Notes under the pieces: model-generated | Told to the model about the DNA's origin: nothing | The model's input: only the letters and a program-made list of their open reading frames with translations | Database searches by the model: none | Position numbers and translations under genes: made by a program | DNA from: an uncultured Acidobacteriota bacterium | GTDB taxonomy: Bacteria; Acidobacteriota; JAQAZP01 | Direction of reading: 5' to 3' | Length of the DNA stretch: 64,000 nucleotides | Assembly (NCBI GenBank): GCA_963836075.1 | Contig: CAWIIB010000009.1 | Coordinates: 960,001 to 1,024,000 of the forward strand | Shown here: positions 1-64,000 of the stretch, piece by piece | Numbering within the stretch: position 1 is the first letter of the stretch | Layout: the number at the start of each line of letters is the position of its first letter

Positions 1-499
1 TGACCTTTTTCGTACTGCCGTCGGGAAGTTCAAAGGTGACCTTCCGCTTTTCCATGTCCACAGCGACAACCACAAGGGTCACCTGCTCGACTTCTGTAAC
101 GAACCCACCCGGCTTCGAACCGACTGGAGCAAGCATCACTCCGCCGGCTGCAACAGCATCCGGCGGTGCCGAAGCTCCGAGATACACGGCCACCGCTTCC
201 GTCACAACGGCGGAGACCGAATCCCCGATCTGCAGCTGATCAAAATTGACCATTTCAGGGGGTGCCTTGTAGGTGGTTTTGCCCCCGTCGGCCGAGGTGA
301 GCGTCAGTTTGCGTTTGTTCAGGTCTATTGCCGTGACCGTCGCGTCGATGGTCACCGTATCCACGACGATAGCCCCATCATCCGTTGCCGCAACCGTTGT
401 TTTTTCAACTTTTTCCACGCCCTTTGAGCATGAAACGGCGCTGATCATGACCGCCGGAAACAAGAACAGCAATGCGATGCTCAGAATCTTCTTCATCAT
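1..499 (-). CDS. Putative lipoprotein with repeated beta-rich (OB-fold-like) segments; runs off the window start
   Basis: Read by hand on the - strand: MMKKILSIALLFLFPAVMISAVSCSKG... with a lipobox-like AVSC and GAAGGAG RBS. No stop before position 1, so it is absent from the ORF track. Confidence 0.7.
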   Translation of the reverse strand, partial: MMKKILSIALLFLFPAVMISAVSCSKGVEKVEKTTVAATDDGAIVVDTVTIDATVTAIDLNKRKLTLTSADGGKTTYKAPPEMVNFDQLQIGDSVSAVVTEAVAVYLGASAPPDAVAAGGVMLAPVGSKPGGFVTEVEQVTLVVVAVDMEKRKVTFELPDGSTKKV

Positions 500-593
500 C
501 TCGCTCCTTCTTCCTCGATTCGATCTCCTTCACCACGGTTCCCTGTTACCGCGTTCCCGGGATCCTGCCGGCACGGTGAGCGGGCCCAATGGT

Positions 594-636
594 AATAAAG
601 GCCGGCCGCAGGGTGCTGCGACCGGCCGGTTTTTTT
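594..636 (-). terminator. Probable rho-independent terminator after glutaminase
   Basis: GC stem GCCGGTCGCAG-CACC-CTGCGGCCGGC followed by TTTATT on the - strand, immediately after the glsA stop; a T-run flanks the other side. Confidence 0.6.
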
Positions 637-1666
637 ACTTCGGTTGCGGGGCATACGGGTTGCCGCCGAGGGTGTTCGAAATGTCGGCGATCGCCTTCTG
701 TGCCTTGACGCTGTTGCCGGCCGCATCGAGCGGTGGCGAGACGACGGCGATGCCGAACTTGCCGGGCGACACCGCGATGAGGCCACCGCCGACGCCGCTC
801 TTGCCGGGAAGGCCGGTGTTGTAGAGCCACTTGCCCGAGTCGTCATAGAGGCCGGCCGTGGCCATCACCGCCAGCACCTCCGGCACGTTCTCGGGGTTCA
901 TCAGTTTCTTGCCGGTGACCGGGTTCTTGCCGCCGTTGGCCAGGGTCGCCGCCATCTCCGCCAGGTCCTTGGCGTTGACGCCCACCGAGCACTGCCTGGT
1001 GTAGATGTCGCAGGCCTGCAGCGGGTCGTCCTTGATGTGGCCGTAGGCGTACATCAGCATGGCGATGGCCTGGTTGCGCTGGTTGGTATCCGCCTCGGAC
1101 TTGTAGACGTCCTCCAGCACCGTCAGCGGTCGGCCGGCGAAATCCGAATAGAAGGACAGGATCTTGTTCCAGATCTCATCGTAGGTCGAGCCCTTGACCA
1201 TGCCGGTGGAGGTGATCGCGCCCGGGTTGACCAGGGCGTTCATCTCGGAGCCCTTGTACTGCTCGACCGCCACGATCGAGTTGAAGACCTGTCCGGTTGC
1301 ATCGACGCCCATGTTGTCGAAGATAGCCTGTGTCCCCGACTCCTCGATCACCATGGCCATGGTGAAGACCTTGGAGATCGACTGGATCGAGACCTCGGAC
1401 GAAATGTCCCCGGTCGTGTAGACCTTGCCGTCGGTGGTCACCAGCGCGATACCGTAGATGCTGGAGTCCACCTTGGCCAGCACCGGGATGTAATCGGCGT
1501 TGGCCCCTTCCTTGATGTTCTTGTATTTGGCGTGGGCGGCGTCCAGCGCCGCCTGGATCTCGGCCGGCGTCTGGGCCAGGGCCGATGCCGGCAGCAGCGC
1601 CAGCCCGGCCACCAGCAGTCCGAGCAGGCAGACGCCGGTATTACGAACGGAATTCATGAGTCTCAT
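635..1666 (-). CDS. glsA: Glutaminase A with N-terminal signal peptide
   Basis: Motifs ADYIP, SIQSISK (catalytic SxxK), NALVNPGAI, GLYDDSG and GLPGKSGVGGG; hydrophobic leader ending ASALA-Q. Confidence 0.93.
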   Translation of the reverse strand: MRLMNSVRNTGVCLLGLLVAGLALLPASALAQTPAEIQAALDAAHAKYKNIKEGANADYIPVLAKVDSSIYGIALVTTDGKVYTTGDISSEVSIQSISKVFTMAMVIEESGTQAIFDNMGVDATGQVFNSIVAVEQYKGSEMNALVNPGAITSTGMVKGSTYDEIWNKILSFYSDFAGRPLTVLEDVYKSEADTNQRNQAIAMLMYAYGHIKDDPLQACDIYTRQCSVGVNAKDLAEMAATLANGGKNPVTGKKLMNPENVPEVLAVMATAGLYDDSGKWLYNTGLPGKSGVGGGLIAVSPGKFGIAVVSPPLDAAGNSVKAQKAIADISNTLGGNPYAPQPK

Positions 1667-1669
1667 CGG

Positions 1670-2964
1670 TTATCCTCCCAGATTGAACGAGAAGTTGTAT
1701 TTTGCGGAGACCTGGACCCGGAACGCGTCGTAGTCCCAGCCGTCGTCGAAGTTCTCCCGGTAGCCGTATTGCAGCTCGACACCATACATCAGGTCGGGCA
1801 CCGGATTGTGCAGCAGGTTGATCAGCGCGTAGCGCCCGCTGCGGAAGGCGTCGGGCGACTGGGCGTCGCTGTTGTCGATGTCGGTCAGCGAGAAGCCCAC
1901 CGCCGTGCTCAGCTTGGGGGTCCAGCCCTGGTCGAGGAAGGCGACGATGCCCAGCACCGGCAGGGGCACACCCCTGATCGGCGAGTTGGGGTTGCCCGGG
2001 TTGAGCTCCACGCCGATGTCGGCGGTGGCGTCGTTCATGTAGTTCTCGATGCCCTCGCCGTAGACCACCTGCAGGCGGACCGTGCTGGCTTCGCCGAACT
2101 TGATGTTTGAGCTGAGGTTGAGGCCCCAGCCGGTGGCGCTGCCCGAGAGGTCGTACTCGTCGGTGCCGTTGTCGTCCCACTTGATGCTGCGCAGCATGCC
2201 GGCCAGCTCGACATAGCCCCACTTGCCGCCCACCCGGTATTCGGCCGAGAGGTCGGGGTAGGGGAAATGCCCGGTGATGTCGTCCAGTTCCGTCCGGTCC
2301 TCGAACTGCCCCCGGTCACCGCTGGCGCCGGGCCGTTCGAGGGCGATGGTCAGCCTGGTGTCGCCCTTGATCGGCATCCAGCGCAGCTGGATGTTGCGGA
2401 AGAAGACCATGCCGCAGGGGCCCCAGTACTCGACGGAGTTGGGAAAGACGTCGATGTCCATGAACGGGCTCCAGGTACCTGGCCGGCACCGAACTGTTCG
2501 TACTCCAGGTAGGCGTGCCTGAGACGGAAGGTGGTCTGCCCCGCATCGCCTCCCACACCGAACAGCTCCCACTCGAAGATGCCGAAGATCTCTTTGTCCC
2601 CCACGGGGAGCCACGACTTGATGCCGAAACGGGTCTGGCGAACGCTGAAATAGGCCTCGCCGTCCTCGCCGAACTCGTTCTCGTAGGCCGGCAGCTTGGT
2701 GGGCCGCATCACGTCGAACCAGTCCGGGTCGCTCGACCCGCCGTTGTACCCGGCGTCGGTCATCACGTGGCCGTAAATCTCCATCCGCGGCTTGGCCTCC
2801 GTCGCCTCCTCAGGCGCGGGGGCCGCCTCCGCTTCCGCTGCCGCCTCCACCATCGGGCCCGGCGCCGCCTCGTCCGCCCAGGTCGCCGGGGCCGCCAGCA
2901 GCATCAGGGCGGCTAGCACCACGCTGGTGAGCACCAGCAGCGTATTCCTCTGGCCATTTTTCAT
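1670..2964 (-). CDS. DcaP-family trimeric outer-membrane porin, one frameshift near 2475-2485
   Basis: Joins the tail of ORF 2350..3906 (MKNGQ...FSVRQTRFG...FRLRHAY..GAGQ) with ORF 1670..2614 (WSPFMDIDVFPNSVEYWGP...RVQVSAKYNF). Two extra bases at GGCCAG-G-TAC-C-TGG. Confidence 0.8.
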
Positions 2965-3002
2965 GTCCGTTCCTCCTCTTGTTGTGTTGACCCTTGTCCC
3001 CA

Positions 3003-4160
3003 TCAATCCGTTGCTCCGTAACCGGACGCGGGTGTCACCGGCGGTACGACGCGGGGCGCATCGGCATTGGCCTTCTCCCAGGCCCGCACATTGACCCGGG
3101 CCGCGTCGAACAGCCGCTCGTAGTTGCCCTTGCGCACTTTGTAGCTCGCCTCCGGCGTGAGCGCCTCCCAGAGGGGCGCGTACGCGTCGTACACCGCGAC
3201 CTGCGCCGCCACCGAGCCCGGCGCCACGACGTCGGTGCCGAAGAGGAAGCGGTCCGGGTAGCGGTTGATCATCTCGGCGGTCCTCCGGGTCGCCTCCGGT
3301 GTCGCCGTCGCGTACTTGGCCACCTCGTCCCACGAGATATCCATGTAGACGTGCTGCAGGGCGGGATCGGTGCAGATCTTCTCGATGATCGCGGCCTGTG
3401 CCTCGAGCGGCCGAACGATCCGGCCGAGGCCGAGATGGGCCCAGATGATGGTGGTGTCCGGGTGGCGCACGAACAGTTCCTTCAACTGGGCCAGCATGTA
3501 CGGCTCCTGGTCCGGCTTGGGGAACGGCATGTTGATGTCGTTGTGCAGGATGGCCACCAGCCCCGCCTCGGCGGCGAAGTCGAAGATCCGGTCGAGCGCC
3601 GGGTTGGTCAGGTCCGCCACCTCGCCGGCCACCTTCGACGACACGAACTCCTTGTGGATGGAGAATTCGCCGATCCCCGAGAACACGCCCGGGAAGGTGA
3701 GCAGCACCCGGCGGATATGGTCGACCGCGTACATGTCGGCGGGGTTGAAGCCGGTGATCATCGGGTCGATGCGGGCCTGCTGCTCCGGCGTCAGCGAACG
3801 GTAGGCCATGGCGATGTGGGCGTCGGTAAACGAGTAGTAATAGAGCGGGGCATCGGTCTGCAGGTAGTACTGCGGCGCGAAGTCGCCGGTGTTGCTGTGC
3901 GACCACATCTGCTGCAGCGGCAGGCCGAACAGGACGGTACGGCCGATGGTGGTGCCCATCATCTCCACCAGGTCGTGAATTTCCGTACCCTCCTGGATGT
4001 AGTTCGTGAGGTGAAAGTGCGAATCGTGGAAGTCGGCGTCCGCCGGCACCTGCGCCGCGGCGGGCAGGACCGCGAGCGCGGCGACGAGGACCAGAGCAAA
4101 CCCGAGCGACCGGCCCGGGGGCCGGCGAAAAACTCGCCCGTTCAGGAACAGTGTGTTCAT
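3003..4160 (-). CDS. Exported amidohydrolase-family (TIM-barrel metallohydrolase) protein
   Basis: Signal peptide; DSHFH (HxH), GIGEFSIHKE, ILHND, IWAHLG and RFLFGTD motifs. Confidence 0.85.
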   Translation of the reverse strand: MNTLFLNGRVFRRPPGRSLGFALVLVAALAVLPAAAQVPADADFHDSHFHLTNYIQEGTEIHDLVEMMGTTIGRTVLFGLPLQQMWSHSNTGDFAPQYYLQTDAPLYYYSFTDAHIAMAYRSLTPEQQARIDPMITGFNPADMYAVDHIRRVLLTFPGVFSGIGEFSIHKEFVSSKVAGEVADLTNPALDRIFDFAAEAGLVAILHNDINMPFPKPDQEPYMLAQLKELFVRHPDTTIIWAHLGLGRIVRPLEAQAAIIEKICTDPALQHVYMDISWDEVAKYATATPEATRRTAEMINRYPDRFLFGTDVVAPGSVAAQVAVYDAYAPLWEALTPEASYKVRKGNYERLFDAARVNVRAWEKANADAPRVVPPVTPASGYGATD

Positions 4161-4220
4161 GAGATGATTTTCCTCCTTGCTAATAAATACCAGTGAATAA
4201 GTCGGCGGCGCTGCGACGCA

Positions 4221-5645
4221 TCAGAAGAACACCGAGAATGCCGCCGACACCGTCGTGCCGTCCTGGCCGCCTGTGTAATAGCCGAAAGTGCTCGAGACCG
4301 GCGAGCGGTTGACGTCGATGACCTGGATGTTCAATCGGTGGTTGCGCGTGTTGAAGGGATAGTAGTTGGCGCCGATCAGGTAATCGGAGCAATTGGCGAA
4401 ACCGGCGTCGCTGTCGCCGTAGATCTGCGAGGTGGCGACGTAGAGCTCGATCTTTTTCGGCCAGGGGTAGAATGCCGCCTGCACGTAAAAACCGGTGTCG
4501 ATGATCTCCTCCACCGGCAGCTCGCCGTCGGCTTCGAACCCGTCGAGCCAGCGCGTGTAGTACTCGGTCTGGAAAAAGAAGCCCTTGTACTTCAGCCCGG
4601 CGTCGAAGGCGAGAATCCGGTAGTCCGCATTGGTCACGGTGACGCCGGACGCCAGGGCGCCCGTTTCGAACAGATTCACGCTGTCCGCCAGCCTCAGGGC
4701 GGTGTTCCCGGGCGCCTCACCTATCCCCGTGTAGCGCTCCTCGAGGCTGTAGGTTGCAGAGATGCCGAAGCGGGTCGCCACCTCCTGGTGCATTTCCCAG
4801 TCACCGTAAGCGCCTCGCGGACCGAACTCCTTTGTCGTCGGCATCCACCACACCGAGGCGCCGGGTGTCATCTTCCGGTCGATCTGGTTGGCGGTGACGC
4901 CCAGGATGCTCGAGGTGTTCCCCACCGAAGCGCTGTACCAGAGGCCGGGCAGTGCCTCTCCATTGGCCCACAGGCCCTGGGAAAAGAACGGTCGAAAAAA
5001 CTCGTCGGCCATCACGCGGTCGTTGCCCAGCCAGTAGGGGTGGGAGCCAAACATCGACCTCGAGCCGGGATTGCCGTAAATGCCGCCGTAGAGGTTGAAG
5101 GCCTTGTGGAACTGGTAGCCGAGGTTGCCGAAGATGGCGACCTGGTTGGTGGTGTTGACGGTCCAGAAGGCAATCGTGTAGCGGAGCTTCGGTGCGCCCA
5201 TCCAGCCGTTGAGCCAGACGAGGATCCGGTGGGAGTAGATGTCATGCCGGGCGTCGACGGGACGCTCGTTGCCCAGGTGGTCGGTGAAATTCTGGTCCGG
5301 GGGCATCTGGTTCATGTAGCGCACCAGGGCGTAGCCGCTGAGGGAAAGCTCGCCCAAGTCACTCCGTCCGACGAGAAATCCACGGCCGGGATCGAGAACT
5401 CCCCAGGTCTCATTGGATGGGGCCGGCGGCTTCTTGCCCGGTGGCACCTCGGCCGATGCCTCCGTCTCTTCGGGTGACGCCGGTTCCCCTTCTGCCGTGC
5501 CTTCAGGCCCGGCCGCCGTCGCCGGGTCTTCGGGTGGTGCCGGTTCCGGCGCAGTCTGGGCAACGACCACCTGTGGCAGGAGTGCGAGGCAGAAAAAGGC
5601 CAGCAAAGCGCAACGCGCGGCATTCAATAAACGTGTCCTCGTCAT
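4221..5645 (-). CDS. Putative outer-membrane porin-like protein
   Basis: Signal peptide, Pro/Glu-rich linker, aromatic-rich amphipathic strands, C-terminal FSVFF. Start placed at MTRTRLL. Confidence 0.7.
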   Translation of the reverse strand: MTRTRLLNAARCALLAFFCLALLPQVVVAQTAPEPAPPEDPATAAGPEGTAEGEPASPEETEASAEVPPGKKPPAPSNETWGVLDPGRGFLVGRSDLGELSLSGYALVRYMNQMPPDQNFTDHLGNERPVDARHDIYSHRILVWLNGWMGAPKLRYTIAFWTVNTTNQVAIFGNLGYQFHKAFNLYGGIYGNPGSRSMFGSHPYWLGNDRVMADEFFRPFFSQGLWANGEALPGLWYSASVGNTSSILGVTANQIDRKMTPGASVWWMPTTKEFGPRGAYGDWEMHQEVATRFGISATYSLEERYTGIGEAPGNTALRLADSVNLFETGALASGVTVTNADYRILAFDAGLKYKGFFFQTEYYTRWLDGFEADGELPVEEIIDTGFYVQAAFYPWPKKIELYVATSQIYGDSDAGFANCSDYLIGANYYPFNTRNHRLNIQVIDVNRSPVSSTFGYYTGGQDGTTVSAAFSVFF

Positions 5646-5891
5646 GCGTCTAACTCCCCTCCTGACACGGCCAAACGGGTATGCTGCACGGATCACACTT
5701 CGCCGCAACAACGAGCTTGCCCGCCAATTCCGTTAAACTTCATGAATCTGTAAAGACATTTTTCAATTCGAGCAATTGATTGATTGTAGGTTTTGGGAAT
5801 CAATGGTGTCAACGAGCCCGTAAAAAACATATTTTCAATAATTACACTTGATTCCGCATGTTCCGGACCATGACCGGGTGGAGGTGCAATT

Positions 5892-6221
5892 TCATAGTGT
5901 CCCGGCCCTCGCCCTCTCGATGGTTTCAATACCCGACGAACTCGAGATGGTGTCGAACCTGATCTCGGGCCGACGGAGTGCCAACTCCATGATGAGGAGC
6001 AGGATGCGGAATTCTTCCGAACCCAGATGGCGGTCCAGGCCCTCTTCGGTGCTCCACACCTGCTCGAGCAGGATCACGTTCTTGTCCTGCAGGTCCCCGT
6101 AGAGGTGGCAACCGGCACAACTGGGTAGGTCCCGGCACCGCTCAACCATCGGTCTGAGGATTCCCAGTATCTCGTCTCTCTTCCGCGGCGGAATCTTCAT
6201 CCTGATGGTCGCTTGTATCAT
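5892..6221 (-). CDS. Antibiotic biosynthesis monooxygenase (ABM)-domain protein, copy 1
   Basis: About 109 aa; CAGCHLYGDLQDKNVILLEQVW..LDRHLGSEEFR pattern; GGAG RBS before MIQATIR; close paralog at 20792..21121. Confidence 0.8.
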   Translation of the reverse strand: MIQATIRMKIPPRKRDEILGILRPMVERCRDLPSCAGCHLYGDLQDKNVILLEQVWSTEEGLDRHLGSEEFRILLLIMELALRRPEIRFDTISSSSGIETIERARAGTL

Positions 6222-6292
6222 GGGCATCTCCATCGTGCACCCCGACGGCGGCAAGCCGCCGGAGATGACTTTGAACACTGGCGGTTTAGCAG

Positions 6293-6308
6293 TGCCAAAT
6301 TCGTGCCA
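6293..6308 (-). promoter_or_regulatory. Sigma-54 (-24/-12) promoter, copy 1
   Basis: TGGCACGAATTTGGCA on the - strand (GG-N10-GC), downstream of a sigma-54 activator gene and upstream of the ABM gene. Confidence 0.8.
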
Positions 6309-6405
6309 GGAGAGACGCGGCAGCATCCGGCATTTCATGTCACTGAATTGAAAAGGATTGTGAGATCAAATGGGTGACGGTGGAAGCGGAAGTGGCGGGA
6401 TGAAG

Positions 6406-6439
6406 TGCCGGAATACCGGCATTGGCCGTTAATTCGGCA
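6406..6439. promoter_or_regulatory. Tandem 16-bp palindromic putative enhancer (UAS), copy 1
   Basis: TGCCGGAATACCGGCA-tt-GGCCGTTAATTCGGCA; the same arrangement and the same 98-bp distance to the promoter recur at 22163..22196. Confidence 0.65.
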
Positions 6440-8204
6440 GCGCTCGACTGGATCGCCTGATGCCCAATTTCTTCAACTTCGTCTGGAGGGTCGATCGTTT
6501 CAGGCCGAGAATCTCCGCGGCGCCGCCCGGCCCGGAGACGCGCCAGCCGGTCTTCTCCAGCACGGCCGTCACGTGCATCCGCTCCATGTCCTCGAGGCTG
6601 GCGAACACGGTGGCTTCTGAAGGGTCGGACCTCGGCACCTGAACCTCCAGGGATTTGCTCTTGCTCATAATCATGCCGTTTTCGATCAGGTTTCTCAGCT
6701 CCCGCACGTTGCCCGGCCAGGAATGGGATTGCAGGGCCTGTATGGTGTTTTTCGGAATGCTCTCGATCTCTTTTCCCATTCTTTTCTGAAATTCCCTGAT
6801 GAACTTCCAGACCAGCAGAGGAATGTCGTCCGGCCGCTCACGAAGGGGCGGGATCACGACGGAAAACACGTTCAGCCGGTAAAAGAGGTCCTGCCTGAAG
6901 CGGCCGTCCCTCACGTCCTTCTCCAGGTCCCGGTTGGTGGCGGCGATGATGCGGACGTCGACGTTTTGGGATCGTGTGGAACCCAGCCGCTCGAAACGGC
7001 CGTCCTCGAGCACCCGCAGCAGTTTGCTCTGCAGATCGATGGGGATTTCGCCGATCTCGTCGAGGAAGAGGGTTGATCCGTGGGCCAGCTCGAAGCGGCC
7101 GGTCATTCTGGTCAGGGCGCCGGTGTACGCCCCTCGTTCCCTGCCGAAGAGTTCGCTTTCGATCAGCGTGGGCGCCATGGCGGCACAGTTGACCGTCACC
7201 AGCGGTCTTTCCTTCCGGGTGCTCATGCCATGGATCGCCCGGGCCAGCAGTTCTTTTCCCGTCCCGGTTTCCCCCAGGAGGAGGACCGTGGAGTCCGTGG
7301 GGGCGACCTGCTCCGCCCGAACGAGGACCTTCTTCATCGCTGCGCTCTGGGCCACGATCCCGGTGTGCTCGCTCAGCAGCCGGACCTCTTCCAGCAGGTA
7401 GAGATTCTCCTGTTCCAGGCGCTGCTTGAGTGATTCGATCTCGTCGAGTTGTTCCTTTAGCTTCGCCCCGTTTTTGCGCAGGGACTCATCGGTCTGCTTG
7501 CGGGAGAGCGCGTTGGAAAACACTTGCGCGATGAGCTCGAATTCCTTGACGACGCTCTCCGTCCAGCGTCGCTCTTCTTGCAGGACAGCGAACGCCAGCA
7601 CGCCGAGCACCGGCCCCTGTCCCGTCCGTAATGGAACGGACACGGTGGACCTGGTGCCATACACGTCATAGGACTCCCGGTCGCGGCCTGCTTCCGGCGG
7701 GAGATCGGTCATTTTCGAAATGACAACCGTCTCCCCCTCCAGGGCCTTCTGCGCCGTCCAGGGGAAGAAATCCCTTGCATCCATTTGCCCGAGGGGCAGC
7801 GGGTTCTCCGGAGGCTGATGGATATGTGTCAGTAGCAGCTTCCCGGCCTCTCGCTCAGAAACTTGCAGCAGTGAGGAGCGGTCAATATTCAGCAACTCGC
7901 AGATGCGGCGCTGGGCGGCCATGATGTCGCCGTCGATCTGGTCGGCGGGCAGGTTGATGAACCGCGAGGAGATCTCGCGCATCAACTCCTCGAACCTCAG
8001 CCTTTCATCCAGGCTCTGCTGCAATACCTCGATGTGTCCGTTTGCCCCTCCCAGGTCTTCCTTTTGTATTTCAAGCCCGGTCTTTTCCGCCTGGATTCGC
8101 TCATCGGTTTCTTGCCGGCGCTGCTGCGCGACATCGAGCTGTTTTCGAAGCTCCTCTATTTCGCGCAGCAGCAGCTGCCTCGTCTGACCACTCCGGTCCA
8201 TCAT
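6429..8204 (-). CDS. Sigma-54-dependent Fis-family transcriptional activator (GAF + AAA+ + HTH, FhlA-like), copy 1
   Basis: Walker A GETGTGKE, ESELFG...GAYTGA, Walker B LFLDEIGE, WPGNVRELRN and a C-terminal HTH. Start chosen by homology to copy 2; the ORF extends to 8246. Confidence 0.93.
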   Translation of the reverse strand: MMDRSGQTRQLLLREIEELRKQLDVAQQRRQETDERIQAEKTGLEIQKEDLGGANGHIEVLQQSLDERLRFEELMREISSRFINLPADQIDGDIMAAQRRICELLNIDRSSLLQVSEREAGKLLLTHIHQPPENPLPLGQMDARDFFPWTAQKALEGETVVISKMTDLPPEAGRDRESYDVYGTRSTVSVPLRTGQGPVLGVLAFAVLQEERRWTESVVKEFELIAQVFSNALSRKQTDESLRKNGAKLKEQLDEIESLKQRLEQENLYLLEEVRLLSEHTGIVAQSAAMKKVLVRAEQVAPTDSTVLLLGETGTGKELLARAIHGMSTRKERPLVTVNCAAMAPTLIESELFGRERGAYTGALTRMTGRFELAHGSTLFLDEIGEIPIDLQSKLLRVLEDGRFERLGSTRSQNVDVRIIAATNRDLEKDVRDGRFRQDLFYRLNVFSVVIPPLRERPDDIPLLVWKFIREFQKRMGKEIESIPKNTIQALQSHSWPGNVRELRNLIENGMIMSKSKSLEVQVPRSDPSEATVFASLEDMERMHVTAVLEKTGWRVSGPGGAAEILGLKRSTLQTKLKKLGIRRSSRALPN

Positions 8205-8384
8205 CTGCCCCTGGATGACCTCGAAAGGAATAAAATCGATATTCATTCAAAGTGATGCCGACAATGCTGCATTATATACTCGAATTAATACATGGTAAAC
8301 GATGTATTCTGCACACGTTGGGAATTTTTTCTCGATGTTGGGGGACCGTTTTCCGTCGGCGCTGATGCCGCGGTAGTCGAAAGG

Positions 8385-8792
8385 TCAGTCACTGACGCTG
8401 TCGACAACGGTTGCCGCGAAGCTCGCCGGAAAGGCGACGATGATCGTACGCTTGATCGCCACCAGGGTCTCGGTGAGAGGGTGGAGCCGGTCCACGGCAA
8501 TGAGCACCGATGCCGCCACCAGCATGGTCACGCAGTACACGGTGAGCACCCGGAGCACCAGCTCCTTCTGGCTGGAGACGGTCATCGTGTGGCGGTAGCT
8601 GGCATGCACGAAACCCGAGATGAAGACCAGGGAGCTGAATGAGATCAGCAGCACCCGCCCGAGGGAGAGCTCGACACTCAGATTCCAGACCTCCTCGGTC
8701 ACGGCCACCGGAAATGCGAGCACCAGAGACCCAACGATTATCTCGGCGAGATCCCGCCAGCGGACCTTGGCGTTCCGGATTTTGGTTATCAT
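8385..8792 (-). CDS. DUF2391-like small integral membrane protein
   Basis: DLAEIIVGS..LAFPVAVTEEVW and FPASFAATVVD signatures; 4 TM segments. Confidence 0.7.
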   Translation of the reverse strand: MITKIRNAKVRWRDLAEIIVGSLVLAFPVAVTEEVWNLSVELSLGRVLLISFSSLVFISGFVHASYRHTMTVSSQKELVLRVLTVYCVTMLVAASVLIAVDRLHPLTETLVAIKRTIIVAFPASFAATVVDSVSD

Positions 8793-8804
8793 GCGCTTCT
8801 CCCC

Positions 8805-10473
8805 TTATCGAGGGTTGCCGGCGGGTGAAGCCGGGGGAACCTCCGGTTCCCTCTTCGCTGCCCCGGGGCCATGCCTGTTTTTCACCGCCGGCGCGACGCC
8901 GGATTCCATCTTGCCGTCGGCATCCGAGTAACTGACGACGCGGGTCGGAACCACCTCGACGGTGATCCTGGTCGGCATGCCGAACGCTTCCGAGATGACA
9001 TCCTCCAGCGCTTCCAGGCTCGGCAGCTCGCCGTTGCCGGCGAGCAGGATGGTGGCTTCGTCGGCCTTTGTTTCGACCTTGACCAGCCGCAGTGTCGACA
9101 CGGGCTCGAGCCAGGCCTCAACGTGTTCCCGGGCCTGATCCTGCCGGCTCGCCCGTCTCAGCACGCCCTCGCCGATGAGGCCGAGCGGGATGGTGATCAA
9201 CAGGGCCAGCACGATCACACCCGCCAAAAGATCACCGATGGCCGCATGATTCTTGATCAATTCTCGTGTCGGGGTGAAACCGACCAGTACCGAAGACGAT
9301 CACCGAAGCCAGGATGATGGAAACCAGATTGGTGCCAAAGAGCAGAAACGAACCGAGAGCGGCGGGCCACTCTCCGGCATGCAAGGCGACGCCGACGACA
9401 CCCAGGGGGGGCACCAGGGCCACCGCGACTGCCACCCCGGTGAGGGATGACGAAACACGATCGTCTATCGTGGCGTAGGCGCCGGCGGCCCCGGCAACCA
9501 CCGCAATGGCCATGTCGAGCAGGGTCGGCGCGGACCGTGACAGAATCTGGGTATTGACGGCCAGGGGAACCAGTGCCGGAATCCAGGCGGCAATGGTCCA
9601 TGCCAGACCGATGGCTGCCACCACGGACGCCGCCACCACCATGAGCGATCCCAGCGCCCGCTGGCGCCAGCCGGCCACCAGTCCGGCGGCGCAGCCCATG
9701 ATCGGTGTCATCAATGGGGCGACAAGCATGGCGCCGATGACCACGGCCGTGGAGTCCTGGAGGATGGCGAGACTGGCGATGGCCACGGAGAGAAGCAGCA
9801 TGACGACGTAGGAGGTGATCTTGTGGGCGCGATCCGGTGCTTCAAAGTAGAGGCCATCGGCCACCTCGTCGCGCCTTGCACCCCCCACGTCTCGGTCTCT
9901 CATCCAGCTGACGAAGATGTTGATGATCAGAGGGCGGTTGATGAGTGCATCTTCGCCGGGTTCGCGGGTCATCCCATAGGAGAGCATCACCATTCCTGCG
10001 GCCAGAACAACCATGGCGGCAAGGGCGATCCCGAAGTCGACCATTGCTTCAGGCAGGGTGAGCAGCACCACGGCAAAGCACAGGAAGAGTACACCGCGAG
10101 TAATCTCCGAGTGGCAGCTCTCGCCGGAACGACGGAGGGTGTACGCCCTCCAGATGTCCAGGACACCCGCAACCACCAGGTAGCCGACGAGGACCATCAC
10201 GAAAGCCCTGGCCGCGAAGTAGGGCACGAGGAGCAGGCCGATGCCGGCCACAACGTCAATCGCAGCCCGGAATACCCCGCGCCGGGCGCCCCGATGGCGA
10301 GAGTGGCCCCAGAGGCTGCTCCCCCCCGACACGAGCAGGGTGATGCCCAGGACCAGGGGAAGGATCTCCAGGGAGAAATTCGGCAACGTCAGCACGACGA
10401 GGCCGGCAATGAAGCAGACCGAACCCTTCACAGACGCCGGGTTCAACCATTTCCCCGCAACTCTCACGGACAC
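8805..10473 (-). CDS. DUF389-domain membrane protein with N-terminal HdeD/DUF308-like helices; frameshift near 9260-9290
   Basis: AVVIGAMLVAPLMTPI and GVAVAVALVPPL motifs in ORF 9232..10473; ORF 8805..9260 continues the C-terminus. Confidence 0.75.
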
Positions 10474-10485
10474 GGGCGTAACTCC

Positions 10486-12048
10486 TTACAACAACGGCGC
10501 GGTGAGCCGCGCCAACGAGACGGCGAGGCGGCGGACAAAACTGCTTTCATCGAGGTCGGCGGGATCCCACTCAACCGAATTCGCCATGTCGTTGAGCAGC
10601 ATCGCCTCGACCTGACCCGCAAAGTCTTCGTCGGCGAAGATGGCGTTGATCTCGAACTGCAGCCGGAAGGAGCGGTTGTCAAAATTGGCGCTGCCCACCG
10701 ACGACAGATTGTTGTCCACCAGCAGCACCTTCTGGTGTGGAAAGCCGTCCGTGTAGCGCAGAAAGCGGATGCCGAGACCGGTCAGTTCATTGGCGTACCA
10801 GCGCGTGGCCAGGTCCACCAGCGGGTTGTCGGACTTGTCGGGAATAATGATGCGAACGTCGACGCCGCGCAGGGCGGCCAGCTGCAACGATGCCATGATC
10901 GCATCGTCGGGCACGAAGTAGGGGCTCGCGATCCAGATCCGTCCCCTGGCGGAGTTGAGGGCGTGCATGAAGAAGAGCTGGGCGGTTTCCATGTCGCTGG
11001 TGGGCGAGATCGGCAGCACCATCGCCTTGACGTCGGCGCCGCTTGCCGCCGGCACCGGTTCCCAGCTGAGCTCGGGAATCGTGCGTGTCGCCCAGTACCA
11101 GTCGGCGAGGAACATGGCCTGGGCCACCTGCGCCGCCGGCCCTTCGATGCGCGTGTGCGTGTCGCGCCAGTGCCCGACCTTGGGGTCGAGGCCGAGATAC
11201 TCGTCACCGACGTTGTGGCCGCCGATCCAGGCCACCTTCCCGTCCACGATCACGTTTTTACGGTGATTGCGGAAGTTGAGCTGGAAGCGGTTGTGGGCGC
11301 CCTGGGTGGTATTGAACTCGGACTGCTTGATGCCGGCGGCCTCGAGCTCCTCCAGGTAGCTTTTGGGAATACCGGAGCTGCCCACCTCGTCGTAGAGCAG
11401 GAACACCTGCACGCCCCGTTTGGCGCAATCGAGCAGCGCCGACTTGAGCCGTCGCCCGAGGCCGTCGTCGTGAATCATGTAAAACTGAACCAGTGCATAG
11501 GTCTTCGCTTCGGCGAGGCCGTCCATAATGCTGTCGAAGGTGGCGTCACCGTCGATGAGCAGCTGGACGTCATTGCCCGTGAGCAGCGGCGTGTGGGAGA
11601 GGCGCTTCATCGCCTCGTAGTTCGGCATTCTCTCCATGCTCTCGACCGTGTAGGGCGCAATACGTTCCCGCATGGTCACTTCGAAACTTTTCACTTTCTC
11701 GTGCTGCTCCTGCCACGCCTCGACATAGCCCTCGAAGTTGCGGCGGCCGAAGACCCAGTACGCGGGCACCGCAACATAGGGGAAGGTGTTGAGGCTCACC
11801 CCCCAGGCGATGGCGCCCTGGGCGGTTCGGGCGGTCATGACCGCGTGGATCGACGAGATCAGACCCAGGATCTGAAAGAGGACGACGATCAGCGCGATCA
11901 TTCTTTTTTTCCTCCGCTTTTTGCGTCCGCTTTTCCGCGGTGTTTCGGGAACCGGCCGGCCCCCTGACGACGCTGCCGAACCCGAGACATCCTTCGGTCC
12001 GGGAGTGGCTCCGTCGGCTCGCTCGAGGTTTTTCTTGTCGGCGGACAT
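10486..12048 (-). CDS. cls: Cardiolipin synthase (phospholipase D family)
   Basis: Two HKD motifs (RNHRKNVIVDG, HQKVLLVD), GGHN, SPYFVPD, GSANFDNRS and an N-terminal TM hairpin. Confidence 0.92.
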   Translation of the reverse strand: MSADKKNLERADGATPGPKDVSGSAASSGGRPVPETPRKSGRKKRRKKRMIALIVVLFQILGLISSIHAVMTARTAQGAIAWGVSLNTFPYVAVPAYWVFGRRNFEGYVEAWQEQHEKVKSFEVTMRERIAPYTVESMERMPNYEAMKRLSHTPLLTGNDVQLLIDGDATFDSIMDGLAEAKTYALVQFYMIHDDGLGRRLKSALLDCAKRGVQVFLLYDEVGSSGIPKSYLEELEAAGIKQSEFNTTQGAHNRFQLNFRNHRKNVIVDGKVAWIGGHNVGDEYLGLDPKVGHWRDTHTRIEGPAAQVAQAMFLADWYWATRTIPELSWEPVPAASGADVKAMVLPISPTSDMETAQLFFMHALNSARGRIWIASPYFVPDDAIMASLQLAALRGVDVRIIIPDKSDNPLVDLATRWYANELTGLGIRFLRYTDGFPHQKVLLVDNNLSSVGSANFDNRSFRLQFEINAIFADEDFAGQVEAMLLNDMANSVEWDPADLDESSFVRRLAVSLARLTAPLL

Positions 12049-12271
12049 TTTCTCACCTCTTTCGGAGTGCCAGAATCGGCGGTGGTAACGAGACGCCAGA
12101 TGATCGAATACGAGGATTCTCACATCCTACACGTTTGACGTTCGCGACCACAAGTTAATACGCGGCAACTAAATACGCGGCACGACGGCGACGTCCAACA
12201 CCGTGGAAAGAGTAGCGTAAAGCTTCAGAGCGTGAAGAATCGTCAATGCCCTGGTTTCATTTGCAGGCGGT

Positions 12272-12715
12272 TCACCTGGAGAGACCCAGTGCCTGTAGAG
12301 TTTTATAAATATTGCGTCGTGTACTGAATATACGTCCCAGCATCGAGCCGGCGGAGATGCTTAACCCGAATGCTGCAATAGTTGCCGTTTGTACCCAATG
12401 CCCAAAAAACCAGTCACGACATATTATAAAGATCAAATACAGCGCAAGGATTACCCCACCGATCCAGTCGATCTGGGCCACGACTTTGGTGCTCTGTTCA
12501 TCCCAACTCAAGTGATACATGCGACTTACAACAACACCAATGGCGATCCCGATCAATATGCCTCCAACCGCTAACTGGATCCCTATTATATTGCGGAGCA
12601 CGTCAACCATGATTACACCGATCATTGCCAGACATATGATGCAGAATCTTCTCAGCCGCCGGTACAGTTTGCGATCGATATGATTGCGAACAGGTAGTTG
12701 TTGTCGTGCCGACAT
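12272..12715 (-). CDS. Hypothetical 4-TM membrane protein (low-GC segment)
   Basis: 147-aa ORF with four hydrophobic helices; visibly more AT-rich than its neighbours. Confidence 0.65.
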   Translation of the reverse strand: MSARQQLPVRNHIDRKLYRRLRRFCIICLAMIGVIMVDVLRNIIGIQLAVGGILIGIAIGVVVSRMYHLSWDEQSTKVVAQIDWIGGVILALYLIFIICRDWFFGHWVQTATIAAFGLSISAGSMLGRIFSTRRNIYKTLQALGLSR

Positions 12716-13066
12716 TTACCAGGTCCGATTGTTATTGAATTTTGAAGTTTCTGGCATGGAATGATAAACGCCAGGATGACTTGAGCATCGTAGTGTCTAT
12801 CGCACATTGCGAAAAAACCGAACGTCCCGGCTCCCTGGCGGTGCGCCGGCGCCGTCCGATGCAACGGGTGGACAATCATACATCGAAAGAACTGCTGGTG
12901 ACAGCCGGCTTGTTCCTCCTGTCAGGTGTGGGATATAGTGCGAACCATGAGACAAGATCAGGCTTGGGACAAGAATACCTGTTGATGTCCGGTACTTTGA
13001 TGGCGGGTGGCGCTGCCATCGTGATCATCGGGTGTTGCGGCCCGGAAGCAGGAAAGGCAGGACAAA

Positions 13067-13486
13067 GTGCTGCTGAAGATTGCCATCGGCGCGTTGTTAA
13101 TGATGATGACCGCTGCGGTCCACACCTTGGGAATGATTATCGGGATGCGTCTGATCAAGCGGCAGGAGAAGGCGCAGAAACCGCAAGGGTGGAGGACGTC
13201 GAAAGTCCACCTGGTCAACGGGATCGTCCTCCTCATGTTCTTCGTCTCGCTGGCGGAGGTGCTGATGTGGGCCGGCACCTATCTGGTGCTGGGGGCCATA
13301 GAAGGCCTGGAACAGGCGGTCTATTTTTCCATGGTCACCTTCACCACACTGGGATACGGCGATATCCTGCTCGATGAACACTGGCGCCTGCTGGCCTCTT
13401 TCGAAGCGGCCAACGGAATTATCATGTTCGGCTGGACCACCGCCATCGTCCTTGCCGCTGTTCAGCGTCTGTACTTCAGGGACTGA
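13067..13486 (+). CDS. Small potassium/ion channel protein (Ion_trans_2)
   Basis: YFSMVTFTTLGYGD selectivity-filter motif; WRLLASFEAANG. Confidence 0.88.
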   Translation: MLLKIAIGALLMMMTAAVHTLGMIIGMRLIKRQEKAQKPQGWRTSKVHLVNGIVLLMFFVSLAEVLMWAGTYLVLGAIEGLEQAVYFSMVTFTTLGYGDILLDEHWRLLASFEAANGIIMFGWTTAIVLAAVQRLYFRD

Positions 13487-13489
13487 GCC

Positions 13490-13969
13490 TGGTCGAGCAG
13501 TGTTTTCCCTGGTCCTCTTCTCCTGGTGGTCGGCGGTGAGGGTGAAGATCCACTTCCGGCTGCCCTTCGAGGTGACCGGCAGGCCGCCGTACGCCGCGCG
13601 CAGTTCCTGCGCGTCCTCCTGCTCACCGACCTGCCCCAGGCTGGCCTCGTCCTGCTCGAACCAGGTGTGGTCGCCGACGATGGCGATGATCTGCTTGATC
13701 TTGAAAAACCTGCCGTTGTGAACCAGGGCCCCTTTCTTGAGGTCGGGAAAGATGTAATCAACCGCGGCGGGCGGTGCGGCCGTCTCTGCGGTCTCCTCGT
13801 GTCCCGCACCTGGATAGGGATCCTGCGCCAGGGCAACCTGGGCAGGCAGCACCGCGGTGAACAGCAGGACACAATGCAGACCCATCACCACCAGGCGAAA
13901 CAGCCACGCCGTCCCGTCCGATACGGTGTGAACACGTTTTGGCCGAAAAGCCTCAGGATTCTCCATCAT
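13490..13969 (-). pseudogene. 5' remnant of a phosphate-selective-porin-like gene, truncated at the convergent ion-channel gene
   Basis: ATGA overlap with the SulP stop, signal peptide, then DHTWFEQDEASLGQVGEQEDAQELRAA (porin N-terminal style). The frame then runs antisense through the channel gene. Confidence 0.5.
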
Positions 13970-15774
13970 GACTCTTCATCATTCTGGCCGGCGCCTGATT
14001 CCACAGCACCGCTCTCCGTAGCCTCGCGAAACGCCGCCGCCGAGTGCCGGTTGGTCGGATAGAAGCGGTTCTCGTCAATCAGCTCCATCAGGTCGTATTT
14101 CTCCAGCCATGTGCGGAAGGATTGATCGGCACGGCTGACGGCGAAAATGATGTCGCGCTTGGCCAGCAGGGTGATCGCCTGGTGCAGGGACTCCGCGCCG
14201 GTGGTGTCGATGTCGATCATCGCCTCGGCATCCAGCACGAACCAGCGGACCGGGGTGGCCGCCTGGTCCACCAGCTGCTCGACCTCGTCGACAAAGAGCG
14301 TCGAATTGGCAAAGTAGAGCGGGGCGCCGAAACGGTAGATGACCAGACCTGAGGGATTGGCCATGTGGTCAGCGTCCGCCGGGGCGAAATTACTGCCGTC
14401 GGCGGCTTCCAGCAGCGCCGCGGTGTCCGGACGGGACGCCCGCCGGATCACGTCGATGACCGAGAGGAGAAAGGCGATGAGCACGGCACGCAGCGGACCC
14501 AGGGCCAGCACGCTGACCAGGCAGGTGACGGCAATCCAGAACTCCGATTGGCGCATCCGCCACAGCTCGCGCAGCTCGTGGACCTCGATCAGCGACAATA
14601 CCGCGTTGGCCACGATGGCAGCCAGGGCCGCGTTGGGCAGGAAAGCCAGCATGTCGGTGAAGAAGAGCATCACCAGCATGATCGTTCCGGCCGCCATCAG
14701 GCTGGACAGCTGGGTCCGCGAGCCGGAAGACTCCATGGCCGCCGAGCGGGACGGGCTGTTGCCGGTGACCAGCGAGCCGGTGAAGCCGGCGGCGATGTTG
14801 GCCGCGCCCCAGGCGAAGAGCATCTGGTCGCCGTCCGCCTTGTAGCCGTGTTTGCTGCTGTAGCTTTTGACCAGGAGCAGGCCCTCGCAGAGCAGGATGG
14901 CCACGATGGCCAGGGCGCCGGGCAGCAACCGCAGGTAGTCGGTCAGGGGAATGCCGGGCAGGGTCAGCGCCGGGGGGCCCGAGGGCATGGCGCCCAGCAC
15001 GCCGACCCCCTTTTCCGCAAGGTCGAACACCGCAACGATCACCGTCAGCAGCACCAGGGCCACCAGCGCCCCGGGGATTCTGGGCAGATACCGTTTCATC
15101 AGCCGTACGATCAAAAAAGCGCTGACACCGATGCCCACCGACCAGAGGTTAGCCCGGGGTATGGAATCGAACAGGGCCACCAGCTCCACGAAATAACCTT
15201 CGGTCTCCACGGAGCTGGCCATGGCCTCCTTGATCCGTTCCGCCGCCGCCAGCGTCTCACCCCCGTGGGCCGTGTGGGGCGCGGCGAGGATCTTCCGCAC
15301 CTGGTTGGTCAGCACCTCGATGCCGAGACCGGAGATGAAGCCCACCATCACGGCCCGGGAGAGGAAGTTGGCGAGGAAGGCCAGGCGGAAAAGCCAGAAG
15401 ATCAGGAATATCACCCCGCAGATCAACGCCAGGGCCAGGGCATACTGCAGGCGCAGCGGGTCTCCAGGCGCGGCAAAGGCGACCAGGGCGGCGCCCACCA
15501 GCCCGGCAATAGAGGCATCGGGGCTGGTCACCAGGTGGCGCGAGCTGGTAAGCAGGGCGAAGACCGCCAGCGGGATGATGGCCGCGTAGAGCCCGGCCAC
15601 CGGGGGCAGGCCGGCCACCTGGGCGTAACCGATGTTCAGCGGAATCATCAGGGCGGCCAGGGTGAAGCCCGCCGAGACCTCCCGGGGGATGTCGGCCGGC
15701 TTGACGCCTTTCAGCCCTGCAAACGGGCGGGGCCAGCTGATTTTGGCGAACAGGCCGGGAGCATCCTTACTCAT
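13966..15774 (-). CDS. SulP-family inorganic anion transporter with STAS domain
   Basis: IPLNIGYAQVAGLPPVAGLYAA, LANFLSRAVMVGFISG, RFGAPLYFANS and DIDTTG (STAS). Confidence 0.92.
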   Translation of the reverse strand: MSKDAPGLFAKISWPRPFAGLKGVKPADIPREVSAGFTLAALMIPLNIGYAQVAGLPPVAGLYAAIIPLAVFALLTSSRHLVTSPDASIAGLVGAALVAFAAPGDPLRLQYALALALICGVIFLIFWLFRLAFLANFLSRAVMVGFISGLGIEVLTNQVRKILAAPHTAHGGETLAAAERIKEAMASSVETEGYFVELVALFDSIPRANLWSVGIGVSAFLIVRLMKRYLPRIPGALVALVLLTVIVAVFDLAEKGVGVLGAMPSGPPALTLPGIPLTDYLRLLPGALAIVAILLCEGLLLVKSYSSKHGYKADGDQMLFAWGAANIAAGFTGSLVTGNSPSRSAAMESSGSRTQLSSLMAAGTIMLVMLFFTDMLAFLPNAALAAIVANAVLSLIEVHELRELWRMRQSEFWIAVTCLVSVLALGPLRAVLIAFLLSVIDVIRRASRPDTAALLEAADGSNFAPADADHMANPSGLVIYRFGAPLYFANSTLFVDEVEQLVDQAATPVRWFVLDAEAMIDIDTTGAESLHQAITLLAKRDIIFAVSRADQSFRTWLEKYDLMELIDENRFYPTNRHSAAAFREATESGAVESGAGQNDEES

Positions 15775-16243
15775 GGGCTGACTCCTGTTCCTCGTGGCCC
15801 CGGGCATCCGGCCTGGTGGCGGCGGCCGTCGTTTCGGCAGGGCCACCCCGGCGCTGCTGTAGAGAGTAAATGATGCGTGTGATCGGACCACGGATCAAAA
15901 AGTACGGCACGATGGCGCACACCACCGCTACGATCAGCATCTGCAGAGGGAAAAATGTCTTCAGGGCGATAATCTGGTACGTGATGTCGAGCACACACGC
16001 GACGATGAAGACCCTGCCGAAATCCTTGAGCCCTGAGCGGAATAGCCGTTTCCGCTCGGTCGGGTTCTTGACGAAGGCCCACAAGTAGATCGGCTTCCCT
16101 TCCCTGACGTCCCTCAGATGGGCCCGGATGGCGAGGATGGTGACCACGATCGGCATTATAAACAGCCGAAAGTGCAAAGGTCCGCTCGCCCGGCCGAGGA
16201 GCTGCTCGACGCTTCGAGACAGTGGTTCAAGGATTATGTCCAT
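15767..16243 (-). CDS. Conserved-looking hypothetical membrane protein
   Basis: GRASGPLHFRLFIMP...VPYFLIRGP; stop overlaps the SulP start. Confidence 0.7.
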   Translation of the reverse strand: MDIILEPLSRSVEQLLGRASGPLHFRLFIMPIVVTILAIRAHLRDVREGKPIYLWAFVKNPTERKRLFRSGLKDFGRVFIVACVLDITYQIIALKTFFPLQMLIVAVVCAIVPYFLIRGPITRIIYSLQQRRGGPAETTAAATRPDARGHEEQESAHE

Positions 16244-16287
16244 GGCCTATCCTTCTCCGTGCGGCTTCGCTCCGCGAAGTTCTTGAC

Positions 16288-17985
16288 TCATTGAGCTGCT
16301 CCGAACATCGCCCGAGACAATGTGCCTCCGGAAATGCTCTTCGCCTTGAATCCGTTCTGCAGCAGGACCCGCGTGGCGTAGTAGGCGCGCTGGGCGGAAC
16401 GGCAGATGATCAGGATCTCGCGGTCCTTCGGCAATTCCTCGAGGCGCGTCCGGAGTTCGTGGAGCGGGATGTTGACTGCGCCCGGAACGCTCTCCACCAC
16501 GAGTTCCACCGGATGGCGCACGTCGAGGAGGAACGCGTCGTCGGTTTCATCCCAATGGGCCAGCGGCATATCGCCACGGAGCACGTCGGCGGCCACCATG
16601 CCGGCGAAGTTGACCGCGTCCTTGGCGCTGCCGAACTGGGGCGCGTAGCAGAGCTCGGACTCCTCGAGGTCGAAGACCGTGGCGCGCATCTGCAGGGCCA
16701 CGGCCAGGGCGCTGATCCGCTTGTCCACCGCCGGGGCGTCCTTGCCCAGGGCCTGGGCGCCGAGGAGCCGGCCGTCAGACTTGCGGAAGAGGATCTTCAG
16801 GCCGATCGACTCCGCCCCCGGGTAGTAGCCGGCGTGGGAGTTGGGGAAGATGTAGATTTTCTCGTAGTCCTCGTCGCCCAGACGCTTGAGCGTCTTCTCG
16901 CTGACCCCGGTCCAGGCGGCGGCGCCGCCGAAGAGCCCGATGATCGATGTCCCCTGAGTGCCGCGGTATCGGGAGTCGCGCCCGGCGATGACGTCGGCGG
17001 CGATCCGGCCCTGGCGGTTGGCCGGCCCGGCCAGCGCCACCAGGCTCCACTCTTCGGTCACCCAGTCCCTGACCTCGATGGCGTCGCCCACGGCAAAGAT
17101 GTCCGGGTCGCTGGTGCGCATCTGGTCGTCGACGCGGATCCCGCCACGTTCGCCGATCTCGATCCCGGCCGCTTTGGCCAGGGTCGTGTCCGGCCGAACG
17201 CCGATGGCCATGATCACGAGGTCCGCCGGATAGGTCTTTCCGGAGTTCGTCTGCACCTCGATCGCACCGCCCTCCTGCCGGGTGAACCCCTCTACCCTGT
17301 CATTGAGCGCCATGCGGAGGCCATGCCGCTTCACATGTTCCTTGACCAGGACTGCGATTTCCGGGTCCAGCGGGCCCAGGAGCTGATCGGGTTTCTGGAT
17401 CAGGGTCACTTCGAACCCGAGGTGAATCAGGTTCTCCGCCGTCTCGAGGCCGATGAACCCGCCGCCCACCACAACGGCGCGGGTCGTCGGTTTCACGAAC
17501 TGGATTCCCGAATACTTGTACATCCCCGCCAGGAACTCGGTGCCCCGCTCGATCCACTCGCGGATCTTCCGTGCATCGGGAACGGTCCGCACCTGGAAGA
17601 TCCCGGGCAGGTCGATCCCCGGCAGCGGCGGACGGACCGACGGTGCTCCGGGCGACAGAACGAGCTTGTCGTACGACTCCGTCGTCACCTCGCCGGTGGT
17701 GACGTTGCGCAGGTCGACGGTTTTCTTCTTCGGGTCGACGGAGACTGCCTCGCAATTCGTTCGCGCGTCGATGCCCAGGTTCGCCCGGAAATACTCCTCA
17801 TTGGCCACCAGGAGGCTGGACTCCTTCTCGATCACGCCGCTGACGTGGTAGGGCAGACCGCAGTTGGCGTATGAGAGATACGGCCCGCGCTCCACCATGA
17901 TGATTTCCGCTTTTTCGTCCAGCCGCCGCAGCCGCGCCGCACACGACGCCCCGCCGGCCACTCCGCCAACGATGATGACCTTCAT
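16288..17985 (-). CDS. CoA-disulfide/persulfide reductase with C-terminal rhodanese domain (CoADR-RHD / Npsr-like)
   Basis: GGVAGG FAD motif, SYANCGLPY redox Cys, GGGFIGLE NAD motif, ELCYAPQF and rhodanese CRSAQR. Confidence 0.92.
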   Translation of the reverse strand: MKVIIVGGVAGGASCAARLRRLDEKAEIIMVERGPYLSYANCGLPYHVSGVIEKESSLLVANEEYFRANLGIDARTNCEAVSVDPKKKTVDLRNVTTGEVTTESYDKLVLSPGAPSVRPPLPGIDLPGIFQVRTVPDARKIREWIERGTEFLAGMYKYSGIQFVKPTTRAVVVGGGFIGLETAENLIHLGFEVTLIQKPDQLLGPLDPEIAVLVKEHVKRHGLRMALNDRVEGFTRQEGGAIEVQTNSGKTYPADLVIMAIGVRPDTTLAKAAGIEIGERGGIRVDDQMRTSDPDIFAVGDAIEVRDWVTEEWSLVALAGPANRQGRIAADVIAGRDSRYRGTQGTSIIGLFGGAAAWTGVSEKTLKRLGDEDYEKIYIFPNSHAGYYPGAESIGLKILFRKSDGRLLGAQALGKDAPAVDKRISALAVALQMRATVFDLEESELCYAPQFGSAKDAVNFAGMVAADVLRGDMPLAHWDETDDAFLLDVRHPVELVVESVPGAVNIPLHELRTRLEELPKDREILIICRSAQRAYYATRVLLQNGFKAKSISGGTLSRAMFGAAQ

Positions 17986-18047
17986 CTTCCGCCTCTCCTC
18001 CCACCATATTCGATTGATCACACCGCCAGGTGGCGGTGTCGACCTGA

Positions 18048-18563
18048 CTAATGTACCGGCCTCGATTTGCCCTCTTCGAGGATGATCTTCTCGGGATCAA
18101 ATCCGTAAACCCAGGGCGCCGAGTTCTTCCAGCCGTTCCTCATCCTCTTCCCGTGGAAGACGCTGAGGGGATCGTCCACCTTGTCCCCTTCCATCCCGTC
18201 GGTGATGTTGTGCGCGTTCTCGAACCCGGCTTTCGCCAGCGCGTTGATCGCCATGGCCGAGCGGCCGCCCGAGCGGCACATCAACAGAAGGGTGTCGGCG
18301 GGCCCGGCAACCCGCTTGACCTCGTCGATAAAGGCCGCGTTCATCTTCACCGCGTATTCGGCCTTGCCGCCCTTTCCCTGGTAGGTCACAAAGGCCAGGG
18401 GGACATTCCAGGCCATCTCCGGGTGGCCGACAAAGGAATACTCCTCCGGCGTGCGCACGTCGATGATCTTCACCTCGTCCGGCGTGGCCTTCCACATCTC
18501 GTAGGCCTGGATGGCGGTCACGTAGAGGCCGAGGGTGGTCTGTTTCGCTTCGGGCAAATCCAT
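18048..18563 (-). CDS. Rhodanese-domain sulfurtransferase
   Basis: IIDVRTPEEY, active loop LMCRSGGRS, NITDGMEG. Confidence 0.88.
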   Translation of the reverse strand: MDLPEAKQTTLGLYVTAIQAYEMWKATPDEVKIIDVRTPEEYSFVGHPEMAWNVPLAFVTYQGKGGKAEYAVKMNAAFIDEVKRVAGPADTLLLMCRSGGRSAMAINALAKAGFENAHNITDGMEGDKVDDPLSVFHGKRMRNGWKNSAPWVYGFDPEKIILEEGKSRPVH

Positions 18564-18659
18564 ATCGTTCGCCTCCTTGCGTTCTGCCGCTTACCACCGA
18601 ACCGGCGGTGAATACTGGGAACGAAAAGGGTGGGCGTCGCGGCGACCGGCCCGGCGACC

Positions 18660-18848
18660 TCACCAATCCCTTTTTTGCGAGACCTCCTCGCTCTCAGCCT
18701 CAGGCTGCGTCTCCTCACCGCTCTCCTTCGACGGTTTTGCTTTTGAATCAGCTTTTTTCTTCTTTTCAGGCGTCTCAATCACGCATGCTGAAAGGTCACC
18801 GGGGGCACAACATGCCGGTTTCCCCTGGTCGCTCTTATCTTTTGCCAA
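18660..18848 (-). CDS. Putative 62-aa small protein with a CC...C cluster and charged tail
   Basis: TTG start preceded by GAGGA; MAKDKSDQGKPACCAPGDLSACVIETPEKKKK...; co-oriented inside the operon. Confidence 0.4.
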   Translation of the reverse strand: MAKDKSDQGKPACCAPGDLSACVIETPEKKKKADSKAKPSKESGEETQPEAESEEVSQKRDW

Positions 18849-18930
18849 GACGTCGTTCCTCAATCTATTGCTGAAGCCCCCTCCGGCCTCCCTGTTGGAG
18901 AGGCGGGAGGGGGAATCGCATTTTCTCGGT

Positions 18931-20354
18931 CTACCCGATCCGCGTACCTTCCACCTCGAGCCCGCCTCCCTGGGGAAGCTTGCTCCAGCTTCTTCTTCTC
19001 CCACTCCTCCTTGAGCACTTCCGTCGCCGCCTGCTCGAGGAATTCCGGTGCCGCCCACTCGTTGACGTCGAACTCGTTCTTCATGTAGCCGTGGCTGACC
19101 ATGAAATCCTTGCCGATGTTAATGCATTCCAGGTTCTGTGCACTCAGGCTCGGCACCATGTCGACGTGCTTGATGCCCTCGTAGGTATCCTCGGCATCCC
19201 GATAAAAGGTCTGCCGGTTGAGAATCTCGGCGGCGGCTCGTTTGTTCCGATTCGCCCAGCGCCCGACCTTGATCATGGCCTTCATGTAGGCGACAACCAG
19301 CTCGGGGTGCTCCTTGGCCATCACGTCGGTGCAGGTGATGACGGCGGGGGTGTTGGCGACCTGCAGCGTCCAGTCCGAATTTCCGGCCAGGTCCTCGATG
19401 ATTTTGATCTTGCCTGTGGCCTCCTGCAGGTGCTGGAAGATTGCTCTGGTTATAGATGGCGTCGACGGTGCCGTTCAGCAGCGCATTTTCCAGCGGACGG
19501 AACGCCAGGTCATGCTTGTGGTCACGGCGCATCCACAACTCGGACGGGTTGTTCATCGGCGGGACCAGCATCTCGGGCTTGTCATACCAGTCGTCCGGGA
19601 TAAGGGAACTCGACGAGCTCGATATCATCCATGGTCATATCGTTCAGCATCAGGAGGTTCTCGATGCCCATGTGTTCCTGGATGCGCCACCAGTCGTTCT
19701 TGATGGTGTTCAGGCTTTTCGAGATGCCGATCTTCTTGCCTTTCAGATCCTTCATGCGGAAGATTTTGTCGCGGGCGCGTACCTGCCATAACCGCCGCCT
19801 TCGTAGACCCACGTCGCTCCCAGCAGCACGGTGCGGCGGAGGTCGGCGTGAACCTGGATCGGGGGATACAGACCGCCGAAGCGGATGAGATTGTCGAGGT
19901 TGTGGATGTAGTGCGGGTACCAGTTGTTCTCGGGTGCGTGGCGGAAGTAAGCGTACTCGACGCCGATCTTCTTGAATTCCTCGCGGCACCATCCCAGTTC
20001 CTGGTCAACGTTGTTGGCGGAGACCATGGGGCAGTTGGTGAACCACACCTCTTTCCAGTTCAGTGGCACTTTTGTGGATACTCTCTTCACCGGCTTGCCG
20101 GCGGTCTTTTTTGATGCACTCGCCTTCTTGCCGGGAGCTTTTTTTGATTTGGCCGGGGCTGGCTGCCTCTTCGGCTGGGCACCCGCGGTTCCCGTCAGGG
20201 ATTTCGCGATGGCGCTGAGCCGTGCGTCGCCGAGCCCCTCCGCCGCCTCCAGAACGAGGTTCAACAGCTCCTTGGCATTCGTGCCCTCGCTCTTTTTTTT
20301 CGCTGCAGGCTTCTTTTTTGCCTTTGTTGCGGGTTTCTTCTTTGCCTTGGCCAT
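18931..20354 (-). CDS. DszB-like desulfinase / type-2 substrate-binding-fold protein with Lys-rich N-terminal extension; at least 4 frameshifts
   Basis: Stitched from ORFs 19752..20354, 19582..19992, 19119..19628 and 18860..19324. Motifs FTNCP, HY-x8-RFGG.YPP, RTVLLGAT and DLKGKKIG. Reconstructed end ...EGTRIG-TAG at 18931. Confidence 0.72.
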
Positions 20355-20459
20355 CGCATGTCCTCCTTGATTTATTGATGCTTGCGTGTGGTTCTTACTC
20401 GTATCCGTTCTTGGATCATACCTGAATCCGCCTTCGTTATCCCTACCGCCAGCCCCATG

Positions 20460-20795
20460 CTATGCTCGTTGTCCCGGCCTTACGGTCCCCCAGATGGCCA
20501 CCGCCCCCACCGCGAGGGTCCAGAACGGGAACACGTAAAGACCGGGAATTGCCTCCATGATCAGGCTGGGCAGCAGGATCCACTGCCAGCCCAGCACAAT
20601 GAACAGCAGGATTGCTGTCACCAGATCGGCCGCCCACTGCACGGGTGGTGCCATCGTCAAAAAGAACGAGAATACATCGGCCAGCGCTGCTATGGTGAAA
20701 GCCCAGGCCAGTTTTTTTCGGGAAAAGCGCAGGCCGGGCCGGGCTCCGGGTTTCAGGCCATCGGGGGACAGGAAGGCTGGAGGCTGCCATTTCAT
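20460..20795 (-). CDS. Small hypothetical membrane protein
   Basis: ATGA overlap with the ABM stop; LGWQWILLPSLIMEAIPGLYVFPFWT hydrophobic core. Confidence 0.65.
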   Translation of the reverse strand: MKWQPPAFLSPDGLKPGARPGLRFSRKKLAWAFTIAALADVFSFFLTMAPPVQWAADLVTAILLFIVLGWQWILLPSLIMEAIPGLYVFPFWTLAVGAVAIWGTVRPGQRA

Positions 20796-21121
20796 CGTGC
20801 CCCGGCCCTCGCTCGCTCGATGGTTTCCATGCCCGAGGAGCTGGAGATGGTGTTGAACCTGATCTCGGGCCGTTCGAGCGCCAGTTCCATGATCAGGAGC
20901 AGGTTGCGGAATTCTTCCGACCCGAGGTGGCGGTCCAGACCCTCCGTGGTCTTCCACACCTGCTCGAGCAGGATCACGTCCCTGTCCTGCAGGTCCCCGT
21001 AGAGATGGCAGCTAGTACAGCCGGGTTCGTCCCGGCACTGCTCAACCACCGGCCTGAGGATTCCCAGAATTTCGTCCCTCTTCCGTGGCGGAATCATCAT
21101 CCTGATGGTGGCTTGAATCAT
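20792..21121 (-). CDS. ABM-domain protein, copy 2
   Basis: Near-identical to 5892..6221; GGAGG RBS. Confidence 0.8.
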   Translation of the reverse strand: MIQATIRMMIPPRKRDEILGILRPVVEQCRDEPGCTSCHLYGDLQDRDVILLEQVWKTTEGLDRHLGSEEFRNLLLIMELALERPEIRFNTISSSSGMETIERARAGAR

Positions 21122-21154
21122 GCGCACCTCCAGAAAATCTCACGGGGGAGATAA

Positions 21155-21958
21155 TCAAAAGCCGAACTTGAACCCGAGATACGGGCCGTACAGTGCGAGC
21201 TTCGTCTTGAGCTCGGCCCGTTCGAAGTCTTCTTCCAGTTCTATCTGCAGGTAGCGGTAGCCGGCGAACAGCGTGTAGCGATCCTCCTGCCCGAACGCGT
21301 ACCCCAGGCCGGCCTGGCCGCTCCAGGTATACTCGGTGCCGCCGGTGCTCCCGTCCGCCTTGATGTGGTACCGCCAGTTTTCGGCGAACCGGCCCATGTA
21401 GCGCAGGCCGACAAGGGCGTCGTAGTTCGTGCCGCTCGGCTCGAAACGGCGATAGTCGGTTTCTTCGCCGCCGGGGGTCTGGATGCGGATGTCGGTGGAC
21501 TGGTCGGCATCGAGGATCCGCAGGCCATAGATCAGGCTGAAGCCCTCGCCATGACCCCGCGGGTTGTAGATGCCCGCCGCGTCGAAGAGGATCAGCTCGA
21601 AATCGCTGGTGGCGACGATGTCGCTGCCACCGGGCCCGCGGAGGGGGTAGCGCTTGTCGTCGTCGTCAAAGTCATAGTAGGTGAAATCGAGCAGGAATCC
21701 GTGGCGCCCGCGCTGGCCCTGGAGATTGATCTGGAACACGAAGTCCAGCCTGTCCACCAGCTCGCTCAGATCCACAGTTTCGTCGAGGAACTCCCGGTCA
21801 TTGACCGATACGTCGGCGCTGACTTGGCTCATAAATAAGTATGGCGTGACGCTCCACTCCCACTCCTCGGCGTTGGCCGTCGCCGGCAGGACGAAAAGCC
21901 CCGCGACCACCATCGCCATCAGCATCCCGAGCAGTTCCGTTGTCCTCCGCATCTTCAT
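21155..21958 (-). CDS. Outer-membrane beta-barrel protein
   Basis: Signal peptide (ANA-EEW), WSVTPYLF, AGYRYL and C-terminal GPYLGFKFGF; GAGGAGG RBS. Confidence 0.8.
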   Translation of the reverse strand: MKMRRTTELLGMLMAMVVAGLFVLPATANAEEWEWSVTPYLFMSQVSADVSVNDREFLDETVDLSELVDRLDFVFQINLQGQRGRHGFLLDFTYYDFDDDDKRYPLRGPGGSDIVATSDFELILFDAAGIYNPRGHGEGFSLIYGLRILDADQSTDIRIQTPGGEETDYRRFEPSGTNYDALVGLRYMGRFAENWRYHIKADGSTGGTEYTWSGQAGLGYAFGQEDRYTLFAGYRYLQIELEEDFERAELKTKLALYGPYLGFKFGF

Positions 21959-22049
21959 TTCCTCCTCGTTTCCCCTCTGGGTTCCCGACGGCGGCCAGCC
22001 GCGGGAGGTGATATTGAACACTACCGGATGAATACTGACTGTTCAGCGT

Positions 22050-22065
22050 TGCCAGATTCGTACCA
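22050..22065 (-). promoter_or_regulatory. Sigma-54 (-24/-12) promoter, copy 2
   Basis: TGGTACGAATCTGGCA on the - strand (GG-N10-GC), paralogous to 6293..6308. Confidence 0.78.
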
Positions 22066-22162
22066 GTAGATGCCCGGCGGGCATCCGGCATCCCAAGTGC
22101 AAGTTATTAATATGGTTGTGCTAAGCAGGGGGTGAGGAGAATGAAGAGGCCGTGAGTTGAGC

Positions 22163-22196
22163 CGCCGAAATGTTGGCAGTTGCCATTATTTCGGCA
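22163..22196. promoter_or_regulatory. Tandem 16-bp palindromic putative enhancer (UAS), copy 2
   Basis: CGCCGAAATGTTGGCA-gt-TGCCATTATTTCGGCA; overlaps the activator stop codon. Confidence 0.65.
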
Positions 22197-24230
22197 TCGC
22201 CCGGCTGGATCGCCTGATGCCCAGCTTCTTGATCTTTGCCTGGAGGGTCGATCGTTTCAGGCCGAGAATCTCCGCGGCGCCGCCCGGCCCGGAGACGCGC
22301 CAGCCGGTCTTCTCCAGCACGGCCGTCACGTGCATCCGCTCCATGTCCTCGAGGCTGGCGAACGCGTCGGCTTCCGCAGGACGCGGACCTCGGCACCTGA
22401 ACCTCCAGGGATTTTCTCTTGCTCATAATCATGGCGTTCTCGATCAGGTTTCTCAGCTCCCGCACGTTGCCCGGCCAGGAATGGGATTGCAGGGCCTGCA
22501 TGGTCTGCTTCGGAATGCTCTCGATCTCTTTTCCCATCCTCTTCTGAAATTCCCTGATGAACTTCCAGACCAGGAGAGGAATATCGTCCGGCCGCTCACG
22601 AAGGGGCGGGATCACGATGGGAAACACATTCAGCCGGTAGAAGAGGTCCCGCCTGAAGCGGCCGTCCTCTCACGTCCTTCTCCAGGTCCCGGTTGGTGGC
22701 GGCGATGATGCGGACGTCGACGTTCTGGGATCGTGTGGAACCCAGCCTCTCGAAGCAGCCGTCCTCGAGGACCCGCAGCAGCTTGCTCTGCAGTTCGATG
22801 GGGATTTCACCGATCTCGTCGAGAAAGAGGGTCGATCCGTGCGCCAGCTCGAAGCGGCCGGCCATTCTGGTCAGGGCGCCGGTGTACGCTCCTTTTTCCC
22901 GGCCGAAGAGGTCGCTTTCGATCAGTGTGGGCGCGATTGCGGCACAGTTGACCGTCACCAGCGGCCGCTCTTTCCGGGAGCTCATGCCATGGATCGCCCG
23001 GGCCAGCAGTTCCTTACCCGTCCCGGTTTCCCCCAGGATGAGGACCGTGGAATCCGTGGGGGCGACCTGCTCCGCCCGGGAAAGGACCCGCTTCATCGCA
23101 GCGCTCTGGGCCACGATCCCCGTGTGCTCGGTCAGCAGCCGGACCTCTTCCAGCAGGTAGAGATTCTCCTGTTCCAGACGCTGCTTGAGCCCTTCGATCT
23201 CGTCGAGTTGTTCCTTGAGCTGCTCTTCCATCTGCATGCGTTCGGTGATGTCGAGCGACACGCCGACAAAGCGGGACGATTCACCGGCTGGTTTGCCGTG
23301 CCGTTGCCCGCGGGAGCAGATCCATTTGACCTCTCCGTCCGGGCGCACGATCCTGTAGTCGCAGTGGAAGTTCTCTCCCGATTGGAGGGCCTGCTGCACG
23401 GCCAGGTCGACCTTCTCTCCGTCCTCGGCATGGATGACCTTGAAGAAACTGCGATAGGTCAGATCTTCGTCCGGAGCAAAATGGAACAGTTCCCGGGTTT
23501 TGGGCGATACCCAGACGCTTTCGGTGTCGAGATCCATGACCCAGAGACCCATTCCCGCAGCGTCCGTCGCCACACTGAGCTTCGCCTCGTTTTCGCGCAA
23601 CGACTCTTCGGCCTTTTTGCGGGCCAGCGCGTTGGAAAACACCTGCGCGACCAGCTCGAATCCATTCACGATACTGTCCGGCCAGCTTCGCTCTTCGCGG
23701 GTGACAGCGAAGGTCAACAAGCCGAACACCGGCCCATCTCCAACCAGCAGTGGGACACAGACCACCGACCTGGTTCCGTACACGTCGTAAAACTTCCGGT
23801 CGAGATCTGCTTCAGGCGGGAGGTCGGTCATTTTCGCAATGATGACCTTCTCCCCGTCCAGGAGCTTCTGTGCTGTCCAGGGGAAGAAATCCTTTGCATC
23901 CAGCCGCTCGAGGGGCCCCAGGTTTTCCGGAGGCTGAGAAATATGTGTCAGCAGCAGCTTCCCGGGCTCTTGCTCAGGGGTTTGAAACAGTGTGGAGCGG
24001 TCAAGATCGAGCAGCTCGCAGATGCGGCGCTGGGCGTGTTCAATGTCGCTGTCGATCTGGTCGGCGGGCAGGTTGATGAACCGCGAGGAGATTTCGCGCA
24101 TCAACGTTTCGAACCTCAGCCGCTTGTCGAGGCTCCGCTTCAATGTCGCGATGTGCTCGGTTTTTTTCGCCTGGATTCGCTCATCCGCGTCTTGCGGGGG
24201 CTGCTGCCTCGTCGGGCCACTCTTGTCCAT
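22186..24230 (-). CDS. Sigma-54-dependent activator (GAF + PAS + AAA+ + HTH), copy 2; two +1 frameshifts (~22670, ~22375)
   Basis: GETGTGKE, GAYTGA and LFLDEIGE; extra PAS domain (GMGLWVMD...DYRIVRPDGEVKWICSRG). DNA is colinear with copy 1 down to the stop at 22186. Confidence 0.88.
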
Positions 24231-24273
24231 CGCATACCCCTTGGATGACCCGGCCCTTCTTGAGCTGGCCGGA

Positions 24274-25617
24274 TCAAGGCGCCGCGAACCGTTCCTGGTT
24301 GTTGTCCAACACCTGGATGCCGAGAGCCGTCATCTCATGCCGGCAGCGATTGGAACAACTGCCGAGCAGGTAGAGCTCGGACGTGCTTTTTCCCTGGGCC
24401 CGCGTCTGTTCCCCGATCATCCGCGCCCGCGCGGCGACCGCTTCCGTCCAGAGGAGGTGGTCGGTGGCGGCCACGGCCAGCACCTGGCCCTGGCGGGTCA
24501 GTGCGCTGAGCGACGCCGTGGAATCGAGTATCCGGGCCAACGGTGTTTTTTTCTGGTGGTGCCAGGCCAGAATCATCACGTTGCGGGTGAAGAAACGGGA
24601 CTCTTCGCCCGATTCGATTTTCGCCGCTTCCGCGATCAGCTCCACCCTGTTTTCAACACCGGGCATCTCCACAACGGCCTGGACGATCATCGTCTGGCTG
24701 GTCGGGCTGTGCCACGGGTTGGTGAAGAAGCGCTCCAGGAGCGATTGCTCCATGCCCAGCGCCAGCAGCTGCTTTTCGTTGAGAATCTTCAGATCGTAGG
24801 GATCGGTCTCCCAGACCAGCTGGTTCGCTTTGCGGAGATACCTGACCCCGGGGATCCCGGGGACCACCAATCGCATGCCTAAACCCGCCGCGGCGTCCAC
24901 CCGGGCCACCTGCTCGATGGCTTTGCGCAACACTTCATTCGTGCCGTAGGGGTCGACTTCGAGCTTGGCCGCCCAGCGGCGCTGGGCGGAGGTGACACCG
25001 AACCACTTCCCGGCATATTCTTCCGCGGCGTCGACGGCCTTGTCCTTGGTCGTAGGTTCATTCTCCGATTTGGATTCTTCGGCCGAAGTCTCACCGTCAT
25101 CCTCGTCCTGGTGACGCTTCTCCCTGGTCTTGTCGAGGTATTCACCTGCCTGCTTCTTGTAACGCTTGAACTTTCGTGAGACGCCACCGGGGATCCCCTT
25201 GACCGTCTCCACCGGGTGCGAGGCGAATTCGGCGATGGTCTGGATCTGGCTCAACCCGGCTTCCTTTGCCGCGTCGATAAAGACCTCTGTTTTGGAGAGT
25301 TCGTCGAGCTGGACCAGGGCGTGGATTTCGTGGACCCGGACGGCGAGCAGCTCGGTGCCGTAGGCCTCGAACTCACCGAAGTCGGAGTTGATGCGGTAGA
25401 AGTTCAGGTACCCGTCATTGTGGACCTTGTCGACCACACTGTGGTGCTCGCTGCGCAGCAGCTCCCCGGGCAGGATTGTTTTGGCGCTGAGCGATGTGGA
25501 GGTTTCGAAATCCTCGCCGCCGGCGAGCGGCGCGGTGGAGCAAAGCGCCAGGGCCAGGGCCAGCGGGAGAGCCGGACGGACTCGGCGGAAAATCCTTTTC
25601 AGCGGCCGTTGCATCAT
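24274..25617 (-). CDS. Hypothetical exported protein
   Basis: Signal peptide and long ORF with host-like codon usage; WAAKLEVDPYGTN segment; no family recognised with certainty. Confidence 0.7.
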   Translation of the reverse strand: MMQRPLKRIFRRVRPALPLALALALCSTAPLAGGEDFETSTSLSAKTILPGELLRSEHHSVVDKVHNDGYLNFYRINSDFGEFEAYGTELLAVRVHEIHALVQLDELSKTEVFIDAAKEAGLSQIQTIAEFASHPVETVKGIPGGVSRKFKRYKKQAGEYLDKTREKRHQDEDDGETSAEESKSENEPTTKDKAVDAAEEYAGKWFGVTSAQRRWAAKLEVDPYGTNEVLRKAIEQVARVDAAAGLGMRLVVPGIPGVRYLRKANQLVWETDPYDLKILNEKQLLALGMEQSLLERFFTNPWHSPTSQTMIVQAVVEMPGVENRVELIAEAAKIESGEESRFFTRNVMILAWHHQKKTPLARILDSTASLSALTRQGQVLAVAATDHLLWTEAVAARARMIGEQTRAQGKSTSELYLLGSCSNRCRHEMTALGIQVLDNNQERFAAP

Positions 25618-26040
25618 GATCAACCCCTCGTCGTTTATCAGGGCCATTCTTCTTTCCGGCCAGGTACCGGCACCATAGTCCGCATCCTCTGGATGCGGCC
25701 GGAGAAGGAAAACCACAAAGTGTGCAGGTTGCAAAGTTTACCACATTTATTTTTGAACCACACGGCATGGCATTGTCAGCATCGCGTCGGCGGCGCACCG
25801 CAATGTTGTTTAGCGGAAATGGCGAGACCTGGCCGCTGTCCCCGCTCTCGAAAAAGATTTTCGGGCGCTCGATGGAGGAGAAGATCAGGAGCGGTTCGCC
25901 GAATGGCCTTGCCCACCCGTGCCGGTCGAATCGGATTCTGGTATATTGTCCCTGTTTTCATTGGCGTTATCCAACCAGGGCCGGCCGGCGTTCTCCCTGC
26001 CGTTCCGTGGCCCGTTCGACCAGACTGGAGGCGCTGACCG

Positions 26041-26706
26041 ATGAAACCAGGAAGCACCGGGATCGGATCCACGGCTCGGGCAACCATGCTTAGCTTGCTG
26101 CTCCCGGGCCTGTTGCTTGTCGGCGGATGCGCCGGCGACGCGCAACAGATGTCCGGGGAGGCCGCGAAAACGGCGCCCCCGCCGGCCGCCGCCAAACCCC
26201 CGGCGCCACCCGCGGCGACCCATGACGCCGACCAGTCCACCAGCCTGATTGCGGCGGCGGCCATGGGTGATGCCGGCCGGGCCAGGGAAGCGCTGGGCCG
26301 GGGCGCCGACCCGAACGTCCGCCACCCGGAGGGCTACACGGCCCTGATGGCGGCCGCCTTTGACGGGCACAGCGCCGTGGTGCAGGCACTGCTGGAGCAC
26401 GGCGCACGGATCGACGTCCTCGACCCTGCCGGCCGCACCGCTTTGATGTACGCCTCCAGCGGCCCCTTCGAAGAAACGGTGAGAATCCTGCTGGAGCACG
26501 GGGCCGACCCGCTGGTGGTGGACAGGGATGAGCAGTTCACCGCGCTGATGTTTGCCGCCGGCGAGGGGCAGGTGGCGGTGATCAAGGCCCTGCTCGAGTA
26601 TGGCGCCGACCCGAACACGGTTGATGCGGACGGTGACACGGCCCTCGATTTCGCCACCAGGAACGGGCATGCCGAGACCGTGGCCCTGCTGGAGAGCCTG
26701 CAGTAG
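26041..26706 (+). CDS. Ankyrin-repeat lipoprotein
   Basis: Lipobox-like VGGC and repeated G.TALM.AA...LL.HGADP units. Confidence 0.9.
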   Translation: MKPGSTGIGSTARATMLSLLLPGLLLVGGCAGDAQQMSGEAAKTAPPPAAAKPPAPPAATHDADQSTSLIAAAAMGDAGRAREALGRGADPNVRHPEGYTALMAAAFDGHSAVVQALLEHGARIDVLDPAGRTALMYASSGPFEETVRILLEHGADPLVVDRDEQFTALMFAAGEGQVAVIKALLEYGADPNTVDADGDTALDFATRNGHAETVALLESLQ

Positions 26707-26752
26707 TTCCGGTTTTTCCATTGTTGTATACTGATCACTTGAGGATGGAACA

Positions 26753-27172
26753 GTGGACATCTCACCGGATCATATTCAACAAATCGAGAGTATTGCCGGG
26801 GACCACCGGCTGTCGCTGGTTTTGCTGTTCGGCTCCGCGGTTTCCAGCCGGGGTGAACACCGGGGGAGTGATCTGGACATCGCTGTCCGCTACTCGGGCA
26901 AGGTGCCGGAGTTCAAAGAGCAGTGCCAGTTGATCCGTCAGCTCCAGGGGCTCTTCCCCGATCGAGAAGTGGACCTGGCGGTGATCAACCACGCCGATCC
27001 GCTTTTCCTGAAGAAGATCACCGAAAACTGCCGGCTTCTTTACGGTGATCCCGTCCAGCTTCAGGAACTCAAGATTTACGCCTTCAAGCGTTACCAGGAT
27101 CACCGCCGCTATTTCGTGATGGAGAGGGACTTTGTTGACCGGTATCTGGAAACGACTATGGAAGTGGAATGA
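26753..27172 (+). CDS. Minimal nucleotidyltransferase (MNT) antitoxin, MntA-like
   Basis: LLFGS...SDLDIAV and EVDLAV motifs; overlaps the downstream HEPN gene. Confidence 0.85.
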   Translation: MDISPDHIQQIESIAGDHRLSLVLLFGSAVSSRGEHRGSDLDIAVRYSGKVPEFKEQCQLIRQLQGLFPDREVDLAVINHADPLFLKKITENCRLLYGDPVQLQELKIYAFKRYQDHRRYFVMERDFVDRYLETTMEVE

Positions 27173-27609
27173 TCGACCCTGTCCTCATCACGCGTAAGAT
27201 CAATCTCATCGTCAGGGACGTGAACGCCCTGACAGCATACGGCCAGTTGTCTCTCGAGGAGTACCTGTCAGACCCGGTGACTGAAGTCGCCGCGGAGCGG
27301 TACCTGGAGCGGATTATCGGCCGGTTGATCGACATCAATTTTCACATCATCACCGAACTGGGCCACCCGCCGCCGAAGGATTACTTCGACTCTTTCACCA
27401 CCCTGGGGAAGCTGCAGGTGCTGCCGGTGGAGTTTTCCCAAAAGATCGCTTCGGCCGCCGGCCTTCGCAACCGAATCGTTCACGAGTATGACGAACTGGA
27501 CGAAAAGAAGATCCACGAAGCGCTCCAGGAGGCCCTGCAGGACATCCCGCTATTCATCAAGCACGTCAACCGGTTCGTTCAAAAGCCGGATTCCCTCTCT
27601 CCTGAGTAA
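27169..27609 (+). CDS. HEPN/DUF86 RNase toxin, HepT-like
   Basis: RNRIVHEY (RX4HXY) motif; AAERYLE; paired with MNT. Confidence 0.88.
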   Translation: MIDPVLITRKINLIVRDVNALTAYGQLSLEEYLSDPVTEVAAERYLERIIGRLIDINFHIITELGHPPPKDYFDSFTTLGKLQVLPVEFSQKIASAAGLRNRIVHEYDELDEKKIHEALQEALQDIPLFIKHVNRFVQKPDSLSPE

Positions 27610-27699
27610 CCCGGGCAGTGACTCGGCGAGCTGGTCGCCAGCGCGGTCAATGTTCCTTTCGGGGTGAGACGGCCACGTGGCCGGCCGTCAGCATCGAGA

Positions 27700-27839
27700 C
27701 CGACGATACCTGTTTCAGCGGGGGGGCCGGCATCCGCTTCCGGCTCAACCAGGAGAACCGGGTCAACTTCCGTGTCGACTATGCCGTGGGCGAGAACGAC
27801 CAGGACGGATTTTACGTCGGCGTCATGGAAGCTTTCTGA
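27700..27839 (+). pseudogene. 3' remnant of an Omp85/BamA-like surface-antigen gene
   Basis: SGGAGIRFRLNQENRVNFRVDYAVG...FYVGVMEAF-stop is a typical Omp85 barrel C-terminus; no 5' part is present. Confidence 0.6.
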
Positions 27840-27858
27840 GCGGAACGAGCAGCGATAC

Positions 27859-28719
27859 TCAGCTGATCCGCTTGACGATCTGCCGGAAGAAATCCCGGGA
27901 CCAGACCTCAAGTGCCCGCTGGTCCCTGATGAACGGGGCCACTTCCTGCCGGGCATGTTCAACATTCAGTCCATCGATTGCGTTGTGCAGCAGGGCCTGG
28001 AGCCGGTCCATGGTCAGCGGCGCTCTATCATCATAGTCTCCGGACTGCCGCATCCTCGATTCCAGGTGGCTCAGGTGAACGTTCGGATGTCGTCCGACAT
28101 ACCAGACCAGATCGTACCAGTCGCGGCCCTTCACCCGGGTCTTCCACTTGCGGCACAGGACGGCATGGAGCTTGCCGGCAAAGAGGTCCGGCAGGGTGTA
28201 CGTGCGCACCGAGAACGGGATGGGCTGCAGGACGTATTGCGATTCAGTGTCAAAGCCCGGCGGTGGATCCCTGTCCACTTCCAGCCGGACCTTGAGTTTC
28301 CGATCGGGATTCAGGCCATGGAGCACATCCTCTCCGGCTCCGATGAGAATCAACTGTTGATAGGTGTTGGCTTTCAGAAACGCTGAATCGACCGGGCTGT
28401 CATGTTGTTTCCGTCTTGGTTCGAACTCGACGCTGAAGCCGAAGCTTTCGATTTCCCTCTGCAGTGCATCTCCGTATGCCCCGAGGGAGAACCGGGCATC
28501 CGGTCTGATCAATGAAAAGTCCAGGTCCTCCGAGTAGCGGTCCAGACCGTGCAGGATCCTCAGTGCGGTTCCACCATAGAAGGCCGCGTGCTCGAAGAAC
28601 TTGCTGCGCCAGAGCCCGAGCAGGGCCACCTCCTGCAGGATTTCCCTGAGGGCGTGCAGGTAGTCGTCGCGGCTTTGACATTGATAGCGATCCAGCATGC
28701 TGCGAATGGCGTCATTCAT
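27859..28719 (-). CDS. abiEii: AbiEii-family nucleotidyltransferase toxin (type IV TA)
   Basis: FYGGTAL, RYSEDLDF, GKLHAV and KGRDWYD motifs. Confidence 0.9.
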   Translation of the reverse strand: MNDAIRSMLDRYQCQSRDDYLHALREILQEVALLGLWRSKFFEHAAFYGGTALRILHGLDRYSEDLDFSLIRPDARFSLGAYGDALQREIESFGFSVEFEPRRKQHDSPVDSAFLKANTYQQLILIGAGEDVLHGLNPDRKLKVRLEVDRDPPPGFDTESQYVLQPIPFSVRTYTLPDLFAGKLHAVLCRKWKTRVKGRDWYDLVWYVGRHPNVHLSHLESRMRQSGDYDDRAPLTMDRLQALLHNAIDGLNVEHARQEVAPFIRDQRALEVWSRDFFRQIVKRIS

Positions 28720-29365
28720 CGCTCGCGTTCTCCTGCTGCGTCAGGTAGCGGAGCAGCGTGTCGATCTTACGGGAATCATAGACCCTGGCGATGGAAGCCA
28801 GGCGTGGCGGATCGAGGTCGCGGAGTGCTTCGGGGCTGATTCGAAGATCATCGAAGAGATACCTCCCGTAGTCGCCCATTCGCTGTCCGCTGAAGCGCTT
28901 GTCGGTCCAGACCTTGTCCACCAGGGCCTTTTCCGGTGATGCCACCAGGAACCGTGATTGGCCTTCTGTTTGCAGAACCGCACCGTTGGCATAGCGCGGC
29001 CGGCTGAGCGTTCGGTAGGAGAAATTCCCCAGGGCGGTTGTGAATCGGCGGGAGCGGCCGGTTGTGACGGAAGTGACCGTTTCCACGCGCTCCGGAATCA
29101 GCCCGTGGTAACTCAGGGCATGATCCAGGCTGACGTATGAGGGCCCGTAAATCAGGTTCGCGAGATACTCGCGACAGACGGGCTCACGGCGAAACGCTTC
29201 GCCAAAGCAGTAGAGACCCTTCTTGATGCGCACGATGTCACCGCTGGTCAATAGCCTGGTGATCTTGTCTCTCGGCTTGCCATAGCTATGAAGTGCACCC
29301 ATCAGGGCCTGATAGTCGAACACATCCATCTCGATCTTCTGTCGGATTGATGCTATATCACTCAT
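28712..29365 (-). CDS. abiEi: AbiEi-family antitoxin / transcriptional regulator
   Basis: IVRIKKGLY, PSYVSL..ALSYHGLIPE and ASPEKALVD; overlaps the toxin start. Confidence 0.85.
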   Translation of the reverse strand: MSDIASIRQKIEMDVFDYQALMGALHSYGKPRDKITRLLTSGDIVRIKKGLYCFGEAFRREPVCREYLANLIYGPSYVSLDHALSYHGLIPERVETVTSVTTGRSRRFTTALGNFSYRTLSRPRYANGAVLQTEGQSRFLVASPEKALVDKVWTDKRFSGQRMGDYGRYLFDDLRISPEALRDLDPPRLASIARVYDSRKIDTLLRYLTQQENASDE

Positions 29366-29385
29366 CCAGCCATTCCTTGAATAGA

Positions 29386-29418
29386 CGTAGTATGTCCACG
29401 AATAATGGACATACTACG
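29386..29418. promoter_or_regulatory. Perfect 13-bp inverted repeat upstream of abiEi (likely autoregulatory operator)
   Basis: CGTAGTATGTCCA-cgaataa-TGGACATACTACG, 20 bp upstream of the abiEi start. Confidence 0.7.
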
Positions 29419-29476
29419 CTAAAAAAACGTTTGTGTCAAATGCCCTGAAGAGAATCGGGTGAGATTTTGGGTGTGA

Positions 29477-32400
29477 TCAGTCGTCGCCCTGCCGGCGGTC
29501 CCGTTCATCACGCTGCCGGGCGGCCTCCTCGAGGGCGTACTCGCAGATCTTCTTGTGGGCGGTGAGCCGGTTCCACAGGCCCTTGCCCACCAGGGAAAGC
29601 CCCAGTGTGCCCACCGCCGCACCGGTGGAGAGCACGGCCTGCAGCGGTTTCACTTCCAGGTGGGGTTCGGCCAGCGTCCCCCCGAGCTTCACGTAGTTGT
29701 CGGTGATGGTGCTGGCGCTGAAGCGGAGCCCCTTGCGCAGTTTGGTCACCCACTGCAGATCGAACTTTTCGGTGGCAAAATCGATCTTGCCCTGACCGGT
29801 CATGCTGATGCTTTCGGTCTGCAGCGCCAGAGGTTCGAGGGTGGCCATGCCGTTGTCGAGATTCATCACGAACACGCCGCAGTCCAGCTTTGTGGAAGGC
29901 TCTTTCTGGCGGACGGGAACGAGGGTGTTCAGGATCTGGAGCACAATGCCGCTGGATGCAAACTCGAACACCGAATTGTCCACCATGCCCTCGCTCACCG
30001 CCACGACGAACAAACCGTCGGCATGGCCGGCAATCTCGTGCAGCGATTGGCCGGCGCCCCGGAACGCGGCATCGATGTCCATCTTTACCCAGTTGTTGGA
30101 ATCCTCGGCCTGGTTCGAGAGGTCGAGACGGCCTCCGTCCATGGTCAGGTCTGCCAGCATGCGGCAGCCTTCTTCCGCCGGTTCCACCGAGAAATGGCCG
30201 CCGAGAACGCCCCCCAGTGGGCCGGTTGCGGATATGGGATCGGCACGCAGCCCGCCATTCTCCATCCGGACCCTGATCCGGACGTCCGAAAGCCGCGTGC
30301 GGGGAAACAGCAACTCTCGGACCGACAGGTGCACATCGGCATCGATCCTGTTCAGCATCGTGATGTCGATGGGCTCGTCGGATAACAGCATTCTTCTTAC
30401 CGTCTCGCCGTCAGCGATCTCGATTGAGCCTGCCGGACCACCCGGTTCTGGACGTTCTTTCCACAGGGGGACAAGATCGACGCTTTCGCAAATGAGTTCG
30501 CCCTCGAGCCGGGGCTTCTCATCGAGGTCGAGCCGGAACCAGCCGCTGATATCGCTCTCGCCCAGACGGGCATCCAGGCCGGAGACGGTGAAGTCCTCGG
30601 GAGATCCAACGCCGTGTCCGGCCACCGCGAACGGTCCGTCGGGCAGGTCGTCCAGCCCGGGCCAGTGGAACAGGTAGGCAACCTGTTGCGGCAGCCCCAG
30701 CCCGGGGCCCGCGGCCTGGAAATCGAGATCTGTCCCCTCCAGGGTGGGCGGTTCGCCCAGGGTCCCGCTCAGGGCGGCCCGGTACTCCCCCAGCCGCAGG
30801 GCGACGTCGTGAAACCTGAAGCCCGTGCCGGGACGCTCCACCCGCCCGCTCAACTGAAACGGCGCCAGCACGAATTCCCCGCCGGTGAGTGCAGTGAACA
30901 GCGTCGCGTCCGGGTCGTTGCCGCGGACCGTGAGGTCCGTCCCCCGGTAATCCGGCAGCGGGCCGACACGACCATCCAGCTGCAGGGAGCCCGAAGCGCC
31001 GAGGCGACCCTCGACCCCGTGCAGCAGGTAGCCGGCCTCGTCGATCTCCGATTCGTCCGGAAACGGAAAACGCTTCCGCCGGCAGCTCCGGAACTCCTTC
31101 CACTCCCGCCGCGGTGAGGGCTTCTCCGGTCTCACGCAGGTTGCGGCCCTGCATCTCGAACCGGACATCGCTGCCCTCCAGCTTCTCGCTCAAGGCCAGC
31201 AGGCCGCTGACGGTAACCCGGTTGGCCGCGGTCGCGATCTCCATGGGATCGAGCCGGCAGCCCGCCTCGTCCACCGCCAGTCTGCCGGCCACCTCGAACG
31301 GCACATCGGGAAGCGGCATCCCGCCGAGGAATGGCTCGAAAACCGACAGGTCTTCTCCCCGGCCGTTCACCTGCAGATTTCGTGCCCCGCAGTGCCGGGG
31401 GCGGGCCGAGGAGCCCGTCGATCCGTGCCGTCACGGTTCCCACCCCTGCATCCACCGCGTCGAGCGCGTATCCGTCATTAGTAACCCGCAACGTCCCCTT
31501 GACCGTGAACGCACCGGGTGGCGCACCGTCCAGGCCGGCCAGGGAAGCGGGATACGAGCTGTCGGGGCCGGCGAATCGCAGCTGGAGTTCGGTTCCCAGA
31601 AGACCGGGGCCGGGGATCACCGTTCCCTCGGCCTCCAGCGACAGGCCGCCGGACTCCGACGCGCACCTCGCTGAGGCGCCAGCCGTTCGGATGGATACCC
31701 ACCGCTCCGGCTCACCCGATACGGCTCGGCAGGGAGACCGTCGATTCCCGCCAGCCATGAGATCCGGGAGAGGTCAGGCCCCTTGATATCGAGTTTCAGA
31801 TCCAGATCCGCGTGCTCCTCCGCCAGGCGGATGTTCCCCTCGATCCCGGCGGAGTTGTCGCCGAGCCGGGCGGTACATCCCTGCAGCGTCAAGCTCTCCC
31901 CGTCCCCGCCAAGGCGGCCGGATACCTCGAAGGCTTCAGCCGGAAGGTCGACACCGGCGAGATCGCTGTAGCGGGAGAGATCCGGGCACTGGATGGAGGC
32001 CTGAAATTCGGTGCCGGCGTAGCCGGGCGCATCACCCACGAAACCGTCGGCCTCGAAGGTGATGCGGCCGACCCGGGCCTCGACATTTTCGGCACGGAAC
32101 CCGTGCTCCGCCCGCAGCAGGCGCCCGCGTACCTCGTACGGTTCGGCGGGGAGCTCCAGCCCGAACAGCGCAGCCAGGGAGGAGGCGTCCGGCCCCTCGC
32201 CCCGGACCGTGAAATCGGAACCCGTCATCCGCGGCGGTTTGCCCAGAGATCCGTCCGCCAGCAGACGGTTCTCGCCGACCTGCAGCGTCAACTCCTTGAA
32301 AATCAACGGGAAATCCTGCCAGGTGAGGCCGCCGCGCACCTCGAAGGGGGCGGGCGGAAGATGTTTCACGCCGGTCAGACGCGCCGGCCGCCCCAAGGTC

Positions 32401-33390
32401 GGGCCCCGAGGCGTCCACCGTGATATCGAGCAAACCGGGCCTCCTCAGCGAGTCGATGAATCCGTGTATCTCGGCAGCGAGGTCCCCCAGATCGGCGACC
32501 AGCGCTATTTTGTTTCCGGAAGGTGAGGGTTTGACGTGCGCCTCGAGCCGGATCGGCCCCTTGCCCAGTGACGGGAGATCAAACGCCCCGGTCAGCGCCG
32601 TTGTGTCGGGTCCGTCCAGCTTCAGATCGATGGTGGTGCCGCCGAGATGAGCATGTTTGGAGAGTTGTCCGGACGTGGTGAAATCCGCTTCGCCCAGGCG
32701 GCCTTCGAAATCGAACTGAACGCACTTGGCGGTGAGCAGGCCCAGCAGCGGCCCGGTCCGTCCTTCGAGCCCCAGGGCCGTCCCGTTCAGGTGGCTGTCC
32801 AGCTGCACATCGAGGGAATCCGTCAGGTCTGAGGAAAATCCGAAGCGGGCAACCGCCCATTGGAACGGGTGCTCCCGGGTGGAAGGGTGGATGATCACCT
32901 CCACGTCATTGAATTCGGCATGATCGATGAGGTAATGCAAGGTTTTGATCGGGCCGACCGTATCCTTCTTGAGAGCTTGGAATGACCAGTTCACCGGATG
33001 GTCGGGCCAGGTCTCCACCAGGACACGGGCTCCCTCGATTTCCAGGTGGCGGATGTGAAAAGGCCCGTGGAGCAGCGACCAGAGATCCACCGAGACCGAG
33101 AGACGCTCGACGGCGGCCATTGCCGGTTCGCTGCCCCGCGGCACGTTGGCCAGCGTGATCTCAGTCGCCTCCAGGGAGGGGGTGAGCGAGAAGGCCGGCT
33201 CGAATGTGCCGTTGATGCGCAGTTCCCGGCCCAGGATATCGCTGACCCGCCGCTCGACAGCCCCGCGGTGTCTGCTCAGGTCGCCGAACTCGAGGTAGAG
33301 CAGGCCGGCAGTCAATACCATCACCGGCAGCGCGGCGAGCAGACCAAGCGCGATCAGGATTTTTGTTCTGCGGCGCATCCAGTTCTCCAT
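29477..33390 (-). CDS. AsmA-family protein, broken by several frameshifts
   Basis: N-terminal TM plus LGRELRING...LANV (AsmA N-terminus) in 32032..33435, internal repeats in 31617..32396, 31132..31758 and 30519..31370, and an AsmA-like C-terminus in 29477..31168. Confidence 0.75.
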
Positions 33391-33611
33391 GGTGGTGCTT
33401 CGGTCAATGGTGCATCTTAGCGTTTCCTTTTCCATCCTGGAAATGGTTTGATCCGCGGTATCCTCGGCTTGAAGGGGCGTATTTCATGCTGTATCCTGAA
33501 ACATGGAAACCAGCGGGGCGCGAACCGACCGGCCTGGAGATCCGTATCAATAGTGTTATCAACGTGAGATGACCGACGCCCGGACTGCGGTGCATCATCA
33601 GGAGGCGGATC

Positions 33612-34248
33612 ATGAACAGGATGTGGCAGGTTCTTGCGGTATTGTTGGTGCTGTTCACCGGGTGTTCGCTGGCCCAGGCCCAGACCGACACGCAATTCGA
33701 GATCACGCCTTTCTACGGCTACCAGTTCGGCGGCGACTTTATCGACCGCTGGAGCGACAACGACACCATCAGGGCGAAGATCGACGAGTCGGCCAACTAT
33801 GGCCTGATGGTGAACATCGGTGTCTTCAAGGGGTTCCAGATCGAGCTGATGTACAGCCGGCAGGACACGGAACTGGTGCCGGACCGGCGCCCGCCGGAAG
33901 ACTGGGTTGATCTCGACATGACCGTGGAGTACTACCACGCCGGCGCACTCTACCAGTGGAAGTTCGACAAGGTCGTTCCTTACGTGGCCGGTTCCCTGGG
34001 CGCCACCCGCTTTGCTCCGGAACAGCTGAGAAGCGACACAAAATTCTCGGTCAGCGGGGGCGGCGGGGTGAAACTGATGTTCAGCCCGCACGTGGGCCTG
34101 CGCTTTGACGGCCGCCTCTACTCCACCTTCATCGAGAGCAACGACGAAGAGTACTACAACGATTACTGGGACGAGGTACTACACCTACCGCGAAAAGACC
34201 TTCCTGCACCAGTGGAATTTCAAAGCGGGCCTGGTGTTCGCTTTCTGA
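33612..34248 (+). CDS. Outer-membrane beta-barrel protein; frameshift near 34180
   Basis: Signal peptide, FEITPFYGYQFGG, GGGVKLMFSPHVGLRFDGR. The natural end FLHQWNFKAGLVFAF-TGA lies in another frame at 34248. Paralog of 40846..41493. Confidence 0.78.
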
Positions 34249-34287
34249 TAATGGCCGCGGTGGCCGGCCCCCCGGCGTTCAGCGCCG

Positions 34288-34470
34288 TCACCACTTGAAG
34301 TGAATGGCCAGGGCCGCGCCGCTCAGCGCCATGTCGTGGATGAACTCGTACTCTCCCTGGTCGAAGTAGAGGTAGCGGTAGGCCAGCAGGACGCCGCCCC
34401 AGTGCCAGTCGTAGCCGATACCGGTCATCCCCTGCCAGGTGAACTTCGAATCCGCTGGTTCCACACTCGT
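34288..34470 (-). pseudogene. 3' remnant of a beta-barrel gene of the 21155..21958 type
   Basis: SKFTWQGMTGIGY...LAYRYL...LSGAALAIHFKW resembles the C-terminus TEYTWSGQAGLGY...AGYRYL...LYGPYLGFKFGF. Confidence 0.55.
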
Positions 34471-34697
34471 CATGATTGACACGGCAAGTGCTCACCTGTG
34501 ATTGCGGCCATTGCCAAGGCCGGGGCGCTGGGGATCATCCGCCTGCCTGACGGAGAGAACGGCGGCAGCAAGTCCTGACCGGGTTTTGCGGCGGCGGGAA
34601 TGGTCCGGTGATCGGGTGGGGTACAACAAAAGCCGGACCGTTTGAACGCTGCGTGGCAGCACTTCAGCCGATCCGGCAAGAACATGCTATCTATTGC

Positions 34698-35255
34698 CTA
34701 GAAGCGATACGCCACACCGGCGCTCAGGCCGAGGCCGTTGAGGCTGAGGTCAAACGTGTCCAGCGTGAGGCCATGCTCCACGTTGCCTTCGATAACGCGA
34801 TACATGACATCGGCCCAGAAGGCCCAGGGCGCACCCGGCTCACCGGACTGGTAGCCCAGGTCCGCGTACCAGCCCCAGGCGTCATCCATCCGGCCGTTGT
34901 TCACGTCGAGAAACGCGTAGGTCAGGCCGGCGCCAAGCCAGAGGTTCCGGTTTTCCATGAAGTGGTAGTTCACACCCACGTCAACCGGCAGCGCCATGAC
35001 GTCGTAACCATGGAACACTTCCGGCACGGAGCTCGTGTCGAAGCCCAGGTCACCCATGTAACTCAGGCGAGCCATGATCCCCCACGGCGATTCACCCATC
35101 AGCCAGTCGGCACTGATGCCGCCGCCCCATGAGCTCTCGGTGTCGGAACCGTCATAGTAGTGAAGGAACAACGCATAGTTGGACTCGGCCGCTGCGGGCA
35201 GGGTCACACAGGCGCACATCAGGGCCGCGACCAGCAGAAAACCAAATTTCTTCAT
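34698..35255 (-). CDS. Small outer-membrane beta-barrel protein (OmpA/OmpW-like)
   Basis: Signal peptide, LPVDVGVNYHF and C-terminal SAGVAYRF. Confidence 0.8.
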   Translation of the reverse strand: MKKFGFLLVAALMCACVTLPAAAESNYALFLHYYDGSDTESSWGGGISADWLMGESPWGIMARLSYMGDLGFDTSSVPEVFHGYDVMALPVDVGVNYHFMENRNLWLGAGLTYAFLDVNNGRMDDAWGWYADLGYQSGEPGAPWAFWADVMYRVIEGNVEHGLTLDTFDLSLNGLGLSAGVAYRF

Positions 35256-35791
35256 CTTCCAATCCTCCTCACTGTTCGTGTCATCGCATCGTCCGGCGGT
35301 GCCGGCACCATTGATCCCGATGCGACAGGTTACCGAAAAGATATACAGACCTCAAAGGCGATGATCACTTCATGGTTATCGTAAATTTCTTCAGTCCCGG
35401 GATATGTCAGATTTACTCTACCTCCTTTCGAGAGACGAACGAATCGTGTCGCCACGGAATTGAAGAGACCGGAATTTTCAAACGAACAGAACCCTGCAAT
35501 AGAATACCCGCATATTCCAAGGTATGTTTCAAACCAGTGTAAATTACCCAAAAGATGTAATTTGCATTGCAGTGAACCGCCCACATCCTACAGAAAAACC
35601 TGAGATATTTCAACGGTGTTACGCTATTTCTTCCGTTTTGTTCCATTCGCCCACTTTCGGGGGCGACCCCGTTTTACCTCCTTAAATACAACTTCCGGGT
35701 AATTTACATCCGTATGTCAAAAATTCAACAATAGAAGAGTCGAGGCGTATTCAGCTCGTTTTCCTGGTCAAAGATCTGAAACACCGGCGAT

Positions 35792-36208
35792 TTGGGGCCG
35801 GATGCCCGAATCGAGATATCCCCTGGTATGGGCGGGATGGGCCGGCCGCTCACACCCCTCTCCGTTGCGGGGGTTGCCCGACGCACCACCAGACGTGTCG
35901 TGGTGGCCGGCAGCACAACGGCAGCATATAACGCGGCAGCGGCGAACAGCGCGGCGGCCGCACAGAGCGCGGCGGCCGCACAGAGCGCGGCGGCCGCACA
36001 GAGCGCGGCGGCCGCACAGAGCGCGGCGGCCGCGGAGAGTGCGGCGGCGGCCAGCGGCGTGCCCGCCGTGGGAACCGTCGTGACCGCGCTTCCCGGGGAC
36101 TGTAAACCCACCACGCTGAATGGCGTCGAGTACTACAACTGCGGGGGCGTTTACTACCGGGCGGCGTTCCAGGGGAACAACCTGGTCTACGTGGTCCAGC
36201 AACCGTAG
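35792..36208 (+). CDS. Ala-rich protein with GRPLTPLSVAGVARRTTRR motif and DUF6515-like C-terminal domain; N-terminus uncertain or lost
   Basis: C-terminal GTVVTALPGDC...YYNCGGVYYR...YVVQQP; no signal peptide is visible in frame. Confidence 0.55.
   Translation: MGPDARIEISPGMGGMGRPLTPLSVAGVARRTTRRVVVAGSTTAAYNAAAANSAAAAQSAAAAQSAAAAQSAAAAQSAAAAESAAAASGVPAVGTVVTALPGDCKPTTLNGVEYYNCGGVYYRAAFQGNNLVYVVQQP
35930..36055 (+). repeat. 18-bp coding tandem repeat (AGCGCGGCGGCCGCACAG), 4 perfect plus ~3 degenerate copies
   Basis: Perfect copies start at 35948, 35966, 35984 and 36002; they encode SAAAAQ. Confidence 0.92.
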
Positions 36209-36463
36209 CACCCTCACCAGGCACGTTGCGGGTGCCTGAAGCAGATCCCCATCGTGCCTGGCCCGTCTTGTTTTCCTCAAAGGCGATGCCGAGTTCCCGG
36301 GCATCGCTTTTTCTGTCACGCATCGCCATTGGTATGGATCCCCGCTGCTCACCTTGCTGCCGGTTGACCCATTTCCACCGGATACGTATTGTTTGTGCAG
36401 GCAATGGATTCGCCAAAAATCTTCAGCCCTTGATCGCCTTTCGAAGGATCGAAGGAGCCGGCC

Positions 36464-38731
36464 ATGAAGACCCGTCTGATGCAACTGTGCCTTACCGTCC
36501 TGGCCCTCTCTTTTGTCGTCTCACCTGCGGTTGTCGCCCAGGCCGTTGACGGGCCGGTGGAAACGGCAACCCGCCCCACCATCGGCCTGGCGCTCAGCGG
36601 CGGCGGAGCCAAGGGGCTGGCCCACATCGGCGTGCTGCGCAAGCTCGAGGAGTGGAACATCCCGGTGGACTACGTGGCCGGCACCAGCATGGGGGCGGTG
36701 ATCGGCGGGCTCTATGCCACCGGCATGACCGCCGACCAGATCGAGGCGGCCGTCCTCGACATCGACTGGACCGATCTGCTGCAGGACGACCCGCAGCGCG
36801 AGTACCGGTCGTTCCGGCGCAAGGAGGAGGACCGGCTCTACATGCTCGACTTCGAGTTCGGGCTGCGCGGCCTGAAGCTGATGGCCCCCCGGGGCTTCCG
36901 CCAGGGGCAGAAACTGACCTACATGCTGCGCAACCTGACCCAGCCGGTGGCCGGGATCACCGACTTTGATGCACTCCCCGTTCCATTCCGGGCGGTGGCC
37001 ACCAACCTGATCAACGGGGACATGGTGGTTCTCGACGAAGGGGACCTGGCCGCGGCCATCCGGGCCAGTATGGCCATCCCCGGGGTGTTCACGCCGGTGG
37101 AAATCGACGACCTGCTGCTGGTGGACGGGGGATCGGTCCGCAATATCCCGGTGGACGTGGTGCGGGCCATGGGCGCCGACATCGTCATCGCCATCGACAT
37201 CAGCGCCCCGCTGGGGGACCGGGAGAAACTGACCTCCTCCCTCGCCGTCACCGGCCAGACCCTCGGTTTTCTCACCCGGCTCAATGTCGAGGCGCAGCTG
37301 CCCCTGGCCGACCTGGTGCTGCGCCCGGCGGTGGCCGGGATCGGGGTGCTCGATTTTTCCGACCCGTCCGGGATCATCACCCTCGGCCTGGACGAGGCCG
37401 AGCTGAAGAAAAGTGACCTGGTGACCATGGCCCTTCCAGCTGAAGAGTACGCCAGGCACCGGGCCGGCCAGTCCGTGCCCCGCTTCGAGATGCCGCTGAT
37501 TACAAACCTGCGGATTACCGGGCTGGAGCGGGTGGACGAGAGGATCGTCCGCCGCCGGATCCGGCTGCAGCCGGGCGACCGCCTGAATTTCGACGCCCTC
37601 TACACCGACCTGGGACGGATTTACGGCCTCGGGGATTTCCAGTCGGTGGACTATTCGCTGATCCCCGGGGAGGACGGCGTGGAGCTGGTGATCCAGGCCA
37701 GGGAGAAGGAGTGGGGCCCCAATTTCGTCACTTTCGGCCTCGACTTCGAGATCGACGAGGACCAGGGAAGCACGTTCAACCTCAAGCTGCTCCACCGGGC
37801 CACCAATCTCAACCGTTATGGCGCCGAATGGCGAAACGTGCTGCGGATCGGCCGGGAAACCAGTATTAACACGGAGTTCTACCAGCCTTTCGACTACTAC
37901 AGCCGCTGGTTCGTTGCCCCCGGCATCTACGTGGGCAATGAACTGGTCAACCGCTACCAGAACGGGAAAAAAGCCGCCGAATACACCCAGCGGCTGCAAT
38001 ACGGAGCTCTCGATTTCGGCTATCAGTTCAGCAACAAAGCCCAGGTCCGCCTGGGGCCGATATTCGGATGGGCCCGGATATCGCGAAACACCGGGGTGGA
38101 CATACCTGTCAAACCGGGTGACCCTGACGGCCACACCGGCACCAGCCAGGGTCTGGTACCGGAATCGCCGACCCTGGGCGCCGTCAACCTGAAAGTCTCG
38201 ATCGATACCGTCGACCGGGTCACCTTCCCCCGGGCGGGCGGTGCGGGAATCCTCAACGCCTACATATCTATGGAAGCCATGGGGGCGGACGACGACTACG
38301 AACGGATCGAGGGCCGCTACAGCCGCTTCTTCAGCCGCGGGCGGCACACCGTGTTCGGCACTTTGGGCGGCGGCACCAGCCTGGGCGGCGGCCTTCCGGC
38401 CTACCACCAGTTCACGCTGGGCGGGATATTCTCTTTTTCCGGGTACGGGCCGGACGAGCTGCGCGGCAACTACTATGCCGTGGGGCGGCTGGGATACTAT
38501 GCCAGCCTGTTCAAGCTGCCCACCACCATGGGCCAGAACCTGTTCTTTGGCGGGTGGGTCGAGAAGGGCAATACCTGGTTCGACTCCAGCGACATCTCGT
38601 GGAGCAACACCAATGACACCATAACCCTTCTCGCCGGGGCCGACACGTTGGTGGGTCCGATCTACTTTGCCTGGGGCAAGGGGACCGGGGGCCGTTCCGC
38701 ATTCTTCATCAGCGTGGGCAGCGGGTTTTAG
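36464..38731 (+). CDS. Patatin-like phospholipase + POTRA + Omp85 barrel (PlpD-like, type Vd)
   Basis: LSGGGAKG, GTSMG nucleophile, DGG, a POTRA-like segment and C-terminal barrel ending ISVGSGF. Confidence 0.88.
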   Translation: MKTRLMQLCLTVLALSFVVSPAVVAQAVDGPVETATRPTIGLALSGGGAKGLAHIGVLRKLEEWNIPVDYVAGTSMGAVIGGLYATGMTADQIEAAVLDIDWTDLLQDDPQREYRSFRRKEEDRLYMLDFEFGLRGLKLMAPRGFRQGQKLTYMLRNLTQPVAGITDFDALPVPFRAVATNLINGDMVVLDEGDLAAAIRASMAIPGVFTPVEIDDLLLVDGGSVRNIPVDVVRAMGADIVIAIDISAPLGDREKLTSSLAVTGQTLGFLTRLNVEAQLPLADLVLRPAVAGIGVLDFSDPSGIITLGLDEAELKKSDLVTMALPAEEYARHRAGQSVPRFEMPLITNLRITGLERVDERIVRRRIRLQPGDRLNFDALYTDLGRIYGLGDFQSVDYSLIPGEDGVELVIQAREKEWGPNFVTFGLDFEIDEDQGSTFNLKLLHRATNLNRYGAEWRNVLRIGRETSINTEFYQPFDYYSRWFVAPGIYVGNELVNRYQNGKKAAEYTQRLQYGALDFGYQFSNKAQVRLGPIFGWARISRNTGVDIPVKPGDPDGHTGTSQGLVPESPTLGAVNLKVSIDTVDRVTFPRAGGAGILNAYISMEAMGADDDYERIEGRYSRFFSRGRHTVFGTLGGGTSLGGGLPAYHQFTLGGIFSFSGYGPDELRGNYYAVGRLGYYASLFKLPTTMGQNLFFGGWVEKGNTWFDSSDISWSNTNDTITLLAGADTLVGPIYFAWGKGTGGRSAFFISVGSGF

Positions 38732-38762
38732 CCCGGACTTCTCTCAGTCCGTCTGCTGCGGG

Positions 38763-39323
38763 CTAGCCCTGGACAGGGAAGTCCCGGAAGAGCCTCTTGA
38801 TCGCCTTGCGAATGTCGGCGGGTTCGAGGTCCGAAGGGTTGCGGAACTTCCTGGAGAATTGCCCCTGCCAGACGCGCTTCAACGTGTCGCGGTCCTCGAC
38901 GTTGAAGATCAGAGTGCCTTTCTTGATCGGATCCTGGTAGGCGACGGGCCCGCCGCCGTCCCCGGTGCTCAGCAGCGGGACTCCGGTGGCCTCTCCGGTG
39001 AGGGTCGGGTCGGTCTGCCGGCCGGCGCGCTCGACGTCGAGGGCCACGTGGAAGGAGACCAGGAGGTCCGCTTCCTCCTTCGTTGCCGCACTCAGGCCCC
39101 GATCGGTCAGTTCGCGGTTCACCGCGGCTGTTATCCGCTCGGCCGCTTCGGGGAAGTCCCGTTCCAGTACACGCTTGTCGTCCGGGTCCACGGCCGGCCA
39201 GGCAAAGGTCTGGTAAGCAGAGAAATCGACGGTCTTGTCATGGTGGACCTTCACCTCGTCGCAGCCCGTGCTGACCAGGGCCAATAGAACGGAGAGCAGC
39301 AGAAGTCCGGCTATTCTCGTCAT
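38763..39323 (-). CDS. DUF4136-domain lipoprotein
   Basis: Lipobox STGC, DFSAYQTFAW, ADLLVSF and GTLIFNVED...VWQG. Confidence 0.82.
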   Translation of the reverse strand: MTRIAGLLLLSVLLALVSTGCDEVKVHHDKTVDFSAYQTFAWPAVDPDDKRVLERDFPEAAERITAAVNRELTDRGLSAATKEEADLLVSFHVALDVERAGRQTDPTLTGEATGVPLLSTGDGGGPVAYQDPIKKGTLIFNVEDRDTLKRVWQGQFSRKFRNPSDLEPADIRKAIKRLFRDFPVQG

Positions 39324-39364
39324 TCGATAGTTCCTCCAACTTGGTTGACAACATCCTCGGAGGG

Positions 39365-39434
39365 GGGACGTACATGAATATATGAATATTTGATTCTCCA
39401 GGAAATCAAATATTCATATATTCATGTACGTCCC
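39365..39434. mobile_element. 70-bp palindromic MITE/REPIN-like element, copy A
   Basis: GGGACGTACATGAATATATGAATATTTGA-N12-TCAAATATTCATATATTCATGTACGTCCC; the perfect symmetry extends to 39359..39440. Ends match the transposase TIRs. Confidence 0.85.
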
Positions 39435-40735
39435 CCCTCCTCCCCCTCCCCGCTCACCAGTTCGGCGATGGTGCGGCCCTGGAGGGAGCCGTGCCCGGCG
39501 GTTTGATAACCGGCCAGCACCAGGTCCGCGGTGCGGTCCAGCTCATCCTCCCGGTCGGCCCATCCGGCAACGTCACTGAACACGGCGCGGATCACCTCGG
39601 AGATGGTGATTTCACTCAGCGATCGCGAAGGGATCCACCCCTCGTTGCGGTTGCCTCCGGCCACCCGGCGCAGCAGGCCTGCGTCGTTCAGTAGGCTCAT
39701 CTGATCCTCCACCATCACCAGCGAGATTGAAAACTGCCCGGCCAGCTCGTCGGCGGAGGGCGGTGTCTCGCCGCGGTGGAAGGCGCTGGCGATGTGCAGG
39801 TAGAGGCGCAGAGTCAGAGACAACCGCCCGGCGATGTCTCTTTCGGCCAGGGCATGATTCCCGGCCAGGGCCGCGCGATACTGGTGGGTGTAGCTCACCT
39901 CGAGGCCGAAGAGGATAATCAGCCAGGTGATGTAAAGCCAGATGAGGAAGATGGGGATCACCGCCAGCGAGCCGTAGATCGCCGAGTAACGCACCGATTG
40001 GCCGATGGAGATGGCGAAGAGATATTTGCCCGCTTCCCACATGATGCCGGTGGTGAGAGCGCCGAAGAGGGCGCTGCGAAACCGCACCCTGGTGTAGGGG
40101 ATGATCTGGTACATCAGCAGGAAGGCGGCGAGGGAGAGGAGGAAGGGAACGAGCCAGGCGTAGACGGTGGAGAAGAACCCGGGGTCGATCCTCGTCCCGT
40201 TGATAATCATCGCCTTGATCTGTGCCGAGATGGAGACGCTGGCCCCGAGCAGGATGGTGCCGAAGACGAGCATCGAAGTGTAGGCAGTGAGCTTGCTGAT
40301 CACGCTGCGGCGGCTCCGCACGTGCCAGATCTCGTTGAAGTTCGATTCGATGTTGTCGAGGAGCAGGATCGCGGTGAAGAGCAGGGCGATGGAGCCCACT
40401 AGACTGAGGGTCCTGGCGTTGTCGGTGAACTGGTTGATATAGGTGACTATATCATCCTGATGGGCTGGGAGGAGGATGGAGAAGATCAGTTCCTGCACCG
40501 TTTCCCGGATTTCCTCGAAGGCGGGGAAGGCGGCGAAGATCGAGAAGAGCACCGCCACCAGCGGGACGATGGCCAGCAGGGTGGAGTAAGCCAGACCGGA
40601 TGCCCTGATCAGCAGTTTGTCCCGGCCGCACTGATCGAACAGCGCAAACAGGAGCCTGAGCAGACGGATGGGGAGATGAGCCCATCGGGGCAGTGACTCA
40701 TCGTCCAGCCGGTTGAGCCGTTCAGTGATAGTCAT
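39422..40735 (-). CDS. YihY/virulence factor BrkB-family inner-membrane protein with C-terminal HTH-like domain
   Basis: RASGLAYSTLLAIVP, IESNFNEIW and YSAIYGSLAVIPIFLIWLYITWLIILFG; the stop codon lies inside element A. Confidence 0.9.
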   Translation of the reverse strand: MTITERLNRLDDESLPRWAHLPIRLLRLLFALFDQCGRDKLLIRASGLAYSTLLAIVPLVAVLFSIFAAFPAFEEIRETVQELIFSILLPAHQDDIVTYINQFTDNARTLSLVGSIALLFTAILLLDNIESNFNEIWHVRSRRSVISKLTAYTSMLVFGTILLGASVSISAQIKAMIINGTRIDPGFFSTVYAWLVPFLLSLAAFLLMYQIIPYTRVRFRSALFGALTTGIMWEAGKYLFAISIGQSVRYSAIYGSLAVIPIFLIWLYITWLIILFGLEVSYTHQYRAALAGNHALAERDIAGRLSLTLRLYLHIASAFHRGETPPSADELAGQFSISLVMVEDQMSLLNDAGLLRRVAGGNRNEGWIPSRSLSEITISEVIRAVFSDVAGWADREDELDRTADLVLAGYQTAGHGSLQGRTIAELVSGEGEEGGRT

Positions 40736-40788
40736 CGCCTGATAATACCAGAGCGAGGGACCGCGTCCAACGGTGATCGGGATGATCG

Positions 40789-40858
40789 GGGACGTACATG
40801 AATATATGAATATTTGACTCTCTGGAAAATCAAATATTCATATATTCATGTACGTCCC
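40789..40858. mobile_element. 70-bp palindromic MITE/REPIN-like element, copy B
   Basis: The 29-bp arms are identical to copy A; the 12-nt spacer is CTCTCTGGAAAA versus TTCTCCAGGAAA. Confidence 0.85.
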
Positions 40859-41493
40859 TGCTTCTTGCCGAGAGCGATCACCAGGCCGGCGGTCAGCTCG
40901 CCCTGCCAGAGCACGTTGCCGCTGACGCCGAAAGTGCAGCCGCCCGGGTACCCGCCGCAGATCAGGGCGGAACCTGAAGCGAAGTAGGTGCCCAGCAACC
41001 GGCCCTCAAAGCGCACACCCACCCGCTCGGCAAACATCAACTTGACCCCGCCGCCCAGACCGAAGGAGAAACGGGTGGCCGAGCTCAGTCCGGCACCATC
41101 GGGATTGAAGTGGGTTGCGCCCAGCGTGCCCAGACCGTAGGGCACGATATTGTCGGTGTGGTCCCCGAAGGCCATCAGGCCGCCGATGTGGAAGTAGTCG
41201 ACTCCCAGGTCCAGGCGGCCCAGATCGGGGTTGGTGGTGTTCAGCTCGCTGTCCTGGTGGCTCCAGCGAAAGACGATCCAGGTTTCGTCATAGGGGTCCA
41301 GTTCGATATCGACGCCCAGGCCATAGGTCGGGGCGTCCTTCAGGTCGTATCGGTCACCATAGTAATAGTCCACCACCTCACCGCCGAAATGGTAGCCGTA
41401 GAATGGCAAGAGTTCCACCATGCCGGCCGTGGCAGGAGACGCTATTGCCATGGTTGCCAGCACCAGCAGGGCGCCGGTAGTGATTCGTGACAT
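40846..41493 (-). CDS. Outer-membrane beta-barrel protein
   Basis: Signal peptide, ELLPFYGYHFGG, GGGVKLMFAERVGVRFEGR; the stop codon lies inside element B. Confidence 0.82.
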   Translation of the reverse strand: MSRITTGALLVLATMAIASPATAGMVELLPFYGYHFGGEVVDYYYGDRYDLKDAPTYGLGVDIELDPYDETWIVFRWSHQDSELNTTNPDLGRLDLGVDYFHIGGLMAFGDHTDNIVPYGLGTLGATHFNPDGAGLSSATRFSFGLGGGVKLMFAERVGVRFEGRLLGTYFASGSALICGGYPGGCTFGVSGNVLWQGELTAGLVIALGKKQGRT

Positions 41494-41534
41494 GGGTCTT
41501 TCTTCCTTCCAAAATGGACCGGCCCCGTGCCAGG

Positions 41535-41996
41535 CTATTCCTGGGCTGCTTCCTCCGCGTCCGTGCTGCCGGCCTGCTGGTATTCATCCAGCAGCATCCG
41601 GACAACTTCCCTGTCCTCCTCGGACAGCGGGCCATAGGCCCGGCTGGATTTCCAGCCGTAGCCCCAGCGGTACCATGACGGGAAGTGGGGAGTCCCGCCC
41701 ATTCGAACGGCATCGTACATCATATCAGCCAGCCGTTCGTTGCCGGTCACACTGATCAGGCAGTCCCGGAAGGCCTGGTCCGCGGCCCACCGCTCGTCCT
41801 CCGTGCCGCCCTGCCAGTAGGCCATGTCGTGCTCCAGGCAGCAGCGGGACACGTTGGTCGTGTCAGCGAACGACGAGGTGGGGAAAAACTCGCAGCCGGC
41901 GTTGGTGAATGGCTCCAGGGGGATTTTCTTCGCGCATCCCGTGATGGTCAAGAGGCAAAACCAGACGATGATGAATGTACAAAGGAGTCTTTTCAT
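41535..41996 (-). CDS. Lipoprotein with phospholipase A2-like CCxxHDxxY motif
   Basis: Lipobox ITGC; GC...CCLEHDMAYW...ADQAFRDCL...MYDAVRMGG. Confidence 0.65.
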   Translation of the reverse strand: MKRLLCTFIIVWFCLLTITGCAKKIPLEPFTNAGCEFFPTSSFADTTNVSRCCLEHDMAYWQGGTEDERWAADQAFRDCLISVTGNERLADMMYDAVRMGGTPHFPSWYRWGYGWKSSRAYGPLSEEDREVVRMLLDEYQQAGSTDAEEAAQE

Positions 41997-43531
41997 CAGT
42001 TCTCCATCCCAGGAATGCCGGCATCGGCCGGTAGCGGTTCGTTCAGTTTCTTTTCCGCGTCTTCAATCTCCAGGAATCCCAGAAGGCGTGTCTCCAGATA
42101 ATCGAAGAACGGGTTGCAGCGCAGGCGCATCATGATGGTGGGCGACACCGCCAGCAGGTTCCGCTCGCCCCGCAATTCCACCCGTCCGAGGTGGATAACG
42201 TCCGGTGTTCGTTCGGTCTGGATCCCGTACACCGGGTCGTCCGGGGGGAAGGGCAGGGCCACGTGGGACAGGGAGTAGGTTCCCTGGGGCCATTCCAGGT
42301 CGAGCGATTCCAGGTCGGTTTCCCGGCTGTTCGTTCCTCTTGAAAGAGCCGCCAGCTTCGGGGATCTTCTGTCGCGGTTGGTGACCAGGGTGACCGCAAA
42401 AGGCCAGGACTCCTCCTCAATCAGCCGGTCGATCTGGTCCTGGAAGTCGTTGTTCAGCAAGGCCTCTGCCTCGGCCTGCCGGTTGATGTCGAAGAGCACC
42501 AGCTGGTGGCCGTTGGGCGCCAGGTGCCGCATGAACCGCTCCACCACCGCCGGTGTGGAGACCGTGGCGTCGGCGATCGATTGAAAGGCCAGCACCGGCG
42601 GGAAGCCAGTCACACCGTGGCCCTTGTTGAGGGCGCCGATCATCGAGTCGTTCTGCCGGGTCAGGCGGCTGATCTGGTCCCCGGCGTTCACCGCGAATGA
42701 GTTGTACTTATAGGGATCATACTCCGGGTGGATCGAGTTCCAGGTCAGCTTCCCCAGGCCGGGCAGGGCGGAGAGCCGGCGCTGCCACTTGGCCAGTGCG
42801 GCCACCGGGGAGACCCCCACGGCAGGGGAGACCAGCACCAGGGCATCGGGAAGCGGCAACTCCTCGCCGCTGAGGACCGAGAGCGTGTAGTTGATGGCCA
42901 GGGTGGCGCCGTTGGAGTAGCCGGCGACGTAAAACGGGATCCCGTCACCCAGGGAGGAATGCACCTCGCGGGCGGCCAGCCGCACCGCGGCAGCGAAATC
43001 ATCCACGGTGGCGTGGGCCAGGCCGGAGGGCGCCGTGCCGTGGCCCGGCAACCGCAGACCGACCACGAGGAAGCCCTGATCGTTGAGAAGCTGGGCCATG
43101 GCCCGCAGGCTGTAGGGAGAATCGGAGAGCCCGTGGAGCATCAGGATCCCGGCCCTGGGATTGTCGTGATCGAGCACGTAGGTCCGGTTCCAGTTCACCG
43201 GGTAGGCGGTGGGATCGGAGATGCTCCCCTTGTAGAAGCGGTTGAAGGTGCGCCGGTCCTCGGGTTCGATCCGGCCATAGACCTCCTCCTGCAGCTCCTG
43301 GAACAGCCGCTCCTCCAGGTCGAGATAGGCATCGAGGCTCGCCACCTGCCCGGCATCAGCGGCGGTGAAGTCGCCATCCAGTTCCACGTTGTGCCACGGT
43401 TTGAGATCCGGGCCCGAGGCGGCGCTCTTCAGATAGACCACCACCAGGGCGATGATCACCCCCAGCAGGCCGTAGCCAAGGGCCAGCAGGATGTGCTTGA
43501 GAATCCTGGTCGTCTTGGTCTGTTTTGTCAT
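41996..43531 (-). CDS. Membrane-anchored alpha/beta hydrolase
   Basis: LHGLSDSP, RLPGHG, GYSNG nucleophile elbow, ADATVS and SLSHV. Confidence 0.85.
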   Translation of the reverse strand: MTKQTKTTRILKHILLALGYGLLGVIIALVVVYLKSAASGPDLKPWHNVELDGDFTAADAGQVASLDAYLDLEERLFQELQEEVYGRIEPEDRRTFNRFYKGSISDPTAYPVNWNRTYVLDHDNPRAGILMLHGLSDSPYSLRAMAQLLNDQGFLVVGLRLPGHGTAPSGLAHATVDDFAAAVRLAAREVHSSLGDGIPFYVAGYSNGATLAINYTLSVLSGEELPLPDALVLVSPAVGVSPVAALAKWQRRLSALPGLGKLTWNSIHPEYDPYKYNSFAVNAGDQISRLTRQNDSMIGALNKGHGVTGFPPVLAFQSIADATVSTPAVVERFMRHLAPNGHQLVLFDINRQAEAEALLNNDFQDQIDRLIEEESWPFAVTLVTNRDRRSPKLAALSRGTNSRETDLESLDLEWPQGTYSLSHVALPFPPDDPVYGIQTERTPDVIHLGRVELRGERNLLAVSPTIMMRLRCNPFFDYLETRLLGFLEIEDAEKKLNEPLPADAGIPGMEN

Positions 43532-43683
43532 CCGGTTCTCCTGCAACGATTGGATAATCATACATCGAAAGAAAAACTGGTGACAGTTACCTGTTGTGGC
43601 TCCTGAAAAATCCATCCGACGCACTGGAGGTGCCGAAGGGATGGACCGAGAGACGATCCGGAGTGAGAGGAGGGACAGGTTCA

Positions 43684-44136
43684 CTATTTGAGGTAGCGGT
43701 CTCGAACCTGGCGGAGAACACGGGCGTCCTCCTGATGACGGGGATGATCGATGGCGCTCTTTATCTCGATCAGAGAGTCAATATCGATCCAGTTCGCTGC
43801 GGCACGGCCGTAGGCGGCTTCAATACGGCTGTCCCAGGCCCTGGCAAACGGAAAACCCCCCAGGTCCAGAAGAATATCGATACGGTTGGGAGCCACCCCG
43901 ATCTGCAGGATCTCTTCAGGCTGATCGGCAGTGATCAGGGCCGGGCTGCCGAATTCACCGAGTGCCGTATTGGCCAGAGCCACGTTCTCGGGCTGGGGGT
44001 CGATCCAGAGGTCGATATCCTTGGTGTATCGCGGTTTGGCATGATAGATGAAAGCGAGCCCGCCAACGATGAGATAGCGGACACCATGTGTCGACAGAAG
44101 GTCCAACAGGTCCTCGAAATCCTGAATCGCATCCAT
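43684..44136 (-). CDS. Nucleotidyltransferase-fold protein (DUF6036-like)
   Basis: YLIVGGLA...PRYTKDIDLWI, RIDIL and K...HPRHQED. Confidence 0.78.
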   Translation of the reverse strand: MDAIQDFEDLLDLLSTHGVRYLIVGGLAFIYHAKPRYTKDIDLWIDPQPENVALANTALGEFGSPALITADQPEEILQIGVAPNRIDILLDLGGFPFARAWDSRIEAAYGRAAANWIDIDSLIEIKSAIDHPRHQEDARVLRQVRDRYLK

Positions 44137-44159
44137 GTCAGGAACCGTCCGTTTTTCCC

Positions 44160-44351
44160 TCAGGTACCGGTTGCACGCGCTTGCATGACCAATTCCACGT
44201 CCCGGTGCAGAGCCACCAGGGCCGACAACCGTTCTTCGGGGGTTCTCTGCTGCCAGAATTCGAGGTCCCAGGCCTCCGCCTCTTCAAAATCCTTCGCCCG
44301 GTGAACAACCATTTTCGCCCGGCGCCGTCGGCTCCTCTCCTGCAGTGTCAT
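44160..44351 (-). CDS. Small protein paired with the nucleotidyltransferase (putative antitoxin-like partner)
   Basis: About 63 aa with DLEFWQQRTPEERL; directly upstream and co-oriented. Confidence 0.6.
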   Translation of the reverse strand: MTLQERSRRRRAKMVVHRAKDFEEAEAWDLEFWQQRTPEERLSALVALHRDVELVMQARATGT

Positions 44352-44794
44352 ATCGGCGGCACTCCCCAACCGGCCTGCTTCAGGTTGCTTGATTCCGGAT
44401 CGCCAACATCGTTATTATGGCCCATATGTCTTTCATTGTCAACCATTTCGCTGTTCAGCGTTTCATCGATCACGAAGCAGAGAAACTCCCGCTGCCGCGG
44501 TGTGGCCAGGAATTCGGGGCTGTCGAGAATCCGGCCCGGCTGGAGCCGTACGGCCCGTCGTCATCCACGGGCGCCCGGCCATGGGAAGAGGAGGGGAGCT
44601 GATCCGCGTTTCTTTTCATTCAACGGATTGTACCCTCTGTTCGAATGTATCCTATTCCAATATAGGTTGACTAGAGTAATCGACGATATCAGAATACGGA
44701 CAAGCGTCGAAATTACGGCGATCGCTCCCACAACCAGCGAACGGAATTTCAACCCAGCATGCGGAGACCCGCATCGATTGAGGGGGACTCCATC

Positions 44795-45874
44795 ATGAAA
44801 TCGACAGCAAGCAACGTAATCACCATTTCCCGTAAGGTCATTGCCGTCCTGGCCGGGTGGATGCTTCTCATCGGACTGGGCGCGGGGGTATGCGCTGCGG
44901 CGGGCGCCGCGGCCGACGGACCGGCAGACCGTGAGCGGGTGACGGTGGCCAACTTCGTGCGGGCCGAATCGGATCACATGATCTGTGCCAACATGGAATC
45001 CTTCGGCGTGGGCTTCGGCGAGTTTGTGCATCTTCGCGAGCCCACAACGCCGGACGCCCAGCCGGTGATCCGCATGAACCAGGACACGCTCTACTCCGGG
45101 ACGGTGCTGGATGTGTCCAAGCCGGTGAAGATCACGCTGCCTGAGGTCGGCGGCCGCTACATGTCGATGCACGTGGTCAACCAGGATCACTACTGTTTCG
45201 TCGAAGCGCAGCCGGGAACCTACGAGCTGACCGAGGACACGGTGGGCACGCGCTTCGCGCTCGTGACCATCCGAACCTTTTACAATGCCGGTGATCCTGA
45301 TGACCTGGCCAGGGCCCACGCCGCCCAGGACAAGATCGAGATCGGCGGCGGGGGCGACGGCCCCTTCGAGACGCCGAACTGGGACACGGATCAACTTGCG
45401 GTGGCGCGCCAGGCCCTCAGCGACCTGGGGGCCCTCGGCTTTGACACTGCGTACGCCTTCGGCCGCAAGGACGAGGTCCGGCCCATCGACCATCTCGTCG
45501 GATCGGGTGCCGGCTGGGGCGGGCTGCCGAGCACGGCCGCCTTCTACATCATGGACAGCGTCGAAGGCAACGACGGCAAGACGCGATACACGGTGACGGT
45601 GAAAGACGTGCCGGTGGACGCCTTCTGGTCCGTCACGGTCTACAACGCCGAGGGGTATCTCGAAGCCAACGACCTCGGCCGCAACAGCTTCAACAATTCC
45701 TCCGCCACACCGAACGAGGACGGCTCGTACACGATCCGTTTCGGCGGTGATCCCGAGAGCGTGAACTACCTGCCGATCACCGAAGGCTGGAACTACGCCA
45801 TCCGCCTCTATCAACCGCGCGCCGAAATCCTCGACGGTTCGTGGAGCTTCCCGGAACCCCGGCCGGTCGACTGA
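44795..45874 (+). CDS. DUF1254/DUF1214-domain exported protein
   Basis: IRMNQDTLYS, PVDAFWSVTVY and WNYAIRLYQP. Confidence 0.85.
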   Translation: MKSTASNVITISRKVIAVLAGWMLLIGLGAGVCAAAGAAADGPADRERVTVANFVRAESDHMICANMESFGVGFGEFVHLREPTTPDAQPVIRMNQDTLYSGTVLDVSKPVKITLPEVGGRYMSMHVVNQDHYCFVEAQPGTYELTEDTVGTRFALVTIRTFYNAGDPDDLARAHAAQDKIEIGGGGDGPFETPNWDTDQLAVARQALSDLGALGFDTAYAFGRKDEVRPIDHLVGSGAGWGGLPSTAAFYIMDSVEGNDGKTRYTVTVKDVPVDAFWSVTVYNAEGYLEANDLGRNSFNNSSATPNEDGSYTIRFGGDPESVNYLPITEGWNYAIRLYQPRAEILDGSWSFPEPRPVD

Positions 45875-45941
45875 CGCGGCCCGCGAGGGCACGGCCTGAC
45901 CAACGCCGTTGGCCCGGCTCGAAGTAACCGTAATCACGAGG

Positions 45942-46226
45942 ATGGTGTATGCCATGCAGGTCATCCAGAAAAGCCCTTTTGCAGTGATGGATCGCTTTCC
46001 CGAGCACGTGGAAACGATCAGGCAGCGCTTCAAGGAGGACGAGACCTTCCGCATTCTCTGCGAAGACTACCGCAGGTCCTGCGAGGCCCTCTCCTTCTGG
46101 ACCAGCCGCTCCGGGGAAGGGGCTGCCGTCACGGAGGCGGAGGAGCGCCGCGTGGAATATGCCGAGCTGAAACTGGACCTGGAAGCCGAGATCCTGCAGA
46201 GGCTCGGCGGAGGAGGAACGCAATGA
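45942..46226 (+). CDS. Small hypothetical helical protein
   Basis: DRFPEH...DETFRILCEDY...YAELKLDLEAEI; ATGA overlap with the next gene. Confidence 0.6.
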   Translation: MVYAMQVIQKSPFAVMDRFPEHVETIRQRFKEDETFRILCEDYRRSCEALSFWTSRSGEGAAVTEAEERRVEYAELKLDLEAEILQRLGGGGTQ

Positions 46227-47653
46227 GAAAATTATTCATCCTGTTCATCACGATTGCGGTGGTCGCGTCCTGGTCCTGCGGGCCGGTGGAGGAGAGCGGA
46301 CCCACCGCCGACGATACACAGGCCATCGCGAAGGAGGCCTATCTCTACGGCTTCCCCATGGTCATGAACTACAAGACCATGTACCAGTACACTGTTGACA
46401 CGGCGAATCCGGAATACAAAGGGCCGCTCAACGTGGTTTCCTGCGAGGCGAGGTTGTTCACGCCGGACGACAAGGCGGTGGTGACACCCAACGCGGACAC
46501 GCCCTACTGCATGTTCTGGATGGACCTGCGGGCCGAGCCGCTCATCCTGTCCGTGCCCGGGATGGACGAGGAGCGCTACTACAGCTTCCAGCTCGTCGAC
46601 CTCTACACGCACAATTTCGCCTATGTCGGCACGCTGACCACCGGCAACGGGGCCGGGCACTACCTGCTGGCCGGGCCGGGCTGGGACGGGGAGGCCCCGG
46701 AGGGCATCACCGACGTCCTCCGCTCCGAAACCAACTTCATCTTCAACGTCACCCGCACGCAGCTCTTCGGCCCGGATGACCTGGATGCGGTCGAGGCGAT
46801 CCAGGCGCAGTACCAGTTGCAGCCGCTGAGCACCTTTCTCGGCGAGGAGCCCCCGGCCGCTCCACCCCTGCCCGACTTCCCGGAATGGGACGAGGGCTCG
46901 CAGTTCGACGAGCGGTCCTTCAGCTACCTGGACTTCATAATGGACCTGCTCGAGAAACCGGGGCCGGGTGAGGACGCGCTCTGGCAGGACCTCGCACGTC
47001 TCGGCATCGGCCCCGGCAAGACCTTCCGCCTGGATGCGCTCCCCGACGAACAGGTGGCGGCGTTGAAGGCCGGGGTGGAGGAGGGGTTTGCCGACATGGA
47101 GGCCTTCATCGCCAGGATCGCAAGCGACCCTCTGGGGAGCGGCAAGATCTTCGGCACCCGGGCCTTCCTCGACGAGAGCGCCGGGAAGAACTACGGGCTG
47201 GACAGGCCGGACATGCTCCGCTCCGTGGCCGCGCACATGGGACTCTACGGCAATTCGGCGGCGGAAGCGGCCTATCCGACGTATCTTTCCGATGCCGACG
47301 GCGAGCCGCTGAACGGGGCTGAGCACAGCTACACGATGACCTTCCCCCAGGGTAGTCTCCCGCCGGTCAAGGCCTTCTGGTCGCTCACCATGTATGACGG
47401 GAAGACCCAGCTCTTCATCCACAACCCCCTCGACCGTTACCTGCTCAACTCGCAGATGATGGACCGTTTCACGCTGGAGGAGGACGGCTCCCTGGTGTTC
47501 TACATTGCCAAGGACTCGCCCGGCGAAGCGCTGGAGGACAACTGGCTGCCCGCCCCGGACGGGCCGTTCTACATGGTCCTGCGGCTCTACGGTCCCGAGC
47601 CCGAGGCGCTGGAAGGGATTTGGACGCCGCCCGAGGTTCAAAAACAGAGGTGA
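46223..47653 (+). CDS. DUF1254/DUF1214-domain lipoprotein
   Basis: Lipobox-like SWSC, AYLYGFPMV, VVTPNADTPY, PPVKAFWSLTMYD and NWLPAPDGPF..LRLYGP. Confidence 0.88.
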   Translation: MRKLFILFITIAVVASWSCGPVEESGPTADDTQAIAKEAYLYGFPMVMNYKTMYQYTVDTANPEYKGPLNVVSCEARLFTPDDKAVVTPNADTPYCMFWMDLRAEPLILSVPGMDEERYYSFQLVDLYTHNFAYVGTLTTGNGAGHYLLAGPGWDGEAPEGITDVLRSETNFIFNVTRTQLFGPDDLDAVEAIQAQYQLQPLSTFLGEEPPAAPPLPDFPEWDEGSQFDERSFSYLDFIMDLLEKPGPGEDALWQDLARLGIGPGKTFRLDALPDEQVAALKAGVEEGFADMEAFIARIASDPLGSGKIFGTRAFLDESAGKNYGLDRPDMLRSVAAHMGLYGNSAAEAAYPTYLSDADGEPLNGAEHSYTMTFPQGSLPPVKAFWSLTMYDGKTQLFIHNPLDRYLLNSQMMDRFTLEEDGSLVFYIAKDSPGEALEDNWLPAPDGPFYMVLRLYGPEPEALEGIWTPPEVQKQR

Positions 47654-47806
47654 GGAGGTCACAGCCAAGCACTCGTCATCGTAATTGATGCCGGTCGCAT
47701 TGTGCGCTCTTCGCCGGGATTGCCCACTTTGACCTCAACCGGACAGAAGGGATACCATATTCTGAGGACGAACGATCCGGATCGTCACGAACACGGCGGC
47801 GGGGAT

Positions 47807-48733
47807 ATGCTTGACCGACGGCCAGAGGACGGACTCAGAATTCTTCTTGTGTGCGCGCTGTGCAGCCTGTGGGCGGCAGGCGTTGCCGCCCAGGAGCTGT
47901 CGCCCCGCTCCTTCTGGCCCACCCCCAAAGGGACCAAGATCCTGGTGACCGGATACTCGTACTCTTTCGGGGACGTGTTGATGGACCCGTCGCTTCCGGT
48001 CTACGGCGTGGATTCCAGGATCAACTCGGCGGTTCTCGCCTACCTGCAGACCTTCAGCCTCTGGGGGCGGACGGCGAACATCATCGCGGAGCAGCCCTAT
48101 TCGTGGGGAACAACCGAAGGAATTGTGTACGGTGAGCCGGCAAGCAGGTTCCTGTCCGGTCTAGCCGATTTCGGCATCACACTGTCGGTCAACCTGCTCG
48201 GCGCGCCGACCATGACCCGGGAGGAATTCCAGGCGTTTCGTGCCAGCCCGCGTCCGGTTCTGGGAGCGAGCCTCAAGGTCGTGGCCCCCACCGGGCGCTA
48301 CGAAGACGACAAACTGCTCAACGTCGGGACCAATCGCTGGTCCTTCAAACCGGAAGTTGGCTACCTGATTCCCTTCAAGCGCTCATGGGTGCTGGAGCTG
48401 GAGGCGGGCGCCTGGTTCTTCACCAGCGACGACGACTTCCTGACGGGAGAAAGGGAGCAGCACCCCATTTTCTCCGCGGAGGCTCACCTGGTGAAGCGGA
48501 TCCGTCCCGGACTGTGGGCCTCGCTGGAGGCCAACTATTTCGCGGGAGGACGGCAGGTCATCGGTGGAGTTCCATATGACGACCTGCAACGGAACTCGAG
48601 GATCGGCGGGACGGTGGGCATTCCGTTTGCCGGTCGCCACGCGATCAAGATCGGCTACAGCAGAGGCGTGCTCACCGACAATGGGAACGACTTCGACCAG
48701 TTCCTGGTGAGCCACATCGTGGCATTCAGGTAG
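47807..48733 (+). CDS. Outer-membrane transporter-like protein (Phenol_MetA_deg type)
   Basis: AQELSPRS, APTGRYEDDKLLNVGTNRWSFKPEVG. Confidence 0.78.
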   Translation: MLDRRPEDGLRILLVCALCSLWAAGVAAQELSPRSFWPTPKGTKILVTGYSYSFGDVLMDPSLPVYGVDSRINSAVLAYLQTFSLWGRTANIIAEQPYSWGTTEGIVYGEPASRFLSGLADFGITLSVNLLGAPTMTREEFQAFRASPRPVLGASLKVVAPTGRYEDDKLLNVGTNRWSFKPEVGYLIPFKRSWVLELEAGAWFFTSDDDFLTGEREQHPIFSAEAHLVKRIRPGLWASLEANYFAGGRQVIGGVPYDDLQRNSRIGGTVGIPFAGRHAIKIGYSRGVLTDNGNDFDQFLVSHIVAFR

Positions 48734-48818
48734 TTGCGCACTGTGCAAGGTTCCTTTGCCCTGGCCATGGACCAGCTCAATCTGCTGCTTCCGGTATTCG
48801 TGATAAACTGAGTCCACC

Positions 48819-50015
48819 ATGTTCATAGAAATCGGCCCAAGCCGGGTGGTGGTGGTCAGCATCCTGACCCTGACACTGGGCTACGTGATCACCCGCTATG
48901 CGGGCATTCTTCGCCGGTTCTCCATCCCCATTGCGGTGACCGGCGGGGTGGTGGTGGCCGTCCTGCTGGCCGTGCTTAATGCCGCGGCGGGTTTGGAGAT
49001 CGACTGGGACCTCGGGCTGCGTGACGATCTTCTGCTGGTCTTTTTCGCCTCGGTGGGCCTGTCGGCGAAGATGAAGCAGCTGCGCAGCGGCGGCGGCCTC
49101 TTTGCCCGCCTGGCCCTGCTCACGGTGCTCTTTCTTGTGATCCAGAATGCCGCCGGCGCACTGGGGGCCCTGGTGGCGGGGCGGCACCCGTCGTACGGGC
49201 TGGTGGGCGGCAGCATCTCCCTCTCCGGCGGCCACGGTACGGCCATCACCTGGGGGGCCATCGCCGCGGAGTGGGGATACCCGCAAGCCCTGTCCCACGG
49301 CCTCGCCTTTGCCACCTTCGGCCTGATCGCCGGCGGCCTGCTGGGCGGGCCGGTCGGCAGCTGGATCATCCGCAGCAACAAGCTCAAGGGTCCAGCCGAG
49401 CCGCAGCAACAGGCTGTCGACCCGGACAGGGACCAGCAGCCCCGCGAGGTGCTGGTGTCGGGCCGTTCGGTGCTGGTGACGCTGTTCGTCTTTGCCGTCT
49501 GTGCCGGCTTCGGCGGGGAGGTCAACCGTTTGCTCGGGTCTGTCGGGCTGGTATTGCCCGGCTTTGTCACCGCCATGCTGGCCGGCGTGCTGCTGACCAA
49601 CCTGGTGGATATGCTGAACCTCTCCCTCTTCGAGGACGTGGTCAATCTGGCCGGTGACGTGAGCCTCAACCTCTTCCTGGTGATGAGCCTGATCAGCCTC
49701 GATCTCAAGGACCTGTCGGGCGCCGCGGTGCCCATCCTTGCCATCCTCGCCGTGCAGATCGTGGTGGCGGTGGTCTATGCCCGGTGGGTCATTTTCAAGG
49801 GGTGCGGCGGCGACTACGACGCCGCGGTCATCGCCTCGGGTTTTGTCGGCATCTGCCTCGGCGCCACACCGGTGGCGGTGGCCAACATGGGCGCGGTGAC
49901 CAACCGTTACGGGCCGTCCCTCCGGGCGATGCTCGTGCTGCCGATGGTCGGCGCCGGGATCCTGGATCTGGCCAACGCCTTCATCATCGAGGGTTACCTG
50001 CGGCTGCTGCTTTGA
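48819..50015 (+). CDS. gltS: Sodium/glutamate symporter
   Basis: FSIP..VTGG, FFASVGL, GSISLSGGHGT..WG, ATFGLIAGGLLGGP and LGATPVAVANM. Confidence 0.9.
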   Translation: MFIEIGPSRVVVVSILTLTLGYVITRYAGILRRFSIPIAVTGGVVVAVLLAVLNAAAGLEIDWDLGLRDDLLLVFFASVGLSAKMKQLRSGGGLFARLALLTVLFLVIQNAAGALGALVAGRHPSYGLVGGSISLSGGHGTAITWGAIAAEWGYPQALSHGLAFATFGLIAGGLLGGPVGSWIIRSNKLKGPAEPQQQAVDPDRDQQPREVLVSGRSVLVTLFVFAVCAGFGGEVNRLLGSVGLVLPGFVTAMLAGVLLTNLVDMLNLSLFEDVVNLAGDVSLNLFLVMSLISLDLKDLSGAAVPILAILAVQIVVAVVYARWVIFKGCGGDYDAAVIASGFVGICLGATPVAVANMGAVTNRYGPSLRAMLVLPMVGAGILDLANAFIIEGYLRLLL

Positions 50016-50185
50016 GGTCAGCGCTCAAGGTCCGGCTGCACCGGAACATTCACGGTCAATGCCGGGCGGATTGCCGGAGCCGGCCCGCCTATCCGCATTG
50101 CATCGCTTTCCCTGGACGGTATACCGTTCTTCTATAGCTCGATGCCCGTTCGAGTCGCGGGGCTTGTTCCCCGGAGGTATCGCCT

Positions 50186-51937
50186 GTGCTGAAGAGATTT
50201 CTGCTGACGGTGCTGATCCTGATCAGCTTCTCCACCATGGCCGGCGCCTATGCCGGTGACACCCACTATTACATCCGCTTTGCCACGGCGCTGCTCGTCG
50301 GTTTCGACTGGGACGACGCCCACCTCATCGCCAGCGCCGACTACATGATCGACAGGAACAAGTCGACCCACGCCGAGAAGAACCCGGCCAAAAAGCACAA
50401 CAAGGTTAATTGGCACGCATTTGAAAGGACGGAGGAGCGGTTCTTCGAATTGTGGGCCAGGGTCCTCGGCGAGAGCGATCCCGAGCTGCAGTTGATCGAA
50501 CTGGGCCAGTTCCTGCACTTTGCTGCCGACTGGGAGCCCCACGGGGTCTTTGGCGACAGGCTGGGTCACGGTATGGCAACCATCATGGGACGGGACCCCG
50601 ACTCGCTGGGGACCGACATCATGAACAACCGCCGGATGATCCGGCAGACCATGGACTTCATGATGGAGTTTCGGGCGAGCACCGGCCGGCCCGTGGGCGG
50701 TGGCGGCGATCCGGACCGGGCCCTGGCCGAACTGTTCCTGGAGTTGTCCTCCGAACCGATCATGGATGATCTTTACATGATTAACAGCCCCCGGTGGAAG
50801 ACCTGGGGGGTTCGCGGCAAAAAGGGGCGAGTGATCCTGGCCCGGAACCATCTGCTGGTGGAAGAACTGATCAGCAAGTGGGGTAAGGAACGTCCGGATC
50901 TGAAGGTTCCGGCCGACTTCACACCCGGGGACCCGGAAAAAGGCCTGCCCCCGCCCATCGGGATGAGCTACCGGAAGAACGGCGACATAGTGGCGGTGTA
51001 CGGTGTGGAGGTCGAACTGCTCCCCGAGTTTGACGGGGGTGATTTCAACGCGGCGCTGGAGGAGCGATACGAGGAGAGAGTCGAGCCGGAGGTAGTGGAC
51101 GAGCTTCAGCAGGAGCTTCATGGGGGGGGCGACCCGGACCTCTTCAACATCGTCGGGACCCAGGTGCTCGATGCCGGCCTGAAGAAGAGCGGGTGGCTGG
51201 TCACCGTCCAGGTCGCCAACTTCGGCGTGGGCCATTCCGCGGAGGGCCGGCTGGAACTGCACGTGGTCAACATCCACACCGAAGAGACGGTGGGCCACCT
51301 GGTCTATCAACTGCCCCGGTTGAAAGGCGGCCAGAAAATCAGGAAGAAAATCCTGGTGCCCTCCGAGGGTAAGCCGGAGCGGGACGTGGTCATCGGCGTC
51401 ACGCTGGACGGCCCCGACCTGCTGGCCGACGACAACGACGACTGGTTCATGCCCTGGGATGACGAGCTGGAAGACCAGCCGGCCCCGAAAAAGAAGAAGG
51501 TACAGAGCAGAGGCCAGGATTCCATCGCTCTTCTGGGGAATCCGAAGATGTGGGTCGAGGGGGCCGAGGGTGTGGTGGTCGTCCTTTCCGCGCTGGTCTC
51601 CGGCGGTGATTCGTCACACCGGCTGGGTGCGGTGGAGCTCCGGCTGGTGGGCCGGGATGAGAGCCATACCTTCACCATCGATGAAGACAGGGGTGTGGTC
51701 TGGTTCACTACGTTGGATCTCGAACAAAAAACAATGCCGGCCAAAACCTTCCTCTGGGTGCCGATCAACAGCGACCTCTGCACGGCCCTGAAGTCGGCCT
51801 CACTGGTCCCCGAGCATTTCGAGGTCACCGTCAGTGGTGATAAGGTGGAGCCTGTGACGAAAAGGTATCCGCTCGACCCGCATTTCATTGCTGAACTCCG
51901 GGAAGCCTGCGGGGTGGATACGGCGGTGGAAAAGTAG
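50186..51937 (+). CDS. Exported multidomain protein with N-terminal His/Asp-rich (DUF6765 / Zn phospholipase C-like) domain and Ig-like domain
   Basis: Signal peptide; THYY...IASADYMID...WHAF...LGQFLHFAADWEPH...GH; VQVANFG.G.S (CARDB-like). Confidence 0.6.
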   Translation: MLKRFLLTVLILISFSTMAGAYAGDTHYYIRFATALLVGFDWDDAHLIASADYMIDRNKSTHAEKNPAKKHNKVNWHAFERTEERFFELWARVLGESDPELQLIELGQFLHFAADWEPHGVFGDRLGHGMATIMGRDPDSLGTDIMNNRRMIRQTMDFMMEFRASTGRPVGGGGDPDRALAELFLELSSEPIMDDLYMINSPRWKTWGVRGKKGRVILARNHLLVEELISKWGKERPDLKVPADFTPGDPEKGLPPPIGMSYRKNGDIVAVYGVEVELLPEFDGGDFNAALEERYEERVEPEVVDELQQELHGGGDPDLFNIVGTQVLDAGLKKSGWLVTVQVANFGVGHSAEGRLELHVVNIHTEETVGHLVYQLPRLKGGQKIRKKILVPSEGKPERDVVIGVTLDGPDLLADDNDDWFMPWDDELEDQPAPKKKKVQSRGQDSIALLGNPKMWVEGAEGVVVVLSALVSGGDSSHRLGAVELRLVGRDESHTFTIDEDRGVVWFTTLDLEQKTMPAKTFLWVPINSDLCTALKSASLVPEHFEVTVSGDKVEPVTKRYPLDPHFIAELREACGVDTAVEK

Positions 51938-51956
51938 ATGCAGTGGATGACTCACA

Positions 51957-54900
51957 GTGAAACGAAAGCTCCTTATCACGATCCTCGGTCTGCTGGCGGT
52001 GGTGATCATCGCCGCTGCGATTGCGGGGGTGACGGTCCATACCGATTCGTTTCGCAGCTGGTTCGAGGGGAAGCTGGAAACGGTTCTCACCGAGGCCACC
52101 GGGCGGCCGGTATCACTGCGGATCGTTGACCTGGCCCCCCTGCGGCTCCGGGCCGCCGTTGAAGATTTCACCATCGGCGGCGCGTCCCCGGACGCCCTGC
52201 CGCTGGTCTCGGCGGCCTCCATCGATCTCGATGCCAACTGGTCCGCTCTTTTACGCAAGCGGGCCGACCTCTCCTCGCTGACGGTGAACGGCCTGCGGGT
52301 GGACCTGGAACAGCTGCCCCTTGACCTGCCCGAAGAGGATACGGAGTCACCGCCCTTCTCCATCGCGGACTTCGTCGACCTGATCCTCGTCGACCGGCTG
52401 GAGGTGGAGGACGGCTGGCTCCACTTCGGCGGCGCCGACGTTCCGCTGGACATCCTGGCCGAGGGCGTTGCCCTCTCCGCCGACTTCCGCCGCCTGGGGC
52501 GCAGCTACCAGGGGACCCTGAGCGCCGGCGCCGGCGGCCTGAGCATCCCCGATGCCGGCGATTTCCCCGTCACGCTGCAGACCGGTTTCACCCTGGGGCC
52601 GGATACCGTCACCCTGACCGATATCCGGCTCAGCAGCACCGGCCTCTCGCTCAGCGGCAGCGGCGAGCTCACCGACTGGAACCTGCCCGCGTACCGGGCG
52701 ACCTTCGAGGCCGAGGTCGCCCCCGGCGAGCTGCCGGTGCCGGCCCTGGCCGAGCTGGAGCTCGGCGGGAGCGCCACGCTCGACGGCGACCTCGAGGGAA
52801 AGGGAGGTGATCTGCGGGTAACCGCGGCCATGACTTCCAGGCGGCTGGACCTGGCCTCGGTATCCGCCAGCGATATCTCCTGCCGGCTGGCGCTGGCGGA
52901 TGAGCAGTTCCGGGCCAGCGAGCTGCTGCTGGACATCCTCGGTGCGCGTGTAGAGGGCGAGCTGACCGCGGCGGTGGCCGGCATTGCCCCCTGGTCGGCC
53001 GACCTTCAATTGGCGTCCGACGATCCCGATCCCCTGGTCCGCTGGCTCTTTCCGGAATCACGGGCGGGAAGCCGGGGCTCGTTCGCCGGCAGCCTCGACA
53101 TCGGCGGGACGGCATTCGACCTGAAAGCGCTGGCCGGCACTCTGGCGGTGCGGACGGAAGATCTGGTGCTCGCCGATGCGCCGCAGTTCCCCATGACCCT
53201 CGATGCTGAAGCGGAATTCGACGGCGGCGCGGCAGATATCAGCCGGTTCACCCTGACCGGCCCGGGCGCCAGTATCGCCGGCAGCGGGACCCTGGCGCTG
53301 GACTCACCGTCCAGCATCGAGTTCAGCGCCGAGGTTGCACGCCTGGAGCCGCTGGACTCCGGTATCAACGCGGTGGCCGGATTGATGGGCGGAGCAGACG
53401 CCCTGCCGGAGGAACTGCTGCAGCTCCGCGGCCGTCTGCAGGTTGACGGTGAGCTCGGTGTACCGACGCTGAAGGGTTTCGACATGGAAACCCTCAGCGG
53501 CCGGCTGGACCTCGTTGCCGACAAGGTCACGCTGGCCGAAGCCCCGGAAACCGTGCTCGACGCCCGGATGGAGACCCGCTTTGCCGGTGGTCAGATCATC
53601 CTCGACCGGGCCCATGCAGAATCGGCTGGTGTGGAACTGGACGCCACGGGAGGGGTGGGGATGGCCGGGGCCTCCGGCCTTGGAATAAGGGCCACAGTGG
53701 CCAGGCTGGAGGAGAGTCTGCCCGCCCTGCGGCCGTTGCTGGCCGCGTTCGATCTGCCGGCCGACATTCTCGATCCTCTCTCGTCCCTTTCCGGCAGCTT
53801 GCTGTTTGATGCCCGCATTGACGGGGGCTGGAACGAACTGGACGGCACGGCGGAGCTGGCGGTGGACGAACTGGCCTCCGGCAAGCAGCCGCTGGGCCGG
53901 CTAATGGCCGAAGCCACCGCCCGCGGTGGGATGGTGGAGATGGCTGGAATACTGGACGGCGCCGGTGGCGGAATCGAGATCAGCGGGGCGGCGGACCTGG
54001 GCGCCGCGGACGGCATCCCCGCGCGTTTGGAAGTCCGGCTCGACGGGCTCTCCCTGGAACCGCTGCTCACCGCGGCCGGCCTGGACCTGCCGGTGAGCGG
54101 CCTCGTCGGCGGCGATGCGGTGGCCACCTTCCCCGGCCCCGAGGTCCAGGCCGATCTGGCCCTCGTTGACGGCGCCGCCGCCGGTATCCCGCTGGACTCG
54201 GTGACCTGCGAGCTGCTCCTGATCCCCGGGCGCCTCGAGGTGACCGGCGCCCGCGTGGCGGCGGCGGGCGGGGCGCTGTCGGTTTCCGGCGGGCTCGGTG
54301 CCGGCGGGTCGCTGGACGGGTTGTCCTTCAAGGGGGACGGATTCGAGCTGGGCCGGTTGGTCGAGACGCTGGAGACGCCGCTGGACCTGAACGGCCGCCT
54401 CTCCTTTTCCGGGTCGGTCACCGGCGCCCTCGAAGAGCCGCGGCTGGCGGCCTCGGTGGCCCTGAACGAGATGTCCTCCTCCGGCTTCACCGTGCCGGAA
54501 CTGGACGGCGACCTGTCACTGGACCCGGCTGGTGTCGAACTCCACCTGGCCTCGCCGGACGGCCTCAGTGTGGCCCGGCTCGAGTTCGGTTTCGGTGAGG
54601 GCGACCCCTGGATCGCCGAAGTGCGCTATCCCCTCCATCTCGACACCCGCCGGCCGCTGGAGGCCGGATTTGCTCCGGGCGGCTTCATCGCCGCTGGTGC
54701 GCTGAATGCCGCTTTCCGGTGGGTTGGCGACGAACTCTCGACCCTTGAAGGGGTGGCCCTCGTCGAGGGGGTTCGCCTCGAGGCCGATGGCCACCGGCTG
54801 GACGGGACCGGTCCCCTGCAGGTCCGCGTGGCCTCCGGCCGGGCCGTGATCGAGCCGTTCAGGCTGGAGGGGCCGGATACCGGCCTGGACGTCGAGGGGA

Positions 54901-57900
54901 GCATGACCCTGGCCGACTCCCCGGAGGCGGAAATCACCGCCCGGGGTACCGTCGATCTGGGCCTGCTCCGGGGGCTCGACGACCGGCTGCGCACCGAGGG
55001 ACAGGCCGAGTTCGACCTCATCGCCCGGGGGCCCGTGGCTGAACTGGCACTGGGGGGTGTGGTCCGGCTCCGCGAAGGGCGGCTGCGGCACCCCGATTTC
55101 CCGCTGGTGCTGGAGAAGATCGAAGCCGAAGCCGTGCTGCAGCCGGATCGCTGGCAGCTCAGCCGGCTGGAGATGACCGCCGGCGGTGGACAGGTCACCG
55201 GCAGCGGGGAAATGTCGATGGACGGCCTGCGGGTTGAAGCGCAACACTTCGAACTGACCGGGCGCGGGGTGCGCCTGGCCTATCCCGAAGGGTTCCGCTC
55301 GGAACTCGACGCCGATCTCATGCTGACCCGGGAGAATGGCGGGCCGGGCCGTCTTTCCGGGGAGGTCCGCATCATCGGCGGGCTCTACGACGAGGAGATC
55401 AACATCGAAAAACAGTTCCTCTCCCGCACCCGGGCGGCGGACCGGATCGCCAGCGTGGAGCCGGGCCTGCTGGACCGGGTGGCCCTGGACCTCCGGGTGA
55501 CCTCCGACGACGGCCTGTGGGTCAGGAACAACCTGGCCTCCATGGAGACCGGGGTCGCGCTGCAGATGAGGGGCACCTTCGGCACCCCCGACATCAGTGG
55601 CCGGGTGCAGGTGCTGGAGGGCGGGACGGTGACCTTCCGCGGTGTCGACTACAGCATCATCCGGGGGTCGATCGATTACCCCGGCGGGGCGTCCACCCCT
55701 CCGGAAGTGGACCTCCGGGCCGAGACCACTCGCTCCGACTACGATATCCAACTGGCCGTCACCGGCCCGCTGGAAAATCTCAAGTTCGATCTCAACTCCA
55801 CGCCACCCCTCTCCCAGACCGACATCGTCACCCTGCTGGTCACCGGCAAGACCAGGGACGAACTGGGCAGCGGCGGCGGCGGGCTCTCCGATGACCAGGC
55901 CACCATCTACCTCTCGGGCCGCCTGACCGACAGCCTCGCGCCGGCCCTGCAGCGGTCGCTGGGCCTCGACGAGGTGAGCGTCAACCCGGTGCTGATGGGC
56001 AGCCAGGCCGACCCCACGGCGCGGATCACGGTGGGCAAGTCGCTGACCCCGAGGCTTTTCGTCACCTACTCCAGCCTGATGGGCAGCGACCGCCAGGACA
56101 TATACCAGGCGAAATACCGGCTCACCGACCGGCTCAACCTGCTGGGCACCCGGGACGAGGACGGCTCGCTGGCCGGCGACGTGGTCTACCGGGCCCGTCT
56201 CTACCGCGGGCCGCCGCGGGAAGGGGAAACGGCAGGGGGCGGCGGGCAAAACGATCGGAAAATTTCACGGATCGAATTTCGCGGCAACCGGTTCGCCTCG
56301 GCCTTCAAACTCAGGAGGCAGCTTGGCGTGACCACCCGGGACCGCTATCATCGCTCGCGCCTGCTCGGCGGCCTGGAGCGCATTCGCGACTGGTACTACG
56401 CCAGGGGTTTCCCCGAGATCGAGGTGGAGCATCAAGTGATCGAAGACGAGGATACCGTCGACCTGGTGATCACCGTGGACGAGGGGCCGCAGGTGAAGAT
56501 CAGCCTGCCCGGGGCACCCCGGCCGCGGCGGCCGCTGCGCCGGGAGGTCTATCGCCTGTGGAGCCGCAGCATCTTCCGCGAGGACTTGCTGGAAGAGGGA
56601 GCCCGGCTGGTGCTCGGTTACCTGGGCGGCAGGGGATATATCCGGGCGACGGTGGATCCGTCACGGGAGGAACCGGAGCCGGGCCTGGAGGAGGTCGTCT
56701 TCCGGGTGGACCGGGGAGAGCGGGTCAGGGTTGACGAGCTCCACTTCACGGGAATCCACGGCGTGGAGGAGAAAAACGTCCGCTCGCGGATGCTGACCAG
56801 GGAGGCCGGCCTGCTGGCGCGCGAGGGATTCAGCCCTCGCACGCTCGACGATGACCTGGAGGCGATTCGGAACTATTACGCCACCCTCGGTTTCCTCGAT
56901 GCAGCGGTGAAGAGCCGCGTCGAGGACCTGCCGGGCGGCAAGCGGGTGGTGGTCACGGTGGAGATCGAGGAGGGCGAGCGCTACCGCCTGGGCCCGGTCG
57001 GGTTCAGCGGCAACGAGGCCTTCACCGCCGAAGCGCTCCTCGCCGAGACGGGCCTGCAGGCCGGCTCCCCGTTCAACGACGAGGAGGTCCGCCAGGCCGA
57101 GCGGAAGCTGGCCGTGCTCTATGACCGCCAGGGGTACGGCGGCGCGGCTGTCCGTTCCGGCCTGCGCATCGACCGGGAAAGTATGGTGGTTGATGTCGCC
57201 TTCGAGGTGGAGGAGGGCTCGAAACTGGTGGTGGAGGCGGTGGAGGTCGTCTCCCCCGGCATCACCAACCCGGAGATCATCCGCAGGGAGCTGGAACTGT
57301 GGGCCGGCCAGCCGCTGAGCAACCGCCAGGCCGGCCGCAGCCAGTACAACCTCTACCGCACCGGCCTCTTCCGCAGTGTGGGCTACGAGATTCTGCCCGG
57401 AGACACCCCGGAGGGGCGCCGTGTGGTCTTCACCGTGGACGAGAGCCCGAACCTCCACTTCGATTACGGGATCGGGTACAACTCCGATTTCGGCATGCGG
57501 GTCAGCGGCAACGTGGCCCACAACAACTTCATGGGCCGGGGGCTCTATGTCGGACTGGGCGGGCGGTACGGCGGAGACGACAGCCGGGCCCAGTTCGTGG
57601 TGCGCAATCCGCGGCTGTGGGGCAGCGAGGTCGAGGGGCTGGTCCGGGCCTACTGGGAGGAGGAGGACCGGGTGAGCTACGACGCCACGCGGCTGGGCGG
57701 CGTCCTGCAGAGCACCAGGCGTTATCACGACGGGCGCTACACCCTGATCGGGGGTTACGGGCTGGAGGATCTGACCACCGCCCGCAAGGGGCTGGATGAG
57801 CTTCCCGGTTCGCCTTCAGACCAGAGCGTCGACCCGCTCATCGACCCCCGGGTGGAGACCGAGGTCCGCCTGGGCAGTCTGCGGCTGGACGGGGCCCGGG

Positions 57901-58487
57901 ACAGCAGGGACGCCTTCCTCTGGCCCACCAGCGGCTCCTTCACCCGTGCCGAACTGGGCGTTTACGACCAGGCCCTGCTGTCCGAGGCGGAGTATCTTCG
58001 CGGATTCTTCCAGTGGAATATCTACCAGACGCTATTCCGCTCGGCGGTCTGGATCAGCTCCGTCCGCCTGGGGCTGGCCCAGCCTTACGGCAACACGGAG
58101 TTCTTGCCGATCAGCGAGCGCTTCTTCACCGGCGGGGAGAGCAGTCTTCGCGGGTTCAAATACGACACCCTGCCGGCGGTGGGCGCCCCGTACCTGCCGG
58201 GCGTCGAGAGCGACACGTCCACCGGCGGTAACGCCCTCTTCCTCTTCAACCAGGAACTGACGGTGCCGGTGGCCGACCCGATCCACCTGCTGATCTTCTA
58301 CGATGCCGGCAACCTCTACTGGAAGGTCAGCGACTTCGACATCACCGACCTCCGCCAATCGGCCGGCCTGGGAATCCGCATCAGGACCCCGGTTGGACCC
58401 CTGCGCCTGGAATACGGTTGGAAACTCGATCGCGAGGAGGGCGAGTCCTCCGGCCGCCTCCACTTCAGTTTCGGCATGCCGTTCTGA
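51957..58487 (+). CDS. TamB/AsmA-like domain fused to POTRA repeats and Omp85 (BamA/TamA) barrel, 2176 aa
   Basis: Uninterrupted ORF: N-terminal TM, AsmA-like beta repeats, DUF490 end (STPPLSQTDIVTLL, ITVGKSLT.RL.VTYS), several POTRA units, ERFFTGG..SLRGF and GPLRLEYG...FSFGMPF. Confidence 0.9.
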   Translation: MKRKLLITILGLLAVVIIAAAIAGVTVHTDSFRSWFEGKLETVLTEATGRPVSLRIVDLAPLRLRAAVEDFTIGGASPDALPLVSAASIDLDANWSALLRKRADLSSLTVNGLRVDLEQLPLDLPEEDTESPPFSIADFVDLILVDRLEVEDGWLHFGGADVPLDILAEGVALSADFRRLGRSYQGTLSAGAGGLSIPDAGDFPVTLQTGFTLGPDTVTLTDIRLSSTGLSLSGSGELTDWNLPAYRATFEAEVAPGELPVPALAELELGGSATLDGDLEGKGGDLRVTAAMTSRRLDLASVSASDISCRLALADEQFRASELLLDILGARVEGELTAAVAGIAPWSADLQLASDDPDPLVRWLFPESRAGSRGSFAGSLDIGGTAFDLKALAGTLAVRTEDLVLADAPQFPMTLDAEAEFDGGAADISRFTLTGPGASIAGSGTLALDSPSSIEFSAEVARLEPLDSGINAVAGLMGGADALPEELLQLRGRLQVDGELGVPTLKGFDMETLSGRLDLVADKVTLAEAPETVLDARMETRFAGGQIILDRAHAESAGVELDATGGVGMAGASGLGIRATVARLEESLPALRPLLAAFDLPADILDPLSSLSGSLLFDARIDGGWNELDGTAELAVDELASGKQPLGRLMAEATARGGMVEMAGILDGAGGGIEISGAADLGAADGIPARLEVRLDGLSLEPLLTAAGLDLPVSGLVGGDAVATFPGPEVQADLALVDGAAAGIPLDSVTCELLLIPGRLEVTGARVAAAGGALSVSGGLGAGGSLDGLSFKGDGFELGRLVETLETPLDLNGRLSFSGSVTGALEEPRLAASVALNEMSSSGFTVPELDGDLSLDPAGVELHLASPDGLSVARLEFGFGEGDPWIAEVRYPLHLDTRRPLEAGFAPGGFIAAGALNAAFRWVGDELSTLEGVALVEGVRLEADGHRLDGTGPLQVRVASGRAVIEPFRLEGPDTGLDVEGSMTLADSPEAEITARGTVDLGLLRGLDDRLRTEGQAEFDLIARGPVAELALGGVVRLREGRLRHPDFPLVLEKIEAEAVLQPDRWQLSRLEMTAGGGQVTGSGEMSMDGLRVEAQHFELTGRGVRLAYPEGFRSELDADLMLTRENGGPGRLSGEVRIIGGLYDEEINIEKQFLSRTRAADRIASVEPGLLDRVALDLRVTSDDGLWVRNNLASMETGVALQMRGTFGTPDISGRVQVLEGGTVTFRGVDYSIIRGSIDYPGGASTPPEVDLRAETTRSDYDIQLAVTGPLENLKFDLNSTPPLSQTDIVTLLVTGKTRDELGSGGGGLSDDQATIYLSGRLTDSLAPALQRSLGLDEVSVNPVLMGSQADPTARITVGKSLTPRLFVTYSSLMGSDRQDIYQAKYRLTDRLNLLGTRDEDGSLAGDVVYRARLYRGPPREGETAGGGGQNDRKISRIEFRGNRFASAFKLRRQLGVTTRDRYHRSRLLGGLERIRDWYYARGFPEIEVEHQVIEDEDTVDLVITVDEGPQVKISLPGAPRPRRPLRREVYRLWSRSIFREDLLEEGARLVLGYLGGRGYIRATVDPSREEPEPGLEEVVFRVDRGERVRVDELHFTGIHGVEEKNVRSRMLTREAGLLAREGFSPRTLDDDLEAIRNYYATLGFLDAAVKSRVEDLPGGKRVVVTVEIEEGERYRLGPVGFSGNEAFTAEALLAETGLQAGSPFNDEEVRQAERKLAVLYDRQGYGGAAVRSGLRIDRESMVVDVAFEVEEGSKLVVEAVEVVSPGITNPEIIRRELELWAGQPLSNRQAGRSQYNLYRTGLFRSVGYEILPGDTPEGRRVVFTVDESPNLHFDYGIGYNSDFGMRVSGNVAHNNFMGRGLYVGLGGRYGGDDSRAQFVVRNPRLWGSEVEGLVRAYWEEEDRVSYDATRLGGVLQSTRRYHDGRYTLIGGYGLEDLTTARKGLDELPGSPSDQSVDPLIDPRVETEVRLGSLRLDGARDSRDAFLWPTSGSFTRAELGVYDQALLSEAEYLRGFFQWNIYQTLFRSAVWISSVRLGLAQPYGNTEFLPISERFFTGGESSLRGFKYDTLPAVGAPYLPGVESDTSTGGNALFLFNQELTVPVADPIHLLIFYDAGNLYWKVSDFDITDLRQSAGLGIRIRTPVGPLRLEYGWKLDREEGESSGRLHFSFGMPF

Positions 58488-58498
58488 TTCAGGATTCA

Positions 58499-58563
58499 GG
58501 GACGTACATGAATATATGAATTTCTTCTCCACCGCCCCATATTTCATGAGGGACGAACATGAA
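58499..58563. repeat. Half element plus degenerate second end of the GGGACGTACATGAA repeat family
   Basis: GGGACGTACATGAATATATGAAT at 58499..58521 and GGGACGAACATGAA at 58550..58563. Confidence 0.8.
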
Positions 58564-58661
58564 ATCTGCAATTCCAGTAAAATTATCCATCCCCTTGGTA
58601 TCTATTTTGCACTTCTGGATTCATCCTGAAATTCATGTGAATGTAAATTTCGGTAGATGGG

Positions 58662-59561
58662 ATGCACTCCATGCGCTTTTCTTGTTCAAGAATGGCATTT
58701 AACTCTCTCCACCTGTCATTTCGCACCGTCATCCCGACGTTACTGATCTGTCTCCTCCCCTTTACACCTATCACCTTGGCCCAGGAGTTTGGTCGGGACC
58801 TGGGAGAGCAAGAGGACCGGGTGAACTACGCATTTTCGGCCTACCTGGGCAGCGGCATTTATGCCGCATCGGATGGGGCCGTGCAGGTCTACAGCCTTCC
58901 CCTCGCCTATACGCTCCGGCCGCCGTCCGAGAGGCGCCCTGGAATCAGATTGAAGTTCCCGGTGACGTTGGGTTTTTACGACTTCAAGGCGCTGGATCTG
59001 ATCGAGGGCACCCTGCCCGACGATGTGGCCACCATCAGCGTTATCCCCGGCGCTGAGTTTCTCTTCCCCGTGAGGGAGAATTGGTCGCTGACACCGTTTG
59101 TCGACCTTGGTGCGGGGATGGATATATCCAGCGGTCACACGACCTGGATCTGGTCCACGGGTGTGAACAGCCTGGCAGTATTTTCGGGAGACCGTCTGGA
59201 AACGACGCTCGGCAACAAACTGCAGTATGCTGCGTACAATTCCCCGGGGGAGGACGACAAGGGGAAATTCTTTGTTTTCGAGACCGGGCTGGATCTGATG
59301 CGTCCGCTGAGAGTATCGACCAGCAGCCGGATCAACCGCTTCAGCCTCTACCTTATGAACCAGGTCTATTTCAATGGGCTCGAATTGCTCAGCTATCGAG
59401 AAAATCTTCTTGAAGTGCAGTACCAGTATGAAGTGGGTTTCACCTATGTCCCTCATAAACCGTTCAAGTTATGGTTGCTCAACGTGCCCCGGATCGGTCT
59501 GGGCTACCGCTTTGGCGATGGCTTAACCGCCTTCCGCCTCGTCCTCAGCATGCCATTCTGA
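58662..59561 (+). CDS. Putative outer-membrane beta-barrel protein
   Basis: Signal-like N-terminus, NYAFSAYLGSGIY and RIGLGYRFGDG...LSMPF; start codon uncertain. Confidence 0.7.
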   Translation: MHSMRFSCSRMAFNSLHLSFRTVIPTLLICLLPFTPITLAQEFGRDLGEQEDRVNYAFSAYLGSGIYAASDGAVQVYSLPLAYTLRPPSERRPGIRLKFPVTLGFYDFKALDLIEGTLPDDVATISVIPGAEFLFPVRENWSLTPFVDLGAGMDISSGHTTWIWSTGVNSLAVFSGDRLETTLGNKLQYAAYNSPGEDDKGKFFVFETGLDLMRPLRVSTSSRINRFSLYLMNQVYFNGLELLSYRENLLEVQYQYEVGFTYVPHKPFKLWLLNVPRIGLGYRFGDGLTAFRLVLSMPF

Positions 59562-59565
59562 TGTA

Positions 59566-60754
59566 GGGGACGTACATGAATTTATGACTTTTTCATTTCC
59601 AGAAGAAATGAATGTAAATAGTTCCAACCACAAATTGGCGGCATCTGGTTACCTTTGGTAATTGAAAATCAAAACTCCATGCCTCGCACTGCCAGAATTG
59701 ACTATCCGGGCGCACTTCACCATGTCATTGCCCGAGGCCTGAACAGGCAGGCCATTTTTCTGGATGATAACGATCGGGACCGGTTTCTCGATCGGCTCGG
59801 CACCATTCTCACCAGGACCGAAACGTCCTGTTACGCCTGGGCGCTGATGCCGAACCACTTTCACCTGGTACTGATCACCGCAGAGGTCCCGATTTCGACC
59901 GTGATGCAAAAGCTATTGACCAGCCATGCTGTGTATTTCAACAAACGGCATGACCGGTGCGGCCACCTGTTCCAAAACAGATTCAAGTCGATTCTCTGCC
60001 AGGAGGACGCCTACCTCCTGGAACTGGTCCGCTATATTCACTTGAATCCGCTGAGGGGGGAATTGGTAGAGGATCTGCGTGAACTGGAATTATTTCCCTA
60101 CTGCGGGCACGGCGCTGTCCTTGGTCGATGCTCCCACTCCTGGCAGGATACTCGGTACGTGCTGCGACTGTTCCACCATGAAAAGCTGGAGGCACAGACC
60201 CTTTACAGAGTATTCATCAAGGATGGACTCTCCGCAGGCAAAAGGAACGATCTGGTGGAAGGCAATTTGGTCCGTCGCAATGGAGAATGGTCAGCGGTGG
60301 ATCCCCAAAACAGCTCACCATCATGGGTTTACAGTGAACGAATCCTTGGTGACGATGACTTTATTAAACGTGTGCTCAATCGGTCAAACGAATTACGGAA
60401 TAGCGAGAAAGGGACCGCTGCCCAAGAATACGATTTCAATGCGGCGGTAAAGAAGGTCGCCGCCTGGTTTGGATTAAAATCAGAGGATGTTCTTTCCTTG
60501 AGGAGGGACCATCTGGCAGCGAGAGCGCGAAGTCTGCTTTGTTATCTGGTCACCAGCGAATTGGGCATGAGTCAGGCCTTTCTGGCCCGGGACCTTGGGC
60601 TAACACAATCAGCGATCTCAAGGGCAATCCAGCGTGGATCCGAACAGGCAAAGACAGGGGGATATTCGCTACTCCTAGAACGGTAGTTCTCCTTGATATC
60701 TCAAACTACCCTCTTCGTGAACAATAAAAAATTCATAAATTCATGTACGTCCCC
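59566..60754 (+). mobile_element. 1189-bp element: Y1 HUH nuclease gene between perfect 22-bp terminal inverted repeats
   Basis: GGGGACGTACATGAATTTATGA (59566..59587) and TCATAAATTCATGTACGTCCCC (60733..60754); no flanking direct repeat; more AT-rich than its surroundings. Confidence 0.85.
59679..60686 (+). CDS. REP-associated / IS200-like Y1 tyrosine (HUH) transposase with C-terminal HTH (DnaA_C/TrpR-like)
   Basis: MPRTARIDYPGALHHVIARG..RQAIF, LMPNHFHL (HUH), GHLFQNRFKS, RYIHLNP (catalytic Tyr) and C-terminal SQAFLARDLGLTQSAISRAI. Confidence 0.9.
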   Translation: MPRTARIDYPGALHHVIARGLNRQAIFLDDNDRDRFLDRLGTILTRTETSCYAWALMPNHFHLVLITAEVPISTVMQKLLTSHAVYFNKRHDRCGHLFQNRFKSILCQEDAYLLELVRYIHLNPLRGELVEDLRELELFPYCGHGAVLGRCSHSWQDTRYVLRLFHHEKLEAQTLYRVFIKDGLSAGKRNDLVEGNLVRRNGEWSAVDPQNSSPSWVYSERILGDDDFIKRVLNRSNELRNSEKGTAAQEYDFNAAVKKVAAWFGLKSEDVLSLRRDHLAARARSLLCYLVTSELGMSQAFLARDLGLTQSAISRAIQRGSEQAKTGGYSLLLER

Positions 60755-60822
60755 GTTCCGCGGTCTGTCCCTATAACTCCCTAGCAGGAGGCGGTATAAT
60801 TCCGGGCAGGAGGGATCAAGGT

Positions 60823-61917
60823 TTGATTGGTTCGAATAGCAGGCGGCTCATCGGACTGGTGTGCTTCGTGATCCTGGCGTCGGTGTCGCTGCTCCACGCC
60901 GGGCCGAAAACGGACACGGTGGTGCTGGCTAACGGCGACCGGATCACCGGGGAGATCAAGGCCCTGGACCGCGGCCGGCTGACTTACTCCACCGACGACA
61001 TGAAGACCATCTATATCGATTGGGTCAAGATCGTCCGGGTGGAGAGCCCGAACCTCTTCGAAATCGAAACGGAGGGCTTCAAACGGCTGTTCGGCAGCCT
61101 CACCAACTCCGGCGAGGACGGCTGGATAGTAATCTCCAGCGGGGAGGCTGCCTACACCCAGCGCATCGATCGGGTGGTCCGCATTACCCCGCTCAAGGGC
61201 AGCTTCTGGAGCCGGCTGAAGATCCTTCTGGACGTGGGGTACAACTACATCAGCGCCGACAATCAGCAGACGTTCACCCTGGGCAGTGAGATCAGTTCCC
61301 GGACCGAGAAAACACTTCGGACGTTGACGTTGAGTTCCTTCATGACCAGCCGGACGGACAATCCGAGCACCGCCCGGTCCCTGGCCACGTTCTCCAACAA
61401 ACGTTTTTTCGAGGATCAGCCGAGGCTCTATTTTGTCTGGCTGGCGAGCGTCGAGCAGAATGACGAGCTGGGCCTGGATCACCGGTATACGGCAGGCTCG
61501 GCCATCGGCCGCCACTTTGTCCAGACCAACATGATCCTGCTGGGGTTGAATGCAGGGCTGTCGGTCTCCCAGGAATCGTTCACCGGGACATCGGACTGGG
61601 ATCTGGACTGGAATAGCGGTGAGGTAAATGCCACCGATGACTACAACCTGGACGTGTTCCTGAGTGCCGATTTTTCGGCGGCCAGGTGGCACGGCAACGA
61701 TCTCGATTTCACCATGACCCTGGCCGTCTTTCCCTCCCTTACCAACGGGGGCCGTATCAGAGGACGGGTGGACAGCCGCCTCAGCTATGAAATCTTCAGC
61801 AATTTCTACTTTGGAATTTCGGGGTTCACGGATTACGACAGCAAACCGCCGGTGGAGGGGGTCGAGCTGTTCGACATCAGTGCCGCGCTCACCGTGGGGT
61901 GGTACTTCAACAAGTAG
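60823..61917 (+). CDS. DUF481-domain outer-membrane protein
   Basis: Signal peptide, KTDTVVLANGDRITGEIK, DYDSKPP and LTVGWYF. Confidence 0.78.
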   Translation: MIGSNSRRLIGLVCFVILASVSLLHAGPKTDTVVLANGDRITGEIKALDRGRLTYSTDDMKTIYIDWVKIVRVESPNLFEIETEGFKRLFGSLTNSGEDGWIVISSGEAAYTQRIDRVVRITPLKGSFWSRLKILLDVGYNYISADNQQTFTLGSEISSRTEKTLRTLTLSSFMTSRTDNPSTARSLATFSNKRFFEDQPRLYFVWLASVEQNDELGLDHRYTAGSAIGRHFVQTNMILLGLNAGLSVSQESFTGTSDWDLDWNSGEVNATDDYNLDVFLSADFSAARWHGNDLDFTMTLAVFPSLTNGGRIRGRVDSRLSYEIFSNFYFGISGFTDYDSKPPVEGVELFDISAALTVGWYFNK

Positions 61918-61935
61918 CCTGGTCCGGCACCCCGG

Positions 61936-63348
61936 TCATCGATCTGCAGCGGTGACGGGATTCAGCGGCGGCAGCGCCGTCGGCCCGGTCTGCTGCGGCT
62001 CGCCCCCCGATGGCCATGATTTCCTCGCCCGGGCCACCAGCCGGGAAAAGCGCTCGCCGGACCAGCCCGCCTCTGCGCCCCTATCGCCCGGACGGCCGAA
62101 GAGCCTGCGCTCAAGGGCCGCGGCCTGTCCGGCCAGTTCCGGGTCGTTGGCCCGTTCGACGAAGGCCTGCAGCGTGGGCTCATCACCGACGCCGGCGCGG
62201 TCGAGCCAGGCCATCAGGGCGGCCATGGTCCTGCCGGCATCGCCCGTAGCGGCGGTCCGGCGGAACAGTACGAAGTAATGGGCCTCGCCCTCGGCACGCC
62301 GGCGCCGGCGGTCGGCGAGCGCCGCAGGGATGCGGGCGATGCGGCGGCGGAAGAGCAGCAGCAGGATGACGGCGAGGCCCGCGGCCGCGGCCAGCAGCCG
62401 GCCGTTCCGGGAATCCTCCGCTTCGACCACCGGCGCCGCGGTGATGTCCTCCTCAACCGGTTTCTCGCCCAGGTGTTCGGCGGCCAGATCGGGATTGGGC
62501 ACCACGGTGATGGTCACCGCCGGCAGGGTTTCCATTTTCAGCTCGTTCTGTCCCAGGTCCCACCAGTGGTAGACCACCTCGGGCAGCTGGTAGGTTCCCT
62601 CCTCCTCCATGATCAGGGTGGCCGAGTCGCTGCGGCTGCCGGTGAGCTGCCCGCGGTTCGCCCGGTCGTTGATCTCCGGATTCCCCGGGTAGAGCCCCAC
62701 ACCCTCCACCGCCTCCATCTCCAGCGGCGGCAGCAGCATGCCCACCGCGTCGTCGATGGTCACGGTGACCGTGCGGGTGATCGACTGGCCCACCTTCATC
62801 TCTCCGGGTTGCGGATCCCACTGCTCACTGACCCGCAGCCCCGGCGCGGCCAGCACCAGGCCCAGCCCTTCGCTCCCCGGCGGCGGTTGTGCCTCGAAAA
62901 GCTGCGCCGGCGCCGTGAGGGACAGCTGCGGTGAGGGCCCACCCGACTCCAGGGCCACGGTGAGCGTCAGCGGCACCTCGGGCGTGCTGAACTGCCCCGC
63001 TCCCTGGGGAAAGATCAGGAAACGGCGGGCCTGGCCGGCAAAGGAGGCGCCCCCGATCCGCTCGTTGAGATTGACGCCGAAACTATCCGGCACCATCACC
63101 ACCGCGTTGGGGATGTCCAGGGTATCCGGCAGCCGGGGCGCCGAGGTGAACCAGGTGGAGGTCAGGATCTCGATCCAGAGGATCGTTTTCTGTCCCACCA
63201 GCACCGGGCCTTCGGGTTCCAGGCGGGTGCGGATGATCAGCTGTCCCGAATCGAGGAGTTCCTGCGCGGTCTGCCCGTGAGCCGCGGGTCCGGCGGAACC
63301 GGCAAGCAGCAGAAGGAGCAGGACGGGGATGAAGAGGGATCGCGTCAC
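61936..63348 (-). CDS. BatD-family protein
   Basis: GTG start overlapping the upstream stop; VGQ...TSTWF..AP, VGQSITRTVT and LPEVVYHWWD, then a TM and LPPLNP end. Confidence 0.78.
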   Translation of the reverse strand: MTRSLFIPVLLLLLLAGSAGPAAHGQTAQELLDSGQLIIRTRLEPEGPVLVGQKTILWIEILTSTWFTSAPRLPDTLDIPNAVVMVPDSFGVNLNERIGGASFAGQARRFLIFPQGAGQFSTPEVPLTLTVALESGGPSPQLSLTAPAQLFEAQPPPGSEGLGLVLAAPGLRVSEQWDPQPGEMKVGQSITRTVTVTIDDAVGMLLPPLEMEAVEGVGLYPGNPEINDRANRGQLTGSRSDSATLIMEEEGTYQLPEVVYHWWDLGQNELKMETLPAVTITVVPNPDLAAEHLGEKPVEEDITAAPVVEAEDSRNGRLLAAAAGLAVILLLLFRRRIARIPAALADRRRRRAEGEAHYFVLFRRTAATGDAGRTMAALMAWLDRAGVGDEPTLQAFVERANDPELAGQAAALERRLFGRPGDRGAEAGWSGERFSRLVARARKSWPSGGEPQQTGPTALPPLNPVTAADR

Positions 63349-64000
63349 GGTTGTCCCTCCCCTCCGGCCGGCCGGCCCAGCTGGTTCTGGTAGGCGAACT
63401 TCCAGCGCAGGAAATCGGCGGGGCTGGTCTCCACCTGGCGCAGCCACATATCAGCCAGCTGCTGGTCGGTGAGTTGACCGCCTTCGCCGTCCATCTCGGT
63501 GTCGATGCCCTCCTCGTTCAAACGCTGCTTCTCGGCGTCGAAGACGATCTCGTCGGCCATGGCGTCCCGCCCCACCACCCCCGATTCCCCGCCGCCGCTG
63601 TCCGGCCGCCAGGGGATGAAGAGCGTGACGTATTCGCGGTTCGCTTCGGCCTCGGGGTAGTCGGGCCGCCGTTCCAGGGCCTGCTCGTACGCGGCCACCG
63701 CGTCGGGATAGCTCTCCAGGTGGGCCAGGGCGTTGCCGCGGTTGAACCAGCCCTCGGCGCTGTCCACCAGCGAGAACTGGCCGGCGGCGGCTTCGAAGTC
63801 CTTGGCGGCGTAGAAGGCGATGCCGCGCCACAGCGGGTCTTCGAACCGTTCGGCGGCAATCTCATACTCACCCCGCTCGAAATAGTAGCGCCCCTGCTGG
63901 TCGGCGGTGAGCCAGAGGTCGGCGAAGCGGAAACTCCCGCTGCAGGCGGACAGACCGATGGATAGGGCCAGGATGGCGAGCAGCAGGACCCAAGTTCGCA
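63345..64000 (-). CDS. C-terminal part of a TPR-containing Bat-cluster protein (BatB/BatC-like); runs off the window end
   Basis: In-frame LWLTADQQGR...AAERFEDPLWRG...FNRGNALA...WLRQVETSPADFLRWKF. Confidence 0.78.
   Translation of the reverse strand, partial: RTWVLLLAILALSIGLSACSGSFRFADLWLTADQQGRYYFERGEYEIAAERFEDPLWRGIAFYAAKDFEAAAGQFSLVDSAEGWFNRGNALAHLESYPDAVAAYEQALERRPDYPEAEANREYVTLFIPWRPDSGGGESGVVGRDAMADEIVFDAEKQRLNEEGIDTEMDGEGGQLTDQQLADMWLRQVETSPADFLRWKFAYQNQLGRPAGGEGQP

Follow-up and report, generated by a model that had tools for sequence, protein, structure and literature searches.

The locus at 59566-60754 of the window (the whole 64-kb stretch of DNA analysed here) is most probably a TIRtron, in which a TIRYT-type Y1 HUH gene of TnpA_REP subclass 2.1 lies in GGGG-tipped inverted repeats and behaves as the resident RAYT of a REPIN-RAYT-like system. 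According to the available text of the two papers concerned, the class itself is already described, as TIRYT/TIRtron (PMC3733652) and as subclass 2.1 with Bac_DnaA_C (PMC6006769). What is new here is an end anatomy of one head and two 8-mers, shared among homologous elements, and its covariation with residues Q310 and R315 of the encoded protein. The class thus ranges from a 'domesticated RAYT plus hairpin population', seen at this locus, to a 'multi-copy IS', seen in relatives.

The gene and its protein

59679..60686, + strand: TIRYT-type Y1 HUH tyrosine nuclease/transposase gene, 335 aa, stop codon counted in
59856..59864, + strand: HUH motif codons H60-F61-H62 (NHFHL); H60 and H62 invariant in 25 homologs
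60033..60035, + strand: codon of Y119 (RYIHLNP), candidate catalytic tyrosine, invariant in 25 homologs
60432..60659, + strand: putative C-terminal DnaA-domain-IV-like HTH, aa 252-327, from profile and fold matches and covariation with the end words
60606-60608 and 60621-60623, + strand: codons of Q310 and R315 in the predicted recognition helix (about aa 308-320), within the C-terminal HTH

The ATG was taken as the start of the ORF, and not the TTG upstream at 59655, because the N-terminus MPRTARID is conserved in homologs. The sequence-only reading had proposed a RAYT/IS200-like Y1 HUH gene to which an HTH is added at the C-terminus, and both parts of this proposal were borne out. Pfam Y1_Tnp matched residues 14-121 (9e-11), and the spacing of Y119 behind the HUH motif would fit Y1 enzymes. 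In a fold search, the top PDB match of the protein was the TnpA_REP structure 4ER8 (E 3.4e-6, TMt 0.72). A homology search returned matches at E <= 0.001 for 7,984 of the 8,000 scored candidates, and TIRYT/TIRtrons are thus abundant.

At the C-terminus, Bac_DnaA_C matched residues 257-318 under its gathering score (E 1.4e-4), and a sequence profile matched DnaA among PDB sequences (E 6e-4). This profile search found the DnaA-like part and not the Y1 domain; the fold search recovered both. The C-terminal 75 residues superpose on the DnaA domain IV complexes 1J1V and 3PVP at about 2 Å (1.9-2.2 Å over 75 columns). R315 aligns with the histidine of the helix-5 motif TTVIHA of Aquifex DnaA, and Q310 precedes it by a few residues in that helix, beside a one-residue gap. 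Base-specific contacts of DnaA helix 5 are made at E. coli residues 432-435 and 438-439, as given in the available text of PMC5043019. Unlike DnaA, the HTH is fused here to a nuclease and not to an AAA+ initiator, and the words that it would read, such as ATGAATTT, bear no relation to the DnaA box.

The terminal inverted repeats

59566..59597, + strand: left terminal inverted repeat; head 59566-59575, word 1 59576-59583, word 2 59584-59591, then a weaker match
60723..60754, - strand: right terminal inverted repeat; head followed by ATGAATTT ATGAATTT
60755..60772, - strand: degenerate extra head (AGGGACAG..) directly outside the right end; similar extra heads occur at many homolog loci

The two arms are 32 nt each, 94% complementary (30/32) and separated by 1125 nt, giving a TIR-gene-TIR unit of 1189 bp. 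Their outer 22 nt are perfect (GGGGACGTACATGAATTTATGA), and since no direct repeat was found in the flanks of the unit (..TGATGTA / GTTCCGCG..), it has no target-site duplication; sequence and repeat search agree with the earlier description of perfect, GGGG-tipped 22-bp repeats. The left end is made of the 10-nt head GGGGACGTAC, word 1 ATGAATTT and word 2 ATGACTTT, and the right end and most copies carry the tandem ATGAAT[A/T]T ATGAATxT, the internal 8-bp tandem noted earlier. Neither end of the gene unit folds alone (z -1.3 and +0.4); in the sequence-only reading, the two ends of the 1.2-kb unit would pair into one ssDNA stem. On the strand of the gene, the left end gave no promoter-like site when 59400-60900 was scanned for sigma-70 promoters.

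Copies and doublets in the window and the genome

39364..39435, no strand: doublet of two ends, head-out, with an 8-nt loop; 33-bp DNA hairpin, -34.8 kcal/mol, z -14.3
40788..40859, no strand: sister doublet, with a loop nearly as in 39364-39435; palindrome of about 72 nt
58498..58521, + strand: solo end (AGGGACGTACATGAATATATGAAT), 11 nt past the stop of a TamB-Omp85 fusion ORF; orthologous in G002

With up to 2 mismatches, GGGACGTACATGAA has 9 matches in the 64-kb window versus 0.31 expected, a number reached in 0 of 100 shuffles. The copies include the two palindromes of about 72 nt and the singlet that had been noticed from the letters alone. The two doublets flank a BrkB/YihY-family gene on the minus strand (39422-40735), and near the solo end a degenerate second head lies in direct orientation at 58549-58563.

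The motif GGACGTACAT occurs in 76 copies genome-wide versus about 8 expected by base composition, and a 15-mer of the end sequence has 62 genome matches versus 0 for its reversed control. The expected non-coding derivatives built of two ends are also a genome-wide family: besides the gene-bearing unit there are 36 inverted doublets, each consisting of two ends head-out around a short loop, and all can fold as perfect hairpins (folding z about -14). About 28 of the 36 carry the ATGAAT word of the gene itself, and the other 8 belong to two related word families, for which no cognate gene was found (G002 has about 14 doublets of these families). In four cases, sister doublets with a shared loop form a pair whose flanks are unrelated. 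According to crude ORF calls, 20 of 35 doublet sites lie at most 22 nt from the stop end of an ORF, and 29 of the 35 have a 3' end facing them on at least one side.

Homologous elements in other genomes

A match was present in 13 of 31 relatives, a tally that takes in the unpublished genome G025. Four large Desulfobacterota genomes hold 7-16 family matches each, and in Desulfosarcina alkanivorans four 1094-bp units are 0-2 bases apart and have different outer flanks. Judging from these near-identical copies, relatives elsewhere do move as whole units. Homologs had been expected to be flanked by inverted repeats, and an exact-seed search of 69 loci with adequate flanks recovered a head-containing repeat in 52. 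With the same exact seed, 4 of these loci gave a chance-level repeat only and 13 gave none, several of the 13 having mismatched heads on both sides. The anatomy [GGGGACG+3 nt][8-mer][8-mer] is common to the ends of 139 homologous elements. The distance from the left end to the ATG, 112 nt at our locus, is 56-58 nt in 100 of these 139.

Inheritance of the gene and of the doublets

Two congeners, G001 and G002, were compared with the genome under study (G000). The 6.2-Mb genome contains one full copy of the gene, and an 11.8-kb stretch around it is colinear with G002, where an ortholog with 72% identity occupies the syntenic site. Between these orthologs dS is 0.92 and dN/dS 0.19, and three neighbouring genes give 0.57-0.90 and 0.20-0.27. 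The left end of the G002 ortholog is degenerate (GGGGATGTAATTG). Because the gene is single-copy, syntenic in G002 and similar to its neighbours in dS and dN/dS, it looks like a resident, vertically inherited gene of RAYT type and not a jumping IS; the description of this copy as an autonomous element, made from the sequence alone, is not supported. G001 has 26 matches of the repeat, yet no ortholog of the gene was found there with this query (genome 91% complete, in 380 contigs). At the G001 locus, homology ends at the TamB-like stop, past which the DNA is unrelated.

Many of the doublets occupy orthologous sites in three species of the genus, which by comparison of these genomes makes most doublets old. 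Two sites empty in G000 are occupied in G001 and/or G002, and other orthologous sites hold different word families or nested doublets. The earlier prediction of empty sites thus holds for doublets; for the whole gene unit, none was found in the congeners, the G001 locus being different past the TamB-like stop. Taken together, sister copies with unrelated flanks, occupied and empty sites and the replacement of word families support the view that the doublets are mobile.

We also considered the segment 39364-40859 as a 'doublet-gene-doublet' cassette. This idea was rejected: the corresponding slot of G002 contains an unrelated 316-aa ORF, which was not found in G000, and the yihY-like gene of G002 lies elsewhere. 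The comparison suggests a variable slot, short of proof for composite transposition.

Covariation between the HTH and the end words

In an unbiased scan of about 12,000 residue-by-position pairs in the 139 elements, the top 5 pairs joined residues 310 and 315 to end positions 11/19 and 13/21/23, which are equivalent in both 8-mers. A19 accompanies Q310 in 71 of 78 elements and a non-Q residue in 4 of 61; G21 is found with R315 in all 18 cases and with non-R in 6 of 121. Among 39 representatives below 65% identity the same top 4 pairs were recovered, with only the top MI pair beating all 30 shuffles. In a quick tree of residues 1-245, made after dropping L043 (without a canonical left end) and L071 (without a tandem word), R315 and the word pattern xTG change 5 times each. 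Independent R315/xTG pairs number 5 on all branches and 1 on well-supported branches, so that no significance is possible in the tree test. The proposal that the HTH reads the tandem is thus upheld in part: because the recognition-helix residues 310 and 315 covary with both words, the HTH plausibly reads the 8-bp tandem, a reading with comparative support and a weak phylogenetic control.

Simple word rules were framed post hoc and then checked on 67 metagenome loci, which belong to the same clades as before. At this step, 5 short proteins and 8 loci without a left head were dropped, 4 of the 8 having less than 51 nt of upstream flank. The rule R -> xTG held in 6 of 6 cases from the same clades, and xTG was seen in 6 of 61 non-R rows too; in all six the residue is K and W2 is TTGACAT, probably a -35-like box. 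K -> ACT was right in 7 of 14 cases, few rows fitted Q -> TTGA, and for E <-> GG there were zero E rows and GG appeared in two Q rows. Of these patterns, the associations of Q310 and R315 alone were retained.

These associations tie a question raised in 2018, whether the DnaA-like tail reads the ends, to named residues and bases. Chances look even that end recognition is modular, with the near-universal GGGGACG head serving the HUH domain and the two 8-bp words read as duplex by the HTH through a residue-base code, an arrangement unlike any Y1 transposase studied so far. Under such a code, Gln310 would specify A in the first position of a word, Arg315 would specify G in the third, and a Lys or Leu at residue 315 would specify C or G in the fifth. 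If so, one or two changes in the helix would re-target an element, which would explain how many lineages, and several word families within one genus, coexist without cross-mobilisation, and how new families overwrite orthologous sites. A tail that reads the ends would also make the protein a compact nuclease that owes its DNA specificity to a small HTH, and the family a natural system for repeat families that replace one another at fixed sites.

Comparison with known systems

The TIRtron/TIRYT class, including dispersed TIR dimers, was described by Di Nocera, De Gregorio and Rocco (2013, PMC3733652), and Quentin et al. (2018, PMC6006769) defined TnpA_REP subclass 2.1, with a subgroup 2.1.2 whose C-terminal extension resembles Bac_DnaA_C, HTH_23 or HTH_28. 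Domain architecture and flanks would place our gene in 2.1.2. From what is available of these texts, our locus shares with the class a RAYT-like Y1 HUH gene that exceeds classical RAYTs in length and encodes a C-terminal HTH, GGGG-tipped inverted repeats as flanks in place of REP hairpins, and TIR families that are moderately abundant, as dimers, in some genomes. It differs in combining one gene copy with a sizeable doublet population, in the long distance from left end to ATG, and in its tip: GGGGWSAS is reported in that material for some TIRYT ends, not all, and GGGGACGT fits it at 6/8 positions, whereas a paralog on contig C1 (GGGGTCAG) fits it fully. The available text of PMC3733652 and PMC6006769 makes no mention of the head+8-mer+8-mer anatomy or of the HTH covariation. 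In the literature searched, where the class is seldom mentioned, we found no experimental work on TIRYT/TIRtrons.

REPIN-RAYT systems are reportedly the subject of work by Bertels and Rainey in 2011. With these systems, as the accessible part of Bertels et al. (2017, PMC5581495) presents them, our locus has in common a Y1 gene that is present once, is inherited vertically and stands between copies of a repeat that it presumably disperses, and doublets that form long, extragenic hairpins without TSD and persist over species-level divergence; the flanking sequence is likewise over-represented genome-wide (the 15-mer count above). However, there is no GTAG-tagged REP here, a single end is no palindrome or hairpin and only the doublet folds, the enzyme has an HTH domain, the repeats form a small population of tens rather than hundreds, and the NCBIfam RAYT model REP_Tyr_transpos (NF047646) misses the protein, at 64 bits under a cut-off of 80. 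The IS200/IS605 TnpA proteins (IS608, ISDra2; PDB 2VJV, 2XMA and others) share the Y1 HUH fold (TMt 0.55-0.65), HUH plus one tyrosine, and the lack of target duplication, but their ends are unlike subterminal hairpins without inverted repeats, and they have no HTH, whereas the ends here are mutual inverted repeats without hairpins of their own.

Alternative explanations and proposed mechanism

It is unlikely that the 1189-bp unit is an active autonomous insertion sequence with the doublets as its internally deleted MITEs. The intact ORF, the near-perfect ends, doublet arms equal to one or the other end of the unit, and the multi-copy state in other hosts (7-16 matches in the four large genomes; the near-identical 1094-bp units with different flanks in D. 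alkanivorans) would all suit an insertion sequence. Yet the unit is single-copy in this genome, its position in G002 is identical with dS as in the neighbours, its left end is degenerate there, and its empty site was not found, the G001 locus being uninformative. Stronger doubt attaches to the doublets being host-selected palindromes, that is terminators or mRNA-stabilising hairpins, which the gene no longer mobilises. Their position relative to ORF stops and 3' ends, the retention of many sites in three species, and the repeats of G001, where the gene is undetected, would agree with such a role. REP/REPIN elements, however, likewise typically sit after stop codons; moreover, the arms match the ends of the gene itself over about 30 nt, orthologous sites differ in word family or nesting without conservation of sequence, sister copies stand at unrelated sites, and the gene, its HUH and Tyr intact, evolves under purifying selection.

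As for the HTH, it might not read the ends at all but direct the protein to replication forks or origins, as suggested by Quentin (2018), or autoregulate a left-end promoter. GGGGWSAS is unlike the DnaA box (available text of PMC6006769), and a TTGAC resembling a -35 box stands directly behind word 2 in many homolog left ends; against this, both ends and also the doublets contain the words, which are thus not confined to the region upstream of the gene, and the recognition helix covaries with both words in register, which makes this account improbable.

For a resident RAYT-type gene that mobilises doublets, the following course may be proposed. A doublet that becomes single-stranded at replication would snap into a hairpin of 30-33 bp. 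The HTH would bind the two tandem 8-bp words, either in the hairpin stem or in the duplex ends of the gene, and set specificity. The HUH/Tyr119 domain would nick at or near the GGGGACG head, giving a 5'-phosphotyrosine link, and the strand would then be rejoined elsewhere without target duplication. In this scheme the cleavage site and the strandedness are inferred, and the enzyme may or may not still be active.

Read joints at the ends

Among public reads, the 20 holders listed were all contig-only DNA metagenomes (<=0.43 of words each), none was an RNA set, and no excision junction was found in those 20. Two read joints, 59595->60727, which carries an insert of 32 nt, and 40815->60726, have sides of just 29 nt and are not excision products; the joint 59595->60727 looks like the doublet of a relative, of the C9:1303864 kind, mapped onto both ends.

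Class and architecture of the gene unit

The locus is a true and well-preserved representative of a known class, here in a resident form with a REPIN-like population. RAYT-like genes between inverted repeats have been called TIRYTs and the whole units TIRtrons, and that paper also describes a GGGGWSAS tip in some TIRYTs and a few genomes with moderately abundant TIR families as dimers (Di Nocera et al. 2013, PMC3733652). According to Quentin et al. 2018 (PMC6006769), most TIRYTs are TnpA_REP subclass 2.1 and subgroup 2.1.2 has Bac_DnaA_C- or HTH-like tails; the authors found no REP-like sequences close to these genes, and were sceptical that the tail would recognise the ends, GGGGWSAS being unlike the DnaA box. 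A literature search for TIRYT/TIRtron or for Y1_Tnp with Bac_DnaA_C returned only these two papers, neither experimental, and the tandem words described below may already stand in their figures or supplements.

Features of the gene unit and its protein
59566-60754, TIR-gene-TIR unit, 1189 bp
59566-59597 and 60723-60754, inverted-repeat arms, 32 nt, 94% complementary, outer 22 nt perfect
59679-60686, + strand, Y1 HUH ORF inside the unit, 335 aa
aa 13-126, Y1 domain, confident in the AlphaFold2 model
aa 127-188, helical extension in the model
aa 189-251, linker, unconfident in the model
aa 252-327, HTH domain, confident in the model

The sequence-only reading had described a RAYT/IS200-like Y1 HUH enzyme with a C-terminal HTH, enclosed by perfect 22-nt inverted repeats, and both descriptions held. 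In Pfam, Y1_Tnp was matched at aa 14-121 (9e-11); the Bac_DnaA_C match (aa 257-318, 1.4e-4) was weak and under the gathering score, and the NCBIfam model of REP-associated tyrosine transposases gave 64 bits against a cut-off of 80. An alignment of 25 homologs (50-100% identity) shows no variation at H60/H62 (NHFHL) or Y119 (RYIHLNP). The AlphaFold2 model (mean pLDDT 72) falls into four parts. In Foldseek the top rank went to 4ER8 (TMt 0.72), a structure of the REP-associated tyrosine transposase of E. coli with a REP hairpin; the TnpA proteins of ISDra2 and IS608 came next. When overlaid on DnaA domain IV bound to DNA (1J1V and 3PVP), the C-terminal domain agrees to 1.9-2.2 A across 75 columns, and the family profile also matches Aquifex DnaA (E 6e-4). 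The unit starts 5 nt past the stop of the upstream ORF, and inspection of its flanks revealed no direct repeat.

Anatomy of the ends

Homologous loci were taken from species genomes (80, mostly Desulfobacterota MAGs) and metagenomes (80); in 139 elements, including that of the window, a left head could be recognised 50-120 nt upstream of the ATG. An end consists of a 10-nt head, [G/A]GGGACG plus three variable bases, followed by two tandem words, an 8-mer and a similar second 8-mer. Across the 139 elements, positions 2-7 are nearly invariant (entropy <=0.15 bit) and the words vary by lineage. The left head lies 56-58 nt upstream of the ATG in 100 of the 139, and 112 nt upstream in the genome under study (G000) and its congener G002; the right head is mostly found 15-30 nt past the stop. 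With exact seeds, a head-containing inverted repeat was detected in 52 of the 69 loci with adequate flanks. This head-plus-two-words anatomy and the covariation of residues 310 and 315 described below are the part to carry forward, and they enable a specific, cheap bench test.

In many left ends, TTGAC(A) comes right after word 2, ~33 nt before the ATG (e.g. L003, L004, L030, L062; also L204-L232), and it stands in for word 2 in a subgroup whose head lies 51-54 nt upstream. It may be the -35 box of a short-leader or leaderless transcript; for the left end in the window, a simple scan found no sigma-70-like site. Just outside the ends of many homolog loci, in left or right flanks (L010, L023-L027, L031, L050, L058, L059, L069, L078; L238-L241), further copies of the head alone (GGGGACGNNN, no words) form short tandem arrays. 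Outside the GGGAC head of the four Desulfosarcina alkanivorans copies, 9-nt motifs (GAAAGTTAG left, TAAGGTTCC right) are repeated one to three times, and a degenerate head stands at 60755-60772 in the window.

Covariation of the HTH with the words

In the 139 elements, each protein column that was well filled was compared with each of the first 36 positions of the end by APC-corrected mutual information (~12,000 pairs). The five highest-scoring pairs coupled residue 310 to end positions 19 and 11, and residue 315 to 13, 21 and 23. Both residues lie in the predicted recognition helix, and their partners are bases 1, 3 and 5 of both words, 8 nt apart. Position 19 is A in 71 of 78 elements with Gln310 versus 4 of 61 with other residues, and position 21 is G in all 18 with Arg315 versus 6 of the 121 without; these six exceptions all have Lys and a TTGACAT 'word', which may be a -35-like box. 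At position 23, C occurs in 29 of 31 elements with Lys315 and G in 18 of 18 with Leu315. Gln-adenine and Arg-guanine are classical major-groove pairings. In a profile alignment to Aquifex DnaA, R315 aligns with the His in TTVIHA, a motif of helix 5, and Q310 falls a few residues upstream in the same helix, beside a one-residue gap; the E. coli DnaA numbering of these aligned residues is our assumption. Base-specific contacts of DnaA helix 5 are made by E. coli residues 432-435 and 438-439, according to a review (PMC5043019).

When the set was reduced to 39 representatives (<65% identity over residues 1-245), the same four pairs came top of 11,952, with scores of 0.58, 0.49, 0.44 and 0.41, against maxima averaging 0.39 and peaking at 0.51 in 30 label shuffles. 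The simple residue-word rules were framed only after the first locus set had been seen, and the second set was drawn from the clades of the first and is hence not independent. A quick tree built from the catalytic part gave five changes each for Arg315 and for its word, with only one independent pair on supported branches. For these reasons we rate it as likely, and not more, that the HTH reads the words. The earlier proposal that it reads the tandem is probably right: covariation with both words speaks for it, and weak phylogenetic control tempers it.

The three variable bases of the head (positions 8-10) covary most with D29 and with residues 216-218, in the low-confidence linker just before a conserved ERILGD motif; the APC-MI values (~0.3) are weaker than the HTH signal.

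A genome-wide family of doublets

Allowing at most 2 mismatches, GGGACGTACATGAA has 9 matches in the window, which spans C9:960001-1024000 of G000, versus 0.31 expected. Two are the ends of the gene unit, and the others are as follows.

Copies of the end elsewhere in the window
39364-39435 and 40788-40859, two ~72-nt palindromes of GGGACGTACATGAA copies
58498, solo end, with a degenerate head at 58549-58563
2960, match with 2 mismatches, likely chance

Across the whole genome (6.2 Mb), GGACGTACAT was counted 76 times versus ~8 expected from composition. Pairing of heads gave 38 pairs: the gene unit, one chance-like pair (C1:1531513) and 36 doublets, whose two ends point head-out and are separated by a loop of a few to ~130 nt. 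The non-coding derivatives foreseen by the sequence-only reading are present, and about a dozen solo ends can also be recognised by eye in the pairing output. The gene's own word (ATGAAT[A/T]T ATGA[A/C]T) is found in 28 of the 36, ATAAAAAGTATAA in five and ATAAGxTTATAACTT in three; the head GGGGACGTACAT is common to all, save GGGGACGTAGAT in one B-type doublet (C9:2569697). As ssDNA, doublets fold into perfect hairpins of 30-33 bp (-30 to -35 kcal/mol, z about -14), an energy equalled by none of 200 shuffles; folding each end of the gene unit singly gave no hairpin (z -1.3 and +0.4). The palindrome extends two bases further (TC/GGGG...CCCC/GA) in roughly a third of doublets, and no target duplication was seen at any of the doublets. 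With crude ORF calls (>=90 aa, GC3 >=0.74), 20 of 35 doublet sites lie <=22 nt from a stop-codon end.

A second TIRtron, outside the window at C1:1546264-1547260, encodes a paralog of 293 aa with 35% identity over aa 1-184 and likewise a C-terminal HTH; its own inverted repeats begin GGGGTCAGG, fitting GGGGWSAS. Elsewhere in G000 there are some six or seven small palindromes of the form TGTCACTTTT..GGxCC..AAAAGTGACA.

Probable movement of doublets

Four pairs of near-identical doublets, loops included, each bracket a single ordinary gene. The pair in the window (39364-40859) brackets a BrkB/YihY-family gene with an Rrf2-like tail; the genes inside the others (C9:781012-781847, C9:933945-934941 and C1:1846042-1849585) were judged by eye to be a rubrerythrin-like ORF, a putative lipoprotein and a large secreted protein with repeats. 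The flanks of sister doublets are unrelated, indicating that whole doublets were copied. In G002, the slot of 39364-40859 holds an unrelated 316-aa ORF that is missing from G000.

BLAST of 36 doublet loci from the congeners G001 and G002 against G000 showed many of the sites to have orthologs across the genus. Two doublet sites are empty in G000 (26 and 37 nt) and occupied in G001 and/or G002. Six orthologous sites (G000 C9:1538978, C1:1442655, C9:933945, C9:2993298, C9:554356 and C9:801560; orthologs L123, L126-L128, L137, L143, L144, L152 and L156) carry doublets of different word families between species, nested in G001. At site 2 of these, the inner doublet of G001 has the same loop as the single doublet of G000; at orthologous intergenic sites of G001 a TTGCGT-type arm pair surrounds the inner doublet, and C9:1217674-1217867 of G000 is likewise nested. 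These word-family changes and nested doublets suggest insertion into or next to existing hairpins, with replacement over time.

The ATGAAT repeat has 26 matches in G001, and no ortholog of the gene was found with this query in that genome (91% complete, 380 contigs). G002 has the ortholog, three TTGCGT/ATGCGT-type doublets matching its own ends, and ~14 ATAACT doublets without a cognate gene.

Residence of the gene copy

The gene had been taken for an autonomous element, a view that this copy does not bear out. By tblastn it is the only full copy in G000 besides the 35%-identical paralog on C1, and G002, colinear with the window over 11.8 kb, has an intact 72%-identical ortholog at the same place. 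Between the two genomes dS is 0.92 and dN/dS 0.19 for the gene, like the three neighbouring genes (0.57-0.90 and 0.20-0.27). The syntenic ortholog and these values indicate that the gene has been at this locus since the species split, under purifying selection. It behaves as described for RAYTs and differs from insertion sequences, as Bertels 2017 (PMC5581495) presents them. In G002 the left end is degenerate (GGGGATGTAATTG...) and the end occurs twice on the right side; that genome also has the solo end behind the TamB-like gene.

Among genomes reached through homolog loci, four large ones hold 7-16 matches apiece. D. alkanivorans has four 1094-bp TIR-gene-TIR units, 0-2 bases apart from one another and with different outer flanks, and no doublets of their end in that genome. 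Judging from such sequences, the TIRYT family as such is capable of moving as complete units. In another genome, G031, no extra copies and no doublets were found for the end tested.

Upstream of the unit lies a 2176-aa ORF (51957-58487, + strand), whose single product joins AsmA/DUF748-like, TamB, three POTRA and Omp85 domains and resembles a TamB-TamA fusion. Conservation in G002 was seen for the C-terminal 499 aa, and G001 matches the 3' 2 kb of the ORF at 79% DNA identity.
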